Assembly: GCA_025594325.1 (NCBI GenBank)
Contig: JANHCV010000007.1
Coordinates: 1,364,001-1,428,000 of the forward strand
DNA: 64,000 bases
Source: Blastocladiella emersonii ATCC 22665
Lineage: Eukaryota > Fungi > Blastocladiomycota
Direction: 5' to 3'
Below the pieces are notes generated by a model. That model did no database searches, had not been told where the DNA came from, and was given only the letters and a program-made list of their open reading frames with translations. Positions 1 to 64,000 of this stretch are shown piece after piece. The position numbers and the translations under genes are program-made. Each line of letters opens with the position of its first letter. The first letter of the stretch is position 1.

Positions 1-2158
1 GGCTACTACCGCGGCGGGCCGGGCCAGTACACATCCGGCCCGCTGCCCGCCGACCGCACCGCCGACGACGACGAGCAGATTTTCACGCACCGCCCGTATG
101 GCCGCGGCGCCGACGTCGACGTGGCCGCTGCTGCCGCCGCGGACCAGCGCAAGTTCCCCTTCTTCGGCACCCACAAGCCCGACACCACCACCACGACGCC
201 CGTCGACCTGACGGGCCCGGCGTGCGGCGACCGCTTCTACGGGCCGTACCTCAAGTTCCTCGGCACCGACCTCGCGACCGGCCGCTGCCGCTACTCGGTG
301 CTCGTTGTCGCCAAGCCGGGCGTCACCGAGTCGCCCGCGATCCGCATCATGACGTCGGCGCAGGACGCGATCCCGGAGGTCGCCGGCCCGGCCACCCTGC
401 TCGACGCGTTCGCCGACCACCGGTTCTGGCGCATGGACGTGGCCGTGCCCATGCCGACCACCGGCAACGGGCTCGCGTCGGCCGAGATGCGCTACTCGAT
501 CCCGGGCACGCGCCGCCCCGAGTCGGAGCCTTACACGTTCGCGGTGCCCGGCCGCAACGCGCAGTGGAACTGGGCATTCACGTCGTGCAACGGCTTCTCG
601 TCCGACGTCAACCCCGACGTCGAGCGCGAGTACGCTGGGATCGCGCCGCTGTGGCGCGACGTCCTGCGCAAGCACGCCCAGGTCAAGTACCACGCCATGC
701 TCGGCGGCGGCGACCAGGTCCGTTTCTCGCTCGTTTTTCGATCCCAAACCGAGCATACACTAACCCGACGCCACGACGCGACGCAAACAGGTGTACATGG
801 ACGGCGTGTGGGACCTGCCCGAGCTGCAGCCGTGGCTCGCGCTCAAGCAAAAGGACGCCAAGGCAACGGCGGCCTTCTCGCGCGGCATGAACGACGCGGT
901 CCACGGCTTCTACTTTGCCCAGTACCTGCGCCACTTTGCCAAGGACGGCTTCGCCGACGCGCTCGCCTCGATCCCGTCCATGTTCGTCTGGGACGACCAC
1001 GACATTTTCGACGGCTACGGGTCGTACCCGGGGTACCTGCAGGCGTCGCCCGTGTTCCGCGGCATGTTCTTTGCCGCGCAGCGCTTCTACCTGCTGTTCC
1101 AGCACCACACGACGCTCGCCCTCGCCCGCGCCGACGGGTACCTCGGCGTGGAACGCGGCGGCCACTCCGCGGTCCTTCAGATGGGCCCGCACAACGCGGC
1201 GGTGCTCATCGACACGCGCACCGAGCGGTCCGTCGCCACGCTGCTGTCGGGCGGGTCGTGGTCGCTGATCGAGGACGCCCTGCGCACGCAGCTCGCGCCG
1301 ACGACGCGCCACCTGTTCGTATGCGCCACGGTCCCCATGGTGTACCCGCGCCTGCACGCCGAGTCGGCCATCTCGGTCGCGGGCATCGCGGCCAACGCCG
1401 TCGGCCACGTCGCGGGCAAGATGCCGTGGTTCTCGTACCTCAAGAAGACGGGCGCGTTCAAGACCATCGTCAACTCGCTCGGCGAGCCCGAGCTGCTCGA
1501 CGACCTCAACGACCACTGGACGTCCGCCAACCACGTCGCCGAGCGTAATGCGGCGCTCGACATGCTCGGCCGCATCGCGCACGAGCGCGGCAACCTGCGC
1601 ATCACGCTCGTCTCGGGCGATGTGCACTGCGGCGGCGCGGGCCACATCTTCCCGTCGTCGGTGCCCGCGAACCACTGGCTCAACCACCCGGCGCACATGA
1701 CGCAGATCATCAGCTCGGCCATCGGCAACATCCCGCCGCCCGGCATCGTGATCCGCGCGCTGCACGCGGTCGCTAAGCCGCTCGCCGTCTCGGGGGGCGC
1801 CGACCACGACGCGGATGGGCTGACCGAGGCCATGCTCGCGCCGTTCGACGTGGACGCGGGCAAGCCGACGCACAAGCTGCCCGCCGACCAGCGCGCGCTC
1901 ATGGGCCGGCGCAACTGGTGCAGCGTCGAGCCGCGCGGCGCCATGGCGGGGTCCGTCACGTTCGAGCTGCGCGTCGAGGTCAACAAGGGCCAGCGCGACG
2001 GCCTCACGCACGCGTACGCGGTACCCGTCCTGCCCAAGCTCACCGACGACGAATTTGAGGCCGTCAAGGGGTACCTCGCGGCCGACGGCATGATGCACGC
2101 CAGTTCGGCGTCGGTTGAGAAGGCGGAGATGGGCGCGCGGCCGCTTGTGGGCATGTAA
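1..2158 (+). CDS. PhoD-like alkaline phosphatase/metallophosphoesterase (5'-truncated by window edge; intron 718-790)
   Basis: Frame 1 is open from base 1. Splicing GT(718)..CAG(790), with branch ACTAAC, joins GGDQ to VYMDG. PhoD-type motifs SCNG, GGDQVY, WDDHD, DTRTER, NDHW and SGDVH are present. Confidence 0.85.
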
Positions 2159-2364
2159 CGGACGGGTCGGAGGGGTATCCGGCGGAGATGTTTTGGCAAT
2201 GGAGGTCATAGTTTTGATTCTCAATTCGGAGGGTGCTGAGAGTTGTGCTGGTGCTGAGAGCAATAGGCTTTGGGAGCGCTTGAGCTTGTGCCGCGTCGCG
2301 GAGAACCACAATTTACGCCGGGCGAGGTCGAAATGGACCAGAAACGAAGCGGTAGTGGTTAGAA

Positions 2365-2385
2365 CACGTGAGTGGCGCAGCGCGC
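2365..2385 (-). repeat. Copy of recurrent ~20-bp intergenic motif CACGTGAGTGGCGCAGCGCGC (E-box core)
   Basis: Exact 21-bp match to 3473-3493; 19-bp reverse-complement match at 26599-26617. Confidence 0.8.
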
Positions 2386-2412
2386 TCTCAGTCCAGGACT
2401 CTCAGTCCAGGA
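2385..2412. repeat. Perfect 14-bp tandem duplication (CTCTCAGTCCAGGA x2)
   Basis: Read directly at 2385-2398 and 2399-2412. Confidence 0.9.
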
Positions 2413-2521
2413 CGGCGTTGCATTCTGCGGTGGAAATGAAAGGCTCGGGCACGATCATTGTGTAGGAGGGAAGCGGCTGTCCAATTGATATGGAGCGTTT
2501 TCATTGTCGCGCACGAAGCAC

Positions 2522-3140
2522 TCACTGACTTCGCCGCGGCGGTAAGGGTAGGGGATAGGCACAAGCGTGAGAGAGCGGGTACAGCGAGGGTCTGGCCATG
2601 TACGCGCAGTGCGAGGGTGGCCCAGGAGCATGTCCGTAGTACGGAGCAGGCGGGAGAACGCTTGGAAAAGTGATACCCGGCCGCTCGTGAGGGGAGGCGG
2701 TAGCGACGGGTGTGGTGGGCGCGAACGTGACGGCTGAGTCCTGGCGTCCACTATGCGAAAACTTGGTCTTCTTTGCCGCTGGCTCAAGTTCACCACCCTC
2801 GTCATCCAATACGACTGGCGCGGATTCTTGTCCCACCAATAGGCTCGAGACAATTTGAAGCCGCGGCGAAGAACCGAGTGTGGTCAAGGCCGCCGGTCCA
2901 GCGGGTTCAGATAGGAGAGGCGGCTGATCTTGCTGTATGGGCAAATCTAGGTCGCCCGAAGGTGAGGGCACGACCGTGTGCTCGCGGCCGCAATCGACAA
3001 CACGAAAGTCAAGGGACTCGAGCTCGAGCAAATCAAGGGGCGCCGACGAACCGGCGGGATCTACTACTCCGAGCACTGCGCAAGGTGCTGCATGAGAAGG
3101 AGCACTGCAAGAATCTGCATCATGCTGCGGAACAGGAGAG
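2522..3140 (-). CDS. Low-complexity Pro/Tyr/His-rich exon, possible finger-less or degenerate paralog of the adjacent C2H2 genes
   Basis: The ORF extends upstream to a GTGTAG acceptor near 3140. It has an NLS-like PAAKKTK and a PYYGH..YPL tail resembling the tail of the 3631-5721 protein. No recognisable domain. Confidence 0.35.
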
Positions 3141-3472
3141 GGTAGATCGCTACACGCGCCAAGGTCAATGTTGAGCGTTCTTTTGAAGGCGCAACTGGAA
3201 AAAAATGGCAGACTTATCTATCCGAACCGCTCAATCATGTCAAAGTCCGAGCTGCGATATGTCGAGCGTCGGGGTGACGATGTTTGAAGTTTGGAGAACA
3301 GTCCCTTTGTTTTGTCATCGTTTCATGCATCCTTGAGTTCCTGTTTCTCCTCAGTGATTTCCCACCGAATCGGAGCTTGCGAATGAGCGAATCAACCACT
3401 CGGCGACTATGTTTTCCAGCCGCGTGTCAATTAATGTTCGGACCATGCACGTTGCGACGCGAAGGTTAGCTG

Positions 3473-3493
3473 CACGTGAGTGGCGCAGCGCGC
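3473..3493 (-). repeat. Copy of recurrent ~20-bp intergenic motif CACGTGAGTGGCGCAGCGCGC
   Basis: Exact match to 2365-2385; both copies are preceded by GGTTAG. Confidence 0.8.
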
Positions 3494-3630
3494 CTTCCGC
3501 TACATTCGAGCGCCGCGCCGGTCAGGGCGGAGCCACATCACAGAACGTGAACGAGACAGCAACATATCGCTCAGAATCAGGTACTGGTATGCAATGGATT
3601 GAATTGGGTTGATGGTATGCTCATACGGCG

Positions 3631-5721
3631 TCACTCGCGTTTCGGTGGCACCGACGACTGCTGCGTCGGGTCGGCCGCGGGCCAGCGGGCCTCGTTGCCG
3701 AATCGGTCGGCCGCGGGACCCGTGGTCGAATGCGGACCGAGCGCGAGGAACGACGAAAGATCGAGATCCCCGCTTTGTGGCGGTGGAGCGAGCCCGGCAG
3801 TGTAGCCCGAGTGCGACCGCGGGTACTGGCTGCCCAGGGGCTGATGGTGTGCGTGTGCATGCGTGTGCGGGTCGTAGCCGTAGCTTTGCGCGGGATGTTG
3901 TAGCATGCCGGCGGGGTACGCGGTCGCCGGAGCCGGAAGGCCGGCCGGTGGTGAGTAGGGCGGCATCGGTAGCGGCTGGCCCAGCGGCGTGTAGCCGTGG
4001 GGCGGCGGGTTACCGGAATGCGAGAGCATCGAGTGCCCGGGGTAGTACGCGACCCACAGCATCGGCAGCTGCGATGGCGAAGTCAGCGAGGAAGTGTGAG
4101 GCGCGTGGTACTGGTGCGGGGCGGGTGCGGGTCCGGGCAGCGACGGGAGCGGTGGCGGTGGCGGAAGCGAACGGCCGTACGCGTCGTCTGGGAGACCTGG
4201 AGCCGTTGCGGGCGGCGGCGCGAGCATAGGGTGATGATCGTCGTAGCCGTAATGCTCGCCGTGGCCGTGGCCGGGGCCGGGGGTTGGCGGGCGAGGTGCA
4301 GTCGGTGCGGGCGGCGCACTGGTCGCGGTTTGGCGACCCGAGTGGTCCGTGTACCGCGGCTGCTGCGCCACAGCGCGTTCTGCGGGGTCGCTGGCGGCGG
4401 CAGTCCCTGCCCGTTCGAAGCCAATGGGCGATCGATGCGAGCGCGGCACCGAGTCCCGTCTCCGCTTCCTCGCCGGCGAGCCGGCGTGTTCTTGGTAATC
4501 GTCATCCCCGTCGTCGTCGTAGTCCTCATCATTGCTCTCCTCCTCGGCGACGACGAGTACCGGATCCGCTGCCGCCGACGCCGTCGCGACGGGCGGGCGC
4601 TGCACGGGGATCACGGGCAGCTGCTGAAGCGGAAGGAGGGACGTGAAGAAAGACGCACCGCCCACGCCGGCTGGGCGCGGCAGCTCGGAACCCACCCCCG
4701 CCGCCGCTTCGCGGGCGGCCATGCGCTCGTGCGTCTTGAGGTGCTGCGCGCGGTTGTCGGGGCGCGCGAAGGTCTTGGTGCAGCCTGGGAACGTGCACGC
4801 GAACGGCCGCTCGCCCGTGTGGATGCGCGCGTGGCGGCGCAGGTGCTCGCGCCGCTTGAACCGGGACCCGCAGTCGGTGCAGTGGTGCGGCCGCTCGTTC
4901 GCGTATTTCGGGCGAGCCGGGGGCCGCGGCGCGGTGACGCTCGGACGCACGGGAACTTCTTCGAGCACGGGCCGCGGCCGAGCACGCGGAACGGGCAGCG
5001 ACGGGTCGCTCGGGTCCTGGGCCACGACCATGCGCATCTCGAACGTGGACGCGCGCCCGACCGGCTGCGGCGGCGGCACCTCGCCGACCTCCGACCTGCG
5101 GGTCACCGAGTCGGCGGGTTGTAGCGGGAGCACAGGGGCAGTCACCGAAGCAGAGTAGGCCGACACCCAAGACGACGTGGACGCGTCGTCATTATCCTCA
5201 TCATCATCGTCATCGCTCAACTCGCTCAGGACCGCAGCGCGCGCAGTGCTCGACCGCACGTCCGCGCCTTCGAGCCGAGACGGCGACGAAACCGTAACCG
5301 AGAACGGGTCCGTGTCGGCATCCTCGTCCACGAGTCGGGGCAGCGCGTGCGGGAGGGGCAGCGGTGGAGTCGTGGCACGCGGGTCATCGGCGGAGCACTC
5401 AGCCGCTGAAGCCGCCGAGGGGCCGGCGACCGCGTAGTCGTCGTCGCTGAAGCTACACAAGGAGATCATCCATCAGCGATCCACCCGAGAGCATCGCGGA
5501 ATGAAGGGCTTCGCACCGCTGCAAGGGCGGAACGCTCGACCCACCATCAGCGGATGGCCGACGTGGACCGTCGCCCGTCTCATCTTGTTCCCAAACTGGC
5601 ATCCATGGTAAAGCTTGATCCGAGCTCATAGTTTCAGCAAGTTATCGGTTGATTACATGGAGGCTTCGTCGTCGTCGTGGTCGGTGAGAACGCGGCGCGT
5701 TTCAAGTTCGCGGTAGTTCAT
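3631..5721 (-). CDS. C2H2 zinc-finger transcription factor (2 fingers); probable intron 5453-5656
   Basis: [26 protein letters not shown] is a canonical finger pair. The AT|GTAATC donor and GTGTAG|C acceptor are phase-compatible and give [15 protein letters not shown]. The start at 5721 is tentative. Confidence 0.85.
5613..5658. repeat. ~45-bp direct repeat (copy 1), upstream part of the duplicated C2H2 unit
   Basis: CTTGATCCGAGCTCATAGTTTCAGCAAGTTATCGGTTGATTACAT versus CTTGATCGGCACTCATAGTTTCAGCAAGTTACTCGATGATTTCAT at 7191-7236. Confidence 0.85.
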
Positions 5722-7110
5722 CCCATCACCTGCTCGATCACGAGGATGAGGGCTGAGCGCGAAGAAATGCGTTTCGTTTATTGGAAAGTGATTGGGGAGT
5801 GTTTTAGGAGGTTTCGCCGTCACAGGGGCGAGATGACATCGCGGAGGGTGTCGAAACAAAGGACGTCGCGAAGACGGTGCGGCAAATGGACCGCTGTCTG
5901 GCGGTAGCTGGTCCTCAAAGCGCAGTTGTGGCTGCATTTGCGAGTGGTGAGCGAGATCCGGCGACATCGACGAGTTTTGGAGACATGGATGGGTCAGCGG
6001 TCGAGGTGAAACGCCCTGGACGGCCGTATGGTTGTGCTCGCCGATAATTCCCGCGGCCGGTGCAAGCGAACTTGGCGTGACGGGAGATGGTTCGACAAGC
6101 ATGGACTCGGACGCGGCCGGGGCCACAACCGCGGCGTGGTCAAGTGCAGTCGTATCGGGTGCGTCCTGCACAGCAGCGATCGCAGTGACGGTGGCTGTCA
6201 CACTCGCAGGCGCAGCGTCGAAGTCCGGCACCGCCGCGGTCCCCGCGAGCTCTACATAGTCCCTGTGCATCACTCTAATGTGGCGCTTTCGAGAGTCATC
6301 TCGTGCAAAAGCTTGATTGCACCCCGGGTACGAGCACACAAAAGGTCGAGCGCCCGAGTGGATGAGATAGTGGCGCCTCAAGCTTCTCTGATGCGCAAAC
6401 CCTTCGCCGCATTCCTGGCACGAGTACACGCGCGCGTTCGGAACCTGTGATCGAGGCCGAGCTGGCGGCAGAGAACTCGAACCGGGTAAACGAAGGCCAG
6501 ACGCAACGAGAATCGGTTGCGCGAGAATGGGCGTGGCGGTGGTGGCATAGTCAGGCATCGCCGGAGCGGTCGCCGCCTGTACTCTGGCGGGCACGATGGC
6601 GGCCCCACCAACGGCGGTGAGCGCGGAAGCAGTTGTCGCGTCAACAAGGTCCGATCCCCGCGCAAACTGACCACCGGTTTGCCGACTGTGCACCGTTTTG
6701 GCGTGCCGCTTCAGGTCTGAGATACGTGCAAAAGCGCTACTGCACCCGGGTTGCGAACACGCAAACGGCCGGGCATCCGAGTGGACGATCAAGTGGCGCT
6801 TCAATTGATGGCCGAGCTCGTAGCGATTTCCGCACTCCAAACACTGGTGTGGCCGCGCCTCGGGGTCGTTCAAGTTCGCCAGCTGCACCAGCGCCGGTGC
6901 GAGACCGGCGTTCGTGTCCGGAGCTGGTAATAAAAGTGCGAGCGGCGGTAGTACGTGCGGGAAGGGCAACAGCGGGTCGGTCGAGTGTCCGATTGACTTT
7001 GAGTCACTTTCCGGTACCGCCGAGCCAGCAGGCGACGAGAAGCGTGTGAGAGTAATTGGCGAAGAAGGACATGTCGACAGCGACGACGAGGACGCGAGAT
7101 CGCCGTCATC
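5653..7110 (-). CDS. C2H2 zinc-finger protein (4 fingers in two pairs); start unresolved, possibly degenerate or fused to the downstream C2H2 gene
   Basis: CLEC..HLIVH-SDARPF-CSQPGC..HAKTVH and CQEC..HYLIH-SGARPF-CSYPGC..HIRVMH. Shares PxPHxLP upstream of the fingers with its neighbour. No in-frame ATG before the first pair; codon bias is relaxed. Confidence 0.75.
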   Translation of the reverse strand, partial: DDGDLASSSSLSTCPSSPITLTRFSSPAGSAVPESDSKSIGHSTDPLLPFPHVLPPLALLLPAPDTNAGLAPALVQLANLNDPEARPHQCLECGNRYELGHQLKRHLIVHSDARPFACSQPGCSSAFARISDLKRHAKTVHSRQTGGQFARGSDLVDATTASALTAVGGAAIVPARVQAATAPAMPDYATTATPILAQPILVASGLRLPGSSSLPPARPRSQVPNARVYSCQECGEGFAHQRSLRRHYLIHSGARPFVCSYPGCNQAFARDDSRKRHIRVMHRDYVELAGTAAVPDFDAAPASVTATVTAIAAVQDAPDTTALDHAAVVAPAASESMLVEPSPVTPSSLAPAAGIIGEHNHTAVQGVSPRPLTHPCLQNSSMSPDLAHHSQMQPQLRFEDQLPPDSGPFAAPSSRRPLFRHPPRCHLAPVTAKPPKTLPNHFPINETHFFALSPHPRDRAGDGMNYRELETRRVLTDHDDDEASM

Positions 7111-7190
7111 CGCAGGTCAGCTCCCAGCCGAATCGAGGCGCGCACTATTGGCCGCCTCGCCGTGATCCGCGGACAAGGCCAGAGATAAAT

Positions 7191-7236
7191 CTTGATCGGC
7201 ACTCATAGTTTCAGCAAGTTACTCGATGATTTCATG
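7191..7236. repeat. ~45-bp direct repeat (copy 2)
   Basis: See 5613-5658; the shared core CTCATAGTTTCAGCAAGTTA is identical. Confidence 0.85.
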
Positions 7237-8352
7237 CGTTTCCAGAGGCGTAGTTGTCGGCGAGGAGCGGCAGCGTGACGCACTGACGCGATGCGAAGGT
7301 CAAGTCCGCCGCGCGCTCTGACACGCGTTTCGCGACCTGCTTCGCGACAACTGGCCGGTCCCTGATGGTCCAAGCTCGAATAAACAGTAGAGCGAGGAAT
7401 CTACTCACAAATGCCGCCGGGAGAGTCGACTGGGCGCTGTCGGATTGGCGACGAGACGAGGACAGGAACCGTGCGCGCAACAGCAAGCATACGGGTCCTC
7501 GCGGATAACGACCAAGCAGCGTATGCGAGAAGTACGAGCGGCTCCGCGATGATCCCCATCAGTTCCACGAGCGGTGCTCGTGAAGGTCCAACGAACGCTC
7601 GCCCGTTCGGCGCTCCGACTACCAACACGCTACGTCCTGTAGTTCCTCCCGTGAACACGCGCCTCGGGCGTCGCAACTGTTTCTCATCGTCCCGCTTACG
7701 GGTTCGCATGACGGAGATCGCGGAACAAAGTCTGACGGCGGCGCTGCGACGTGGCATAGGGCGTCAATGTCAGACGTGGGTCACGCTACGTGACGATAGT
7801 AGAATAACCAAGGGCTCCCGCTCGGAACTCGCGCTGCACACTACCGAGCGCGAGCTGAACCTCCAGCGCGTGGCGACACACGCGGCGACCGACGCGAAGT
7901 TCACCCCCGCGTTGGCCCGCGCTACTCCACCGTCGAGACTGACCAGCGTGGCGCCGACGATGGCTGCACCGGATACCGCGGCTCGTTGGTCAGCAGGCAC
8001 TGCAGAAGAAGTGAGAGCAGCTTCGCGAGACGAAGACGCGTCGACGCTGTCAGCCGAGCCGGGCCAGCGGGCAGGGCGTGGCGGCGGGGCGTGCTGGGGT
8101 AAGCCGTGGGGTCATTGCTCGACGAGAGCGCCGCCGCCACCGCCAACGCGTCGCTGCTGCCACGAGTCGGAACGTCCGGCACGCGTCGCGGATTACGTTG
8201 CAGTTGCATGGAGTGAGAGAGCGCCAAGAGGGGAGATGATGTGCTGCGGTGGGAGCGCGAGCGCATAAAGCGTGGCCGTGCCCGCGGCCAATCCTCGTCT
8301 CTCACGAATCTGTTCTCTCTCCCGACGGCACATCTCTGCCCTGCAACGAACC

Positions 8353-9477
8353 ATGAACACAATCCCCAAGACGACGCGCGCCGTGATCGCCGCCAAGAAG
8401 GGCGCGCCCGCCGAGGTCCTGCGCGTCGGCGCGGTCGATCTGCCGGCCTTCGCCGACGACAAGGTCCTGATTCGTCTCGTGGGCGCGTCGGTGAATCCTT
8501 CCGACACCCTGGCCGTGGTGGGAACGTACCCTGTCCCGCTGCACCGCACGACCGTGGCGGGCACGACGGACCCAGCGTTGATCGGCGGCTTCGAGGGCAT
8601 TGCCGAGGTCGTCGCGATCGGCGCCACGGCCGCCACGGTGACGCACCCGCGCCTGGCCTCGCCGGGCGACGCGTCGCCGTACCTGTCCGTCGGCGACTGG
8701 GTGATCCCGCGCGGGTACGGGACGTGGCGCCGCGACGCGGTCGTCGACCCCAAGGACCTGATCCGCGTGGTGCCCGCGGCGCGCCGCGGCAAGCTGCCCG
8801 TGGCCGCCGCCGCGACGCTGACGGTGAACCCGCCGACGGCGTACCGCATGCTGGCCGACTTTGGCGACCTGCAGCCGGGCGACTTCGTGGTGCAGAACGG
8901 CGCCAACTCGGCCGTCGGCCAGTACGTGATCCAGATCGCCAAGCTGCGCGGGTTCCGCTCCATCAACGTGATCCGCGACCGCCCCGAGTTCGACGACCTC
9001 GCTGCCAAGCTCACGGCGCTCGGCGCCGACTACGTGGTGCGCGACGGCACCAGCGAGCTCAAGGACCTCGTCGCCGCGCACCCCGAGTGGAACGTCAAGC
9101 TCGCCCTTAACACGGTGGGCGGCGACTCGGCCGGTGCCCTCATTGGCGTGCTGTCGAACAGCGGCACGCTCGTCAGCTACGGCGCCATGACGCCGGCACC
9201 CATCTCGGCGCCCGCAACCGCCTTCATCTTCAAGGACCTGTCGCTGCGCGGGTTCTGGATGACCAAGTGGCACAAGACGGCCTCGCCCGAGGCGTCGCGC
9301 GCCATGCTCGACGAGCTCGTCGGCTGGTTCGAGAGCGGCACGCTCCAGGCCGCGGATGCCGTCGAGGTGCCCCTGCGCGCTGAGGCCGACCTCGAGTCGG
9401 ACGCCAAGGTCGTTGAAGCCATTGCCGCCTCGGCCGCGAGCGCCATTGGCAAGAAGGTCCTGCTGACGTTCCCGTGA
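8353..9477 (+). CDS. ETR1: Mitochondrial trans-2-enoyl-ACP/CoA reductase (MDR superfamily)
   Basis: ASVNPSD, GDWVIP..GTWR, VNPPTAYRML, QNGANSAVGQYVIQ, LVSYGAM and LRGFWMTKW match the MECR/Etr1 pattern. The ATG is in CAACCATG-like context. Confidence 0.9.
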   Translation: MNTIPKTTRAVIAAKKGAPAEVLRVGAVDLPAFADDKVLIRLVGASVNPSDTLAVVGTYPVPLHRTTVAGTTDPALIGGFEGIAEVVAIGATAATVTHPRLASPGDASPYLSVGDWVIPRGYGTWRRDAVVDPKDLIRVVPAARRGKLPVAAAATLTVNPPTAYRMLADFGDLQPGDFVVQNGANSAVGQYVIQIAKLRGFRSINVIRDRPEFDDLAAKLTALGADYVVRDGTSELKDLVAAHPEWNVKLALNTVGGDSAGALIGVLSNSGTLVSYGAMTPAPISAPATAFIFKDLSLRGFWMTKWHKTASPEASRAMLDELVGWFESGTLQAADAVEVPLRAEADLESDAKVVEAIAASAASAIGKKVLLTFP

Positions 9478-9937
9478 GCGGTCGATTCTGAGTTCATACA
9501 CTGCGGCCGACACGGCCTGCCTATTCCAGTACACATCTTGTCTTCTGCTCGCGAGTGGTGAAAGCGGAGCGAACTGTGAGCGGGAGTCGCGTCGCGTCGC
9601 GTTTCAGGAACATGTGAGCGCCGCCCACACCTCGGGACTCTCTCGAGACTCCCCGCGTCGACGCTGCCGCAAGAATCACACCCATTCACTTTGAGACCAT
9701 GGAGCTTGATGCAAAGCGTACACGCTGGACGCCTAGGGCGCGCGACGCAACACGTGCACCGTCTCGGCGGCGGAGTCGAGCCAGCTGACCGTGACGCTGC
9801 TCACCGACCGGTTTCTGGCGCATTCGATCGAGCATGACGCTGAGACGCCTACCACCTTCGGGCCACACGCTAGCGCTAGCGCCGCGGTCCCACCTCCGCT
9901 GTCGCGCTCGATCCGCTCGCCCCGCTGTCCGCCAACC

Positions 9938-12082
9938 ATGAACCGCTCCAGCAGCGCCCTCCTGCCGCCCTTTGCACGAGCAATGCGCAGATTCCGCACC
10001 CAGCACGCCGTCCTACTCGCCGTGACCGCCCTCGTCGTCGTGACCGTCGCGCTTGCCGCCCTGGCGCTTCACGACCGTCCAGGCGGTCGTCACGGCCGCA
10101 TCTTCGCGGACCGCCTCGGCAAGCGTGACGCTGGCGGCAACACCGCCGTTGCCGACTTTCTCGCGCGTCTCGACGCCGGTCTCACGCCGCTGACGAACAA
10201 GTCGCGCGAGGCCACCTGGAACTACGACACCAACCTAACCAACGCCAACCTTGCGTACGTGTTCCTTGGTCTCTATCGGGTTCCGCGCTCGCACAAACTA
10301 ACGCATGGAGAATCACCCGTAGCAAGTCGACCAAGGCCGGTCTCGAGCTCAACGCCGCCATGCAGGGCTTCTACAACGAGTCCAAGCAGCTCAACACGAG
10401 TGGCGCGTCGCCCGCGCAGCGCCGCCAGCTCGACCGGCTCCAGGCCGGCTTCTCGGCGATGCTCTCGGACCCGGCCGAGCAGGCCGAGCTCGCCAACTTG
10501 ATCGGGAAGATGAAGGGCATTTACAGCTCCGGTGCGCTTCCTACTCTGCACATCCTCGCAGCCGTGTGAGCTGACCGTAACACTGCGCTTAGCCACGTAC
10601 AAGGGCCTCCCGCTCGAGCCCGACCTGACCGAGCTGCTCGCCACGTCGCGCGACTACGCCGAGCTCGCCGACGCGTACATGGGGTGGCGCAACGCGACGG
10701 GCCCGCGGATGCGCGGCGACTACCCGCGGTACATGGCGCTGTCCAACAAGGCCGCGCAGCAGGGCGGGTACCGCGACCTGAGCGAGCAGTGGCTCAGCCG
10801 CTACGACATGCCGGCGGACGCGATGGAGGCCCTCGTCGAGACCCTGTGGGCGCAGGTGCTCCCGCTGTACCGCGAGCTGCACTGCCACGTGCGCGGTCGG
10901 CTCGCGGGCTTCTACGGCGCGCAGTACTTCAGCGACGACGACAACCTGATCCCGGCGCACCTCCTCGGCGACATGTGGAGCCAGTGGTGGAGCAACATCG
11001 CCGACCTCGTGGCCCCGTTCCCCGACGCGCCCGCGGCGGTCAACCTGACGGCCGCTCTCCGCGCGCAGGGGTACTCGGCCGAGCGCATGCACCGCCTCAG
11101 CGACGACTTTTTCGTGGATCTCGGGCTCGAGCGGCTGCCCGCGACCTTCTGGAACCGCAGCATGCTGACCAAGCCGACCGACGGCCGCGACGTCGTGTGC
11201 AACGCCGCGGCGCGCAGCATCGACATGGACCGCGACGTGCGGATCAAAATGTGCACGGACGTGACGGGCGAGGACTTTGCGACGGTCCATCACGAGCAAG
11301 GGCATCTCCAGTACAACCTCGCGTACCGCGCGCAGCCGTACCTGTTCCGCGAGGGCGCCGCCGACTTTTTCCACGAGGCCGTCGGCGACACGGTCGCGCT
11401 GTCGGTCCTGGTCCCCAAGCACCTCGCCGAGATCGGGCTCGCCGACGGCGGCGGCGGCGGTGGCGGCAACGGCACCTCGGACGCGGTGCGCGAGCAGCAG
11501 TCGCTCAACGCGCTCATGAACACGGCGCTCGACAAGATCGCGTTCCTGCCGTTCGGCTACCTCGTCGACCGGTGGCGCTGGCTCGTGGCGCGCGGCACCA
11601 TCACGCCCGCCAACTACACGGCCGCGTGGTGGGACCTCGTGCAGACGGTGCAGGGCATGAAGCCGCCGGTCCCGCGCGACTCCGCCTCCTCGGCCGACGC
11701 CGAGGGCGCGTTCGATCCGGGCGCCAAGTACCACGTCGCGGCCGGGGTGCCGTACCTGCGGTACATGCTCAGCACGATCCTTGAGTTCCAGTTCCACCGC
11801 GCGCTGTGCCGCGCCGCCGGGTACGCCGGCCCGCTGCACGAGTGTACCGTGGCAGGGTCCAAGGCCGCCGGCGCGCAGTTCCGCGCGATGCTCGCCCTCG
11901 GCGCGTCAAAGCCGTGGCCCGACGCGCTCGCTGCGGCCACGGGCGGGGCTGAGCGCGACCTCGACGTGGCGGCGCTCGTCGAGTACTTTCGCCCGCTCCT
12001 TGACTGGCTCAAGGCGCAGAACGCCGGCAAGTCGTGCGCGTGGACGCCCGGGTCCGAGGAGCTCGCGCGGTCGCGACTGTAA
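9938..12082 (+). CDS. ACE: Peptidase M2 (angiotensin-converting enzyme-like peptidyl-dipeptidase), single domain with N-terminal hydrophobic anchor/signal; introns 10255-10322 and 10532-10592
   Basis: HHEQGH (HEXXH) plus FHEAVGD, PAHLLGDMWSQ, RIKMCT and FDPGAKYHV. Both introns restore the frame. Confidence 0.92.
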
Positions 12083-12445
12083 CCCGTACTTTAACTTTGA
12101 ATTCCTTCTTTTGGATGCGTTTTTTTGTGGCTGAGCGATTCGAGCAGAAGGGCAGGCTCAGAGACGCGTCGTTTTGGAATCTCGATCACGCATGATCGCG
12201 GATCACGCGGGATTAGACGTCGCGCGCTTCCGCGCCGCAAAAGTCTTTCCTTCGTTCTGCGGGCTAAAATCGTATTGACTGCGGTCCTGGAACGCAAACC
12301 GCGTTCGAATGGTCGCGGAGCGAGAACCGCCTTCGAATGGCCCTAGAGCGCGAACCACTCCTCGTCGCTGAGGAACACTGTCTGACTTCGAATGCCTGTG
12401 CGGCGTGGTGTCACTTTGACTGGCAGATATCGCAGCGGGTACAAA

Positions 12446-13390
12446 ATGCGCGCCCTTCTGCTTACGGACGGTCTCCATCACAACGGATCATTCGACAGCA
12501 TGTGCTTGATGAAGCAGACTCTCGCCGGCCCGGTGCGGGCTGCCATCACCCGCCGTGCTCTCGCGACGGTTTCCACAGCACCGATGTACCCCTCGGCCAA
12601 CTTCCACGACTTAACCGTCGACGCCCACGGCCTCGTTCATGTCGCCCGCCCGATCCATGACGACCCGACCCTGCCTCTCTCCCACTCACCACGCCCCATC
12701 GTCCTCGTGCTCGGCTGGTGGAACGCGTCCCCACACCACGTGCACAAGTACGTCTCGCTGCACCTCGAGCGCGGCGCCAATGTCATCTACGCAACGCTGC
12801 CCGCGCACTGCGCCGCCGTCCCCCTCCTCGCGCTGGACCGCAACATCCGCCGCCTGCGCGAGGCGCTCGCCCGCGCGACCGACGACCGCCCGCTCGCCGC
12901 CGTCCACGCCCTGAGCAACAACGGCGCGTACGCGTACGCGCTCGCGAACGCGGTACACTCGATCCGCACGCTGCGCACCGTGTGCGACTCGGGCCCGGCG
13001 TTCCTGACGCCCGAGAACCTGGTCGCGGGGACGCTCGGCGCGGGCGCGGAGCGCGCGTGGGCCGTGGCCGCGGCGCGGCGGTGTCTCGGGTTCGCCCCGC
13101 ACACGCGGATCGTTGACCGGCTGCATGCTGCGCTCGCGGATCTCCCGGCGTGTCCGACGCTGTTGCTGGGTGGGCACCGCGACCGCGTCATTCCGCCTGC
13201 GGCGATCGCCGAGCTCGCGCGCAGCTTTTTTGCGCCGGAACGGACGGCGGCGGTGTGGTTCGACTCGGGGCACGTCGAGCACTTGCGCCGGTTCCCGGAC
13301 GAGTACCGACGCGTCGTTGACGCATTCATGTGTGACGAGGTGGCCATGGGGATCCCGCCGCTCGATGAGCGCGTCAAGGTCGAGGAGTAG
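12446..13390 (+). CDS. DUF829/TMEM53-like alpha/beta-hydrolase-fold protein
   Basis: VLVLGWWNASPHHVHKY, HALSNNG, DSGP, D.VIP and SGHVEH match DUF829 motifs. The start could also be 12500. Confidence 0.8.
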   Translation: MRALLLTDGLHHNGSFDSMCLMKQTLAGPVRAAITRRALATVSTAPMYPSANFHDLTVDAHGLVHVARPIHDDPTLPLSHSPRPIVLVLGWWNASPHHVHKYVSLHLERGANVIYATLPAHCAAVPLLALDRNIRRLREALARATDDRPLAAVHALSNNGAYAYALANAVHSIRTLRTVCDSGPAFLTPENLVAGTLGAGAERAWAVAAARRCLGFAPHTRIVDRLHAALADLPACPTLLLGGHRDRVIPPAAIAELARSFFAPERTAAVWFDSGHVEHLRRFPDEYRRVVDAFMCDEVAMGIPPLDERVKVEE

Positions 13391-14382
13391 CGCGGGGAAG
13401 CATAGCTATAGTGTATACATGACAGATTGTCACCCAATCTATTGAAGCCTCCTCGAACACGCCGGCCACGCGATTTTACAGAGGGCCGCACTCGCGCGAG
13501 CGGCGCGTACTTTTCACAGCGCTCGCGCGCGTGCGGCCCAACAGCGCGGCGCAACCGGTCTAGCGAGATGCGAGCTGCAGCCTCCCGCGGCGCCCCAGAA
13601 CACGGACGTGCACAGTCAAGAGGATGATGCACGAGAGCGGACGCGTTCGCGCAGCGAGACTTATTGGCGTGAATCAAGTTTGACACCCGCGACATGATCG
13701 AGGCGCCAGGTGCAGCGGGAGAAGATCAATAGTTGCTGCGCGGGCGGGCTGCTGCAAGTCCGCTGCGATGCGGCCGCATAAGCAGGCGAGCCGCAGGTCC
13801 GTGCTCGCGATGGTCAGGGCTGAAGTGGCGGAGCCGCCCAACTGTTCGGAGACAGGCGGATTGCTGAAGCGTCGTCCGAAGATGGGGGTTACGTCGAAAG
13901 CAACACGTCCCTCCGAGACAGCGGCGGGTTAGAGCTCACGCGAACTCGGGAACAAGAGCGAGGCATGTGAGACAAGTTTTCTATCTACACACGCTTCCAA
14001 TGCTGCATGCGCGTGTGCCGTGCTTGAGTACTCGATCCGCTCGCGTGTTGCAGCGGCACGACGTACCGAGTTCAACTGACCGGCGACTCAGGCTCCGTGA
14101 CGGTGCGCCCGCTCACTGGCGTCAACCCACGACGCGGGAGTAAGTTTGATACATTGCTACAAGTGAGGATACGTTTTGGGAGCGAGAGCGCGCAGCGCGC
14201 GGCCTCCTCGCTTTCACCCTGACACGCGCGTTATCGCTGGTCACGCGGACTTGACCTGCCTGCCGTTGGGGAAGCGACCCTCGCCGCGTTGCGCCGCCCC
14301 CGCCGATCCCTTCTCCTCGTCGTCCTTCGCTCTCGGCGCAAAAGTTGACCGCTTCTAGTCTCTGCAACGTAACCGCGCCACC

Positions 14383-14839
14383 ATGTATCGCCACCTCGCC
14401 ACGACGCTGTCCCGCCGCGCGCCGACCGCCGCCGCTACGCCGTCGCGCTGTACTTCGCTTTCCTCCCTCGCGGACCCCACCCCCACCCCCACTCACCCTC
14501 TGCCCCTCCATCCCCTTGCTAGCCATCCAGTACCTTGTCCGGATCCCGGACTTCACCGACGCCGACGCACTGACGCGTCGCATGGGCGCTCGCCCCGCTC
14601 ATCTCGCGAGCGCCGCGGCGCTGCAGGAGCAGGGGATACTTCTCGCGGGCGGTGCGCAGCTGGGCGGGCCCGACTGCAACACGATGGTCGGGTCAGTGTT
14701 CATCCTCGACATGCCCGACGAGCGCGCGCTGCGCGACCTGCTGCGAGCCGACCCGTACGTCACGGCCAAGGTGTGGGACGTGGACCGCGCCGAGGTGCAG
14801 AAGATCAAGCTCGCGCGGCTCGGGACGCTCAAGGCGTGA
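14383..14839 (+). CDS. YCII-related domain protein with probable mitochondrial presequence (one intron near 14450-14530)
   Basis: RMGARPAHL, GSVFILD and ADPYVTAKVWD match the YciI/YCII pattern. The N-terminus MYRHLATTLSRR is Arg/Ser-rich. Confidence 0.8.
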
Positions 14840-14878
14840 TGTAGAGAAGAGTGTATAACATGCGCGCGAATTGTTCGG

Positions 14879-15919
14879 CTACGCGTGCACCGCGGACGCG
14901 GCCGCGATCCCGCCGCCACCGCCCGCTGCGACGGATGCGTTGGCCGGGTTCCCCGCGCCGCCGCCCGACGACGATGACGACGCTGCGGCGGCGGCAGTCC
15001 CGCCCTCGCCCGCGCGGTCGAGCTGGATGATCTCGGACAGGTCGAGGATGAACTGCTGGATCTTGTCGAGCTGGTCGAGCGCCTTCGTCGTGGACGTGAC
15101 GCGGTTGTTGAGGTGGAGCTTGACGAGGTTGAAGAGGTTGTTGGTGGCCATACGGACCTGGCCGAGCTCGAGCGACTTTTGGCGGGCGCCGTGCATCGAC
15201 CGCTCGATGGCGAGCTGCCACGCGGCGCTGCGTGCCTCGAGCTCCTCGAGGCGGAGCTTGAGCGTGGCGATGGTGTTGTTGAGGTTCAGAATCGTCGTGT
15301 TCTTCTCCTCGCCGCGGGCCTGGAACGCCTGGCGCTCGGCCTCGTTGCGGTCCTGCGCGACGCGCGCGCGGTCGACGAGCTCGGCGTTGGTCATGCTGAG
15401 CGTGTCGAAGCGCGAGAGGAGGTCGCGGATCTCGGAGAACCCCTCGGCGACCTCGAGGATCGACTCGAGGTACCGCTGGTAGTGCATGCCCTGGCGCACC
15501 TGGCGCTCCTGGCGGACGCGGACGCGCGACAGCTGCGCGACCTGGTCTTTCAGGCGGGCGATCTCGAGCTCCTTCGCTTCGCGGAACTTGCGCTCCTCGT
15601 GCGCCTTCTTGACGGCGCGGTTGCGTTTCGCGTCGTTGTCCTTGAGAAACTTCTCGAACTTGGTCAACGAGTCGCCCAGCATCCCCTCTTTCCGGGTCAG
15701 CTCCTCGCGCCGCTGCGCGAGCATGTCCATGCGAATGCGGAACTCGTCCTTCTCGCGCGTCAGGCCGGCCTCGAGGTCCTGGATCTCCCGCCGCTTCTCC
15801 AGCAGCCGCGTCGCCGGCGTGATGTCCGCCTCATCGTTGCCCGGGACGCACACCTGCAGCGTCTTCTCCACGTTGTGCCGGAAGTACTCGGCCAGCTCCT
15901 GCTGCGTGTTGTTCGTCAT
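14879..15919 (-). CDS. CFAP73: CCDC42/CFAP73-family cilia/flagella-associated coiled-coil protein (DUF4200)
   Basis: TRLLEKRRE..KDEFRIRM..RREEL..LTKFEKFLKDNDAKRNRA is the DUF4200 signature; long coiled coil. Confidence 0.85.
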   Translation of the reverse strand: MTNNTQQELAEYFRHNVEKTLQVCVPGNDEADITPATRLLEKRREIQDLEAGLTREKDEFRIRMDMLAQRREELTRKEGMLGDSLTKFEKFLKDNDAKRNRAVKKAHEERKFREAKELEIARLKDQVAQLSRVRVRQERQVRQGMHYQRYLESILEVAEGFSEIRDLLSRFDTLSMTNAELVDRARVAQDRNEAERQAFQARGEEKNTTILNLNNTIATLKLRLEELEARSAAWQLAIERSMHGARQKSLELGQVRMATNNLFNLVKLHLNNRVTSTTKALDQLDKIQQFILDLSEIIQLDRAGEGGTAAAAASSSSSGGGAGNPANASVAAGGGGGIAAASAVHA

Positions 15920-16015
15920 TTGCGGTTACATGTGCGGGTGGTCGGTGAGGGGTGCGCGAGCGTGCGGGCTTGACGCGGGCGCGCGTGTCTCAAGTGTCTC
16001 GCACTCGGCCAGCCG

Positions 16016-16035
16016 CACGTGAGTGGCGCGACGCG
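16016..16035 (-). repeat. Degenerate copy of the 20-bp motif (CACGTGAGTGGCGCGACGCG), about 100 bp upstream of CFAP73
   Basis: The first 14 bp are identical to the 2365 and 3473 copies. Confidence 0.65.
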
Positions 16036-16117
16036 TCCGTCCGTGGCGGGCTTCACGCAAAAACCAGCTTTTTATGATCAATGTGCAAAACCGCAAAACT
16101 ATACCCCTCCATCCCAC

Positions 16118-18465
16118 TCACTCCCGCGGATACCCCGCCGCCGCATTCCCCGAAGGCGTCGGCGACGGTCCGAGCGGGGACAACGTAGCGACGCTAGGCG
16201 ACGGCGCGACGCGCGGAGACCGCGCACCCACCGCTGCCGCGGTATCCGCTTCCCGCACGTGCGACGGCAGGACGGGCGACGGCGGCGGCGGCGCGTTGAT
16301 GGCGGACACGAGCGAGTACCACCCGCCGTTCTCGAGCTTGGTCGCGGGCGGCGGGGGCGCGCACTCGGATGGCGGGAGGAGCGCCGTCGGGACCGTCGGG
16401 ACGGGCGGCGCCTGCTTCTCGGCGGCGGTGGAGGACTGGACGTTGCTGTCGTGCGACTTGGATTTGAGCTTGAACAGGCTGAACGAGCTACCGCCGCGGG
16501 AGCGGGAGAGCGGGGCGCGGGTGCCGCCAGCGGCGGGGACCGTGGTTTCCGAGTCGGCGGTCGAGGGCACGGATTCGAGTTCCTACACGCGACGATTAGG
16601 GAGGGGGTGAGTATATCGCGCGTGCACTGAGAGGGAGACCGCAGCAGCTTGGAGCAAACGAAGATGTTCATTCCAAGCACAGAACGGCCTCGGGGAGGGG
16701 GTGTGGGGTGAGGGGCGGCGAGTCGGGATAGGGGAATCGACGAGGGGTAGGGTCGGTCTAGCGCGGTCTAGGGGAGGGGGAGTCGAGGAGGAGAACGGGA
16801 GCGGCACAGCGCCACGAGTGAGGGAGATCAGGTCTATGGGGAGGAAAGGAGAGGGCGGGGGAGATCAGCGGCGCAGGGTGGGCGGCGGTGCGCGCGGCGC
16901 GTTGGAGAGGTTGGTGAGCGACGTCGTCGAGGTAGTACTGACCATGTTGTCGCGGGACGCGTCGACGCTGGACCGACGGCTCGCCGTGTGAAAGTCCTCG
17001 GTGACCTGGTACTTGTAGGCGCTGTACTTGTCCTTTTCGGGCAGGACGCGGAGCATGAGGAACTCGACGATGAGCACGGCGATGCGGAACAGGGCAAACG
17101 AGGCCACCACGTTGGTCAGCAGCGTGATGAGCTGGAACTGGCCGAGCTTGCCCGTCTGGACAAACTTGATGCGGATCCCGTGGCGGTTCCACTGCTGCAT
17201 GGTCACGTTGGCGCCGAGCGGGCCGACCGGGATGTAGTGGTTCTCGAGCACCTTGGTCTCGGCGCCCTGGATCATGGACACGCGGTACGTGTACGAGATC
17301 TCCTCGGGGTTGCTCACCATGTTGGCGTAGTCGACCATGACGATCAGCACGATCCCCGCGAACCGCATCGTCTCGTTGTTGGCGGCGCCCGACGGCGACT
17401 TTGTGGGGAGGTTGAGCGAAGACACGTTGGCGGCGGCGAGGAGGTCCGCGACTAGGTCAGCGCGCGAGGGTTGTCAGCGGCGAGTCTTGCGAACAAGCGA
17501 GAAAGCAACGTACTGGAGAAGATATCGCCGGCAATGTTAGTCCCGCGGACCACGACACGGCTGAGGTCGTTGCCGTAATGCGACGCCTCGTCGGTCCGGT
17601 CCGCAGGCGGCGCGCTGGCGGGGATATAGCTGCGCATGGGCTTCCCCTCGACGTCGAGCAGCTTCCCGCGCAGGTCGCCGTTGCGCAGCGAGATGGCAGT
17701 GGAGAAGCCGCGGACCGTGTGCTCGACCATGATCGTGTAGTTCTCGACGTCGGCGGCGTAGTAGTCGACGGCGCGCGATTTCGGGAACCCCGGCTGGCAC
17801 GCCTGCGAGGCCGGCGCAAACGGGTTGCACCCGTCGGCGACGGTCGCATTGGTCAGCGACACGCGTGTCGTCACGAAGATGGTCGACTCCTCGGTCGTGG
17901 GCGTGATCTGCGCCGACGACAGGTACAGGCACTTGCCCGCGACCGTGTCGCAGTACGGCGGCGACGCGAGCGCCGAGGGCGGCAGGATGGTTGTCCGGAC
18001 AGAGCCTGGAGATGGTCATAGGGAGAGGATGCGGTGCAAGAGGAAGATCATGCACGCGCCACGACACGATCAGTCACGGCCAGGTCATCGCGGGTCAGAA
18101 TCATCGCAAGAAGGACGAGAGGCGGATACACGGCAATACACGAAGCGGGCGCAAAGTTAGGCGACACGACCACGGCCGCCGGCGAGGGGCGGTTCAGAGA
18201 CGGAGGGCACGGTACCACCGGTGACGGACTCGGTGGCGAGGAACAGCTGCTTGCTGAAGATGGTGTAGACAATGTAGCCGACGATCAGGAGCATGAAAAA
18301 GTAGTGCAGGCCGCCCAACCTCCGATCGCGGACCCTATACGGTGGTGCAGCGAGCGGATCGGATCAGCGACGCGGCAGGGACGACGCGCGGGCGGAAAGT
18401 GCGTACTTGACGGTCTTGAAGGTCGAGTAGCTGAGGACATCGTCCCAGTCCCAATGGCGGCCCAT
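16118..18465 (-). CDS. P2RX: P2X purinergic receptor-like ATP-gated channel (multi-exon; last exon 16118-16583 tentative)
   Basis: N-terminal WDDVLSYSTFKTVK|VRDRRLG plus TM1 LHYFFMLLIVGYIVY. C-terminal HGIRIKFVQTGKLGQF plus TM2 and YSAYKY. Two-TM topology. Confidence 0.85.
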
Positions 18466-19211
18466 GTTGATGGTGCGGAGCAGCGAGTCGGGATCGCGCG
18501 GATCGAGGGCAGGAGAGAGGATGCGGGTGCTCAGAGGCGAAGGAGCGCGAGGGTCGCAGCGGCGTGATCGGGTGGCGGCGCCAGCACTAGCGCGAGTGTG
18601 CGGTCCAGAGCGGAAGGAGACGGGGGCCGCAGGCGCAGCGGTGCTGACAGAGGAGTGCAGGGAGAGAGAGAGCGTTGGGAACGGGGAGTAGGGCGAGGAG
18701 CGTGGGCGCAGCAGTCGGAGCGGAAGCTTGAGCGAGGGTTTCCCGGCCGGCGGGGACTCTCGGCATGTGGCGCAACGCAAGGCAACGCCGCACGCACGCA
18801 CGCGACGAGCGAGCGCGACATCACACCCGCGGTCGGCGGAGGTCCCTGCCCTCGCGGCCCACCCACCACAGCGGCCGTGTCCGCGCACAGCGCAGCGCGT
18901 TGCGACGCGACGCGTCGTGTGCTCTGCGACATGTGCGAGACGCGCTCGTGACCGCATGAGCGTCCCGCGGCACGCGAGCCCACGCGGCCCAGCCGCGAGG
19001 ATCACCGAATAGGCGAGGATCACATCTGCAAGAGCGTGGCCGTTGCGGAATACAGTAGATTGTGATGTGATCCAGGCGTGACGCACTGGCGACTCGAAGC
19101 GGAGTGCGAGCCAGGTGAGTCCCAAGCCTGGTACGTGCACTCTCGAGCAGCGGGTGCCCGTTCTCTCTCTCGCTCCCTCCCTCTGCCCCTCCGAGTCGCG
19201 TTCTTCGCGCA

Positions 19212-22200
19212 ATGACCACCACCATGGATCTGCCCGAAACCAGCACCACCAGCACCTCGACCGCGCCGCTCCGCCTGCGCCTCGCCGACGTGCCGCTCGA
19301 CCACGTCGTGCTGTTCCCCGACTCGGCCCAGGTCCATCGCCTCCTCACCCTGCCGGCCTCGCCGTCGTCGTCTGGCGCCACGATTTCGGTCGACGAGGAC
19401 GATGCCTCGTCCGCGACGTCCGCGGACGACGCCAAGTCTGCGCTCGCCAACACCAGCGGCTCGTCGGCGTCGTCGGCCGTGTCGACCGTGACGCTCCGCC
19501 TCACCGGCATCACCGCGGCCGTCGACCTGGACACGCTTCGGTACGGACGCATCATTGACGGGTCAGCTTGAACCTTCCCTCACACCGCTTACATCTAGTC
19601 TCGAGCCCGTCAACGATGGCTCGACGGACGACCTGATCCTCCCCGAGGTCGTCGCCAAGCGCTTCGTCGCTCCCGAGCCCGAGCCCGAGCCCAAGGTCGC
19701 CGACACGGCCGCCGACACGCACCGCACCCTCACCACGTCCAAGAAGACCGTCGCCAGCGGCGCCCGCAAGCTCCTGGCCGAGCGCGACACGCTGCGCGCC
19801 AAGATCGACATCCTCGAGGCCAACCTCAAGGCCCATACCTCGCCGGCTCCCTCTGCCGTTTCGGCCGACGGCACGCATGCCGCTGCGCTGCCCAACTTCG
19901 AGGACGCGACGCGCTTCATTGACCAGACCATGGCCGTCATCCTCGCCGCCCGCGAGCGCCTCGCCGAGATCGACGACGCCCTCGCCGACCTGCACGACGA
20001 GGAGGCCGAGCTCATCAAGGAGCTCGCCGCCCTCGACCTCGCCGCCAAACCGGCGCCCCGCGCCGTGCCCGCCTTTGCCACCGTGCCGTCGACCGCGCAC
20101 TCCGACCCCGCCAAGTTTGACGTCGAGATCACCATCGCTGTGCCCGCGTCCGCTGAGCCGGCCTCGTTCAACCTCACCTACGGTACGCCCGCCCAATCAC
20201 CCTCCACTAGAAGAGCTTCGCTGACCGCTATCGCCCCGACTTGGTAGACATCTCCAAGGGCGTAGCGTGGTGGCCCGACTACCTGCTCGAGATCACGTCG
20301 CCGCCCGCCGACTCGCCCAACCCGGAGGCCGCCACTGCCCGCCTCACCTTCACCGCCAACGTCCGCCAGTGCACCGGCGAGAACTGGACCGGCTGCCCGA
20401 TTGACATTGCCGTCTCGTCCATGGCCAAGCCGGCGCCGCCGCCCGCCCCGTTCACCAACACCACCCCGTTCGGTGCTGCGCAGCCCGCCCCTACTTCGGC
20501 CCCCGCCTCGAACACCCTGACCGAGCAGGGCGTCCTGTTCGGCGCTGCGCGTCCCGCCCCCGTTCCGCCGCCCGTTTCGAGCATCCTGCCCGGCTTCGGC
20601 ATGCAGGGCGTCCCGTTCGGCGCCGCGCCTACTCAGGCGACTGCCGGCTTCGGTTCGGCCACGGCGCCCGCTCGAGCGACCGGGTTCACGCTCGGCGGCG
20701 CCCCCGCCTCGTCGCCCGCGTCCGGCGGCTCGGTGTTCGGCGGCGCGCCCGCTACGTCCTCGCCGTTAGGTGCCTCCTCGAGCGCCACCACCACCACCAC
20801 CACGCCCGCGTTCGGCAGCTCGGCGTTTGGCGCGCCCGTCACCACCACGGCGTTCAGCACGCTCGGGACCGCCGCGCCTGCGCCGACGGCGTTTGGCGCG
20901 CCCACGAAGACAGCGTTTGGCGCGTCCACGACGACGGCGTTTGGAGCGCCCGCGCCGATGGCGCCTTCTGCGCCGTTCAACGGGTATCAAGTCTACGGCA
21001 CGTACGAAGCGGGGAACTTCATGGCCAAGGCCGCCGATCCTCGCTTCGCGGACAAGAGCCCCGAGGAGGAGCACGTCGAGTTCATCGAGGCCGCCAAGAC
21101 CAAGAAGGCGTACGTTGCTCGTCCACGTTGGGCAGGCGGTCAACGTGAAACTGACTTGACTCCCTCCAAATACTAGCGCGCTCGTCGCTTCGCTCGCCGC
21201 GCCCCCGTTCGTGCCCAAGTCGCTCTCGCCGTTCGGCGGCTCCATCAACAACGTCGGCGCGAGCGTCCCCGCTGTCGCCTCGCCGTTCGGCGCGTCGGCC
21301 CCGACCTCGACCTCAACCACCGCCACTCAGCCCGCCTCGACGACCGCCGCGACCGTGGCTCCCGCCGCCACCACCTCGACCCCGTTCAGCGCCTTCGCCG
21401 CGGCCCCCGGCCCGACCTTTGGCTCGATCGCGGCCGCCGCCACCCCGTCGTCCGTGGCGGCCGCTCAGCAGGCCCTCACTGCCGGCGCCCCCGCCTTTGG
21501 CGCCGCGCCCAGCACGTTCGGCAGCTCGACCGCCACGGGCACGGCCGCGGCTGCGCAGCCGTCGGCGTTCGGCAGCTCGAGCTCGACCGCCGCAGGCACG
21601 GCCGCGCCGCCGTTGGCGTTCGGCAGCTCGACGGGCTCCGAGCCCAGCAGCTTCACCTTCGGCAAGCCAAGTACGGCCGCGGCGCCGCCCGCGTTCGGCA
21701 CCACTTCTACTCTCGGGTGGACCCCGGGCGCGACCGGGTTCGGGTCGTCTACGAGTGGCGTGTTCGGCAACACCAACACGGGCGGCGCGTTCGGCAGCGC
21801 CAGCGCTGCAGCGGCCAAGCCGGCCGCGTCGACGAGTCTCTTCGGTACGGCGCCCACGGCCGCGGCCGCGGTCCCGAGCCTGTTCGGCACCATCGCCTCG
21901 GAGCACGTTCCCGCCTCGGTGGCGCCCGCGACCAACACCGCGGCGTTCGGCTCCGCCGCGCCGCCGCCCGCCGCGGGGTTCGGCGGCTCGTTCAACCTGT
22001 TCGGCAGCCCGCCCAAGTTCACGCGCGGTGAGGAGTTCGGCTTCTTCAGCGACCCGGCGGTCCCGCTCACGCTGCGCGACGTGGTCGGCCCGCCGATGCG
22101 CGAGCGCGCGTGGGCCGCGCAGGTCTACGCGTCGCAGCAGCCGGCGTTCGCCACGACTGCGTCGTGGCCCGGTGTCATGCGCCCGATGCGCGTGCGGGTC

Positions 22201-23126
22201 GAGGCCCATGGCGGAATCACGTCGTCGGATCTCGCGGTCATGTCGCTCGTCGTCGACCGCATCGAGCTCGCGGCCGTTCAGCTGTGCCATGTTGCTGTGA
22301 TCGCCGAGGCGAGTACCGGCGCCCGCGCCCACCGCATGCTCCGCGCTGTCGTCCCCGCCGACGAGCAGTTCCCCGCGGGCCAGTGCCGCGTCGTCGTCGA
22401 CGGCGAGTCGCTTGGGTTTGTCACGAACCCGGTACGCTTTCTTCGCTCACTTGCACGTCGCCGCTCAGACACTGACCCGCCCCAACCTGCATGTAGCCCT
22501 TTCTCCCCGGCCAGCACTGCACGTGGGACCTGGGCGCCGACGACGCGGTGCTCGTTTCGTCCGTGACCCTGACGACGGACCTGACGCCCAAAGCGGACCC
22601 CGGTCTCCTCGCGCGGCTGCTCGCCAGCCGGTCCGAGGGCAAGGACGCGGTGCTGATGCAGTACACGCGGAAGTTCGCCGTGTACAACGCGCGCGCCGCG
22701 CCCATCGTCGTGCGCGCCGCCATCGGCCTGTACGCGCGGCCCATCTCGGACACGTCGGTGCTCGAGGTCCCGACGCTCGAGTCGCCCAAGCCCTGCCCGC
22801 TCAAAAAGCGCGACGACCGCGGCGTCGACCCGATCGCCGTTCTTACGGGAATGGCCGGCGATCTCGGGCTCAGCATGGTCCACCCGCAGGTCCGGTTCGG
22901 CGGCACCGTCAAGGCGCTCCCGTACGCGACGCCGATCTGGGACGCGGCGGTCGAGACGGCCGAAGGCGCCCGCGTCAAGGAGTGGCTCGCGCAGCAGGAT
23001 AACGCCGTGTCGCGTACCGTCTACTACGCGGGCGTCGTCCCGCCTGCGACCAAGACGGTCGACCGCAAGCTCACGTACACGGTCGCGCAGACGGCGATGG
23101 GCAAGGCTAAGGCCAAGGATGAGTGA
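19212..23126 (+). CDS. DUF4140/DUF4139-family protein with a large inserted FG-repeat (nucleoporin-like) region; introns 19541-19598, 20183-20247, 21110-21176, 22432-22496
   Basis: N-terminal VVLFPDSAQVHR and LTGITAAVDLDTLR (DUF4140-like), then a coiled coil. AWWPDY and TANVRQCTGENW (DUF4139 start); FPAGQCRVVVDG..GF and PGQHCTWDLGAD (DUF4139 end). All four splice junctions are in frame. Confidence 0.75.
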
Positions 23127-23211
23127 GTGATTTGTTGTTGATGTTCAGCATTTGTATAATCCTTAAAACATGTTTCGTTCACGAGTTGTTGATATCCGCT
23201 CAGTGCGCGGT

Positions 23212-23231
23212 CAGGTGAGTGGCGCGGCGCG
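23212..23231 (-). repeat. Degenerate copy of the 20-bp motif (CAGGTGAGTGGCGCGGCGCG)
   Basis: 18/20 identity to the 2365 copy; lies between convergent genes. Confidence 0.5.
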
Positions 23232-23290
23232 TCTTGGAGGCGAACATCGAGGGCACAAGCTAGATCTAATTAAGAATATTAGGAACACAA

Positions 23291-25980
23291 CTAGTGAGCA
23301 GCCGGCGCAATCTGCGGCTGGTTGACAACGACCACAGTCTCGAGCGGCGCGCCGTCGTGGCGGATCGCGCCCACATCGTCCTCTTCGTCCCCGTCGGCCG
23401 CCACGTTCTCCTCGTCCTCGTCCGTCGCGGCAGCAGCGCGCGGGCCGCCCCACGTCCGCTGGCGGACGGTCAAGAAGCTATAGAGCAAGATGGAGATCAT
23501 GAAGAAGGGGTTGAAGAAGTAGTAGGCGGGGAAGACGAGGACGGCCTTGAGCCGCTTCTCGAGCACGGCCCACACGGTGACGAAGAGCCAGTTCGGGATG
23601 ATGACGATGAGCAGCCACACGAGGTAGTCCCACTTGAACGTCGAGTAGTCGAAGATGAGGTTGAAGAGCAGCTCGACCAGCAGGATGTAGGTGATGGCGC
23701 CGCCGACCTTGAGGATCTGGAAGAACTTGGTCAGCATCAGCAGCGGGTACTTGCGCCAGAACAGCGGCGTGCACAGCATGATGAGCTCGTTGGTGATGGT
23801 GCCCAGGAACCACCGCCGCCGCTGCCGCAGCAGGTTGTTGAAGTTGCTGGGCGCCTCGGTCTTGCACATGGCCTGCGAGTTGAACCCGAGCGTGTACGTG
23901 CCCGGCCGCTCCATCAGCAGGTGCGTCATGTACCGGTCCTCGCCCAGGTACCGCTGCGCAAAGTCGAACGTCGACGCGATCTCGCGCTGGTAAAAGTAGT
24001 CCTGCGCAACGTCGAGCAGCACCGGGTACTTGAACATGGTCAGGACACCCGGGAGACACGTTACGGCGCCCATGAGGGCCTCGGCGTTGCGGAAGATCAT
24101 GGACTCGATGTACTCGGCGTCCTGCATGATGCGCCAGAAGTTGTAGCAGTCCTCGTTGCGGCTGACCACCATGCCCGTGACGGCGCGCGTCTGCGGCCGC
24201 CGCTGCACCTCGGCCACGAGCTGCGACACCGTGTCGGGCATGATCGCCGTGTCCGAGTCCATGAACAGAATGTACGGGTCCTCGACGTGGCCCTCGTTCT
24301 CGAGCTCCTGCTGCAGCCGCTCGAACATGTTGCGCTGCGTGCCCAGCTTGCCCGAGTGCTCGAACCGGCACACCGTGATCTGCGTCGACCGGTACTCGAG
24401 CGTGTACGCGTCGGGACAGTCCTCGGCCGTGAAGTCGAGCTCAGTCCGTCGCGGGCGGTTCTGGAAGACGCCGCCGTTACCGAGATTGAGCGCCGAGTCG
24501 CCCGCGAGCGACGCCGAGTATAGGCCGTCTGCGCCGCCGTCGAGCAGCGTAGCGTCGCCGAGATCGCCCGCCGTCATGGTCGTCGTCGGCGCCATGCTCG
24601 ACGGCCGGCTCGACAACGGCGTGAACTGGAGCGGCGGCGTGCTGGACCGCTGCGGGACACTGGCGACGGACCGAATTGACCCGGCGGCCGTCACGATCTG
24701 GTCGAACCCGTTGTACTTTTGCGACTTGCAGCCCATACGGCCGAGGACCGCCTTGTGGCTGAGGTTGGACGGGTCAATGTCGTCTTCAACCGCCGCTGTT
24801 GCCGCGGCAGCCTGCGGCGCGCGCCAGCGGAGCTCGGAGAACCGTTTCGCGACCGACTCGGAGCGCAGCGGGACGCCCGTCATGAGCCGGCACAGGGTGA
24901 AGAACTGCTGCTCGACGTCGTAGTTGTCGAACCCGACGAAGACGCGGAGCCGCGGGTAGTCGGACGCGGCGACGCCGTTGATGGCGCCCATCAGGTTCGG
25001 CAGCGGCTCGTTGTACGTCGGGATCAGCACGTAGACGAGTGGGAGCCCGTTCTCGGCGGCGCCGGACACCGCCGCGGGGGTGTGCACGGGCGCCGGCGGC
25101 TCGTCGCTCACGCCCGCGGGAGGAAGAAGCAGGCCCTGCGAGCGGAGGAACGCGTCCTTGCGCTCGTGAAAGTCCTTGCGCGCGCCGCGCGCGTACAGCC
25201 AGTCGCTCGATAGCTTGATGATGGCTAGGTGATGGGGAATGGGCAGGGACGCGGTGGTGAGCAAACGGTCGCGCCCGATCGCATCAGCCCGTGACGCTCG
25301 CGAACACAGCGCTGAAACTGAGCCACGCGAAGCGGTGTCCCGTTTCAGCACTCGAGCGCGACGCGTGAAAGCAAGCGGGGGGCGACGACGACGTACCGAC
25401 CACCATGTTGACGACGACCGGGAACATGGCCATGGCCAGGAAGCAGTACATGAGCGGGTCGAGACGGTGGCGCGTCGCCTCGGCCGTGATTTTATAGAAT
25501 GACGAGCTGTACTTGGAGAACTGCAGCGTCACGACCGTGACTAGACAAGGAAGGCGCTGGCGGTGAGCGACGGGCTCGTCGTCTGGTTGGTGCAGCCGCT
25601 GCGGCCAGCGGTCCGCTCCACGACCACCGCAAGCGTTTGGGCAAGTGCGACGACGTACAGTATGTGAACGAGTCCATGAAGTGCGTGTACAGCAGAAACA
25701 TGACGACGACGAGCGCGGGCGTGGCCTTGTCGCTCCACGAGGCGTCGAGCTTGGCGCGCTTCTCGACGCCCATGCGGTAGATGTTCACGAACGACCACGA
25801 GTGGAAGACCCAGTGCGAGACCAGGTACGTCAGGATGAAGGCCAGCATCGCGTAGAACAGGATCTGCAGCGCGACGGTGCCCGCGGTCGGCAGGTTGTCG
25901 ACGGGCGCCTTGGCGAACTGCGCGCCGGCCGGGAGCGACGCCGTCGCGCCGGACAGCGGATCGGGCGAGGTCGAGTACAT
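23291..25980 (-). CDS. CHS: Chitin synthase (GT2), compact class VI/D-like type; introns in the 5' part (about 25.23-25.40 and 25.54-25.66 kb)
   Basis: LIPTYNE, FMDSD, TCLPG, LGEDRY and LLRQRRRW catalytic motifs; N- and C-terminal TM segments; no myosin or cytochrome b5 domain. Confidence 0.92.
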
Positions 25981-26598
25981 GGGCGAGCGGCGCGGCGTGC
26001 TGGTGATGATCCGTAGCGGTTATACTAAGTGTCGATCCGCTTGAGCGAAGGGAGAGAGAGCGCGCGAAGGAGCTCGCGGGGCGGGAGGGCGGGAGGGACA
26101 GACGACGGCTAGTAGTTTCAACAAGGAGCGTTACACGTTGCTCCGACGAACACCCAACGACATGCTACCATTCCAGGCACCCGGCATCACCGAACCTGCC
26201 TTAGCGGCGCGCTATCAGTTCCTTCGGCACGTTGTTGTTCGCACCGACGGATTCTATAAGCGCGTGGGCGGGGTGATCTGAAACGGGCATCCGTCCACTT
26301 GCGACACGGGCAGTGGCAGTTTCAGTGACTTGCCCCGCCCAGCGCATCGGATGCCCGCGTTGCGCCACAGCAGGAATGCATGGGCCAAAGTCAAAGCTCT
26401 GGGACCACTTGCGCGCGGGCACGGCGTTCTGAGGTCGTCGCAATCGCGATCGCTGCGGACGTCCGTTCATGCGCGCGCGCGCCGCGGTGATCGGGGCTCC
26501 GATGGCGGCTATCGCGCGCTCGTCGCTCTTCGAAGCGGGATTCGGTGTGGCGACGAGCGCTCGTCGTCCGCAGGCTCCAGACCGGACCCCTGTTCAGA

Positions 26599-26617
26599 CG
26601 CGCTGCGCCACTCACGT
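26599..26617 (+). repeat. Inverted copy of the 20-bp motif (CGCGCTGCGCCACTCACGT), about 145 bp upstream of the ankyrin-like gene
   Basis: Exact 19-bp reverse complement of 2366-2384. Confidence 0.8.
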
Positions 26618-26760
26618 TCGCCGCCCTGCCAGAACCCGACTTTGGGCGCCCCCTGGTTCCGGTGCCTCGCCAACTCACCCGAGCTTCGTATCCGTCAAGC
26701 CAGGGGTTCTGGCCAAGGTCGACCTCGCGCCTTCTCTCCCCGCAATGCGATAATAGAACC

Positions 26761-28167
26761 ATGTATCTCCCATACGAGCTCGTCGAGCCGATCCTCGTCT
26801 ACGCAGCCGCCGTGCCGGGCCAGTCGGCACTTGACCTGAGCCAGCTCCTCGCCGTGCTCCCGCGCGGGCGCGACGACAGCAACACCAAGCTAGCTCGCGC
26901 GGTTGTCCGCTGCATACCGCGGCATCGGAACGTTGCCTACGAAGCCTCGCGGCACGGCCACGTCAGCCTGCTCGACCTGCTCCTGCTGCCCGGCGTGCCG
27001 GTCCCGCCGTACGACGAGTCCGCGCTGGACTACGCGAGCGGGGCGGGCCACGTGGCGGTGCTCGAGTGGTGGAAGCGGTCGGGGCTCACGCTGCGGTACT
27101 CGGCGGCGGCCATGTGGCGGGCGAGCGCGGGCGGGCACGTTGCCGTGCTTGACTGGTGGAAATTAAGTGGATTGCCCGTCCTCTACGGCGCCAAGACGAT
27201 GAAGGCCGCGTCGCGCAACGGGCACATCCACGTGCTCGACTGGTGGCTCAAGGAGTCGGGCCTGCCCGTCAAGTACGACTACAAGGCCGTCGACGCGGCG
27301 TCCGTGTCCGCGCGCATCGACGTGCTCGACTGGTGGCTCGCGAGTGGGCTGCCGCTCAAGTACTCGAAGCGTGCGCTGAACGCCGCGAGCGCACACGGGC
27401 GGATCGCCGCGCTAAAGTGGTGGCGGCGATCGGGGCTCCCGCTCAAGTACACGCGGTGGGTCTTCGACAAGGCGTGTGCGGCGGGCCACCTCGAGTGCGT
27501 GCGGTGGTGGTGCGAGGATAGCGGCCTCACCGCTCCCAACGACAACACGATTGTGTGGTCCGCGTTCGACGACGCGAGCTGGCGCGGCCACGTCGCGGTC
27601 CTCGCGTACCTCGACTCCCGCGGGCTTATCAGGGGGAGCATCAAGGGCGCGATCGATCGCGCCGCGTCGAACGGTCAGCTCGACGCGCTCAAGTGGTGGC
27701 ACGCGTCGCGGTCCGCGTTCGAGTACTCGACGACCGCGATCGACGGCGCGAGCTCGGGCGGGCACGTCCACGTCCTCGAGTGGTGGAAGGCCGCGGGGCT
27801 CGAGGTCCGGTACACGACGTGGGCCGTCAACTCGGCCAGCGCCCAGGGCCGCGTCGCGGTCCTCGACTGGTGGCTCGCGAGCGGGCTCGAGGTGCGGTAC
27901 ACCGAGGACGCGGTCATGTTCGCAAGCCGCAACGGCCGCGTCAATGTTTTGGAGTGGTGGAAGGCCAGCGGTCTTGAGCTACGGTACGACGAGCGCGCGC
28001 TCAAGGAGGCGACCGATTACGGCCAGCTGGGCGTCCTCGACTGGTGGAAGAATAGCGGGCTCGAGATGCGGTTCGCGCGCGAGTGGGTCCTCACGCTGTC
28101 GCGGCGGTACCGCCAGGAGAGGATGGTCCAGTGGTGGGCCAACTCGGGGCTCACGTCAACCTCATAG
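26761..28167 (+). CDS. Degenerate ankyrin-like repeat protein (about 11 repeats ASxxGHVxVLDWWxxSGLxL[KR]Y) with F-box-like N-terminus
   Basis: The roughly 35-aa repeat is visible in translation. N-terminus LPYELVEPIL; ATG at 26761; intronless. Confidence 0.85.
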   Translation: MYLPYELVEPILVYAAAVPGQSALDLSQLLAVLPRGRDDSNTKLARAVVRCIPRHRNVAYEASRHGHVSLLDLLLLPGVPVPPYDESALDYASGAGHVAVLEWWKRSGLTLRYSAAAMWRASAGGHVAVLDWWKLSGLPVLYGAKTMKAASRNGHIHVLDWWLKESGLPVKYDYKAVDAASVSARIDVLDWWLASGLPLKYSKRALNAASAHGRIAALKWWRRSGLPLKYTRWVFDKACAAGHLECVRWWCEDSGLTAPNDNTIVWSAFDDASWRGHVAVLAYLDSRGLIRGSIKGAIDRAASNGQLDALKWWHASRSAFEYSTTAIDGASSGGHVHVLEWWKAAGLEVRYTTWAVNSASAQGRVAVLDWWLASGLEVRYTEDAVMFASRNGRVNVLEWWKASGLELRYDERALKEATDYGQLGVLDWWKNSGLEMRFAREWVLTLSRRYRQERMVQWWANSGLTSTS

Positions 28168-28327
28168 ACGTAGCTTTCTGCTTGATCATGGCCGCGGACT
28201 ACGCTCACAGATCTGCGACATGGAAAACCGTTTATGAGGATACGCAACGCGAAAGAAGAACGACAGAGTGTGGGTAGTGGCCGCGCGCCTCGCTGAGCGC
28301 GTCGCCGCCGTCTAGTGGACGGCCTCG

Positions 28328-31300
28328 CTAGTCGAGGCTCTGGTACCCGCCCTTGGTCGCCGTCGGCGCGCCGCCGCCACCGCTGGACCCGGGCGCGGGG
28401 AGCGCGACGCTGCTGGTGCTACCGTGCAGCGTGCCGGACGTGGCGTGGTGGACGGGCACGGCCGCGGCCGCGCTTGTTGGCGAGAGCGACGCGCGGCTGC
28501 TCTTGGCGTCGACCTTGAGTGCGCCGAGCGGCGACAGCGTCGGGTTGCTTCCGACGACAGACGCGGGGGACCGGGCCGGCCCCGCGGCCGCGGCGCCGCC
28601 GGCGGACCCGCCGAGCGTGTTCTGCGACGCGCGGATGGCGGGGCTCAGCGGGCCAGCGCCGGTACCGAGGCGGCGCGACCCGCGCAGGGCGTGGAAGACG
28701 CGGAGCTGGGTCTGGACCGACGAGATGGCGCCGATCCACTGGAGGCGCTCCTTGGTCATGAACACGCGCTCGTCGGCGGGCGGCGTGTAGAACCAGTCGG
28801 GGAGCAGGCGGATGATGATGCCGACGGGGATCGACAGGAAGCCGATGGCGATGCACGCGAGCCACTCGCCGGCGTTGAGCGGGACCGTCTGGAACGCGGA
28901 CCGGCCGAACTGCACGATCACGACCTGCAGGAGGATCGTCAGGAGCATGATGGTAACAAAGTACGGGTTGCGGTGGATCCCCTTGAACACGTTCAGGTGG
29001 TTGTCGAGGCGGCGGCAGCTACACGGCGCATCAGAGAGTCAGTGGTTGCTCTCAACCGATAGCGCGAAACGACGTACTTGATCTCGTTGAAAATCTGGAG
29101 GAAGATGAACGCGTTGAACACGAGCGTGTTGAGCTTGTCCGTGTCAGCCCCAAAGATCTGCGGCCCGATGAAGAGCGCGAGGAGGTTGATGACGATCTGG
29201 AACGACGCCTGGCCGAGTACCATCTTCCACATCGAGTACGAGATGAGCGGGGCCGTCTTGGAGTCGGGGTGGCGCTCGAGCATCTCGGCCGTCGGCGGCT
29301 CCGTGGCGAGCGCGAGCGCCGCGAGCGAGTCCATGATCAGGTTGACCCACAGGAGCTGCACCGCCGTGAGCACAGACCGCTGCGTCGACGACGCCACGGC
29401 CGAGACAAACGTCACGACGACCGCCGTCACGTTGACCGTCAGCTGGAACTGGAGGAACTTGCGCACCGAGTCGTTGACCGACCGGCCCCACAGGATCGCC
29501 TTGACAATGCTCGCGAAATTGTCGTCCATGAGGATGATCGACGACGCCTCCTTGGCCACCTCGGTCCCGGCGATCCCCATGCTGAACCCGACGTCGGCCA
29601 TCTTGAGCGCCGGCCTACGTTGCACACACACATGCGTCAGTAACCCGCCATCCCCACCCCACCGCAACGCAATCCGTACCCATCGTTCGTCCCATCGCCC
29701 GTAACCGCGACCACCTCGCCGAGCGCCTGGAGCCGCTCGACGAGCAGCTGCTTGTCGGTGGGCGACGACCGGGCGAGGACCTGGAGCCGTGGGATGATCT
29801 TGTCCATGGACTCCTGCGAGAGCCGGCGGAACGCGCGGCCCTCCATCACGATCCCGCCGCGGTTGTAGATACCGCACTTGGACGCGATGGCGCGCGCCGT
29901 CGCGACGTTATCGCCCGTGACCATGCGCACGAACACGCCGGCGCGCTGGCACTGCTCGACGGCCTCGGGGACGCCCGGGCGGACCGGGTCCTCGATGCCG
30001 ACGATCCCGAGCAGGACCAGGCCCGCGCCGTGCATGTTGCCCGACCACGCCGCCGTGTACTTGGCCTTGTCGACCGACGACGCGCCGGGGAGCGACGTCG
30101 CCTGGAACGCGGGCGCAGCGGGGGCAGCAGCAGCGCCGGCCGCGTTGAGGCGTGGGTCCGACGGGAAGTTGCTGAGGCTGGCGCCGAGTTCGCTGTTGAG
30201 CTCGGTCGACACGTTCATGGACAGCTCGCCGCCGCCGTTGCCCGAGGACGTGAGCGGGAGCGTGGTGACGAGGTCGTCGGGGAGCGAGGACCGGGGCGCG
30301 TCGAGGTACGCGATGGCGATGGTGCGGAGACTGTCCTGCGCGTACGCGTCGATGAGCGCCGTGAGCTGCTGCACGCGGTGCGGCGTCAGCGGCTGCGGGC
30401 CCTTGCCGCGGATGTACACGGACGCGCAGTGCGCGAGGACGATCTCGGACGCGCCCTTGACGTGCAGGCGGACGTGGTCGCCGTTGTCGTTCGCTGCCGC
30501 GTGCTTGACGATGGTGCCCATCCACTTGTTGGCCGACGAGAACGGGTAGACGTGGACCGTCTGCGCGGCGGCGCGGTACGCGGCGTAGTCGACGCCGGCG
30601 CGCCGCTGCATGTCGAGCAGCGCCGTCTCGGTCTTGGACCCGATGAACACCTTCTGGCCCGACTTGGAGTCGAGGTCCTCGAACGCCGACGAGTTGAGCG
30701 CAATGTTCTCCTGGAGCAGCTCCCACATGGTCTGGTCGTCGCCGATGAGCACCTTGAGCCGCGCCGCGTCGTCCGGGTGCGCCATGTCCGTCTGGCCGTG
30801 CATCGATTTGGGGGAGGAGGGCGACGAGGGCGACGACGTGACCGTGGCCGCCTTGGACGTCCACCCGCCGCCGACATCGTGTTCCGGGTGCCCAATGTGC
30901 GCGCGCACGACCGTCATGCGGTTCTGCGTCAGCGTGCCCGTCTTGTCCGAGCACACGGTGGTCGCGTTGCCCATGACCTCGCACGACGCGAGCACGCGCA
31001 CGAGGTTGTTGTCCTGGAGCATCTTCTTGGTCGCGAAGGCGAGCGAGAGCGTGACGGCGAGAGGGAGGCCCTCGGGGACGGCGACGACGAGGACCGTGAT
31101 GGTGGTGATGAAGATCTGAGTGATGGCCTCGACAATTTGGGGGGCGGACTGCTTGTTGGGCCCGTCGGCGAAGCCGCCGTTGATGGCCGTGGTCGCGAAA
31201 TACTTGATGAGCAGCACGATCAGCATGGTCAGGGCCGCGGCGCCGCCCAGCTTGGCAATGTCCTCGGCAAGCCCGTTCAGCTTCTCCTGCAGCGGTGTCT

Positions 31301-32693
31301 CGCTGTCCTCGGTGCGCATCGCTACACGTTCGGTCACGGATGAGTTTTGGGTCCGCGAAAACAGAGTCGCGGGAAGAAAACGTACACATCATGGTGCGGC
31401 CATGGAACGAGTTGGGCCCGACGGCAATGACGAGGCAGTGGCCAGTACCCTCCTGGACCTTGCTCCCCGAAATCAGGAACACGTCGTGCTCGAACCCCTT
31501 CTTGATCGCGTCCGACTCGCCGGTGGCGGCCGACTCGTCGCACCGGACGCCGTGGCCGGTGATGAAGACGGCGTCGGCGGGGAGCACGTCGCCGGGCTCG
31601 AGGCACAGGACGTCGCCGACGAGCAGGTCGTAGACGGAGATGAGGGTGGTGTTGCCGTTGCGCAGGACCTTGACGACGCGGTCGTCGACCTTCTTGGACA
31701 GGGCGCGGAACTGGCGCTCCTTTTGCCAGTCGTTGACGGAGCCGACGAGCACCACGATGACCACGGCCACGATGATGGCCACGCCCTCGACCCACTTGAT
31801 CTTCTCCGGCGCGTGGCCGTCCTTGTCGGGCGGGTGCTCCATGCCGTAGTCCTCGTAGATGCCGATGCCGAGCGAGACGAGCGCCGCACAAGTCAGGAAA
31901 ATCTAGCCGCGCGCGGGAGAGCGGGTGAGCGGGATCGGTGGGTTTCGTGCCGAAGGTGAACCGTACCAGCGTCTTGTCCTGCAGCGCGGCCCACATGAGC
32001 TCTACACGACCGAGAGTCAGTGCCGACCGAGGACGCAACCGATCAAGGCGGGAACGCACGAAAGATGGTCTTGGACGCGACCTCGGGCAGCCGGTTCTCG
32101 CCGTACACGCCGAGCCGGGCCTTCATGACCTCGGCGGTACTCCCGTCGTCGGCCGCGACGGGCGCGCCGTCGGCGTCGACGACGACCGTGGTGGGCATAT
32201 CGCGGAGCGCGAGCCCGTCGTTGGACGCGCCGACCGACTCGGCGCGGCCGAGCAGCGGGCGGTCGTTGACGTCGTCGGGATCCTTGGACCGGGCGCCGCC
32301 CGTGGACCGCGACGACCGGCCGGCGGGCGAGGATCCGCTGGGTGAGAGGGCCTCGGTCGATGGAGACGGTGCAGGTGAAGCCGACGACGACCACGGGTAC
32401 TTGCGGGCGTTGGCGGCCTGGCGCTTGTTCCACGCGGTGCTCGGCGGGACGTAGTCGGCGGGCGGGCACAGGCCGCGGGCCGGGTCGACGCGCAGCGCCG
32501 CGGCGATGCCCGAGGTGCCGCCGAGCGCGTCGTACGCGGCGCGGTCCTTGTGCTCGATGAGGCCCGAGAGCGCGGAGGGGGACACGGCGAAGGGCGCGTG
32601 GCTCGCCGCCGGGGTATCGGACCCGCCGCTGCCGCGCCTTGCAAGGCCGCCGGTGAGCAGCTCGTGCGTGCTCTGTCGTAGAGCGGACGTCAT
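28328..32693 (-). CDS. PMC1: P2B-type Ca2+-transporting ATPase (PMCA/Pmc1), multi-exon
   Basis: [60 protein letters not shown]; C-terminal CaM-binding-like helix. Confidence 0.95.
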
Positions 32694-33675
32694 GGTGGTG
32701 GTGAAGTGGATGGTTGGATGGAGAGGAAGGGTGCTTGGCTACATTCGCAACTGAGGCAGGGAAGGGAAGGTGGTGCGTTAGCGCGGATGCGATGCGATCG
32801 AGGTCGCGTCGCAAAGCGGGGAGAAGGACGAGGCGCAGCAGCAGTACCGTTGCGTCGCGCCGGGTGTCGTGGGGGCAGCTCACAGCTCCGTACAGCCGAG
32901 CGGAGCGCGCGCGCGTGGAAGCGCGGAGGAGAAGGGTCGGGCGGGAGACGAGACGCGCGGCGAGCCGCGGATTCTGGGTCGCGCGCGGAGACAGCGGGCG
33001 CGGGTGATATCACGCGCTTGCCGATGGACTTGGAGTTGCGCGCGGGCAGGGCAGAGGGAGCCGAGGCGCAGCAGGTCTCGTTGCGGGGAGTGCCGAGGCC
33101 GGCGTGGGTCGCGGCGGGACATAGATGATGGAGGCATGCCTCGCGGGTCGGCGCGCGGTGCGACACGCGTCGCGGAATCACGTTTCGGGTAGGAGACACG
33201 CACGCGTCGTGAACGCCCCGGCGCCGGCTGAGCCTCCCCGCCTTCCTCGCCGGGCGACGCGGCCGCGCTGACGGGTTCGCGAACGGGCTTCCATTTTGTC
33301 TCGCGCGCGCTGTCTCCCTTCCATTCTCGCGGCCCGCGCCCCCCGACGCGCCAGACGGCCGGATCACGCATGTCGGTCCCCCTTCTCTTAATGGTGACGC
33401 CTCCACTTGCTCTGCACCAAGTGAACGTTCCCTCGCTTCAATGTAAACGTCGCGTCGTCACGTGAAGTGTGTCTCCCACCGCGCACGTGACGGACGCGTG
33501 GAGGGATCGGCGCCCCGCGCTCCCACGCGTCGCCGCGCCGTGTTCGCGAACGCGTGGTTGCTCGGATCAACTCTCACGCTGTTCTCATGCATAAAGCGGC
33601 CCTCGCCCCCCGTCGCGTGCCCGCCCTCTCTCTCGCCTGTACCGCTCGACTGAGCCCGCCACCACGAATCGAACC

Positions 33676-35455
33676 ATGCGCAAGTCCAGCCCGAAGACGC
33701 TGCTCCTCGGCGCCCTGCTCCTCGCCGTCGCCCTCCTGGCCGCGTCGCCCGCGGCTGCCCAGAGCTGCGACGCGGCGGGTGCCGGCTACGACGACGACTA
33801 CGCGTACGCGCCGCGCCGCCGGTTCCGCCGCCGCGAGCTGCTCAAGTGCACGCCGAGTACGCCGCCCTACCCCTTCTTGTCCCCTCGTCATCGCTGTCCA
33901 CTCACACTCGCTCCCCGCTTCTCGTCCAGGCAACTCGCTCTACTTCAACGACGAGCCCGTAGTCCGCGGCGGCCCGCGCGCGTTGCAGCTGCGCCCGCTC
34001 GCGCGCCCGCGTTTCCCGACGACCGTGACGCCGCTGCAGACGGGCAGCCTGATCCTCCGCCGCAACGGCGCCGTCGAGGACCCGCACACGCGCCCCGTGC
34101 AGACGTACGGTCTGCGGACCGCCGTTGGCGTGGACCTGACGCGCAACGTGCTCGAGGACGCGCCTGTGCGCGTCGCCGCGGTCGCGCGCCTCGCCCGCGG
34201 CTACGTGTCGCCCGCCGAGCCCAGCCGCTGCAAGATCGCGGCCGTCTCGGTCTCGCTCACGTACGGCGGCGAGGTGGTGGACACGGTCAAGTACACGGGT
34301 AACCGCGTCCCGTGGGGCAAGGCGATCCGCCTCACGGACCGGGTCCCCGCGTACGACCTGCCCGAGGGCAAGAACCGGATCGCGGTCGTTGTCCGCCACA
34401 AGTACGCGGCCGACAGCGAGGAGGACTGCTCGGACGCGATCCAGCTCGAGGTCCGCTCCATCTCGGCGTGCGCGCCGCGCTGGGCCCGCAAGGACCTGAT
34501 TGCCGCTGCGCGTCGTCGCGGTGGCCGCCGTCGCGCGGCGCCTGCGCCCAAGCAGAAGCAGCCTCAGCAGCCGCAGGCCCCGCTCGACCCGTCGGTCGGC
34601 GTCCCGACCTTCGTGACCAAGAAGTCGGCCGAGACCCAGCAGCAGCAGGCGCGCCTGTTCAAGCGCGAGTTCACGTACCAGGACGCGTCGGTGGCCGAGT
34701 CGCTCGACTCGTCGGCGTCCGACTACCTCAACGACGACCGGCTCGCGAGCCTCGACCTCGGCAAGCTGATCGGCGCCGTGACCACGGTCGCCAAGGACCT
34801 GACGGACGGCAAGAAGGGGCTCAACCTGACGTCGCTCGTCGGCCTGCTCGGCGAGACCAACGTGACCAAGACCATCAAGGGGATCGCCAAGCTCGGCGAG
34901 CAGGCCGCCGGCGGCAACGGCACCTCGCTGTCCAAGCTCGGCAAGCTCGCCAACCTCACGGTCCTCGCCGATATCGCCGCCAAGGCCAACCTCACGTCGC
35001 TCGTGTCGCTGGCCCAGATCGGCGACCTGATCGGCGCCAAGAACCTGACCGCGCTCAAGGGCCTGTCGGCCGTCACCAAGCAGGCGCTCGAGGGCAACGC
35101 GACCGCCCTCACCAAGCTCGTCAAGCTCAACCTGACCGCCATCACCAGCGTCATCGAGAAGGGCAACGTCACGGCCCTCACCAACCTCGCCACGATCGGC
35201 AAGATGGTCGCCAACGCTAACATCTCGGCCAATAACCCCGACGCTGTGAAGAACCTCGCTAACCTCATCGGCATGATCAACACGAGCGGTCTCAAGACCA
35301 ACCTCAACAACAACCCCGTCACCCAGGCCACGGCGTCGGCTTCGGTTGCGGTGGGTGGTGCTTCGGCTACGGCGAGCGTCGGGAACGCGTCGTCGTCGGC
35401 GACCTCGACCGCGGCGGCCGCGGCCACCACGACCACGACCACGGGCACCAAGTAA
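33676..35455 (+). CDS. Secreted protein of unknown function with an N-glycosylation-sequon-rich repeat region (intron 33857-33929)
   Basis: Signal peptide LLLGALLLAVALLAASPAAA; dibasic sites; at least 12 N-x-S/T sequons in the C-terminal ~200 aa; Ser/Thr/Ala-rich tail. Confidence 0.75.
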
Positions 35456-35555
35456 GCTGCGCTGTTCAGTATTGCATATTGTGTGCTTTTTGTTCCAAAT
35501 GACACCGTTTTTTGATCTTCACCTCGCTTCGAGCTAGCACCGCTCGTCTCCTACT

Positions 35556-36712
35556 TCAACCTGTGCAATGCGTTTGCCCTGCCGAACGTCGGGCAGGATA
35601 CCGAACCAGCGACCGAGCGTCGCGCTCGCGTCCCCGTCCAAGTGCCGCAGTTACACGTACGCGAGCGTGGCGAACAGGTGTATCGCCACCAGGGCCATGC
35701 CGAGGTGCCACCACGCGTGCAGCTTGAGGAACTCGACCGAGTCGCACAGTTCCTACACGGACACCGCGCGGAGGAGCGGGAGTGAGGACAAGGTCGCTAG
35801 TTGACGTCGTTGATCGCGGACCTGATCGATGGTCTGATACGCCGTTCCTAGCCGCGTCATTGTCATGGCCAAACAATGATGATACAACGTACCCAAGCGC
35901 TGATCGAGACGACAAAGATGGCAAACGTGATGCCCAGCTGCCGCGGCACGCGGCCGTCGGGCCGGGCCAGCTTGACGGCCATGGCCGCTGGGACCAGGAG
36001 GGACGCTGCGAACACGATGTAGAACGGGACGACGAGGCGGAGCCGCGCGTGGGCGTACGAGTACGCGACGGCGATGAGTATCAGGAACAGGGGGAGGTGT
36101 GGGAAGCGAGTGCGTGCGAGTGGTTCGGCCATGAGGTAAAGAGTTGATAGCCCTACACGAAGTGAGCGTCAGCGTAACGCTGCCACGCGTTGCACTCACA
36201 GAGTACCGAGGTAGATCATGGGGAGCTCGTCCAGGAGCTACACGCATCAGGCACATCATCAGTTCGCCGACCATTCTTGCTCGCGAGACGCGGGCATCAC
36301 AACCTGTGGCCCGTAGAGCATGGTCGCATGAAACGCGAAGCTACCCATTCCAACGACCATGACGGCCACGGCGGCCACGTCGAATCTGCGCTCAACTACT
36401 GGGCAGTGAGCATCGAATCACCCCCCAAGAGGTTGAACGCGGGGACGTACGTTCGAGCCCGCGCGACACCCACAAGTTGTACGCCCCGGCCGCGACGAGG
36501 AACAGGTTGGACAGCGCGTTGGCGAACTCGGCGACGTACGGCGTGGCAGTGTAGTTGAACTCGCAGAACTGGCCGCGGGATCGGGATCAGCGCGGGCGCG
36601 AGGAGTGAGGCAGCGGACGTACATCGACCGAGGCCGTCACCCGGCCCCAGTACCCCTCGTTGCCCTGCGTGAGGCTGAACCGCGTCGTGCGGTTGTCGTC
36701 CGTGAATCTCAT
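35556..36712 (-). CDS. YPC1: Alkaline ceramidase (CREST family), multi-exon
   Basis: GYWGRVTASVD|FCEFNY..YVAEFANALSN, GS..FHATM, LLDELPM and HAWWH motifs. Confidence 0.88.
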
Positions 36713-36931
36713 TGTTGCTACGATGCCGTCGCCGGTGGGGAGGGAGGGGGAGCAGGGCCGCGGACAATAACCTCCCTTCACCGCGACCGTACTCCCTCCG
36801 TCCGCCGCACGGATCGACCAGGTTTGCAAAACTGGCCGGTCGCTTCATGTGAATGTGTACGGTATGGGCGATCGAACGGCTCTCCAACCCATGTGATATT
36901 ATGTGCAAATAAAGCAACTGCTCCATATCAT

Positions 36932-39022
36932 TCATAACCTCACAACACTCGCGCCCCCCTCCGCTTCCTCATCGTCGTCGTCGTACCCCCACGCGCCCCA
37001 CCCGTCCGAGTCGCTGCCCGCACCGCCGTCCGCGCTGGCGTTGAGCAGCGCCGCTCCTGCTGCCGCGTGGTGATCCCGCGCAAGTGTCGCCATCGACCCC
37101 GCCGGGTTCGCGGCCGCGACCGTGACGACGCGCTGGTGGGGCGAGGTGCCGGGCGCCGACTTGGCCGCGGCCGTGGCCGTTACCCCACCGCCACCGGTGC
37201 CCTGGCGCGACCGGTGCAGGTGCGACTCGAGGTCGTCGTCGAGGTCGCGCGTCGGGACGGCTTCCCAGAGGGTCTCCCCAGCGGCGGCGGCGACGCGGGC
37301 AGAGGAGCTGCCGCCGGGCGCGATTCCGTCGGGTCGCGCGGGCAGGTTGAGGACGCCGCCGTGATCGCGCTTGTCGAGGTGGTTGATGTAAAGCCCGATG
37401 AAGATGGCGATAAGGCCCGAAACCGAAAAGAGCATTTCGGTCGAGTAGTACGTCGGATCCGCGGCGCTCAGCCCCGCGACGACGACGGGGAACACGGTCC
37501 AGGCAAAGTTGGCGAGGGAGGTGTTGATGCCGCTACATGCGAGAGTGTCAGGTTTCGGTCGAGTGAGCGATGAGTTGAGGGGAGAGCGTACTAGGCGGTG
37601 CCGAGGAACGCGTCAGGCACGACGAGCGGGATGCACGGGACGAACGTGAGCAGCAGCGCGTAGCTGGACCCGAGCACCATGAGGACGGGGATCGGCGACG
37701 CGACGACGGACGTCGGGACCGCGCCGAGGATGAAATGCGCGAAACAGATGATACACGCGCTGAGCACGATTGCATGAGCGCGGTGCCCGCGGCGGTCGAA
37801 AAACGTTCCCGCGAACGGCACCAGCAGCGCCGAGAGCGTGTCGGGAACGCCCATGACCTGGGCGGCGTGCTGCGGGTCGGTCGGGTACCACTTGTAGGTG
37901 AGGAAGGCGGCGTGGATCGTGTTGAAGGGGATCACGGTGCCGTACTGGAAGATCATGGACAGCTGGATCAGCCAGAATACGCGCGGGAAGGCGCGCACCC
38001 CGCGCTGCAGCACCCACAGCTCGCGCTTGACGAGCGACCACGCGTTGAACCCGTGCGGCCAGTTGGCCGGGTCGCCGCCGCCAGCCTGCTCCTCGCCGGC
38101 GGTCCGCGGCGTGCGCGCGAGGAGCGCCGCGCGGCCGTCGCCGTCGAGCGGTTTGGGCGTGCCCCGGCTGCCGCTCCCGGACAGGTCGTGTAGCCGCATG
38201 GCGCGGTGGTTCGCGAGCACGGTCTCGGGGCAGATGTGCGCGTTCTTGGCGTCGAGGAGCACGAGGAACACGGTCGACGTGAGCGAGAGCAGGCACGTCA
38301 GGAAGCCGGTCCATAGTGCCGTCGGGACGTCGTAGTGGTGCGCGAGGTACGGGCTACACGGTCAGGCGAGTGAGTGAGTGAAGGTGCGGGGCGGCGGGTG
38401 AAGAGAAGCGGACCTGATGAGGTCGTTGACGACGCTCCCGAGGCGCGCCACGGCAAGGTTGATGCCGACGGCGAGAGCCAGCTCGCTGCCGCGGAACCAT
38501 TTTGTCGTGATACGTTGTTGCTACGGGTTCGAACAACGTTAGTGAGCAGTCGCAGTCGTGCGACTCTAGCGGTTCATGCCGTACCGACACGCTGAGCGTC
38601 TCTCCGCCTAGCCCAAAGAGAAACCGGCCAAACACGGCCCAGCTGGGTGTCCGCGAGACGAGGCCGATGGTGAAGAAGAGCTGGCCAACCACGCTGAGCA
38701 GCGACGTGACGACGGCGATCGTGCGTGCGCCGTATTTGTCGATGAGCGCGCCACCAATAAACGGCAGGACGATGTTCGGCAGCGAGTAGACGACAAAGAA
38801 GCTGCCGATCAGGTACTGGTACTCTGTCGCCGGCAATCCGCTGTACTCTTCCAGCGGGATGTTGAGGGCGGCGACCTGGTCGTAGGCATAGAAGTTGCCG
38901 ACGAGGACAAAACATGTGGTCGATAGGACGACCCAGCGCATGCGCGGCGGCGGCGGGAGCCCCGCGAGCAACTCGGCGTCGTCGTCGTCGCCGTGGCCCG
39001 AGGTGTCGTGGACGGGCAGCAT
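36932..39022 (-). CDS. MFSD1: MFS transporter, MFSD1-like (lysosomal/vacuolar), multi-exon
   Basis: RWVVL..GNFYAYDQVAAL, YSLPNIVLPFIGGALIDKYG, GRFLFGLGGE and PFAGTFFDRRG; multiple TM segments. Confidence 0.82.
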
Positions 39023-39304
39023 GGCGGGCAGTCTACTAGGTTGCAGCAGCTAGATCCGCCGGTCCGTGGAGTTGATGCGTTGCAGTGCGGTATACGGTGG
39101 GCGGTGCAGGGAGAGGGAGGGCGAGCGAGGCGCGTCTCCGTTGGCGAGGGCGGCGTGGTGGCGCTCCGACGCGCCGGTTAGCATCACGTGCGCCTGCGTC
39201 ACCGGGATCGGCAGCCGCTCGCCGCTCGCGGTCCTCGCTTCCTCTCTACCAGCGCTGCGATTCGCCTTGCATACGGAAAAGACTTGTCGCAACGAATTAC
39301 CACC

Positions 39305-40101
39305 ATGCAGCCTTCTCTCGCCTCTGCCGCCGCCCCGACGCCGCTCTTCGGTGGAGGCCTTGAGGCCGTGTTCCCGGCCGAGCTCATCGACGTCAGGTCC
39401 GCGCGCTTCCCGGGGCGCCCGTAGATCGGCCACACCTCTGACTCTGCGCTCATATAGCCAGTTCCGCCAGGTTCCCGACAACCAGGAGGTGTGGGTCGAT
39501 GCAACCACCTCGGCCGTCCCCTCGGTGCCTGGTTCCGCGCCGGCACCCGCGACGCAGGACTCGGCGTCGCTGATCATCGAGCTGCTCGAGCTCGACGAGA
39601 CCGTGTCGATTGACGCCATGGCGACGTTCCACCTCGACCAGGTGGCGCGCGACGCCGAGTCCGAGGGCTACACGCCGCTGCAGACGGGCTCGCTCAGCGA
39701 CGGCGCGTGCCGCATGAGCGCCGGCGGGTGCGTTCTTCCCATCGTTCTGACGTCGGGTGGGAACACAACTGACGAGCTCGCATTCGCAATGTAGCCGCCC
39801 CTTCGCAGTGCGCAGCGTGTTCGCGGAAATGAACGCTGCCAAGTTCGGCGGCCGCGGGAGCGCCTCGGGCGGCGCGCACGCCGTGTTCGTGCTGCTGTGG
39901 GTGATCCGCGTGCCGAGCGTCAAGACCGACATTGTCGTGACGTGGAACCTCCCGCGCGGCGCGCTGGGCCCGGGCATCCCCGGCGCGGCCGGCGCCTCGG
40001 TGCCCCGCACCGCCGTCGACCAGCTCACGCCCGACCTGATCGCGCGGTGCGCCGTGGTGCCGCTCACGCTTTCGGTCGTGGACTGGGGGCTCTTCTGCTG
40101 A
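39305..40101 (+). CDS. MOG1: Ran guanine-nucleotide release factor Mog1 (two introns)
   Basis: LFGGGLEAVFP..IDV|RQVPDNQEV, SLIIELLE, FHLDQVARD and LWVIRVPSVKTDIVVTWN. Confidence 0.88.
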
Positions 40102-40750
40102 GTAGGAGAAACACGTTGATTTTTGTGCGTAAGCGGGCTCAAGCGCGCGATGGGAGGGTGCGAGCAGGGGGCTAAGGTGCGAGACAAAAGTGTCTCTCGC
40201 GTCACGCGACGCGATGCGAGTGGCAGCCGTTGGGGCGCCCCTTCGCGTCGCGACTTCCGCCCGCGCGCCACGCGCTTTCCCGTCGCCGCCTTCACGCTGC
40301 ACGCCGCCGACCGTGCTGCGTCACTGTGCCCGCACGCCGTCTTGATCTTCGCCGTGAGGGATCGCGCCGCCGCCGCCAAACTCTGCAGCCAAGTCGGCCA
40401 CGCGTCTTGCCATGCATCGACCACGGCCGGCGCCGCCGCGAGGGCGCCTCGCAGCCTCACCCTTGCTCTCACCTCGGCCCTGAGCCCTCGCTAACAACAC
40501 CAGCGACGCTCACACACACCGGCCACGGTTCCCTGCGCCCCGAAACACTTCGAATCGGGTGAGGTGTCAGCGAGACGGCTGACGACCACTTCGAATCTGG
40601 CGCCCGCTCGGCTCTCACAGTTCAACTTTGGCTTTTCTCCGCTCTTCCGTTCGCTCGCGCCCTGCCCGCCCTCGCCGCCCTCCGTGCGCCCGCTCTCTCC
40701 TCTCCCTCGCCTGCCCTCCACGACGCGATCACCCACCCGCCCTTGCAACC

Positions 40751-42297
40751 ATGACAACCAAGGCCACCACTGGGCCCTCCGATGCAGTCCCGGCGGGCAC
40801 CGCCGCCGCCAAGGGCGGGCGCGTCATCTCGACGGCCGAGCTCGCCACCCACAACACGCGCGAGTCGGCCTGGGTCGCGATCCGCGGCAAGGTACCGTGC
40901 GAATCCTCGGACGACCCGTCGCGACCGCACTCGCTCACGTCCCTCCCTCCTTGCGAGTAGGTCTACGACGTGACCAACTTCATCTCGCGGCACCCGGGCG
41001 GCGAGGATGTGATGCTGCTCGGCATCGGGCGCGACTCGACGCAGGTGTTCGAGATGTACCACCAGCTCAAGGTCGCGGGCTCGCTGCCCAAGTACTACGT
41101 GGGCGAGCTCGCCGACAACGAGCTGCCCGTGTTCCCGCCGTCGTCGCTCTTCTTCCAGACGGTCAAGAAGCGCGTCTACGACCACCTCGCGGCGCAGGGA
41201 CTCGACCCCAAGATCGCGCCCGGCATGTGGATGCGCTACGTGGTCATCTACGCCACGCTTGCCGTGTCGTGGTACCTGCAGTTCTTCGTGTTCACGGCCG
41301 GCGCCGTCCAGTGGATGCTCGCCCTCGTCCTCGGCTTCTTCTGCGCCCAGATCGGACTCAACCCGATGCACGACGCCTCGCACTTCACCATCTCGCACAA
41401 CCCGTGGGCCTGGAAGGTCATCGGTGCCACCCACGACTTCTTCAACGGCGCGTCCTACCTCGTCTGGGAGTACCAGCACATGCAGGGCCACCACAGCTAC
41501 ACGTACGCTTGCCCTTTCGCTGCAGTCGGACCAACTCCGCTCACGCTCGCCCCCACTCGTGTAGCAACATCGAGGGCGCCGACCCCGACATTGTGACCTC
41601 GGAGCACGACGTGCGCCGCATCAAGCAGTCGCAGACGTGGTTCTCGCGATTCCTGAACCAGCACCTGTGGGTCCCCTTCCTGTACGGCGTGCTCGGCATC
41701 AAGACGCGCATCCAGGACGTGCAGATCCTGTACTTTGTCAAGAAGAACGACAACATCCGCGTCAACCCCATCACGCCGTGGCACCACGCCGTGTTCTGGC
41801 TCGGCAAGGCCTTCTTCGCCTTCTACCGCTTCTACGTGCCCATCGCCGTCGCCGGCATCTCGGTCCCGCGCACCCTCGCCCTCTTCCTCGTCGCCGACCT
41901 CGTCTCATCGTACTGGCTCGCCCTCACCTTCCAGGCCAACCACGTGGTCGAGGAGACCGAGTGGCCCAAGCCCAACGACAAGAACGAGATGGACGTCGAC
42001 TGGGCCACCATGCAGCTGTCGACGACCCAGGACTACGCGCACACGTCGCGGTTCTGGACCATCGCCACGGGCGCCCTCAACTACCAGGCCGTGCACCACC
42101 TGTTCCCCGAGATCTCGCAGTACTACTACCCGAACATTGCGCCCGTCATCATGGAGACCTGCAAGGAGTTCAACATCCCCTACCTCTACAAGCCGACGTT
42201 CACGTCCGCCCTCGGATCGCACATCGAGTACCTCCGCGTCCTCGGGTTCAACGAGCACCCGCTCGACCTCGCGGCGAAGGCGGCTAAGGCTGAGTAG
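40751..42297 (+). CDS. Front-end (delta-5) fatty acid desaturase with cytochrome b5 domain (introns near 40.89-40.96 and 41.50-41.57 kb)
   Basis: HPGG; His boxes HDASH, QHMQGHH and QAVHHLFP. The DFFNGASY..GADPD..DVRRIK..YGVLGIKTRIQD stretch resembles Mortierella delta-5 desaturase. Confidence 0.93.
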
Positions 42298-42572
42298 GTT
42301 GTGGCGGTGGTGGTCGAGAGTTCGAGTACCCGCAGTATGTTTTGCTTCGTTGCGTTTCTGAGCTATGTCTGTTTGCCTCGCCTCTAATTCAACAGCACGT
42401 CCCGCTCGCACCTCCGGCTATGAGTCTCATGAAACGCACGCGCGAGTCGTGCTGTTTCGCAGCGCGACGAACCGCATATACGGAAATCAGGTGAGCGATC
42501 AGCCGGGGTGACCGCTGGCCGCGCCGTGCCCTGAACGCGATTCCGCTCTTCAACGAGCTCACGCTCACTGCC

Positions 42573-44956
42573 ATGAATCCGATGGAGAAACTGCGTGACT
42601 TGGCGCAGTCTGGCGCGGAAGAGCCAAGCAGCGACAACGACCTATTCGGAACACACGGGTCTACCGCGTTGCTGTCCGAGCTCCCAAACGAGATCATCAT
42701 GGCGATCCTCCAGCTGGCACAGCCGCGTTCCATCGCATGTACTGCGATAAGCGGCCTTTTTGCTGCAGCGCGCGACTTGTCCATTAATCGCGTCTGGGCC
42801 CCGCTCATGCTCCGTCGGTTTATCAATCCCCACCTCGTTCACCACTACGATCAAGCGCACCGCGATCGCTACCCTCCCGGTCCCGGCTTCTTCATCAACG
42901 TGGGCTATCTCTCCTCCGATCCGGATCCCCGGGTTCTGCTTGCCAGCTTCAAGGGATCTTTGGTCGGCCTGCGCAAGGCTTTGACGCGGGCTACGGGTTC
43001 GACGGACTTCGAACGTGGTGCTGCTGGGCATTGTCGCAGTTTCTAGTCGCTGAAGTTGTTGGTAATGGAGAGCACCCCACCGACCCGCTCGATTACGCTC
43101 ACGTTGCCGCTCCGTACCAGCTTCTTGCAGCAGCCGTGCACCATGACGATCCTGACGTACTCAAGGACATGTTGGATGCGGTCCTCGACCTACTTCCTTC
43201 TGTTCTCCTGATCCGCCTCTCGGCAGCAAATCGGTGGCGCTTGTCGAACCAAAGTCGGCACGACTTTGTCGAGTACTTTGGGGGCCTTGGACTCTTAGCC
43301 AACCTCACACCCATCACATTCATTGAACACCTCCTGCTCCTCTCCGCGGTTTCGTGGAGCAGCGAGAGCTTCCGCATTCTCAGCGATCCCGAGCTTGGAC
43401 TCGACATGCCAGTGCTTGCGCATGCCCTCGGTTACAACGTGCTCGCGCCTTTTGCAATCGCGGCTCTCAAAGGACTTTCGCGACCTGCAGCTGAGCTGTT
43501 CCCCATCCTTGACTGGCTGCTGCAGTCGAGTACCTTCGGTACGGTGCGTAGTATCGACGGGACGCACCTCGTCAACTGCTTGCTCGCTGACACCGTACCG
43601 CGGGACTTCTTTTACCGCGCGGCGCGGAAGTACCCGGTCTATATCACAAGAGGTATTAAGCCGTGCGACTTGGACGTGATCGCGTCGCGCGTGAACAAGT
43701 GGCCGCTTGAGGCCGTGGATACGGACTACATTTCGATTCTTGACGACCTTGGCCTTCTCAACAGCAGGGCCTGGAGCTACCTTCTCTTGCGCGGCTTGTT
43801 CCAGGACGCGGGGACTGGCGCCGGCGAGCTCTCATCTTTTGCTGCTGCTCAGTTTGGGCCTCGGTTCAAGGCTGCTTTTGTTGATGGTACGTTCCTGTCC
43901 ATGCTACTCGGAGATGCATCAACCTACATGATTCCTTGTAGCCGTCGGTGATAGCCTCGCTGGCCACTTCGAAGATGGTCGTGCTATCAAACACACGCTT
44001 GTTCACGGTTATCGCCAGCTTGGGCGCGACGAGCTTGAATCAGCAGTCCCGGCTATCGCTGCGGTAATGAGGGTAGAGTTTGACAACAATCGACAGTATG
44101 CTAGAGACCGCGCGGCTCACTCGAGATTCGTCCGCGGGACAAAGCACTGGCTGTTCGCCTGCGGCGAGCTCCAGCTTGATCCGTGGATCCTGTTTCGTCT
44201 CGCCAACGAGCTTCTCAGCATCTCGAGCTTCGCGCTTGTCGACGTTGTCAAACTCGCGTGGATCCCGGCCGCAGTTCTGGGTGGCACTACGACCCAGCGT
44301 GCCGCGCTTGACTTGATCCGCAAGAAGCGGACCGCGTGCACGTTCCTCTCGATCATGATTGCAAGCCAGCTTTCAGGGCACTCTGACGCCTATCCACCGC
44401 AATCGCATCCCGAGGTCAAATCCTGTGCATCGCTTCAGGCCCACGAGTTGTGGTTCGTTTCCATATCGGCTTTACAGGAGATCGCGCTTGCAACAAACGG
44501 TACCAGTGGGCAGGGTTCCCTCCGTCGCTCTCTGCGCATATCGCGCGGGTCGTGTTCAAGGAGCCACGAAGCTGGCTCAAGAAGCGTTTTAACACGGAGA
44601 TCGAGCAAATTTCGTTTGTGACTGGAACTGTCACTTGCTTGCGGTGTGGCGACACGCTGGTTCCTAGCCTACTTCGGACCTTTGAGCTTCTTGCCTGCAC
44701 AGAGCTTGCTGCTACACTCGCAGCCTGCGACCAAGACACTGTGGTTACGCTCGCGTTCTGGCTGCTTGTCCCAGATGGTGCACTCGATGGCATCAAGGAC
44801 GCGACGTGGATCACGGAGATGGCACGCAGGTCGCGCCTCAAGTTCGAACCAGCTGTGTATCGCGCTGTCGTTGAGGAGCTTCGCCGGATTGCTCCCGCGG
44901 CTTCAAGGTTTCTCGATTTTACTAGTACTGCTCCAGCGTGGTCCGAACTTGATTGA
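42573..44956 (+). CDS. F-box-like protein of unknown function, multi-exon (e.g. intron 43888-43940); exon structure partly unresolved
   Basis: LLSELPNEIIMAIL..CTAISGLFAAA..VW is F-box-like. GTACGT..TTGTAG splicing links the 43031 and 44067 ORFs in frame. Relaxed codon bias. Confidence 0.5.
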
Positions 44957-45095
44957 CGCGTTCGGTCTGCACGCGGTGATTACTGGGTTGATGTCTGTTG
45001 GTACATAAAAAACGCGTCATAGACTTGACATTAGATGTCGTTACCCGCCTCAACTTTAAGGACTCCAGACTTCGGTGCCCGAGCGAAGGGCGATG

Positions 45096-45134
45096 GACGC
45101 GTCGATCTATCATGTGAAAGGCACGTGATGTCTC
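45096..45134 (+). promoter_or_regulatory. 39-bp motif copy 1: GACGCGTC-N7-CATGTGA-N3-GCACGTGATG-TCTC
   Basis: Same spacing as 46862-46900 and 50992-51030. Contains ACGCGT and two E-box-like hexamers. Function is inferred. Confidence 0.7.
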
Positions 45135-45432
45135 AACGCCCTGTCACCGTTCGCCCGTTTCCGTTGCCTCATGCTCGGGCCCGCGCTATGTCTTTCCTGA
45201 GTTTCAAATCTCCTCAAGAGACAAATTGCCGCTTTAGGTTGCGTCTCGGAGTGCACGTTTCCGCGCCGGCCCGCGTGCCAGGTGGTGGAATCGGTCGAGT
45301 GTCTGGCCGCACGGTCGTGGCGTTCAAAATCGGGTGGCCGCGGCGGCGCTTCTTCTCTTGTTCGATCTAGACGTCTCAGCTTCTTCGCATCGTATCCGTC
45401 CGACATGCACCGCGCTGGCTCGGGACGACCGG

Positions 45433-46588
45433 ATGCCCCGCCAGCTTGGGCGCACGCTGTCGCCGCTCGTGATCGGTACCGTCGGTGTCGTCGCCACACT
45501 CTACCGCATCGCCCAGCTCTCGGCCGCGCGCAGCAAGCTCCAGGCCGCGACCGGCTCACCGCACACCAGTGTGGCCCCTGGGCTCTCAGCCGTCGATGCA
45601 TTTGGATACCTAACCGGTCGCGTTCGCAGCGCGGGCCCCGTCATGACGCAGCCCGGACTCTCGACTCCCGCTCGTCCCAGTGGACGCCTCCTGCCACCAC
45701 CCGCGACGGCCGTTTTGATCGACGGCGACGTGGACGCTGGTGGGCGCACTGTCGTGGCGACGGGCGTGTGTCGCCCGCACCGTGGCGAGCGCGCCTTCAC
45801 GCGGGTCCAGGACAAGTTCGAGTTCCTGGCCGGCGATCGCACCGTGCTCAAAAGGACGCTGCTCCAGATCGACGTGCCCCGCATCGCGCAAGACTCCTAC
45901 GTCGAAGACGCCGTGACCGAGGGTTTTGCAACGCTTGACGCCGAGGTCAGCGGCAAGGTGTGGGGCCGTACGTTCCTCGGCTTCGTCTCGCTGCTCATGG
46001 TCGGCATCATGATTTTCGGCATCTACATGTTCTTCCGCGGCGCCATCGAGATGCAGATCCCGTACCTGCGCGACCTGCGTGGCGCGTTCTGGCCGCTCAT
46101 GTGTCTTGGGCTCGTCCTCTGCGGCGCGGCTGGGATCTTCACCGCGTCGTACCTTCAGCAGCGCAATACGTACCTCATCGACCGCGCGGCGGATGAGCTG
46201 TCCAAGTCGCCCGCGTCCGTGGCCGCGGGCCTCGTGTGGTACTTCCAGCGGCCCGTCACTACGAAACCGCGCCTTGAGCTCAGCATCACCGACCGTGCGT
46301 ACTGGTGCGTGCTGTGTTGCGTCGCGTGCATCTGCTCGTCCGGCAACTCGGCTGGTATCGATGACTTCGACGGACCCGAGATTGAGCGCGGGACGTTTGA
46401 TTGGGTACGGTTCTAGTGCACCTTGGAATCACGGCTGGTGAACTGATGTGCCGCACGACGAATAGGTCATCAGTGTTCGCCGCAATCCGTCGCCCCCAGT
46501 CCTTGACGCCGTGATCAGCGTTGCCGCGGTCCACAACGAGTACGAGGGCGACATGATGAGCTCTCCTCCGCCGACCTACAAGCGGTGA
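45433..46588 (+). CDS. Uncharacterised membrane protein (about 3 TM segments); probable last exon 46466-46588
   Basis: Hydrophobic segments LVIGTVGVVATLY, FLGFVSLLMVGIMIFGIYMFF and FWPLMCLGLVLCGAAGIF. TGG|GTACGG donor and AATAG acceptor are in frame. Confidence 0.55.
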
Positions 46589-46861
46589 TTCAGCTGCCGC
46601 TCGTCCAACCGCAAGGACGATGACGAAGCATTTGGTGAGCCACCCAATACACTTTGTGCCTTAAGTCGACAGAGCCCGTGAATAGCATTTTAAGTTCGCT
46701 TGGCGTTCACGCTGCGCTTGATGATTGTGCATACACTTAATGTTCGTTCAGGTCTCACACACGAATGCCAGAGCAGGGTAAACAGACAATATTCACGCTG
46801 TTTTGACACTAGACGAGCGGGACGCGCCTGATTCACGGCACTCGTCTCGAGAAGGACACGA

Positions 46862-46900
46862 GACGCGTCGATCAAACACGTGACAAGCACGTGATGTCTC
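46862..46900 (+). promoter_or_regulatory. 39-bp motif copy 2: GACGCGTC-N7-CACGTGA-N3-GCACGTGATG-TCTC
   Basis: See copy 1. Confidence 0.7.
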
Positions 46901-47105
46901 TCGAGCTGGCGCGAGACGTTTCAAGCTTGTCAGTTCGCCAACGGCCTTCCTTTGGAGATGCGGTACAGTAGTGGCGGGCAGACATGTACCCAGCCCCGCG
47001 CGTGGGTCGAAGCATGTGACTCGCTTGGGACTTGAATCGACCCCAAACTTGGGCCGTCACACCCCGTCTTGCGTGCTCGCTCCGGTTCTCTCTCTCTCGC
47101 CCTCA

Positions 47106-48740
47106 ATGGCACACGAACGATCCCGCGGCCTGTCCGTCTCCACACTTCATGCAATGCAAACTAATGGACTAAAGCTTTCCGTGGCGGACGTGCTCAAGCG
47201 AATCCTTGTTTATGCCGTCTGGGCCCACGACGACCCCAACGACATCCCTGGTCTCTTGCAATACTCGCGCGTCTTGAGCGAGGAGGTGGCCCCAGCCGTC
47301 CAGCGTGCCATTCTTCAGTGCTCCCCCAAGCTCTCTCCCAACAGCGCCAGCAGCCGTGGAGCCTTGGCTGTCCTCAACAAGTGGGACGCGTCTGGCCTCA
47401 CCTTCAGGCTCTCGCGCCTTGCAATCAGCGGTGCAATCGAGGGCGGCCATCTCTCGACCGTCGAGTGGTGTCGCGACTTGGGTTATCTTCCTGACAAATT
47501 CTATGCGAGCACCCTATCGGGAGTGGCTGCAGCGTTGGGCCCAGAGCGTGTGCTTGGAGCCTCCGATGACCCAGGTTTTGTCATTGATGCTGCTGTCCAT
47601 GAGATCACCGACCAAGTTGCTTCTGGTGCTGTCACGATTCTCGAGTTTCAGTTCAAATCGATTCGCATGGCGGGCATTGACGCCCTCAACCTTGCGTTCG
47701 ACAGTCCGTTGCAGGCAGTCACCGATCTCATCTTCTGCGAAAGCACCATCGACTGGCCTCGCTTCGTTGCGCTCAAGTTGCCTCGCACGCTCACTCGCCT
47801 CAACGTGTATTCTGCCTGGCTTGTCAAACCGCCGAGCTCAGCGGAGTTGCTGCGTTGGTCATGGCCGCCGCAGCTCACGTCATTCGGGCTTCACTTTGCT
47901 GTTCGCGGCGCTTTTCCGTTCCGCACGCTCCCCTCGACGCTCACGGAGCTCGACTTTGCAAACTGTAGCATGAACGACGCGTCCATCATCGACCTGCTCT
48001 CGATACTACCGAAATCGCTTCAGATACTCCAACTTATGGGCAACCAACTTACAGGAGCAGGCTTCACACGTGCGGGACCCCACTTCCCGCCAAGTCTTTT
48101 GGAACTTAACCTCGCGGGCAACCAGCTCAACGTCAACCCTGACAATATCGACTTGAACTGGTGTTTCCCGAGCAGCCTCATCGAGCTCAACGTCTCCACT
48201 AACTATCTCGATGACGCTTCGGCCCACGCGCTCGCCCGCGCGCTCCCTCGCTCTTTGACTTGCCTAAAGATGGTGCGCAACTACTTTGATAAGTCCTCCC
48301 ATTGTGCACTTGCTGCAGCACTTCCTCCCACCCTCGAAACCTTGTTCCTCAACGACATGCACCTTGAAAACAGCGAGCTCCAGTTTTACATCGCGCACTT
48401 CCCAGCGTCCTTGCGCGTGCTTAGTGCAGGGATCAACCCGATTGGCTCGAGCGACTATAAAGCGTTGGTGGAGCACATGCCACCGCGTCTCCAGGAACTC
48501 TGTATTGCATGCGCTCAGGTGGACGACGCTCAACTCAAAGTACTTGTTCCTGCACTGCCGCCTACACTCACGCTCCTTGACTTGAGTACCAACGCCCAAA
48601 TCACTGACGCCAGTGTTGAACTTCTCGCGGGTCACCTGCCATTGGGCCTGCAGAGCCTTTACATTCACTCGACAAGTATCAGTACCCAAGGTCGGGAGAG
48701 TCTGGAAGGTCGAATTGGACCAGGAGTCAACATTTTCTGA
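47106..48740 (+). CDS. Leucine-rich repeat protein (RI-like LPxxLxxLxLxxNxL repeats) with N-terminal module and degenerate ankyrin-like repeats
   Basis: Repeats such as LPKSLQILQLMGNQL, FPPSLLELNLAGNQL and LPPTLTLLDLSTNAQI; intronless ORF. The start could also be 47154. Confidence 0.85.
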   Translation: MAHERSRGLSVSTLHAMQTNGLKLSVADVLKRILVYAVWAHDDPNDIPGLLQYSRVLSEEVAPAVQRAILQCSPKLSPNSASSRGALAVLNKWDASGLTFRLSRLAISGAIEGGHLSTVEWCRDLGYLPDKFYASTLSGVAAALGPERVLGASDDPGFVIDAAVHEITDQVASGAVTILEFQFKSIRMAGIDALNLAFDSPLQAVTDLIFCESTIDWPRFVALKLPRTLTRLNVYSAWLVKPPSSAELLRWSWPPQLTSFGLHFAVRGAFPFRTLPSTLTELDFANCSMNDASIIDLLSILPKSLQILQLMGNQLTGAGFTRAGPHFPPSLLELNLAGNQLNVNPDNIDLNWCFPSSLIELNVSTNYLDDASAHALARALPRSLTCLKMVRNYFDKSSHCALAAALPPTLETLFLNDMHLENSELQFYIAHFPASLRVLSAGINPIGSSDYKALVEHMPPRLQELCIACAQVDDAQLKVLVPALPPTLTLLDLSTNAQITDASVELLAGHLPLGLQSLYIHSTSISTQGRESLEGRIGPGVNIF

Positions 48741-48959
48741 GCGAGCTTCCCTCAACCGCGGTACCAGGTCACTGCAATGGGTGCTCACCTCAAGCACGAA
48801 ATAGCACACGGGCTTTGTGAAAAGAATTGAAAGAATATGTTTACCCATGAATCTAATCAACGAATCTATCATCTTGGAAAAAGGAGAAGTGCTACGCGTG
48901 TCCTCGCTCACGCGTCGCGGCGCGCCACGACGTGCGGCAATATGCGTGACGACGAACAT

Positions 48960-50018
48960 CTTATGAAGCTAGTGGCGGATATCTCGATAACATTTTCCTT
49001 CATGTCGCTTGGGCGCACAGCGAGCATCGAATGTACTCGGGTTTGCCATCTGCTTTGGCCTCTCATCGGAGCTCGCGACGCTTGCTGCGCAGGCCGTGAC
49101 GGGCGCAAAGGACCCGCGCAGGGCCGGCGAGTTTCTGCAGCGCGGGATCCTCATCAACCTGGTACCAGCTCTCCCGATCTCGGCCGTGTGGTACTTTACC
49201 GAGCCGATCCTCGTCGCTGCAGGCCAGGACCGCGAACTCGCGCGCATGGCGGGCCGCTACATTCGCGTGCTGTGGATAGCAATGCCACCGATGCTCGTGT
49301 CCAACTGCGCATTCAAGTTCCTCGCCGCGCAGGGCATCACGCGCGTGCAGCTGCTCGTTTCTCTGGCAGTACTGCCCATGAACGTCGGCCTCGGGTACAC
49401 GCTGAGGCACGCCGATACGCAGCTGCGTATCGGATTTCTCGGAACGGCCGCGGCGAGCGCGGCGTGCGAGTGGATCACCATGCTGCTCACAATTCTGTAC
49501 ATTTGGCGGGTGAACGGGCACCAGTGCTGGACGCCGTGGTCGCGCAACGCGCTTCGCGGGTGGTCGGCGTACATGAAACTCGGGCTGCCGGGCATGGTCA
49601 CGCTGGTTGCCGAATGGTCCATGTTTTCGAGCTCGTCGCACTGGTCGCCGGTCTGATCAGCCCACTCGCACTCGCGTCGCAGGCGGTGCTCGTCAACACC
49701 GTGACCCTTGTATTCATGGTCACCCTGGGCATTTGCGCCGTGACGGCGGCCCGCGTCGGGAATCAGCTAGGTGCGGGCGGCGCCAGCGGGGCGGTCGGCG
49801 CGAGCCACTCGACGGCCATGGCCGTGGTGCTCGGCCTGTGCGGCGCGCTGGTCACGGCCACGCTCACGGTCGTGCTGCAACGCGAGATCCCGCGCGCATT
49901 CACGAGCGATCCTGACGTGGTGGAGCTCGTCGCTGGCGTGATGCCGCTGCTCGCCGTCTTCCAGTTTGTTGGGTCCACGGTCAGCATCATCAACAGCGTG
50001 CTCGATGGGTGCGGCAAG
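48960..50018 (+). pseudogene. MATE-family transporter, frameshifted (T-run 49624-49627) and truncated at both ends
   Basis: GLSSELATLAAQA, FLQRG, KFLAAQG, YMKLGLPG..EWSMF then FELVAL in another frame, RVGNQLGAG, VLDGCGK. The last TMs are missing. The frameshift could be a sequencing error. Confidence 0.75.
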
Positions 50019-50901
50019 ATGTCACGCTCTGTTCATGGCGGCCTCAGCTGGCCCATTTGACTCTCTGCTTCGAAGTCCGAGGCGAGCTCCCGCTGCGTAT
50101 GTTACCTTTGACGCTTACTTGCCTGAATGTCTCGCGCTGCGACATGGACGACGCTTCTGTCGTTGACTTGCTCTCAATTCTGCCGCAGACATTATCGGAG
50201 CTTGGCCTCACCAAAAATAGGCTAACCGGGAAAGGGCTCACGCGCGCCAGCCGGCTACTTCCTTCGCAGCTCCAACGACTTGACCTGATGTGCACCGAGA
50301 TCGCGACGCACACGGATGAGCTGCCATTCGACTGGTCCTTTCCGCCCGGCCTTGCTCACCTTGACGTCTCGTACTGCGGCCAGACTGACGAAGCAGCACA
50401 CGCACTTGCGCGCGCGATTCCCAGCTCGCTGACGTCCTTGAACATCTCGTGCAACGACATTGGCGTGGCGGCGCACCGCGCCATCTCAGCTGCGCTTCCT
50501 CCGTCGCTCGAACGCCTGCATCTTCGCGGTCTGCGCCTCCATACTCCTGGGCTGCTGCGGGAGTATACGGCGCGGGGCTTCCCTGCGGCGCAAATACGCT
50601 GGAAATGGACGACATTTCCGAGCTCATTGCGCACATGCCGCCAGAACTCGAGGAAATGCGACTTGACGACACGAGTCTCACTGATGAAGGATTCGAGCTA
50701 ATTGTTCCAGCGTTACCGGACATGTTGACAGCTCTCGACTTAAGCCAAAACGAGTTGACGGATGCGGTTGCACAGTTACTCGTTGACCGGGGGCTACCAT
50801 GCTTGCGCAGCCTCTGTCTCTTCAAGTGCAGCGTCAGCCCCAGCGGCATCGAATTGCTGCGTCGCAGTATCGCACCTCCTGCGAAGCTGCTCATTTTGTA
50901 A
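50019..50901 (+). pseudogene. 5'-truncated, frameshifted paralog of the 47106-48740 LRR gene
   Basis: SWRPQLAHLTLCFEVRGELPLRMLP..MDDASVVDLLSILP aligns with SWPPQLTSFGLHFAVRGAFPFRTLP..MNDASIIDLLSILP. The frame changes near 50585 and there is no start. Confidence 0.75.
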
Positions 50902-50991
50902 TGATCATAAAAGAAAGTAATTTTGGACGCTCATTTGTACCTCTCTATGATACGGGCGCACCGTCTACGGCACGGAAAATCCACGTCGGTG

Positions 50992-51030
50992 GACGCGTCA
51001 AACAATCATGTGAGAGGCACGTGATGACTC
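50992..51030 (+). promoter_or_regulatory. 39-bp motif copy 3: GACGCGTC-N7-CATGTGA-N3-GCACGTGATG-ACTC
   Basis: See copy 1; lies upstream of GRX5. Confidence 0.7.
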
Positions 51031-51484
51031 CGGCTCGCATTTATCGTCCCGCGTCCGCTCGCCACCACGCAGAGTGGTCTAGTAGAGGTTTTGGATGATG
51101 AAGCAAGAAAATGACGATGGTTGACTCGAACGGGCGTCCCTCCTCATCAAGGCCGAGCTCGCTCCCGAAGCTCTAGCATGCGCGCCGATCGCTCGATGCC
51201 GGGCGTTCTCCAGACATGGCTGGCACCTCAATAATCGCGTTGCATGGAGAGCTTCATTCATTCCGTTCAATTCATCGCGACAGGAGGAGCGAGGAGCGAA
51301 GGACCCACCTTCGCGCAGACCTTCGCGCCCGATCGGAATGACATGTTGTCTCGCGGCACGCATCGCGTGATGACTGAGCCGCGATCTCTCTCCTCTCCCC
51401 TCCCCTCCCCTCCCTCTCTCTCTCTCACCAGCAATTCGCAACGCATCAACCACCCGGCGCAACTCACTGCAACCACCCATCGCA

Positions 51485-52059
51485 ATGCTGTCGTCTCTCC
51501 TCCGCACCACCCGCGCCGCGGCCGCCGTGGCGTCGCGCCCGCGCGTCCTCGGGCTGTCGCCCGCACAGCAGATGCGCCTACTGAGCACCGAGACTAAGAG
51601 CAAGATCGAGGCGGTGCGTGTATTCGGGACGTGATGGATTCCCGCCAGATGTTGACCTGAGAATGGGAGAACGTAGGCGATCAAGTCCAACGACGTGTGC
51701 CTGTTCATGAAGGGCACGCAGGAGCAGCCCATGTGCGGGTTCAGCCGCGCCGCGGTGCAGGTGCTCGAGGTCCAGGGCGTCGAGTCGTTCACGTCCGTCA
51801 ACGTGCTCGCCGACCAGGAGATTCGCGAGGGCATCAAGGAGTTCTCGTACGTTGTGCGCTGCTTGAACGAGCTCAACGGCGTGTGTGCTGACGTCCGACG
51901 TGCGCGTGTAGCGAGTGGCCCACGATCCCGCAGCTGTACGTCAAGGGCCAGTTCATTGGCGGCGCCGACATCATGATCGACATGTTCAAGAGCGGCGAGC
52001 TCGGCGAGCTGCTCGTCAAGGAGGGCGTCATCAAGGCCGTCCCTGAGGAGTCCAAGTAG
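51485..52059 (+). CDS. GRX5: Mitochondrial monothiol glutaredoxin (CGFS type), two introns
   Basis: [20 protein letters not shown]|[20 protein letters not shown]; presequence-like N-terminus. Confidence 0.95.
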
Positions 52060-52201
52060 TGCGTACTCTCGTCTCGGCCTCCGCTTCACGGCCATCTCTG
52101 ACACTCGTGTGCGTGTATGTGTAGATTGCCAGCATCCATTCTATACAACTCTGTGCCCCATCCACACCCACGCACTGCTACTACACCTCCCCCTTCTCCC
52201 G

Positions 52202-53546
52202 CTACTGGATCCCTGCTTCTCGCAGCGAGTTCTGGAGAATCGTGTCCTTGATCGCGGCGAACACGAGCCGGATATTTCCCGTATCCGTCGCGCACACGAG
52301 GTGCGGGTACATCCTCAGCGCGCGCTGCGCGCGGTTGACGGCGACGAACTTGCCGAGGAGGAACCGGACTGCGCGCCCAACATCCGTGTCGCTGCCCGTG
52401 TACTCGGGGAGGTACTTCCGCAGCGGGACGCGCGCGAGTTTCGCGCGGAACACGTCGATCTTGTTGAGGAACAGCAGCACCGAGGCGTCGGCGAACCACG
52501 GCGACGCGACGACGGATTCGAACAGGACTAGGGATTCGGCCAGGCGGTTTGTTGCTGGATCTTCCGCGAGCAGCTGGTCGTACTCGCTCAGCGCCGCGCA
52601 GAAGAGAACGCAGGTCACGCCCGAGAAGTGCGGCAGCCACTTGCGCCGCTCGCTGCGTTGGCCGCCGACGTCGATCAGGCTACACGCGCGGCAGTCGTAG
52701 TCAGTTGGTGGTGTCGGGTGCGGCGGGCGGTACACGTACTGCACTTGCACGGGCCCCATACTGAACCGCGTCTCAGTGAACCCGGTCGTCTTGACGCGCG
52801 CGCGCAGCACGTCGGCCTCGGTCGGAACGTAGCCGGGCTTCGTGATGCGGTGGATGTTGTTGAAGAAGCTACACTCCCGCACCGTCAGCCCTTCATCGCC
52901 CCTCACCTCCCGCGTCGCGCGAACGTACTATCCCGCCGAGTCCGGTAGATAATACTCGCTAGCTCGGGCATGCACCTCGGCCATGATCGGGTCGCGCCAC
53001 AGCGCGTCGACGACCGCCGCGAGGTCGGGGAGGTCCGCCAGCTCGCCCGCCGACGCCGCGGAAACGACGCGGGCGAGCGCAGCCTGGTTCGCAGCGTAGA
53101 CGGGCCGCAGGTCCGTGACGCCGAGCGCGCGCGCCAGCGCGACCAGCGCGTCGGCGACGTTGGCGAGGACCGCGGGGCGGTACGCGGCGAGTTCGGCGGG
53201 CGTGAAGCCGCGTTGGTGTAGGATCTTGATCTGTTTGACGATTGTACTACACGCCGGCGCGAGGTTAGATACGGGCGGACCGCTTGGAGTACGCGAGGGG
53301 GGATGGTACCTCTTGCCGCTCTCGCCAGTCCCTGTCGATCGCGACCATGGTCAGCTTCTGCCACGAACTCACGCGCACGACGCGAGTCAGCGTACCGAGA
53401 AGCAAGATCTTGACCTGCCGCCTGGCCCTTCGCGCGTCTGCGCGGATCTGCGCGTCGATCTTGTGGTTCCTTGCACGGGCCACCGCCGCGGTGGGCGGGC
53501 CGCTGCTGTCGTCGTCGATGGAGGCCGTGGACGCGCAGCCGCCCAT
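52202..53546 (-). CDS. GPA: Heterotrimeric G-protein alpha subunit, multi-exon
   Basis: MGGCAS (myristoyl/palmitoyl site), KILLLG|[42 protein letters not shown]. Confidence 0.95.
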
Positions 53547-53903
53547 TCTCGTTGATCGCGTGTGTGATGCGTGTGCGTATCTCCTCAACTCAACGCCCTG
53601 AGAGAGAGGCCGCCGCTGCCGCCGCCACAGGTGGGCGCAGCAGCGGCATAGAGGCGCAGCGCGTGCGAGGCCGGCGCGGCCGCCGTTGCTGTCGCGAAGC
53701 GCGAGCGAAGCGTGCAGCGGCAGCGGGTTCCCGGGTCGATTGCGCCGGAGGCTCAGCCGTCGCCTCATTCATGGGCCCCATGTGGGCCGGCCGGCCGCCC
53801 CAAACTTTCATGCGTAACCCTCGTTCGCTCACGATCCGAGTTGGACATCAACCGAGCCGTGGACGCCATCTTCGCGACGACGCACAGCGCGGGCAGAGTG
53901 TAT

Positions 53904-55572
53904 TCAGGCCTCGAGGACACGCACACGCGCGCGCTTGACGAGATCCGCCGGCGCGAGGTGGTACATGGCGTCGAACAGGGCGACCTTGAACGACGCGGGT
54001 CCCTTGGCATCCTTGACGGCGAGCTCGCCGGCGATGCACATGGCAAGGATCCCGCCGAGTGCGGCCGCGAGGTGCGCGGGGACGTTGCGCTGGTCGAGCG
54101 CCGCCTTGGCCGCGGGGAGGACGCCCGCGAAACAGCCCGTCAGCGTCGCGGTCGTGCACCCGGTGCCCGTGATCTTGCTGAGCCAGGGCGTGCCGTTGTC
54201 GACGGCGACGACGGTCGTCGAACCGGAGTGGTGGTACGCGATGTAGTCGGTAGCGCCCGACATGGCGACGGCGGCACCCGTGGCCTTGGCGAGGGCCGCA
54301 GCGAGCGCGACACTCGTGGCCTCGCCGCCAGCAACCGCGCCCGAGTCGACACCGCGCTGCTCGACGCTGACGCCCTGGACGTCCGCGAGCGCGGCGATCT
54401 CGCCGGCGTTGCCCTTGATGACGGCGAACTTGACTTCGGCGAGGAGGCGGCGGCAGACGGCGAGGCGGTACGGCGTCGCGCCGGCGCCGACGGGGTCGAG
54501 GACGACGGGGGTGCCACGCGCGTTCGCCGTCTTGCCCGCGGCGATCATGGACTCGACCCAGTCGTCGCTGAGGGTGCCGACGTTGATCACGAGCGCGCTC
54601 GCGAACCCGGCCATGGCCTCGACCTCGTTGCGCGCGTGCGCCATGACGGGCGACCCGCCCATGTGCAGCGCCGCGTTGGCGTTGTCGTTCATGACGACGA
54701 GGTTCGTCAGGTGGTGCACGAGCGGGGCCGGGACGGCGTCGTCGCGCAGCGCGGCCAGGACCGACGCCGCGGCATCCACGAGCTCGCGCGTGCGGTCCGC
54801 CGCGTACGCGGGGGCGACGGGCAGCGCGGCGTGGACGGCGGCCGCGAGCTCGCGCGTCGCCTCGCCCGCGTCGGCCGCGGCCATGATGCAGCTGACGACC
54901 GCGACGCCGTCGAGCTTCTTGGTGGCGGTCGCCGAGTCGCGCAAAACCTCCCCGACGTTCCCAGCGTGCAGCCCGCCGATCGTGCAGAACGGGAGCCCCG
55001 CGGTCGCCGGGTGCGCGGCCGCGTCCGCGAGCATCTTGCGGACGCCCGCGACGCCGAGCGGCTCGAACCCGGGCTTGTGCTTTTTAGTGGCCGTGTCGAA
55101 GACGGCGCAGGTCCCGAGGTAGTTGGCGCCCGCCTCGGCCGCGCGCACCGCGTCGGCGAGCGTGTGCACCGTGACGCCGAGGTACTTGTCGGCGCCCAAG
55201 ATCTGGCGCGCGAGCTTCGGGTCCATGTCGTCCTGCCCAATGTGCACGCCGTCCGCGTCCACGGCCAGAGCGACGTCGATCCGGTCGTTGATGAGCAGCG
55301 GCACGCCGTACTTGTGCGCCAGGGCGCGGACGGCGCGGGCGCGGGTGACGAAGGCGCCCGTGTCGAGCGTCTTCTCGCGCAGCTGGAGCAGCGTCACGCC
55401 GCTATAGTCAGAAGCGAGTTAGCGGGGGTGGTGACGGAGGGAGGGAAGGGAGAGCGTACTTCTTGAGCGCGTCCTCGATCTGCGCGAGGAACGTCGACGT
55501 CTCGGGGACGAGCCCAGAGTCGGTGACGAGGTAGACGGCGAGGTCGAGCGGCGGGCGGTTGGCGAGCGACAT
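53904..55572 (-). CDS. THI6: Bifunctional thiamine-phosphate synthase / hydroxyethylthiazole kinase (one intron near 55.40-55.46 kb)
   Basis: LAVYLVTD, LQLREK, LINDRIDVALA, GVHIGQDD (ThiE); VHHLTN.V, INVGTL, VLDPVGAG, IKGNAGEI, ITGTGC (ThiM). Confidence 0.93.
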
Positions 55573-55748
55573 CTTGTTTGGTTACGTGATACAGAGCGAG
55601 TCCGACTCGGGGGGAGCGCGAGAGCCGGCTGCGAGGACTCTGTTCGGTTATGATCGACGCGGGAAAATCGGATCACGCCAACCCAACAGTCACCCGTCCG
55701 TCACCAAAACTCGCGTGCAACGCAACGCGCCCAGTATATATTTCACGC

Positions 55749-57230
55749 TCAGTACTTGAAGCTGAACTGACGCCCGAGATCGCCAGACGGCGGCTTGGAC
55801 CCGACGAGAAACGCGCCGGGTTTGGGCGCGTACGTCTTGGCGAGGAACGCGTGCGGCGGGTTGGCCGAGTTGATGGACTCGGCGTCCGTCTCGTCCTCGT
55901 CGCCTGCCGCAATGGGTAATGGTGGCGCAGGAGCGCCTGCCTCCTCCTCGGCAATCGCGGGCCCGCGGCCCGACACGGTGCGCGAGCGGACGAGCGGGAC
56001 GGCGAGCGGGAGCGAGGTGCCGAACCGGCTGGTCTCGACGTCGACGGGGCTCGCGTCTTCCTCGTCCTCGTCCTCCTCATCGGCTTCCGAGACGGGCTCT
56101 GGCTGTTGTTGTGGTGGCGCGACGGTCTCACCCTCACCCGCCTCGCCCACCTCCTCCTCGTCGTCGTCGAACGCAAAGATCGAGTCGTCCGCGTCGCTGC
56201 TGCTCGGTGGTGGGCGTGACGAGGACCCCGACGGCGCCGTGAGCGTGCGGCGGCGACGCGCCGGGCGCGCGTCCGCGGACGCCGCAGCCGCGCGCGAGAG
56301 TTCGGATTCGGGGACGAGACTCGCGCTGAGCAGCTCGTCGGCGCGGCCGTTGCGCGCGACGGCTGTCGCGGGTCCCGCAGCAGCAGCCGTCGCGGCGGCA
56401 GTGGACGCGAGCGAGAGAGGCAAGGTGCCGCGACCGAGCAGGCTGCCGACGAGGAGCGGCGGGGCGGTCGCCGACGCGTCCGCGACGCCGTTGGGACCCG
56501 TGGCGGTGCGCGAGCGGGAGCGGGACGTAGACGGCGGCGTGGTGGTAGGCGAGTCGGGCTGGTCCACCGCCGGTGGCGCGTCAGCCGATGACGCGGGTGT
56601 GCCGTAGGCCTCGTCGTCGACGTGGTGGCGGAACCGGACGACGGACGCGAACAGGCAGTCGCGTGCGTTCGCGGCTTGGTCGTCGATGCGCTTGAGCTTA
56701 GCGAGCTCGGCGTCGCGCATAGCGGCGATGCGGGCCTCGGTCGCGGCGGTCTCGCGGGCGACGTGGGCCGAGTACACCGCGTCGAGCTGGGCGAGGACCG
56801 CGCGCAGGTCGGCGTCGAGTTCGGCGCCGGGCCGGTTGGGCCCGAACGAGCGCGACTGCGGGACGAGCACCTTGTACAGTGGCGAGTAGGTGGGTGCGGA
56901 GCGCAGCTGCTCGGCGTCGTGCCCGACCAGGACGGCGCGCGTCAGGACCAGCTTGTGGTCGAGCGGCAGCAGCAGCGGCAGGGACTGCTCGTCGTCGCGC
57001 TCGACGCCGTACACGACGGCGCGGCAGTTGCCGCACTCGAGCCACTTCATGCGGCACGCGTCCGGGTCGTGCACCGACGTGAGTGTCGGGTACTCGACCT
57101 GGATCGAGTGCGGCACGCAGGTGGCCGAGTAGCCCGCGAACCGGCCGTCCTGCACCTCGAACGCCGTGTCGGCCGCCTCGGCGAGCTGCAGCGTCACGTT
57201 GCCGCACTTGCACGACGCAAGCTGGGCCAT
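55749..57230 (-). CDS. Unknown protein, PRAS40/Lobe-like architecture (N-terminal Cys cluster, coiled coil, TOS-like motif, SLP motif)
   Basis: MAQLASCKCGNV..LECGNC; ETAATEARIAAMRDAEL coiled coil; SIFAFDDDEEE; FGTSLPLAVP. The ORF is solid; the family assignment is tentative. Confidence 0.55.
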   Translation of the reverse strand: MAQLASCKCGNVTLQLAEAADTAFEVQDGRFAGYSATCVPHSIQVEYPTLTSVHDPDACRMKWLECGNCRAVVYGVERDDEQSLPLLLPLDHKLVLTRAVLVGHDAEQLRSAPTYSPLYKVLVPQSRSFGPNRPGAELDADLRAVLAQLDAVYSAHVARETAATEARIAAMRDAELAKLKRIDDQAANARDCLFASVVRFRHHVDDEAYGTPASSADAPPAVDQPDSPTTTPPSTSRSRSRTATGPNGVADASATAPPLLVGSLLGRGTLPLSLASTAAATAAAAGPATAVARNGRADELLSASLVPESELSRAAAASADARPARRRRTLTAPSGSSSRPPPSSSDADDSIFAFDDDEEEVGEAGEGETVAPPQQQPEPVSEADEEDEDEEDASPVDVETSRFGTSLPLAVPLVRSRTVSGRGPAIAEEEAGAPAPPLPIAAGDEDETDAESINSANPPHAFLAKTYAPKPGAFLVGSKPPSGDLGRQFSFKY

Positions 57231-57525
57231 TTTGGGCGAAATGATGCGTTGCAGGTCAGACAGGTTGTTGATGGCGTTGCTCCACTGGCGGTGAGGGGGG
57301 AGAGGGAGGAAGGGACGACCGCGAACTCTGAGCGCTTCGCGTCGCGAGGCGAAAGTGGCGCCGCGTGGCTTGCCGTCCGCCTGCCACGCCTGTCGAGCTC
57401 CACGGCGGCTCTCCGATCTTGTTGAGCCGCTCCTCCCACGGCTGCCGACCCGAGCGCAGCGAGGACGACGACGACGTAGCCCGTCTGCAATACCCCACAC
57501 CCGCTGCAACGTAACACGCACCACC

Positions 57526-58413
57526 ATGATCCGCCTGGCGACGTCGCTCCGGTCAGTCTGCCCACCACCACGCATCGACACCTTGTCCGCCAGGACTGAC
57601 GCCCGCCCGCCCTCGCGCTCATGATAGCTCGCTGGCGTCCACGTCCCGCCCATGGACCGCGGCGGTCGCTACGCAGCTGGCCCGTGCTATGTCCACGACG
57701 GCGGCGCCGGCCAAGAAGCCGGCCGTCGACAACACCGAGTTTGACACGTCCGCGTCGTCGCTGTTCGACCAGGCGCTCAAGCAGGCCGCCGAGGCCAAGA
57801 AGATTGCCGAGTCGCCCGCCGCCGTCGAGGCCCGTGGCGGCGTGTTCATCTCCAAGGACTCGGTACTTGCGTGCACGCTTGCCCGGCCTGCCCGCGATCC
57901 CACGGCTCACCCTCCTCCGTGTAGTACACGCACACGACCTGCGACATCGACTACTCGCCGCAGAAGCTGAACATGCTGGCGCGGCAAATCAAGGGTCTTC
58001 CGCTGGGCAAGGCGATTGCGCAGATGCGGTTCGCGGTCAAGAAGCCGGCGCCCAAGCTGGTGCGCACGCTCAACGAGATCATTCACAACACCAAGCAGAT
58101 CGGGTTCGGCGACGAGTCGGTCCCGGACCGCGGCCTCGTGATCGCCCAGGCCTGGGTCGGCAAGGGCATCTACAAGCACGGCATCAACATCCACGGCCGC
58201 GGCCGGTTCGGCCGCCTCACCAGCCCTTCGGCCCACATGAAGATCGTCGTCAAGCACGCCAACGTGCCGCTCGCGCCCAACCGCGGCAACGCGTACCAGG
58301 GCAAGAACGCGTTTGTCGCGCCCAAGCAGAAGAAGGAGAGTAACCGCGTCCGTATGGTCCTCCCCGAAAAGCCTATCTACAACAAGTGGAAGAAGCTCTT
58401 CTTCGACGCCTAA
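57526..58413 (+). CDS. MRPL22: Mitochondrial ribosomal protein uL22m (introns; first exon tentative)
   Basis: QKLNMLARQIKGLPLGKAIAQMRF..K, IAQAWVGKG and HGRGRFGRLTSPSAHMKIVV. Confidence 0.88.
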
Positions 58414-58494
58414 TCCCGCTCGCTCCTCTGTTATCGTTCCGTCACGTCTTAAACACATAGTTACATTGATTCACCACACATCATCCGCTACAAG

Positions 58495-59928
58495 TTACTG
58501 CGAAAAGGGAAACGCGGGCGCGGGGACCACGACGCCCGTGGCCTCGCCGAACCCGACGCGGAACCCGTTGCCCTGGCACCACCCGGTCATCTTGACCTCG
58601 TCGCCGTCCTCGATGAAGGTGCGCTGGGTGCCGTTGTTGCCCACGTCCACCTTGTTGGCGCCCGACCACGTCAGCTCGAGCAGCGACCCGAACGAGGTCG
58701 CGTCGGGGCCCGAGATGGTGCCCGAACCGCACAGGTCGCCCGGGCGCACGTTGCACCCGTTGATGGTGTGGTGCGCCAGCTGCTGCTTGAACGTCCAGTA
58801 CATGTACTTGAGGTTCGAGTCCGTGATGGTCGCGAACTCGGTGCCGTCCTTGGCTAGTGCGGGCGTCGTGAGGGTTAGCGATTGATCTGTTCGGATCGTC
58901 GAGCAGCAAGTAGACGTACGCTTGAGCTGGACCTGGAGACGGATATCGTAGCTGCCCTTGGTCTTGTCCTGGAGGTACGGGAGTGGGGTGGGCTCCTGGG
59001 CGGGCCCGTCGACGAGGAACGGCTCGAGGGCGTCGAGCGACACGACCCAGGGGGACACGGTGGTGCCAAAGTTCTTCCCGAGGAACGGGCCGAGCGGCAC
59101 GTACTCCCACGCCTGGAGGTCGCGCGCGCTCCAGTCGTTCATGAGCACCACGCCGAAAATGTGGTCGTTGGCCTTCTCGATCGGGATCGGCTCGCCGAGC
59201 GTGTTGCCCGGACCGACGAGGAACGCCATCTCGAGCTCGTAGTCGAGGCGCACCGACGCGCCAAACACGGGCGCCGTCGCGCCCTTGGCGGGCAGCCGCT
59301 GGCCGAGCGGGCGCCGGATCGGCGTCCCCGACACGACCACGCTGCTGGCGCGCCCGTGGTACCCGACGGGCAGGTGCAGCCAGTTGGGCATCAGCGCGTT
59401 GTCCTTGCCGCGGAACATGGTGCCGACGTTGGTCGCGTGCTCGCGCGACGCGTAGAAGTCCGTGTAGTCGCCAATGTGCGCGGGCAGGTGCATCGTCGCC
59501 GCCGCGCGGTCCGTGAAGACCGCCGCGCGCAGGTCCGCGTTGTCGCGCACCGTCGCCACGTCCGAGCGAAGCAGGTGCTGCACGTGGTTGCGCGTCGCCG
59601 TCCACACGGGCTTGCCGAGCGCCATGAAGGCGTTGAGCGTGGGCTACGAGTGGCGGCGGTGGTGGGTCAGCATGCAGGCGAGGGAGCATCGACGAAGCGA
59701 GCGCGAGCGTACCTCGGAGAAGACATGCACATGGTTCTCGACGGCGGTGCCCTTGAACAGCCCCTCCTTGGCGGCGGCCGCGAGGTCGAAGATGTGGTCG
59801 CCGATCGCGACGCCGGTGCGCTTGGCCGGGTTCTTGGCGTCCGAGAACACGCCGAACGGCAGGTTCTGGATCGGGAAGTGCGACTCAGGCGCCACGGGGA
59901 CAAAGGACGCGAGGCTAGCGGCGGCCAT
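58495..59928 (-). CDS. FAH: Fumarylacetoacetase (two introns); possible in-frame upstream ATG at 60075
   Basis: [72 protein letters not shown]. Confidence 0.95.
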
Positions 59929-60278
59929 GGTGTAGTGTTGATACGTTGCGAGGGGGGCAGCGGAGGGGGAGCGAGAGCTGCGGGCGGGGAGCGCGGGCCA
60001 CTTGTACGCTGCGAGGACGGCGACGGCGAGGACGAGCACGGCGACCGAGAAGAACAGGCGCGAAGAACGAGCCATTGCGCGCAAGGCAAGAGAGCCGATC
60101 ACCCGCACCTCGCAACTGGCCGGTTTCGCGCGGCCGGAACACAAAACGTGACGCGGCGCAGCGCCCGTTTTCGCGTGCGCGCTGCGTTGGGGCGGGGTTG
60201 GCCGGGATCCGTGGCGCCGCCGCATCTCGGCCCTGCCAGCGAAATGAAAAGGAGGAGAAAAGAGCGAGAAAAAGAGAG

Positions 60279-60350
60279 TGAGGCGTGAGTGAGTCGAACA
60301 CCCAACCTTTTGATCTGGAGTCAAACGCGCTACCACTGCGCCAACGTCCC
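60279..60350 (-). tRNA. tRNA-Trp: tRNA-Trp (anticodon CCA), intronless
   Basis: GGGACGT-TG-GCGCAGTGGTAGCGC-G-TTTGA-CTCCAGA-TCAAA-AGGTT-GGGTG-TTCGACT-CACTC-ACGCCTC-A folds as a cloverleaf. It is followed by a TTTTT Pol III terminator. One A4:C69 mismatch. Confidence 0.93.
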
Positions 60351-60785
60351 TCCGATGGCCGCTCAGAGACAACGGCTATGTTGGCCAAGCCAGCAGGGCC
60401 TCTGAGTCGGAGGCAGCGGTGCGTCTCCTCCCGAGCGCGCGAGTTCACGCACGCGAGCAACCCTCGCCCTCCCGCGCCCCCGGCACCGCCACCATGAAGC
60501 AAGCGCACCCGATGCATCGCGCCACCCACTCGATGCCCGCGCACGCGCGCCAGTGACGTCGCCAAGACCGCCCGCGCGTACACACCCGTTCGCCAGTTTG
60601 TCACTGCCCACTTCTGACTCGACCATGCGGGCCCGCGCGCCCCTGTCGACCGACCTGCTTGCGTTTCGGATCACGGCCGGCCGGCCGGATGTCGGCGCGC
60701 CGGGCGCGTTGAGTACAAGAGGGCGCCGCCGCCGCCACACGGTCGTCGTCCCTGAGCCGTATCCGTACCTCTGGCCTCCGTCTAC

Positions 60786-63700
60786 ATGGCCCCGCCCGGC
60801 GCGCTTGCGACCCTGCTGCGCTTTGCCAAACGCCGGCCTTCCTCGTCGTCGTCCAAGTCTGCTATGCCTGACGCGCCGCCGTCGCCCGCCCTCAAAGAGT
60901 CTTCCCGCGAGCTCGCGCTGCCCCGATCCCTCGACGACGACGCCATGCCGCCCACCAGCAACTCCATCCCCGAGATCACGGTGACCGAATCCGCGGCGCT
61001 CCCGCCCGTGCCCGTGCCCGTGCCCGAAGCCACCCCGCCGCCGCAGCCAGACATCGCGCGTGCCGCCGAGGACCTGGTCGCGCCGGCCGCGCGGCGAGCG
61101 TCGCACACCGAGTCGATGCTTCGCGCGGCCGGCGGGATCGCGACCAAGGCCGTGGACCTGCAGGAGAAGGCCATGGCCATGAGCGAGTACCTGGGCATGG
61201 CCGAGGTCGTGTCCGGGTTTCTGGGGGATCTCGCGCAGACGGTGCCGTTTGGCGCGACCATCGCCAAGTGCTTCTCGATCATGTACCAGGCCGAGCTCGT
61301 TGCGCAGGACAACGAGGACAAGGCGACCACGCTGTTCAAGCGCGTCACCTTCGTCCTCGACACGGTGCGCAACCTGTACCAGATCGGCAAGTGGAACGTC
61401 GACAGCGCGCAGAGCGTGCTCGGCACCATCGAGCTGTCGGTCGTGGAGTGCGCAAAGTACTTTCACAAGTTCCGCGCCAAGTCGGCTTTCCAGCGCGTAC
61501 GCTCTCTCTCCTTTCTCAAACTGCTCCCCTGTACTGACTCGTGCGACGCGTGTGTAGCGCTTCTACTCGACCAAGATCCGCGAGCGGTTCGCGGGCCTCG
61601 ACGCGGGCCTGAGCGCGGCGCTCGCGCAGCTGCAGCTGGTCCTGCAGGTCGAGACGGTGCTGCGGCTCGAGCCGACGCCGACCTTCACCAAGCCGTCGCC
61701 CGAGGACGCCAAGGCCGAGAAGTTCATCGAGTCGCACGGCGGCGCCGACGCCTTCAGGGACAACCCGGACCTGGTCGAGCAGCTGGCCAAGGCGATCGGC
61801 GTCGAGTACTCGGCGACGCTCGTGGGCGAGGTCGGGCAGCGGTTCGACGCGGTCGAGGCGTCGCTCGAGGCCGGGTTCCTGGCCGCGATGCAGGCGCTCG
61901 AGGTGCAGGGCCAGGTGCTTGACAACATCCACCACAACGTGTCCGGGCTCGCGCAGCGCGGCGCCGCGTACGAGGACCTGTACAACGAGGTTATCCGCGG
62001 GATCTGGCAGCGGTGCGGGTGGGGCGCGACGGTCCCGCTCGTCAACTTCATCGAGGTGATCGTCGCCGAGACCAAGGACGGGTACGGCGTCTGGGCCGAG
62101 GAGCACGGGTTCGATATCGAGTACTACGTCCTCGAGGGGTTCCGCAAGCACCTCAAGCGGCTCGACGCTGACCAGTCGGGCCTCGTCACGGTGCGCGAGG
62201 TCAACGACTTTTTCTTCTTCGACTTTTCGCTCATCCAGTGGGCGCTCGTCGGGACGTTTTACATGCGCCAGCTCGAGATCGATCTGTACGGCTTCGCACA
62301 ACTTCTCCCACCACTCGAGCATCCTGCTGACACACTCTCGGACGCGAACGTGTGTAGCCTCCACGAGGTGGCCGTGCTGTGCCGTCAGGTCCGCGACCAC
62401 ATCCGCGCGCTGCCCGACGACGCGGCGTTTGTGGTGCTGTTCAAGGCGGTCGAGCCCGAGCTGCTGACGCTGGCGCACCTGTGCGAGCGGTCGACCGAGG
62501 ACGAGCTCGCGGACATCACGCCCGAGACGCACGCCGCCATCATGGAGTACATCCGCGCTGACATGTTTGAGGCGACGCGCACGGGGCTGTACGACGGCCA
62601 GCCCGACCTGTACGACTTTCACGTGCAGCAGCTCATCGCCGTGCAGTCGCCCGGCGTGCACCGCCACTTCTCGGCGTCCATCAAGTCGGAGCTGTCCGCG
62701 CTGCTCGAGTACATGAGCGAGCTGCGGGCCGCCGACCGCGCCGGCGAGGACGAGCACGCACCCATGCTCTCCGCGCTCACGTCGTGCCTGTACGAGATCG
62801 CGCGCACCTTCGAGCGCGCGTTCCCCGACACGATCCTGCAGCTCGACGCCAAGGCCAAGCAGGCGGCGATCCAGTACGGGTACCTCGCGACGCGCGGGTC
62901 GACCGACTGGTCCGCGCTGTTCGACTTCCCGCCCACGACGTTGCAGGAGCCCTTCCCGCTCACCGCGTGGGTGCCCAGCGCGCTGTCGCCCGACGTCCCC
63001 GAAAACGCGGTCGTCGGCGGCACGCTGTTCGGCGCCCCCGTGTACCTCGTCCAGGCGCTCGTCAACGTCGCCGGACGCACCAACCTCGTGCCCTCGTTCG
63101 CGTACCGTTCGCCGACCGGCCACTGGAAGTGCAAGGCGGCGATCGCGGGGGTCCAGCACGCCGCCACGTTCCAGTGGCTCACGCGTGCACGCAACGTGCA
63201 CGTCGCCTCGACCGTGAACGAGCCCGCCGACCACATCCTCGCGTGGGTCCCACTGCGGCTCGACGGCGACGCGCCGCACCCGCTGGCCGGGCGCGCCGGG
63301 ATCGAGTACCGCAAGCACGAGACGTATTTCGCGCGGCTCCGCGTCGATCCGGCGACCGTGGTCCCGGGCAAGCTCTTCACCAAGAATGGCCAGATGCACG
63401 CGTCGTTTGTCCTGCCGCGCGCCGACGGCGACGGCGCCTACGAGTACACGACGCTGCCGCACCAGTCCAAGAGCAGCCTCCGCCGCCCGCTGTCGCGCGA
63501 CATCGCCATAGAGATCCTCATTGCCGACTCGCGCAACATCGCCTTCTACCAGCACCTGCAGTGGAACACGCTCGCCGAGGCGCGCGCCCGCAACGCACAG
63601 CCCGTGATCGCCGGCGGGACGTCCGACCAGCCCGCGTACCTCGCGTGGACCGTCGGCGACCACGGGATGCGCCTCGGCATGGTGTTCGCCGACGAGGACT

Positions 63701-64000
63701 ACGCGCTGCTCGGCGAGGACCCGTTCGGCGGGGGACGCGACGACGATAACCGCGACGACGACGGGCTCGCGACACCGCACTTCCGCGTCCTTACGGGCCT
63801 ACCGGGCGCCGTGTTCGAGTCGGGACCGTACCGCCCGCACCCGCACCTCGCGTGGAAGAAGACCACGGCCGAGGGGATCGTCCACGGCGCGCACTCGGCC
63901 ATGAAGATCGTGATCGTCAACCAGACGCTCCGCGGCGAGACACTCGCGGTCGCGCGCACGGTGTCGACCAAGGCACTCGCGGACAAGCCTCGTACGTTTT
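60786..64000 (+). CDS. Multidomain protein: MLKL-like four-helix N-terminal domain + EF-hand + DM9-like repeats (introns 61497-61557, 62286-62357; runs off the window)
   Basis: Both splice junctions are in frame and the frame stays open to the window edge. AQTVPFGATIAK..AQDNEDKATTLFKRV helix bundle; DADQSGLVTVRE loop; WVPSALSPDVPENAVVGG..VYLV and VVPGKL repeats. Confidence 0.75.

Follow-up and report, generated by a model that had tools for sequence, protein, structure and literature searches.

An FG-rich insert with a GLEBS-like island in the variable loop of a DUF4140-DUF4139 protein of Blastocladiella emersonii

The FG - GLEBS - FG arrangement of Nup98/Nup116 couples the main cohesive barrier domain of the nuclear pore to the mRNA export factor Rae1/Gle2. 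To our knowledge, this arrangement has been described solely in the Nup98/Nup116 family, and the locus analyzed here raises the question of whether a similar layout can be carried by another anchor. It lies at 19212-23126 (+) of a 64,000-nucleotide stretch of the Blastocladiella emersonii ATCC 22665 genome (the window, to which all nucleotide positions refer), and its product is deposited as KAI9176033.1 (P0001; 1215 aa), whose residue numbers are used below. A sequence-only reading of the locus had proposed that a Nup98-type module was transplanted into a DUF4140-DUF4139 protein. We favor, with moderate confidence, the reading that the loop of a DUF4139-family protein was expanded into an FG domain of about 510 residues, with a GLEBS-like island of about 45 residues between two blocks, giving a protein that resembles the N-terminal half of Nup98 on another anchor.

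FG-repeat blocks

Between the scaffold halves lie 29 FG dipeptides, which agrees with the earlier count of about 29, and the proposed order of FG block, island and FG block was recovered as well. Both blocks are charge-poor and rich in Ala, Ser, Thr and Pro. Block 1 occupies 20442..20975 (+) of exon 3 (about residues 366-543) and contributes 11 FG, while the first part of exon 4 (21177..22041, +) carries the end of the island followed by block 2 (residues 596-876) with 18 FG; exon 5 holds 1 FG. Shuffling the two blocks yielded 1.9 +/- 1.3 and 2.6 +/- 1.5 FG, and never more than 8. Within the block boundaries used for that count, Gly comes directly after 28 of the 38 Phe, the median FG spacing is 14.5 residues and the density peaks at 15 FG per 200 aa. 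Charged residues number 4 in block 1 (residues 366-545) and 9 in block 2 (596-876), or 13 of 461 in total, and the aromatics other than Phe are limited to one Trp, with no Tyr. Published benchmarks for the density and composition of FG domains (PMC8311347) call for 5 or more FG per 200 aa, a low number of charges and Phe as the near-sole large hydrophobic residue, and both blocks have these properties. The Nucleoporin_FG profile PF13634 scored 14-21.6 bits (block 1 alone, 18.8 bits), under its gathering cut-off of 32.2. In a search of the whole genome with this profile, the locus ranked top at 21.6 bits; because no locus reached 32.2 bits, the test is a weak one here.

FG-type low complexity also occurs away from the pore in this organism, as in an RS-domain protein that carries GGFG about 30 times. 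Because non-pore proteins of the same genome have FG-rich low-complexity sequence, FG repeats alone are weak evidence for a pore role. A secreted or membrane protein was ruled out: KAI9176033.1 has no obvious signal peptide and no obvious membrane helix, and its best 19-residue hydropathy window holds Asp, Arg and Glu. The FG domain would thus face the cytosol or nucleus.

It is a distinct possibility that the gene is real but that its loop is a low-complexity spacer grown by replication slippage in GC-rich DNA, with a chance likeness to GLEBS and no role at Rae1 or the pore. Growth by duplication is indicated by two local tandem arrays, one of 24 nt x 3.8 at 20873-20963 in block 1 and one of 51 nt x 2.3 at 21515-21632 in block 2. 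Such a spacer would have had a starting point in the Pro/Ala-rich loop that the canonical paralogs already carry at this site, and it would match the other FG-type low complexity of B. emersonii, for example in the RS-domain protein. KAI9176033.1 is moreover an orphan, with no sign of conservation in the searches made. However, Phe, whose codons are TTY, accounts for 8% of the residues in a stretch with 75% GC; together with the Gly that follows it so often and a regular spacing of about 15 residues, this composition runs counter to mutational bias. The island between the blocks bears on the same choice.

The GLEBS-like island and its predicted complex with Rae1

The island closes exon 3 (20976..21109, +; residues 544-588). 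When the GLEBS core (30 residues) of the Nup98 homolog of B. emersonii was compared with KAI9176033.1, the ungapped score was highest, at 27, for residues 557-586 (21015-21104, +), with p values from shuffles of about 0.01 and 0.001. These residues also ranked first among the non-self matches to that core in about 271,000 six-frame positions, ahead of runners-up at 23 and 22. The salt bridges between Rae1 arginines and E201/E202 of Nup98 or E154/E155 of Nup116 are needed for binding (PMC3783196). The pair E573/E574 of the island (21063-21068, +) aligns with these glutamates, and both conserved acidic residues of the motif are thus present. Relative to the consensus 'EELR', the island has Glu for Leu and His for Arg, and its predicted hairpin is several residues shorter.

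Profile and database searches did not recognize the island. PF21240 (Nup98_GLEBS), the profile named for this purpose in the sequence-only reading, gave no match at E <= 10 with the whole protein or with excised 41- and 60-residue pieces, a result to be read against the positive control, since the organism's own Nup98 GLEBS scored 18.9 bits, itself under the 27-bit cut-off, and the HMMER filters hide weak matches. BLASTP of the island against the organism's own GLEBS and phmmer of the island against the PDB also returned nothing.

Complex prediction of the island with B. emersonii Rae1 gave ipSAE values of 0.93, 0.93 and 0.94, whereas the highest of three controls reached 0.01. At least 80% of the contacts are common to the runs, and the partner pLDDT is at least 67. 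Rae1, the sole propeller modeled, is encoded on contig C17 (G000:C17; L020, minus strand) and was entered as its two large exons in separate chains. In calibration, the ipSAE mark was attained by 51 of the 78 solved complexes and by 2 of the 108 mismatched pairs; the present setup, with its three chains, a propeller cut in two and a peptide that is disordered, differs from that calibration. In the models, residues 544-580 run blade after blade over the loops of the propeller top face, and the predicted contacts include one between E574 and Rae1 R135, which lies within an 'ER[VC]Y' motif. B. emersonii Rae1 retains both arginines, R135 and R179 (exon-2 chain numbering), which we take to occupy the motif places of human RAE1 R172 and R216. 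Because the model may remember the solved Rae1-Nup98 complex, the prediction shows likeness to GLEBS rather than binding. The ipSAE is the model's own confidence, and a pass does not tell which member of a family is bound.

The proposal that this segment is GLEBS-like therefore holds as far as the match to the own GLEBS core, the Glu-Glu pair and the Rae1 prediction are concerned, but not at the level of PF21240, BLASTP or phmmer against the PDB. The three failed searches would also be in keeping with a chance likeness in a spacer grown by slippage. Such an origin is harder to reconcile with a best non-self match that falls exactly between the FG blocks, and with an ipSAE of 0.93 against 0.01 in the controls that includes the expected Arg-Glu contact.

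If the motif is genuine, its partner could instead be Bub3, the Rae1 paralog, and the protein a low-complexity Bub3 chaperone akin to BuGZ/ZNF207 that forms condensates and acts at the spindle or kinetochore; we consider this unlikely. The GLEBS of BuGZ is located within a long disordered region, and the island core S-x-E-E-x-[RH]-x-E fits the Bub1-type and Nup98-type consensus equally well. The complex-prediction pass, as stated, does not single out a member of the family. GLEBS motifs of Bub1, BubR1/Mad3 and BuGZ are reported to bind Bub3 (for example PMC2172680 and PMC9147866). However, dense FG on both sides of the motif is the arrangement of Nup98/Nup116 and not that of Bub1 or BuGZ.

The gene structure, the FG statistics, the scaffold homology, the place of the insert and the motif likeness are results of this analysis. 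For the reading we prefer, that of a Nup98-like module on a DUF4139 anchor, we infer the binding, cellular location and function of the protein as follows. The folded DUF4140/DUF4139 scaffold would serve as anchor or oligomeriser. The island would form a hairpin draped over the top face of the seven-bladed Rae1/Gle2 propeller (or that of its paralog Bub3), held by the conserved Glu-Glu to Arg contacts, and the FG blocks would engage nuclear transport receptors through multivalent, cohesive contacts. The whole protein would then act as the N-terminal half of Nup98/Nup116 does, on a different anchor. A more specific form of this proposal can be put forward only tentatively: KAI9176033.1 might be a second, Nup98-independent Rae1-docking FG protein, in which an FG - GLEBS - FG cassette grew or was captured in the DUF4139 loop. 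It would then be a nucleoporin-like factor specific to this lineage, located at the pore or else in perinuclear RNA bodies, and would show the N-terminal module of Nup98 to be portable between anchors. Karyopherin binding and gel formation are speculative, as is any role of the protein at the pore or flagellar base.

Gene model and scaffold

The locus is one real gene, H9P43_006397 of B. emersonii, that on the favored reading encodes a fast-evolving DUF4140 / coiled-coil / DUF4139 paralog. As the sequence-only reading had it, five exons form a single in-frame protein once four introns are removed; every exon-intron join checks out, and all of the peptides it quoted are found in the sequence. 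KAI9176033.1 shows the identical set of introns; it begins with the second ATG (19224), four codons downstream of the start at 19212 chosen in that reading, and is otherwise the same protein. Its gene model was produced with the ab initio predictors of funannotate (PMC9730499) and so does not constitute transcript evidence.

All parts lie on the + strand. Exon 1 (19212..19540) encodes an N-terminal beta domain that is DUF4140-like and contains a loop rich in Ser, Ala and Asp; it is followed by intron 1 (19541..19598; 58 nt, GTACGG..TAG, phase 2), which splits an Arg codon. An antiparallel coiled-coil hairpin and the first beta-sandwich strands occupy exon 2 (19599..20182), which ends at intron 2 (20183..20247; 65 nt, GTACGC..TAG, phase 1). 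Exon 3 (20248..21109) opens with the DUF4139 start, from AWWPDY to QCTGENW (20248..20441), before FG block 1 and the island. After intron 3 (21110..21176; 67 nt, GTACGT..TAG) comes exon 4 (21177..22431), with the end of the island, FG block 2 and the DUF4139 domain, which resumes at PAGQCRVVVDG in the last part (22042..22431). Intron 4 (22432..22496; 65 nt, GTACGC..TAG, phase 0) leads to exon 5 (22497..23126), which encodes the C-terminal beta region and ends in a TGA stop (23124-23126).

The donor GTACG and the acceptor YAG are found in 4 of 4 introns, and the same GTACG-type form is present in the intron of a canonical paralog and in one Rae1 intron. Only the splicing of intron 3 is needed to link block 1 and the island with block 2; its retention would close the frame at TAG 21174-21176. 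Each FG block forms one open frame contiguous with a scaffold half, and the possibility of a gene nested in an intron was rejected because of this. GC3 is 0.86-0.93 in all exon segments, FG blocks included, compared with an intron GC of 0.53-0.61. The 1219 codons are free of stops and frameshifts; alternative frames over the FG region are likewise open for about 300 codons.

Sequence comparison supports the flanks as a divergent DUF4140 / coiled-coil / DUF4139 scaffold. Three canonical DUF4140-DUF4139 paralogs are located on contig C3 (e.g., P0002, H9P43_008168). Exon 1 matches the first exon of a canonical paralog by BLASTP (E 0.001) across TVTLRLTGITAAVDLDTL, and the place and phase of intron 1 (DT[IL]R, CG|N) are those of the sole intron in the canonical paralog at L006. 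Aligned with the family (alignment A1, seven sequences) by hhalign, residues 228-360 on the N side gave a probability of 97.2% (E 2.9e-11); the C side was weak (22% probability, P 9e-4) but collinear and in the expected order. In protein-language-model features, DUF4139 accounts for 27 of the 30 clusters nearest to residues 880-1215. Collinear family homology is thus found on both sides of the variable loop. The Pfam profiles, which had been expected to detect the flanks, stayed below their gathering cut-offs: PF13600 (DUF4140) scored 11.8-16.8 bits against 27, and PF13598 (DUF4139) scored 21.2 bits (E 2.7e-4) against 31.8 with the whole protein, over profile positions 21-62 only, and gave no match with the C-terminal piece 860-1215. 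The homology of the flanks to DUF4140-DUF4139 that was proposed from sequence is supported by hhalign, the BLASTP match, the shared intron and the language-model features.

The AlphaFold2 model of residues 16-1215 has a mean pLDDT of 41 and is informative only for the order of secondary structure and the disorder of the insert; the two long helices of exon 2 reach a pLDDT of 80-90. A model of a canonical paralog has an equal order of secondary structure, coiled-coil hairpin included, and comparison of the two models places the insert at the disordered loop 298-377 of the paralog. Because Foldseek against the PDB returned only weak ribophorin I matches (E 1.8e-3, TM 0.14-0.20) and the VIA-align rows covered a generic coiled-coil hairpin and nothing else, no fold was assigned to the scaffold.

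Given these results, it is very improbable that the locus is mis-modeled or silent, for example a decaying paralog in which the long open frames of 70-75% GC DNA mimic one protein: the ab initio annotation, the further open frames over the FG region and the sub-threshold scores of both flanking domains would allow it, but the high GC3 of the chosen frame in every exon against the lower intron GC, the recurrent intron form, the uninterrupted codons, the intron 1 also present in the canonical paralog and the collinearity of both scaffold halves with the family all speak against it.

Relatives and comparison with known systems

A full HMMER search with exon 5 against 1.84 billion representative proteins recovered only the protein itself, and the genome contains no paralog of this exon; the C-terminal 209 residues are without detectable relative. 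Orthologs were sought by word search with exon 4 residues 280-418, which gave nothing, and with residues 1-370, which gave self only, and two metagenome scans with both flanks as queries gave nothing. When a donor locus for the insert was sought in the organism's own genome, protein and DNA searches returned only this locus, and the insert, with its Ala/Ser/Thr/Pro composition, is unlike the FG domain of the own Nup98 homolog, which is rich in Gly and Gln. The transplantation of a Nup98-type module thus finds no evidence in this genome.

If the favored reading is correct, the N-terminal module of Nup98 would be able to work or evolve without the Nup98 anchor, the DUF4139 family would gain its first functional handle in a eukaryote, and the protein would offer a natural test case for an FG domain and Rae1 site away from Nup98. 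The case also serves as a warning that short curated motif profiles like PF21240 may miss motifs that are divergent yet structurally recognizable. Its scope is one species and predictions alone, and these implications should be read accordingly.

KAI9176033.1 shares with the DUF4140-DUF4139 family (PF13600/PF13598, 'MuiA-like') the order of an N-terminal beta domain, coiled-coil hairpin, beta sandwich, disordered loop and beta region. It retains the family motifs W..P.Y and TGENW, has FPAGQCRVVVDG in the place of LLPG.V.VFLDG (LLPGxVxVFLDG), and has intron 1 in common with a canonical paralog. However, the loop of the family spans about 80-90 residues with 0-3 FG, whereas that of KAI9176033.1 spans about 510 residues with 29 FG, and three additional introns set it apart from the canonical paralog.

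Like the N-terminal module of Nup98/Nup116, the insert consists of two charge-poor FG blocks around a short non-FG island, and the island likewise keeps the Glu-Glu pair, with a predicted placement on the top face of Rae1. With 29 FG over about 460 residues and a peak of 15 per 200 aa, its FG density falls within the range of human nucleoporins (PMC8311347). In contrast to Nup98, in which the module is N-terminal, the module of KAI9176033.1 lies inside the loop of the DUF4139 scaffold, and the autoproteolytic, pore-targeting C-terminal domain is missing from the protein according to a Pfam scan. Its island would form a shorter hairpin than the Nup98 GLEBS and is invisible to PF21240, and its spacers are rich in Ala, Ser, Thr and Pro rather than in Gly and Gln as in the Nup98 of B. 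emersonii. The true Nup98 homolog of this species, complete with its C-terminal end, is located on contig C15 (G000:C15; L016 1916-5164, minus strand).

The GLEBS motifs of BuGZ/ZNF207, Bub1 and BubR1 dock a propeller of the Rae1/Bub3 type. These proteins resemble KAI9176033.1 in having a GLEBS-type motif in disordered sequence outside a nucleoporin. However, their motifs are Bub3 binders without dense flanking FG, and their folded domains are zinc fingers or TPR and kinase domains. Non-nucleoporin FG proteins, such as the GLH helicases of C. elegans P granules (PMC8311347), are alike in combining a fold of another function with an FG domain of nucleoporin density. None of the FG proteins listed in that source has FG blocks separated by a GLEBS-like island. 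The FG sequence of those proteins is a tail, whereas in KAI9176033.1 it lies in an internal loop.

Scaffold and FG insert of P0001

P0001, the product of the window gene at 19212-23126 (+), can be read as a lineage-restricted, fast-evolving DUF4140-DUF4139 paralog whose disordered loop has turned into an FG - GLEBS-like - FG module, and we hold this reading, mechanism included, at about even confidence. The scaffold would anchor or oligomerise the protein; Rae1, or alternatively Bub3, would be docked by the island (residues 544-588) between the two FG blocks, which in turn would supply cohesive contacts with transport receptors.

PF13598 (DUF4139) scored 21.2 bits on P0001 against a cut-off of 31.8, covering profile positions 21-62 only, and PF13600 (DUF4140) scored 11.8-16.8 bits, below its cut-off of 27. 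Despite these weak Pfam scores, homology of the scaffold to the DUF4140-DUF4139 family is well supported. Residues 1-375 were aligned by hhalign with a seven-sequence family alignment (probability 97.2%, E 2.9e-11), and residues 860-1215 gave a collinear, weak alignment (22%, P 9e-4) placing FPAGQCRVVVDG on the family LLPGxVxVFLDG. Intron 1 is identical in place and phase to the sole intron of the canonical paralog at locus L006 (DTLR, CG|T vs DTIR, CG|C). For residues 880-1215, DUF4139 clusters made up 27 of the 30 hits by protein-language-model features, the top three hits scoring 0.91-0.92 with 181-186 shared features. The DUF4139 flanks claimed in the sequence-only reading were therefore upheld as homologous but not by the Pfam cut-offs, and the profile-profile, intron-position and language-model evidence points to P0001 as a divergent member of the family.

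Three canonical paralogs are found in the genome, all on contig C3: at 344216-344965 (+; loci L003/L007), at 420478-421230 (minus; L002/L008), and the more complete P0002 (H9P43_008168, 653 aa) at about 427356-429303. The first two matches have an equal E of 2.0e-25 and near-identical bit scores (93.0 and 92.9); on opposite strands and separated by about 76 kb, they look like a recent inverted segmental duplication. In the AF2 model of a canonical paralog (mean pLDDT 67), a beta N-domain is followed by an antiparallel coiled-coil hairpin and a beta sandwich; more beta structure comes after a disordered loop at 298-377. The P0001:16-1215 model is poor (mean pLDDT 41), with the elements in the same order, the hairpin confident, and residues 355-969 disordered except for one helix at ~572-594. 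From this element order and the site of the disordered loop, the FG domain replaces the family's variable loop, which in the paralogs is ~80-90 residues long and Pro/Ala-rich; other DUF4139-family members examined contain 0-3 FG. Structure searches with the scaffold returned no convincing fold relative. The DUF4140-like N-domain carries an extra Ser/Ala/Asp-rich loop of ~45 residues (window 19350-19480, P0001 ~45-88) that the canonical paralog lacks, and loop expansion in P0001 therefore also occurred outside the FG site.

The claim of about 29 FG dipeptides in two blocks was confirmed, with 11 in exon 3 and 18 in exon 4 (exon 5 adds one more), compared with ~2-3 in shuffles of each block. In the blocks as cut for the shuffle test, Gly comes directly after 28 of the 38 Phe; AFG, PFG, LFG, GFG and TFG are the most frequent contexts in the insert, and the median FG spacing is 14.5 residues. 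The blocks (~366-545 and ~596-876) are rich in Ala/Ser/Thr/Pro; of their 461 residues, 13 are charged, one is Trp and none is Tyr, a composition with which they would work like an FG domain. The maximum FG density of P0001, 15 per 200 aa, lies inside the range that PMC8311347 gives for human NUP153, POM121 and NUP98. Part of the domain grew through local duplication, as shown by a short tandem array of 24 nt x 3.8 and another of 51 nt x 2.3 (~80% match). Phe codons account for 8% of an FG stretch of 75% GC, contrary to mutational bias, which suggests that Phe is maintained by selection.

The GLEBS-like island and its candidate partner

PF21240 (Nup98_GLEBS) matched neither whole P0001 nor excised island pieces of 41 and 60 residues; in a positive control, it scored 18.9 bits on the true Nup98 GLEBS of B. 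emersonii, below the Pfam cut-off of 27. BLASTP of the island against that GLEBS gave nothing at E <= 100, and phmmer against PDB sequences nothing at E <= 10. When the 30-residue core of that GLEBS was compared with P0001 without gaps (BLOSUM62), the highest score, 27, fell precisely on residues 557-586 (NFMAKAADPRFADKSPEEEHVEFIEAAKTK); 1% of shuffled cores across whole P0001 and 0.1% of shuffled islands reached it. The site was also the best non-self match (next 23 and 22) in a six-frame scan of the window and every other locus retrieved, ~271,000 positions in all; this count includes non-coding frames, so that the effective background is smaller. Salt bridges from the GLEBS Glu pair (E201/E202 in Nup98, E154/E155 in Nup116) to Rae1 arginines are needed for binding (PMC3783196), and E573/E574 of P0001 align with this pair.

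The main rival, which we consider less probable yet serious, is that the loop is a mere expanded low-complexity spacer whose likeness to the motif arose by chance. It is favoured by the negative PF21240 profile and by FG-type repeats on a non-pore protein of the same genome. The latter, a 791-aa open frame (L014 301-2676, contig C1 ~1123414-1125789, +), has an Arg/Ser-rich N-terminal half with (DR)n, then ~30 near-regular AAGGFGAP repeats, and is this genome's second-best match to the Nucleoporin_FG profile; the protein that bears these repeats looks to be of the RS-domain type, not a pore component. The proposed GLEBS core survived as a likeness, through the best non-self match, the Glu pair and a predicted Rae1 complex, but not by PF21240, BLASTP or PDB phmmer.

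The Rae1/Gle2 ortholog (L020, contig C17:1145540-1148554, minus; exons 2502-2431, 2356-1728 and 1642-1282) was located through the FWDKD pattern, which matches the genome once. The ortholog has ~354 aa and three exons, with intron starts GTGCGT and GTACGT; its best PDB match is Rae1 'mRNA export factor' (E 2e-55), and both GLEBS-binding arginines are retained. With P0001:525-600 and the two large Rae1 exons entered as separate unjoined chains, the predicted complex reached ipSAE of 0.93, 0.93 and 0.94 (best of three controls, 0.01), with at least 80% contact agreement between runs and partner pLDDT of at least 67. In calibration, 51 of 78 solved complexes attained the mark, as did 2 of 108 mismatched pairs; those cases are unlike this job, which has three chains and a disordered peptide. 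Where a family already has a solved complex, a pass may also reflect what the model learned from it and so shows likeness, not binding. Predicted contacts place residues 544-580 on the top-face loops of successive Rae1 blades and include R135-E574 and R95-E573, R135 lying in the motif that we take to hold human R172; the predicted list is as expected of a GLEBS. Such a pass does not identify which family member binds, and the partner may be Bub3 instead of Rae1, as for BuGZ, the two being inseparable here.

Origin of the insert

The B. emersonii Nup98/Nup116/Nup145N homolog (L016 1916-5164, contig C15 ~508415-511663, minus) combines a GLEBS (..YLSVCAMPQYSNYSADELRLQDYAMNKK..), an FG domain holding 40 FG over 439 residues and, at the C terminus, the usual pore-targeting domain. 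Lacking this C-terminal domain and failing PF21240, P0001 falls outside the Nup98 family. The Nup98 FG domain is Gly/Gln-rich, whereas the P0001 blocks are Ala/Ser/Thr/Pro-rich, and searches of the own genome with the insert, as protein and as DNA, found no other copy or relative. The architecture and GLEBS likeness of the sequence-only reading hold; neither its transplant from a Nup98-type gene nor its suggested role at the flagellar base is supported. The insert may have grown in place, or it may have been captured long ago and diverged since. No P0001 ortholog was found in the representative protein library, word searches or metagenome scans.

Gene model and neighbourhood

The window spans 1364001-1428000 of contig C19 in the 32.65 Mb, 21-contig assembly. 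The gene's five exons (19212-19540, 19599-20182, 20248-21109, 21177-22431 and 22497-23126, +) join in frame, as proposed, across four short introns of 58, 65, 67 and 65 nt, each with a GTACG start and a YAG end. A full HMMER search with exon 5 retrieved P0001 as KAI9176033.1 ("hypothetical protein" H9P43_006397 of Blastocladiella emersonii ATCC 22665, 1215 aa), whose model shares all four introns and begins at the second ATG (19224); searches before this retrieval were exon by exon, and full-length analyses from then on used the database sequence. As its annotation came from ab initio predictors within funannotate (PMC9730499), the deposited model is a second prediction and does not count as transcript support; a look-up of RNA runs for the locus returned none. 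GC3 is 0.86-0.93 across all exon segments, including the FG blocks, and introns have 0.53-0.61 GC; coding potential is good, and the locus is unlikely to be mis-modelled or silent. Several other frames on both strands are open for 115-339 codons across the FG region (window 20633-22332), for example 21313-22332 (minus) and 21419-22300 (plus), owing to its 75% GC; bare open frames mean little in this genome. The gene lies tail to tail with a chitin synthase gene (23291-25351, minus), and the stop codons are separated by an AT-richer spacer (23126-23291) of ~165 nt (45% GC).

Follow-up and report, generated by a model that had tools for sequence, protein, structure and literature searches.

The window analysed here, a stretch of 64,000 nucleotides from the early-diverging water fungus Blastocladiella emersonii, ends inside H9P43_006415, a single four-exon gene that carries the NCBI product name "hypothetical protein"; all features described below lie on the + strand. 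Exon 1 (60786-61496) covers the disordered, Ser/Pro-rich N-terminus and half of an MLKL_N bundle, which exon 2 (61558-62285) completes before continuing with a helical linker and an EF-hand pair; another helical linker and then the DM9-fold domains fall in exon 3 (62358-63991). Exon 4 (64052-64314) and the stop codon TAG (64315-64317) are outside the window, the gene ending 317 bases beyond it. The frame is open through all four exons and the introns are canonical. Intron 1 (61497-61557; 61 nt, GTACGC...TGTAG) keeps its position in the paralogs, where it measures 97 and 67 nt. Intron 2 (62286-62357; 72 nt) is in frame and stop-free, yet it must be spliced because its counterparts in the paralogs are 65 and 71 nt long. 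Intron 3 (63992-64051; 60 nt) is covered by the window only at 63992-64000. The paralogs are interrupted at the same three positions as H9P43_006415, and their intron lengths are not divisible by three. The spliced open reading frame of more than 1000 aa proposed from the window letters is therefore real, and recovering the full gene past 64000 gave 1112 aa in four exons.

That length of 1112 aa follows from translation at ATG 60786. The NCBI model (P0001) uses the same three introns and starts at an internal ATG (60945), which gives 1059 aa; residue numbers of P0001 refer to this model throughout. The true start is probably ATG 60786, since the first 20 residues that it adds align with the N-terminus of paralog P0002. 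The helical N-terminal block of the sequence-only reading is present, while the residues quoted there as the N-terminus begin at an internal Met.

From N- to C-terminus the protein runs through a disordered stretch, the MLKL_N bundle and its brace, the EF-hand pair, the second helical linker, tandem DM9-fold domains (the second probable) and a short tail. About 130 disordered Ser/Pro-rich residues stand ahead of the bundle, and directly before it lies an RRAS motif (61092-61103), kept only in the three close paralogs, which we take to be a PKA-type consensus and thus a putative site. Of the structured parts, this helical linker (62359-62913; P0001 428-612, of which 428-450 fall within the N-terminal AF2 model) varies most between the paralogs, with an acidic insert in P0003, and a protein-atlas search with residues 428-615 gave no usable match.

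Neither a signal peptide nor a transmembrane segment was found in P0001, the sole hydropathy window above 1.6 sitting inside a beta domain, and for this reason we read the protein as cytosolic. Beyond MLKL_N the Pfam search detected no other domain, and it found no NTPase domain (NB-ARC or NACHT) in P0001-P0003, so that the earlier label "NOD-less" is correct. Run exon by exon, the same search returned no match for H9P43_006415; for MLKL_N this is because the domain straddles intron 1. A phmmer search of P0001 against the PDB yielded nothing useful. Four familiar identities were rejected on these grounds. A secreted lectin would need a signal peptide and an NLR an NTPase domain; a natterin-type toxin would carry an aerolysin domain, which the Pfam search did not find, and an MCA homolog a PLAC8 domain and a transmembrane segment, both absent here.

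The N-terminal bundle and the EF-hand pair

The MLKL_N-type four-helix bundle and first brace helix occupy 61167-61680 (P0001 about 75-225) and span intron 1. The Pfam model MLKL_N (PF22215; gathering cut-off 27 bits) scored 26.0 bits in P0001 (E 7e-6), 1 bit below the cut-off, as against 29.2 and 30.1 bits in the close paralogs P0002 and P0003 and 27-41 bits in most N-terminal homologs. A profile built from 28 family N-termini (A3) matched mouse MLKL (4btf) over MLKL residues 17-141 with E 7.1e-15 and 58 bits, and NTD entries of human MLKL with E near 1e-12; MLKL structures overall fell between E 7e-15 and 1e-11, followed by designed helical bundles that began at E 0.002. At the level of sequence profiles, then, the N-terminal bundle is homologous to MLKL.

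The AF2 model agrees, with long helices at P0001 56-97, 103-147, 152-178 and 188-220 that form a four-helix bundle and brace, and together with the A3 match (E 7e-15) it bears out the MLKL-like N-terminal block first proposed. In structure comparison with VIA the bundle matched the MLKL NTD 2msv (Z 8.0, rmsd 2.6, 96 aligned) and the Sr35 CC domain (Z 10.2); these structural matches do not discriminate, because by the tool's own account helical bundles reach Z values up to about 13 by chance. A wide VIA search retrieved generic helical bundles only (Z 8-11), and Foldseek found nothing significant for the complete helical N-terminal model of 396 residues.

Downstream of the bundle lies the EF-hand pair (61966-62220; P0001 about 321-405), in which loop 1 is non-canonical, with a conserved W..GWG..V, and loop 2 is canonical. 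The latter is the 12-residue loop DADQSGLVTVRE (62164-62199; P0001 387-398), putatively Ca2+-binding. It is detected by PROSITE PS00018, whose match DADQSGLVTVREV covers P0001 387-399 (window 62164-62202), the loop proper ending at residue 398. The pattern also matches P0002, P0003, P0006, P0033 and P0036 at the corresponding position, the loop is kept at that column in homologs of 20-38% identity, and the family alignment (A4) shows little or no variation at its D1, D3 and E12. Pfam EF-hand models gave nothing above cut-off in P0001, the only trace being EF-hand_STIM1 (E 0.22-0.24, 12 bits); some homologs have weak EF-hand_1/5/6 matches (best E 0.001). When profile A4 was compared with the PDB, all top matches were EF-hand proteins (E 1.2e-6 to 1e-4).

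The AF2 model of this region (H274-283/E288-290/H291-313 and H318-332/E339-341/H342-348; pLDDT 92-98) is a paired helix-loop-helix with two short strands. By VIA it resembles the Cbl-b EF-hand (Z 8.6, rmsd 2.2, 83 aligned), the DGK-alpha EF-hands (Z 7.2) and calmodulin, hippocalcin and CBL2 (Z 4-5.7; calmodulin 5.4-5.7). The EF-hand loop picked out in the sequence-only reading at 62164-62199 is thus present, fits PS00018, is conserved in distant homologs and is modelled inside an EF-hand pair. In a related subgroup on contig C18 the loop is degenerate, an observation that counts against the effector reading discussed below.

The DM9-fold region and its sugar-binding residues

W-initiated repeats begin at about 62968, just as had been described from the letters. 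The first two DM9-like repeats make up DM9-fold domain I (62962-63531; P0001 629-818), modelled by AF2 at pLDDT 64-91 and mostly at 73-91. VIA aligned 139-141 of 142-143 residues with CGL1/CgDM9CP-1 (Z 15.2-15.6, rmsd 2.4-2.6 Å), at 16-18% identity to CGL1, and the next unrelated match reached Z 2.9. Foldseek gave the same pairing a probability of 1.00 and a TM score of 0.68-0.74 (by target), the top three matches of an ESM Atlas structure search were PF11901 clusters, and language-model features indicated DM9 at 0.85, taken as a lead only.

Repeats 3-4 (63532-63991, continuing in exon 4; P0001 819 to about 975) form a probable and more divergent DM9-like domain II. Its AF2 model is beta-rich, good up to residue 880 or so and weaker beyond. 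Foldseek alignments to the two-domain MFP2 extend over 381-410 columns, and the alignment with a four-repeat DM9 protein of the Atlas spans model residues 20-353. With hhalign, domains I and II aligned in register but weakly (E 0.01, twelve sequences), and an internal-repeat test with three sequences was not significant.

Sequence searches for DM9 were negative. Pfam DM9 (PF11901) had no match at E up to 10 in the exons, in single repeats or in repeat pairs, and none in the relatives; a six-frame DM9 search of the B. emersonii genome found none, but control genomes likewise gave none, so that this search carries no weight. The C-terminal profile A1 retrieved no DM9 protein from the PDB, and a word-based search with the DM9-I profile A5 gave no match at E 0.1. 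The DM9 identity first suggested consequently stands for the fold (Z 15.6 to CGL1) and fails for the sequence (no Pfam DM9 match), and the region represents a divergent branch of the DM9 fold missed by Pfam.

The sequence-only reading had gone further and assigned glycan sensing to these repeats, a claim weakened by the absent Pfam DM9 match and by the residues. In CgDM9CP-1, D22A and K43A each abolish mannose binding (PMC5712788; PMC4932603), and from the published primers D22 lies within ...RAGYD... and K43 within ...TPGK... (PMC5712788). Repeat 1 of P0001 reads NAVVGGTL and LVPSF, so that the equivalents of Asp22 and Lys43 are Leu and Phe when compared by motif register rather than by residue-level structural alignment. 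In repeat 2, PGK is kept in the three close paralogs and becomes PGY, PGV, PGT or PGS in other members, its lysine not being conserved family-wide. The cytosolic location and the fusion of the same module to ankyrin repeats in relatives speak against the claim as well. Because both mannose-essential residues appear to be replaced in repeat 1, glycan sensing is not supported. The missing canonical sugar-binding residues also weigh against the effector reading discussed below.

Paralogs, relatives and distribution

The collinear architecture recurs in the B. emersonii paralogs, in Catenaria and in Sorochytrium; outside Blastocladiomycota it was not found among 1.84 billion proteins. Identity among the paralogs is 65-86% in the structured domains. 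The DM9 region is their best conserved part (75-84%), whereas pathogen sensors are usually most variable there, which is a point against the effector reading. The distant paralog H9P43_004861 (P0046) is collinear at 25% identity over residues 48-960, the 1930-aa proteins of Sorochytrium (P0020) have the same order, and Catenaria has two tandem genes with collinear order, where annotators divided the homologs into pieces. H9P43_004861, H9P43_004808/004809 and Sorochytrium P0020 share the order MLKL_N, EF-hand, linker and DM9-like region with H9P43_006415 and end in a C-terminal ankyrin array, whereas H9P43_006415 and two close paralogs end in a short variable tail. Some related copies on contig C18 carry stop codons.

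A word-based protein search with the unspliced in-frame reading returned only the three B. emersonii paralogs; with exon 3 alone it found nothing, because full-length relatives exceed its length window. Conservation of the MLKL_N and EF-hand core reaches well past that of the DM9 part: homologs from chytrids and basidiomycetes (P0027, P0033, P0036) retain it, and a further N-terminal homolog (P0032) has MLKL_N fused to NB-ARC. H9P43_006415 belongs to the Blastocladiomycota; among early-diverging fungi, a survey had recorded homologs of the MLKL family in Glomeromycotina alone (PMC8778642).

Candidate functions and comparison with known systems

Independent tests support the originally suggested architecture of an MLKL-like four-helix bundle, EF-hand and DM9-like repeats. 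Its claimed novelty also held in the literature that we searched, where no paper describes it; the combination of MLKL-type bundle, EF-hand and DM9 fold in one chain appears to be undescribed. Necroptosis in animals, immunity through RPW8 and CC-NLR proteins in plants and the HeLo-like systems of fungi all share MLKL-type four-helix bundles as their killing module. We tentatively favour, at somewhat short of an even chance, the view that the intact gene H9P43_006415 encodes a cytosolic multidomain protein acting as a regulated membrane-targeting or permeabilising effector of the MLKL / HeLo-like / RPW8 / CC-NLR kind. The N-terminal bundle would be the executioner, and the C-terminal DM9-fold module would replace the MLKL pseudokinase or the NOD-plus-repeat part of an NLR. 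Binding of a ligand by the DM9-fold module (a protein or small molecule being likelier than mannose) might release the bundle, and the EF-hand could make the switch Ca2+-dependent. Membrane damage, Ca2+ gating, ligand sensing and a role in immunity or cell death would be the predicted activities of such a protein. A more ambitious proposal, that it represents a new class of single-chain, NTPase-less sensor-executioners of early-diverging fungi with a DM9-fold sensor, an EF-hand Ca2+ gate and an MLKL-type membrane-breaking output, we regard as doubtful though conceivable.

A component of Ca2+ signalling or ion flux is an unlikely alternative. Bundle and EF-hand would here constitute a membrane-associated, Ca2+-regulated channel or channel regulator, as proposed for plant MCA, serving zoospore or germling physiology in a fungus with Ca2+-controlled development. 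The persistence of the core beyond the DM9 part in P0027, P0033 and P0036 suggests that bundle and EF-hand are the ancestral functional unit. The likeness to MCA is putative, and the protein has no transmembrane segment and no PLAC8 or other MCA-type domain, which tells against a channel of this sort. A review (PMC12881547) cites reports of cation channels formed by MLKL itself, a point in this alternative's favour.

Of much the same low likelihood is a cytosolic scaffold or adaptor, in which the DM9-fold region binds proteins as in MFP2 and the helical N-terminus is an interaction or regulatory part, non-lytic in nature. MFP2/MFP2b are the top Foldseek matches by E-value, relatives carry the module joined to ankyrin repeats and the sugar-binding residues are not conserved, all of which would suit a protein-binding role. 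Against it, the N-terminal sequence homology is specifically to MLKL (E 7e-15), and P0032 has MLKL_N on an NB-ARC protein, the usual executioner position.

It is very improbable that the DM9-fold region works as a genuine pattern-recognition lectin for mannose or other glycans, in the manner of CgDM9CP-1/CGL1, fused here to an effector: the very high fold match to CGL1 (Z 15.6, 139/142) and the repeat-2 PGK of the three close paralogs would fit, but the Asp22/Lys43 equivalents are Leu and Phe, the repeat-2 lysine is Y, V, T or S elsewhere in the family, a signal peptide is lacking and Pfam DM9 finds no match. That neighbouring separate genes or a decaying pseudogene have been read as a single ORF, as stop codons at the C18 loci and the split Catenaria annotations might suggest, is scarcely credible given a frame intact over four exons with canonical introns, a collinear order shared by three close paralogs, at least one distant one and two further genera, and paralog identity of 65-86% in the structured domains.

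In H9P43_006415 a bundle of this type is joined to an EF-hand (a putative Ca2+ binder) and a lectin-shaped DM9 domain instead of a kinase-like or NTPase switch. If the sensor-executioner proposal were true, MLKL-like executioners would have been coupled to sensors of lectin fold earlier than, or independently of, control by kinases and NLRs. H9P43_006415 is a compact system in which gating of MLKL-like activation by Ca2+ or a ligand can be tested, of lesser importance if the bundle proves to be a plain interaction domain.

Among known systems, the plant MCA1/MCA2 proteins join an MLKL-like helical N-terminal region to an EF-hand-like region. They also have PLAC8 and an N-terminal transmembrane segment, neither of which was detected in H9P43_006415. 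With MLKL (PF22215), the mammalian necroptosis executioner whose relatives include the fungal HeLo and HeLo-like and the plant RPW8 and CC-NLR domains, H9P43_006415 shares the bundle and brace, homologous by sequence profile and placed N-terminally in a long multidomain chain. H9P43_006415 differs from MLKL and its relatives in having no pseudokinase, NB-ARC/NACHT or amyloid motif; compared with MLKL, its regulatory part consists of the EF-hand pair and DM9-fold domains, some 130 disordered residues precede the bundle, and lytic function is predicted.

Domain I has in common with CGL1 / CgDM9CP-1 of Crassostrea gigas (PDB 5id8, 5idb, 5mh2, 5mh3) a two-repeat pseudo-symmetric beta fold, and the motifs W..., P.NAV.GG, Y..A and PG are common to CGL1 and H9P43_006415. 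CGL1 is a stand-alone, mannose-specific protein of 143 aa, whereas the DM9-fold domains here are cytosolic and tandem, at the C-terminus of a 1112-aa protein. MFP2 / MFP2b of Ascaris sperm motility (PDB 2bjq, 2bjr; best Foldseek E 4e-5 to 1e-4, Z 11.7-11.8) is cytosolic and has two tandem DM9-type domains, but, unlike H9P43_006415, is without a helical N-terminal half. MFP2 acts on the MSP cytoskeleton, a structure that fungi are not known to possess. Natterin-like proteins combine a DM9 or other lectin module with an aerolysin-type pore-forming module (PMC4932603; see also PMC8402412). The logic is the same, a DM9-type module coupled to a membrane-damaging one, with the difference that in H9P43_006415 the putative killer is an alpha-helical MLKL_N bundle and stands at the N-terminus.

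The gene and its paralogs

The gene beginning at 60786 on the + strand, on contig C19 of the 32.7 Mb genome, is Blastocladiella emersonii ATCC 22665 H9P43_006415, which protein searches returned as a 1059-aa 'hypothetical protein' (P0001). Retrieving the gene beyond 64000 completed it: the DNA reads as four exons (60786-61496, 61558-62285, 62358-63991 and 64052-64314) with a TAG stop codon at 64315-64317, 317 bases beyond the window end. All three introns open with GTACG and close with [CT]AG, and the NCBI junctions are those read from the DNA. Introns 2 and 3 (62286-62357, 72 nt; 63992-64051, 60 nt, the latter running past the window) are in frame and stop-free, and the open frame runs 919 codons across them. 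They must nevertheless be spliced, because introns at the same positions measure 65/71 and 70/80 nt in the two close paralogs; being multiples of three without stops, they would add 24 or 20 residues if retained, not truncate the protein. NCBI starts the protein at an internal ATG (60945). The further ATG upstream at 60786, giving 1112 aa, is more likely the true start, since the first 20 residues read from it align with the start of the close paralog P0002. A tRNA-Trp (CCA) gene on the - strand (60278-60350), about 435 bases upstream of the gene start, stands between this gene and a divergently placed fumarylacetoacetase-like ORF, and the downstream neighbour, on the - strand from 360 bases past the window end onward, looks like a multi-intron membrane protein.

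Searches took single exons, the unspliced open frame or P0001 as query. There are three close paralogs in the genome (the window gene, C19:1855879 onward and C15:276600-279788). Their identity is 82-86% in the N-terminal bundle, 84% in the first predicted DM9-fold domain (DM9-I, P0001 629-818), 41-60% in the linker and 47-49% in the C-terminal tail. In the paralog P0003 the linker holds a long low-complexity insert rich in Glu and Asp (residues about 540-620; C19:1857468-1857640 region), which yields spurious weak Pfam matches (BUD22, Nop14 and others).

A survey of homologs for C-terminal change, suggested by the sequence-only reading, found added ankyrin arrays: more distant paralogs (P0046) match collinearly across residues 48-960, after which ankyrin repeats follow, and 1930-aa Sorochytrium proteins have the same domain order plus ankyrin repeats. 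Catenaria has two tandem collinear genes that annotators overlooked or split. These full-length homologs lie in Catenaria anguillulae MCFL01000002.1 at 4234-7525 and 8548-11700 (positions within the retrieved locus); the first is unannotated apart from a 182-aa C-terminal fragment (ORZ40743.1), and the second appears split, its N-terminal part being the 676-aa ORZ40742.1 and its C-terminal match overlapped by a downstream 194-aa gene call (11404-12082).

The N-terminal bundle and the EF-hand pair

Pfam found no match on single exons, because the MLKL_N domain straddles intron 1. On spliced database proteins the MLKL_N model (PF22215, cut-off 27 bits) scored 26.0 bits for P0001, 29.2 for P0002 and 30.1 for P0003. 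Searched exhaustively with HMMER, 1.84 billion representative proteins gave only 34 relatives in total. N-terminal relatives occur in Blastocladiomycota, chytrids, Mortierellomycota and a few basidiomycetes; most of these reach the MLKL_N cut-off, and one of them is an NB-ARC fusion. With a profile of 28 family N-termini, the best matches were mouse MLKL (4btf; E 7e-15) and the N-terminal domains of human MLKL (about E 1e-12); designed helical bundles came next, none better than E 0.002. The AF2 model, built from a 31-sequence alignment (pLDDT 77), contains the expected long helices. It superposes on the MLKL NTD over 96 residues (Z 8.0, rmsd 2.6) and, with Z 10.2, on the Sr35 CC domain; scores of this size are not specific for helical bundles, so the homology to MLKL_N, as first proposed, rests on sequence, where it is well supported.

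Just ahead of the first bundle helix is an RRAS motif (61092-61103), kept only in the three close paralogs, which we take to be a protein kinase A-type consensus. Because B. emersonii development is regulated by cAMP/PKA, phosphorylation control of the bundle through this motif is conceivable. Among N-terminal homologs, two Mortierellomycota-type proteins (P0018, P0022) have an AhpC/TSA peroxiredoxin domain with MLKL_N behind it. In P0031, likewise of Mortierellomycota type but a record labelled Salix suchowensis '1-cys peroxiredoxin' that may be a fungal contaminant, MLKL_N occupies residues 474-574 and AhpC-TSA had no match at E 0.001.

The proposed EF-hand loop, DADQSGLVTVRE, is exactly where the sequence-only reading put it (62164-62199) and matches PROSITE PS00018. 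Pfam EF-hand models gave nothing significant on the window protein. Homologs at 20-38% identity, including one chytrid and two basidiomycetes, keep D-x-D-x-[ST]-G-x-hydrophobic-[ST]-x-x-E followed by [VL]-N-x-F in the same alignment column, with D1, D3 and E12 invariant or nearly so. In the AF2 model the loop belongs to a textbook EF-hand pair in which two short strands pair up (pLDDT 92-98); the other loop of the pair is non-canonical and conserves W..GWG..V. Structurally, the pair matches the EF-hands of Cbl-b (Z 8.6) and DGK-alpha (Z 7.2) as well as many calmodulin-type proteins, and the top PDB matches of a family profile of this region were EF-hand proteins only (E 1e-6 to 1e-4). The EF-hand assignment thus holds. 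Tandem and dispersed copies of the EF-hand-plus-linker part only (P0001 317-609) occur at C18:863520-868364 and C18:911163-914672; their EF loop is degenerate (e.g. ILGD--GVVTVDA), several have in-frame stops, and these copies appear to be family members that are decaying or have been truncated.

The C-terminal DM9-like domains

The DM9-like repeats of the sequence-only reading stand as a fold but not as a sequence match: no sequence method used (Pfam, profile searches) linked them to DM9. Residues 600-1059, modelled by AF2 from a 12-sequence alignment (pTM 0.71), come out all-beta, and the model is confident at 629-880. Foldseek against PDB returned, at probability 0.99-1.00, only MFP2/MFP2b and the oyster DM9 lectins CGL1/CgDM9CP-1 (TM 0.68-0.74 by target). 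By VIA-align, P0001 629-818 superposes on CGL1 with Z 15.6 (rmsd 2.4 Å, 139/142 CGL1 residues) and on MFP2 with Z 11.7-11.8, the next unrelated match being Z 2.9. The top three structural neighbours in ESM Atlas are each a PF11901 cluster, and one of these, a four-repeat protein, aligns over both model halves; language-model features likewise pointed to DM9. Because Foldseek, VIA-align and ESM Atlas agree, the first domain, as modelled, has a DM9-type fold. Residues 819 to about 975, the second half, probably form a DM9-like copy that has diverged further. The module was not found outside Blastocladiomycota by HMMER over the 1.84 billion proteins or by DM9-I profile search.

CGL1 and CgDM9CP-1 hold mannose by Asp22, Lys43, Glu59 and their repeat-2 counterparts, and D22A or K43A abolishes binding by CgDM9CP-1 (PMC4932603; PMC5712788); primers locate D22 in RAGYD and K43 in TPGK (PMC5712788). 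By motif register, not residue-level superposition, repeat 1 of the window protein instead has Leu and Phe at the Asp22 and Lys43 positions, and by motif comparison repeat 2 retains its PGK in the three close paralogs alone. Neither a signal peptide nor a transmembrane segment was found in the window protein, and relatives fuse the same module to ankyrin repeats. Glycan sensing, as originally suggested, is therefore not supported; a glycan is no more likely to be the ligand than a protein or another molecule.

Possible function

The architecture of MLKL_N, EF-hand and DM9-fold domains is real and conserved, and, as the first reading supposed, no description of such a protein was found in the literature searched. 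A survey of early-diverging fungi placed MLKL-family homologs in Glomeromycotina only (PMC8778642). The protein may be a Ca2+-signalling or channel component, or an MFP2/ankyrin-type scaffold in the cytosol. We tentatively favour a regulated executioner that targets membranes, in which Ca2+ would act through the EF-hand and the C-terminal half would stand in for a kinase-like or NTPase switch, by analogy with MLKL, HeLo-like, RPW8 and CC-NLR systems (reviewed in PMC12881547).
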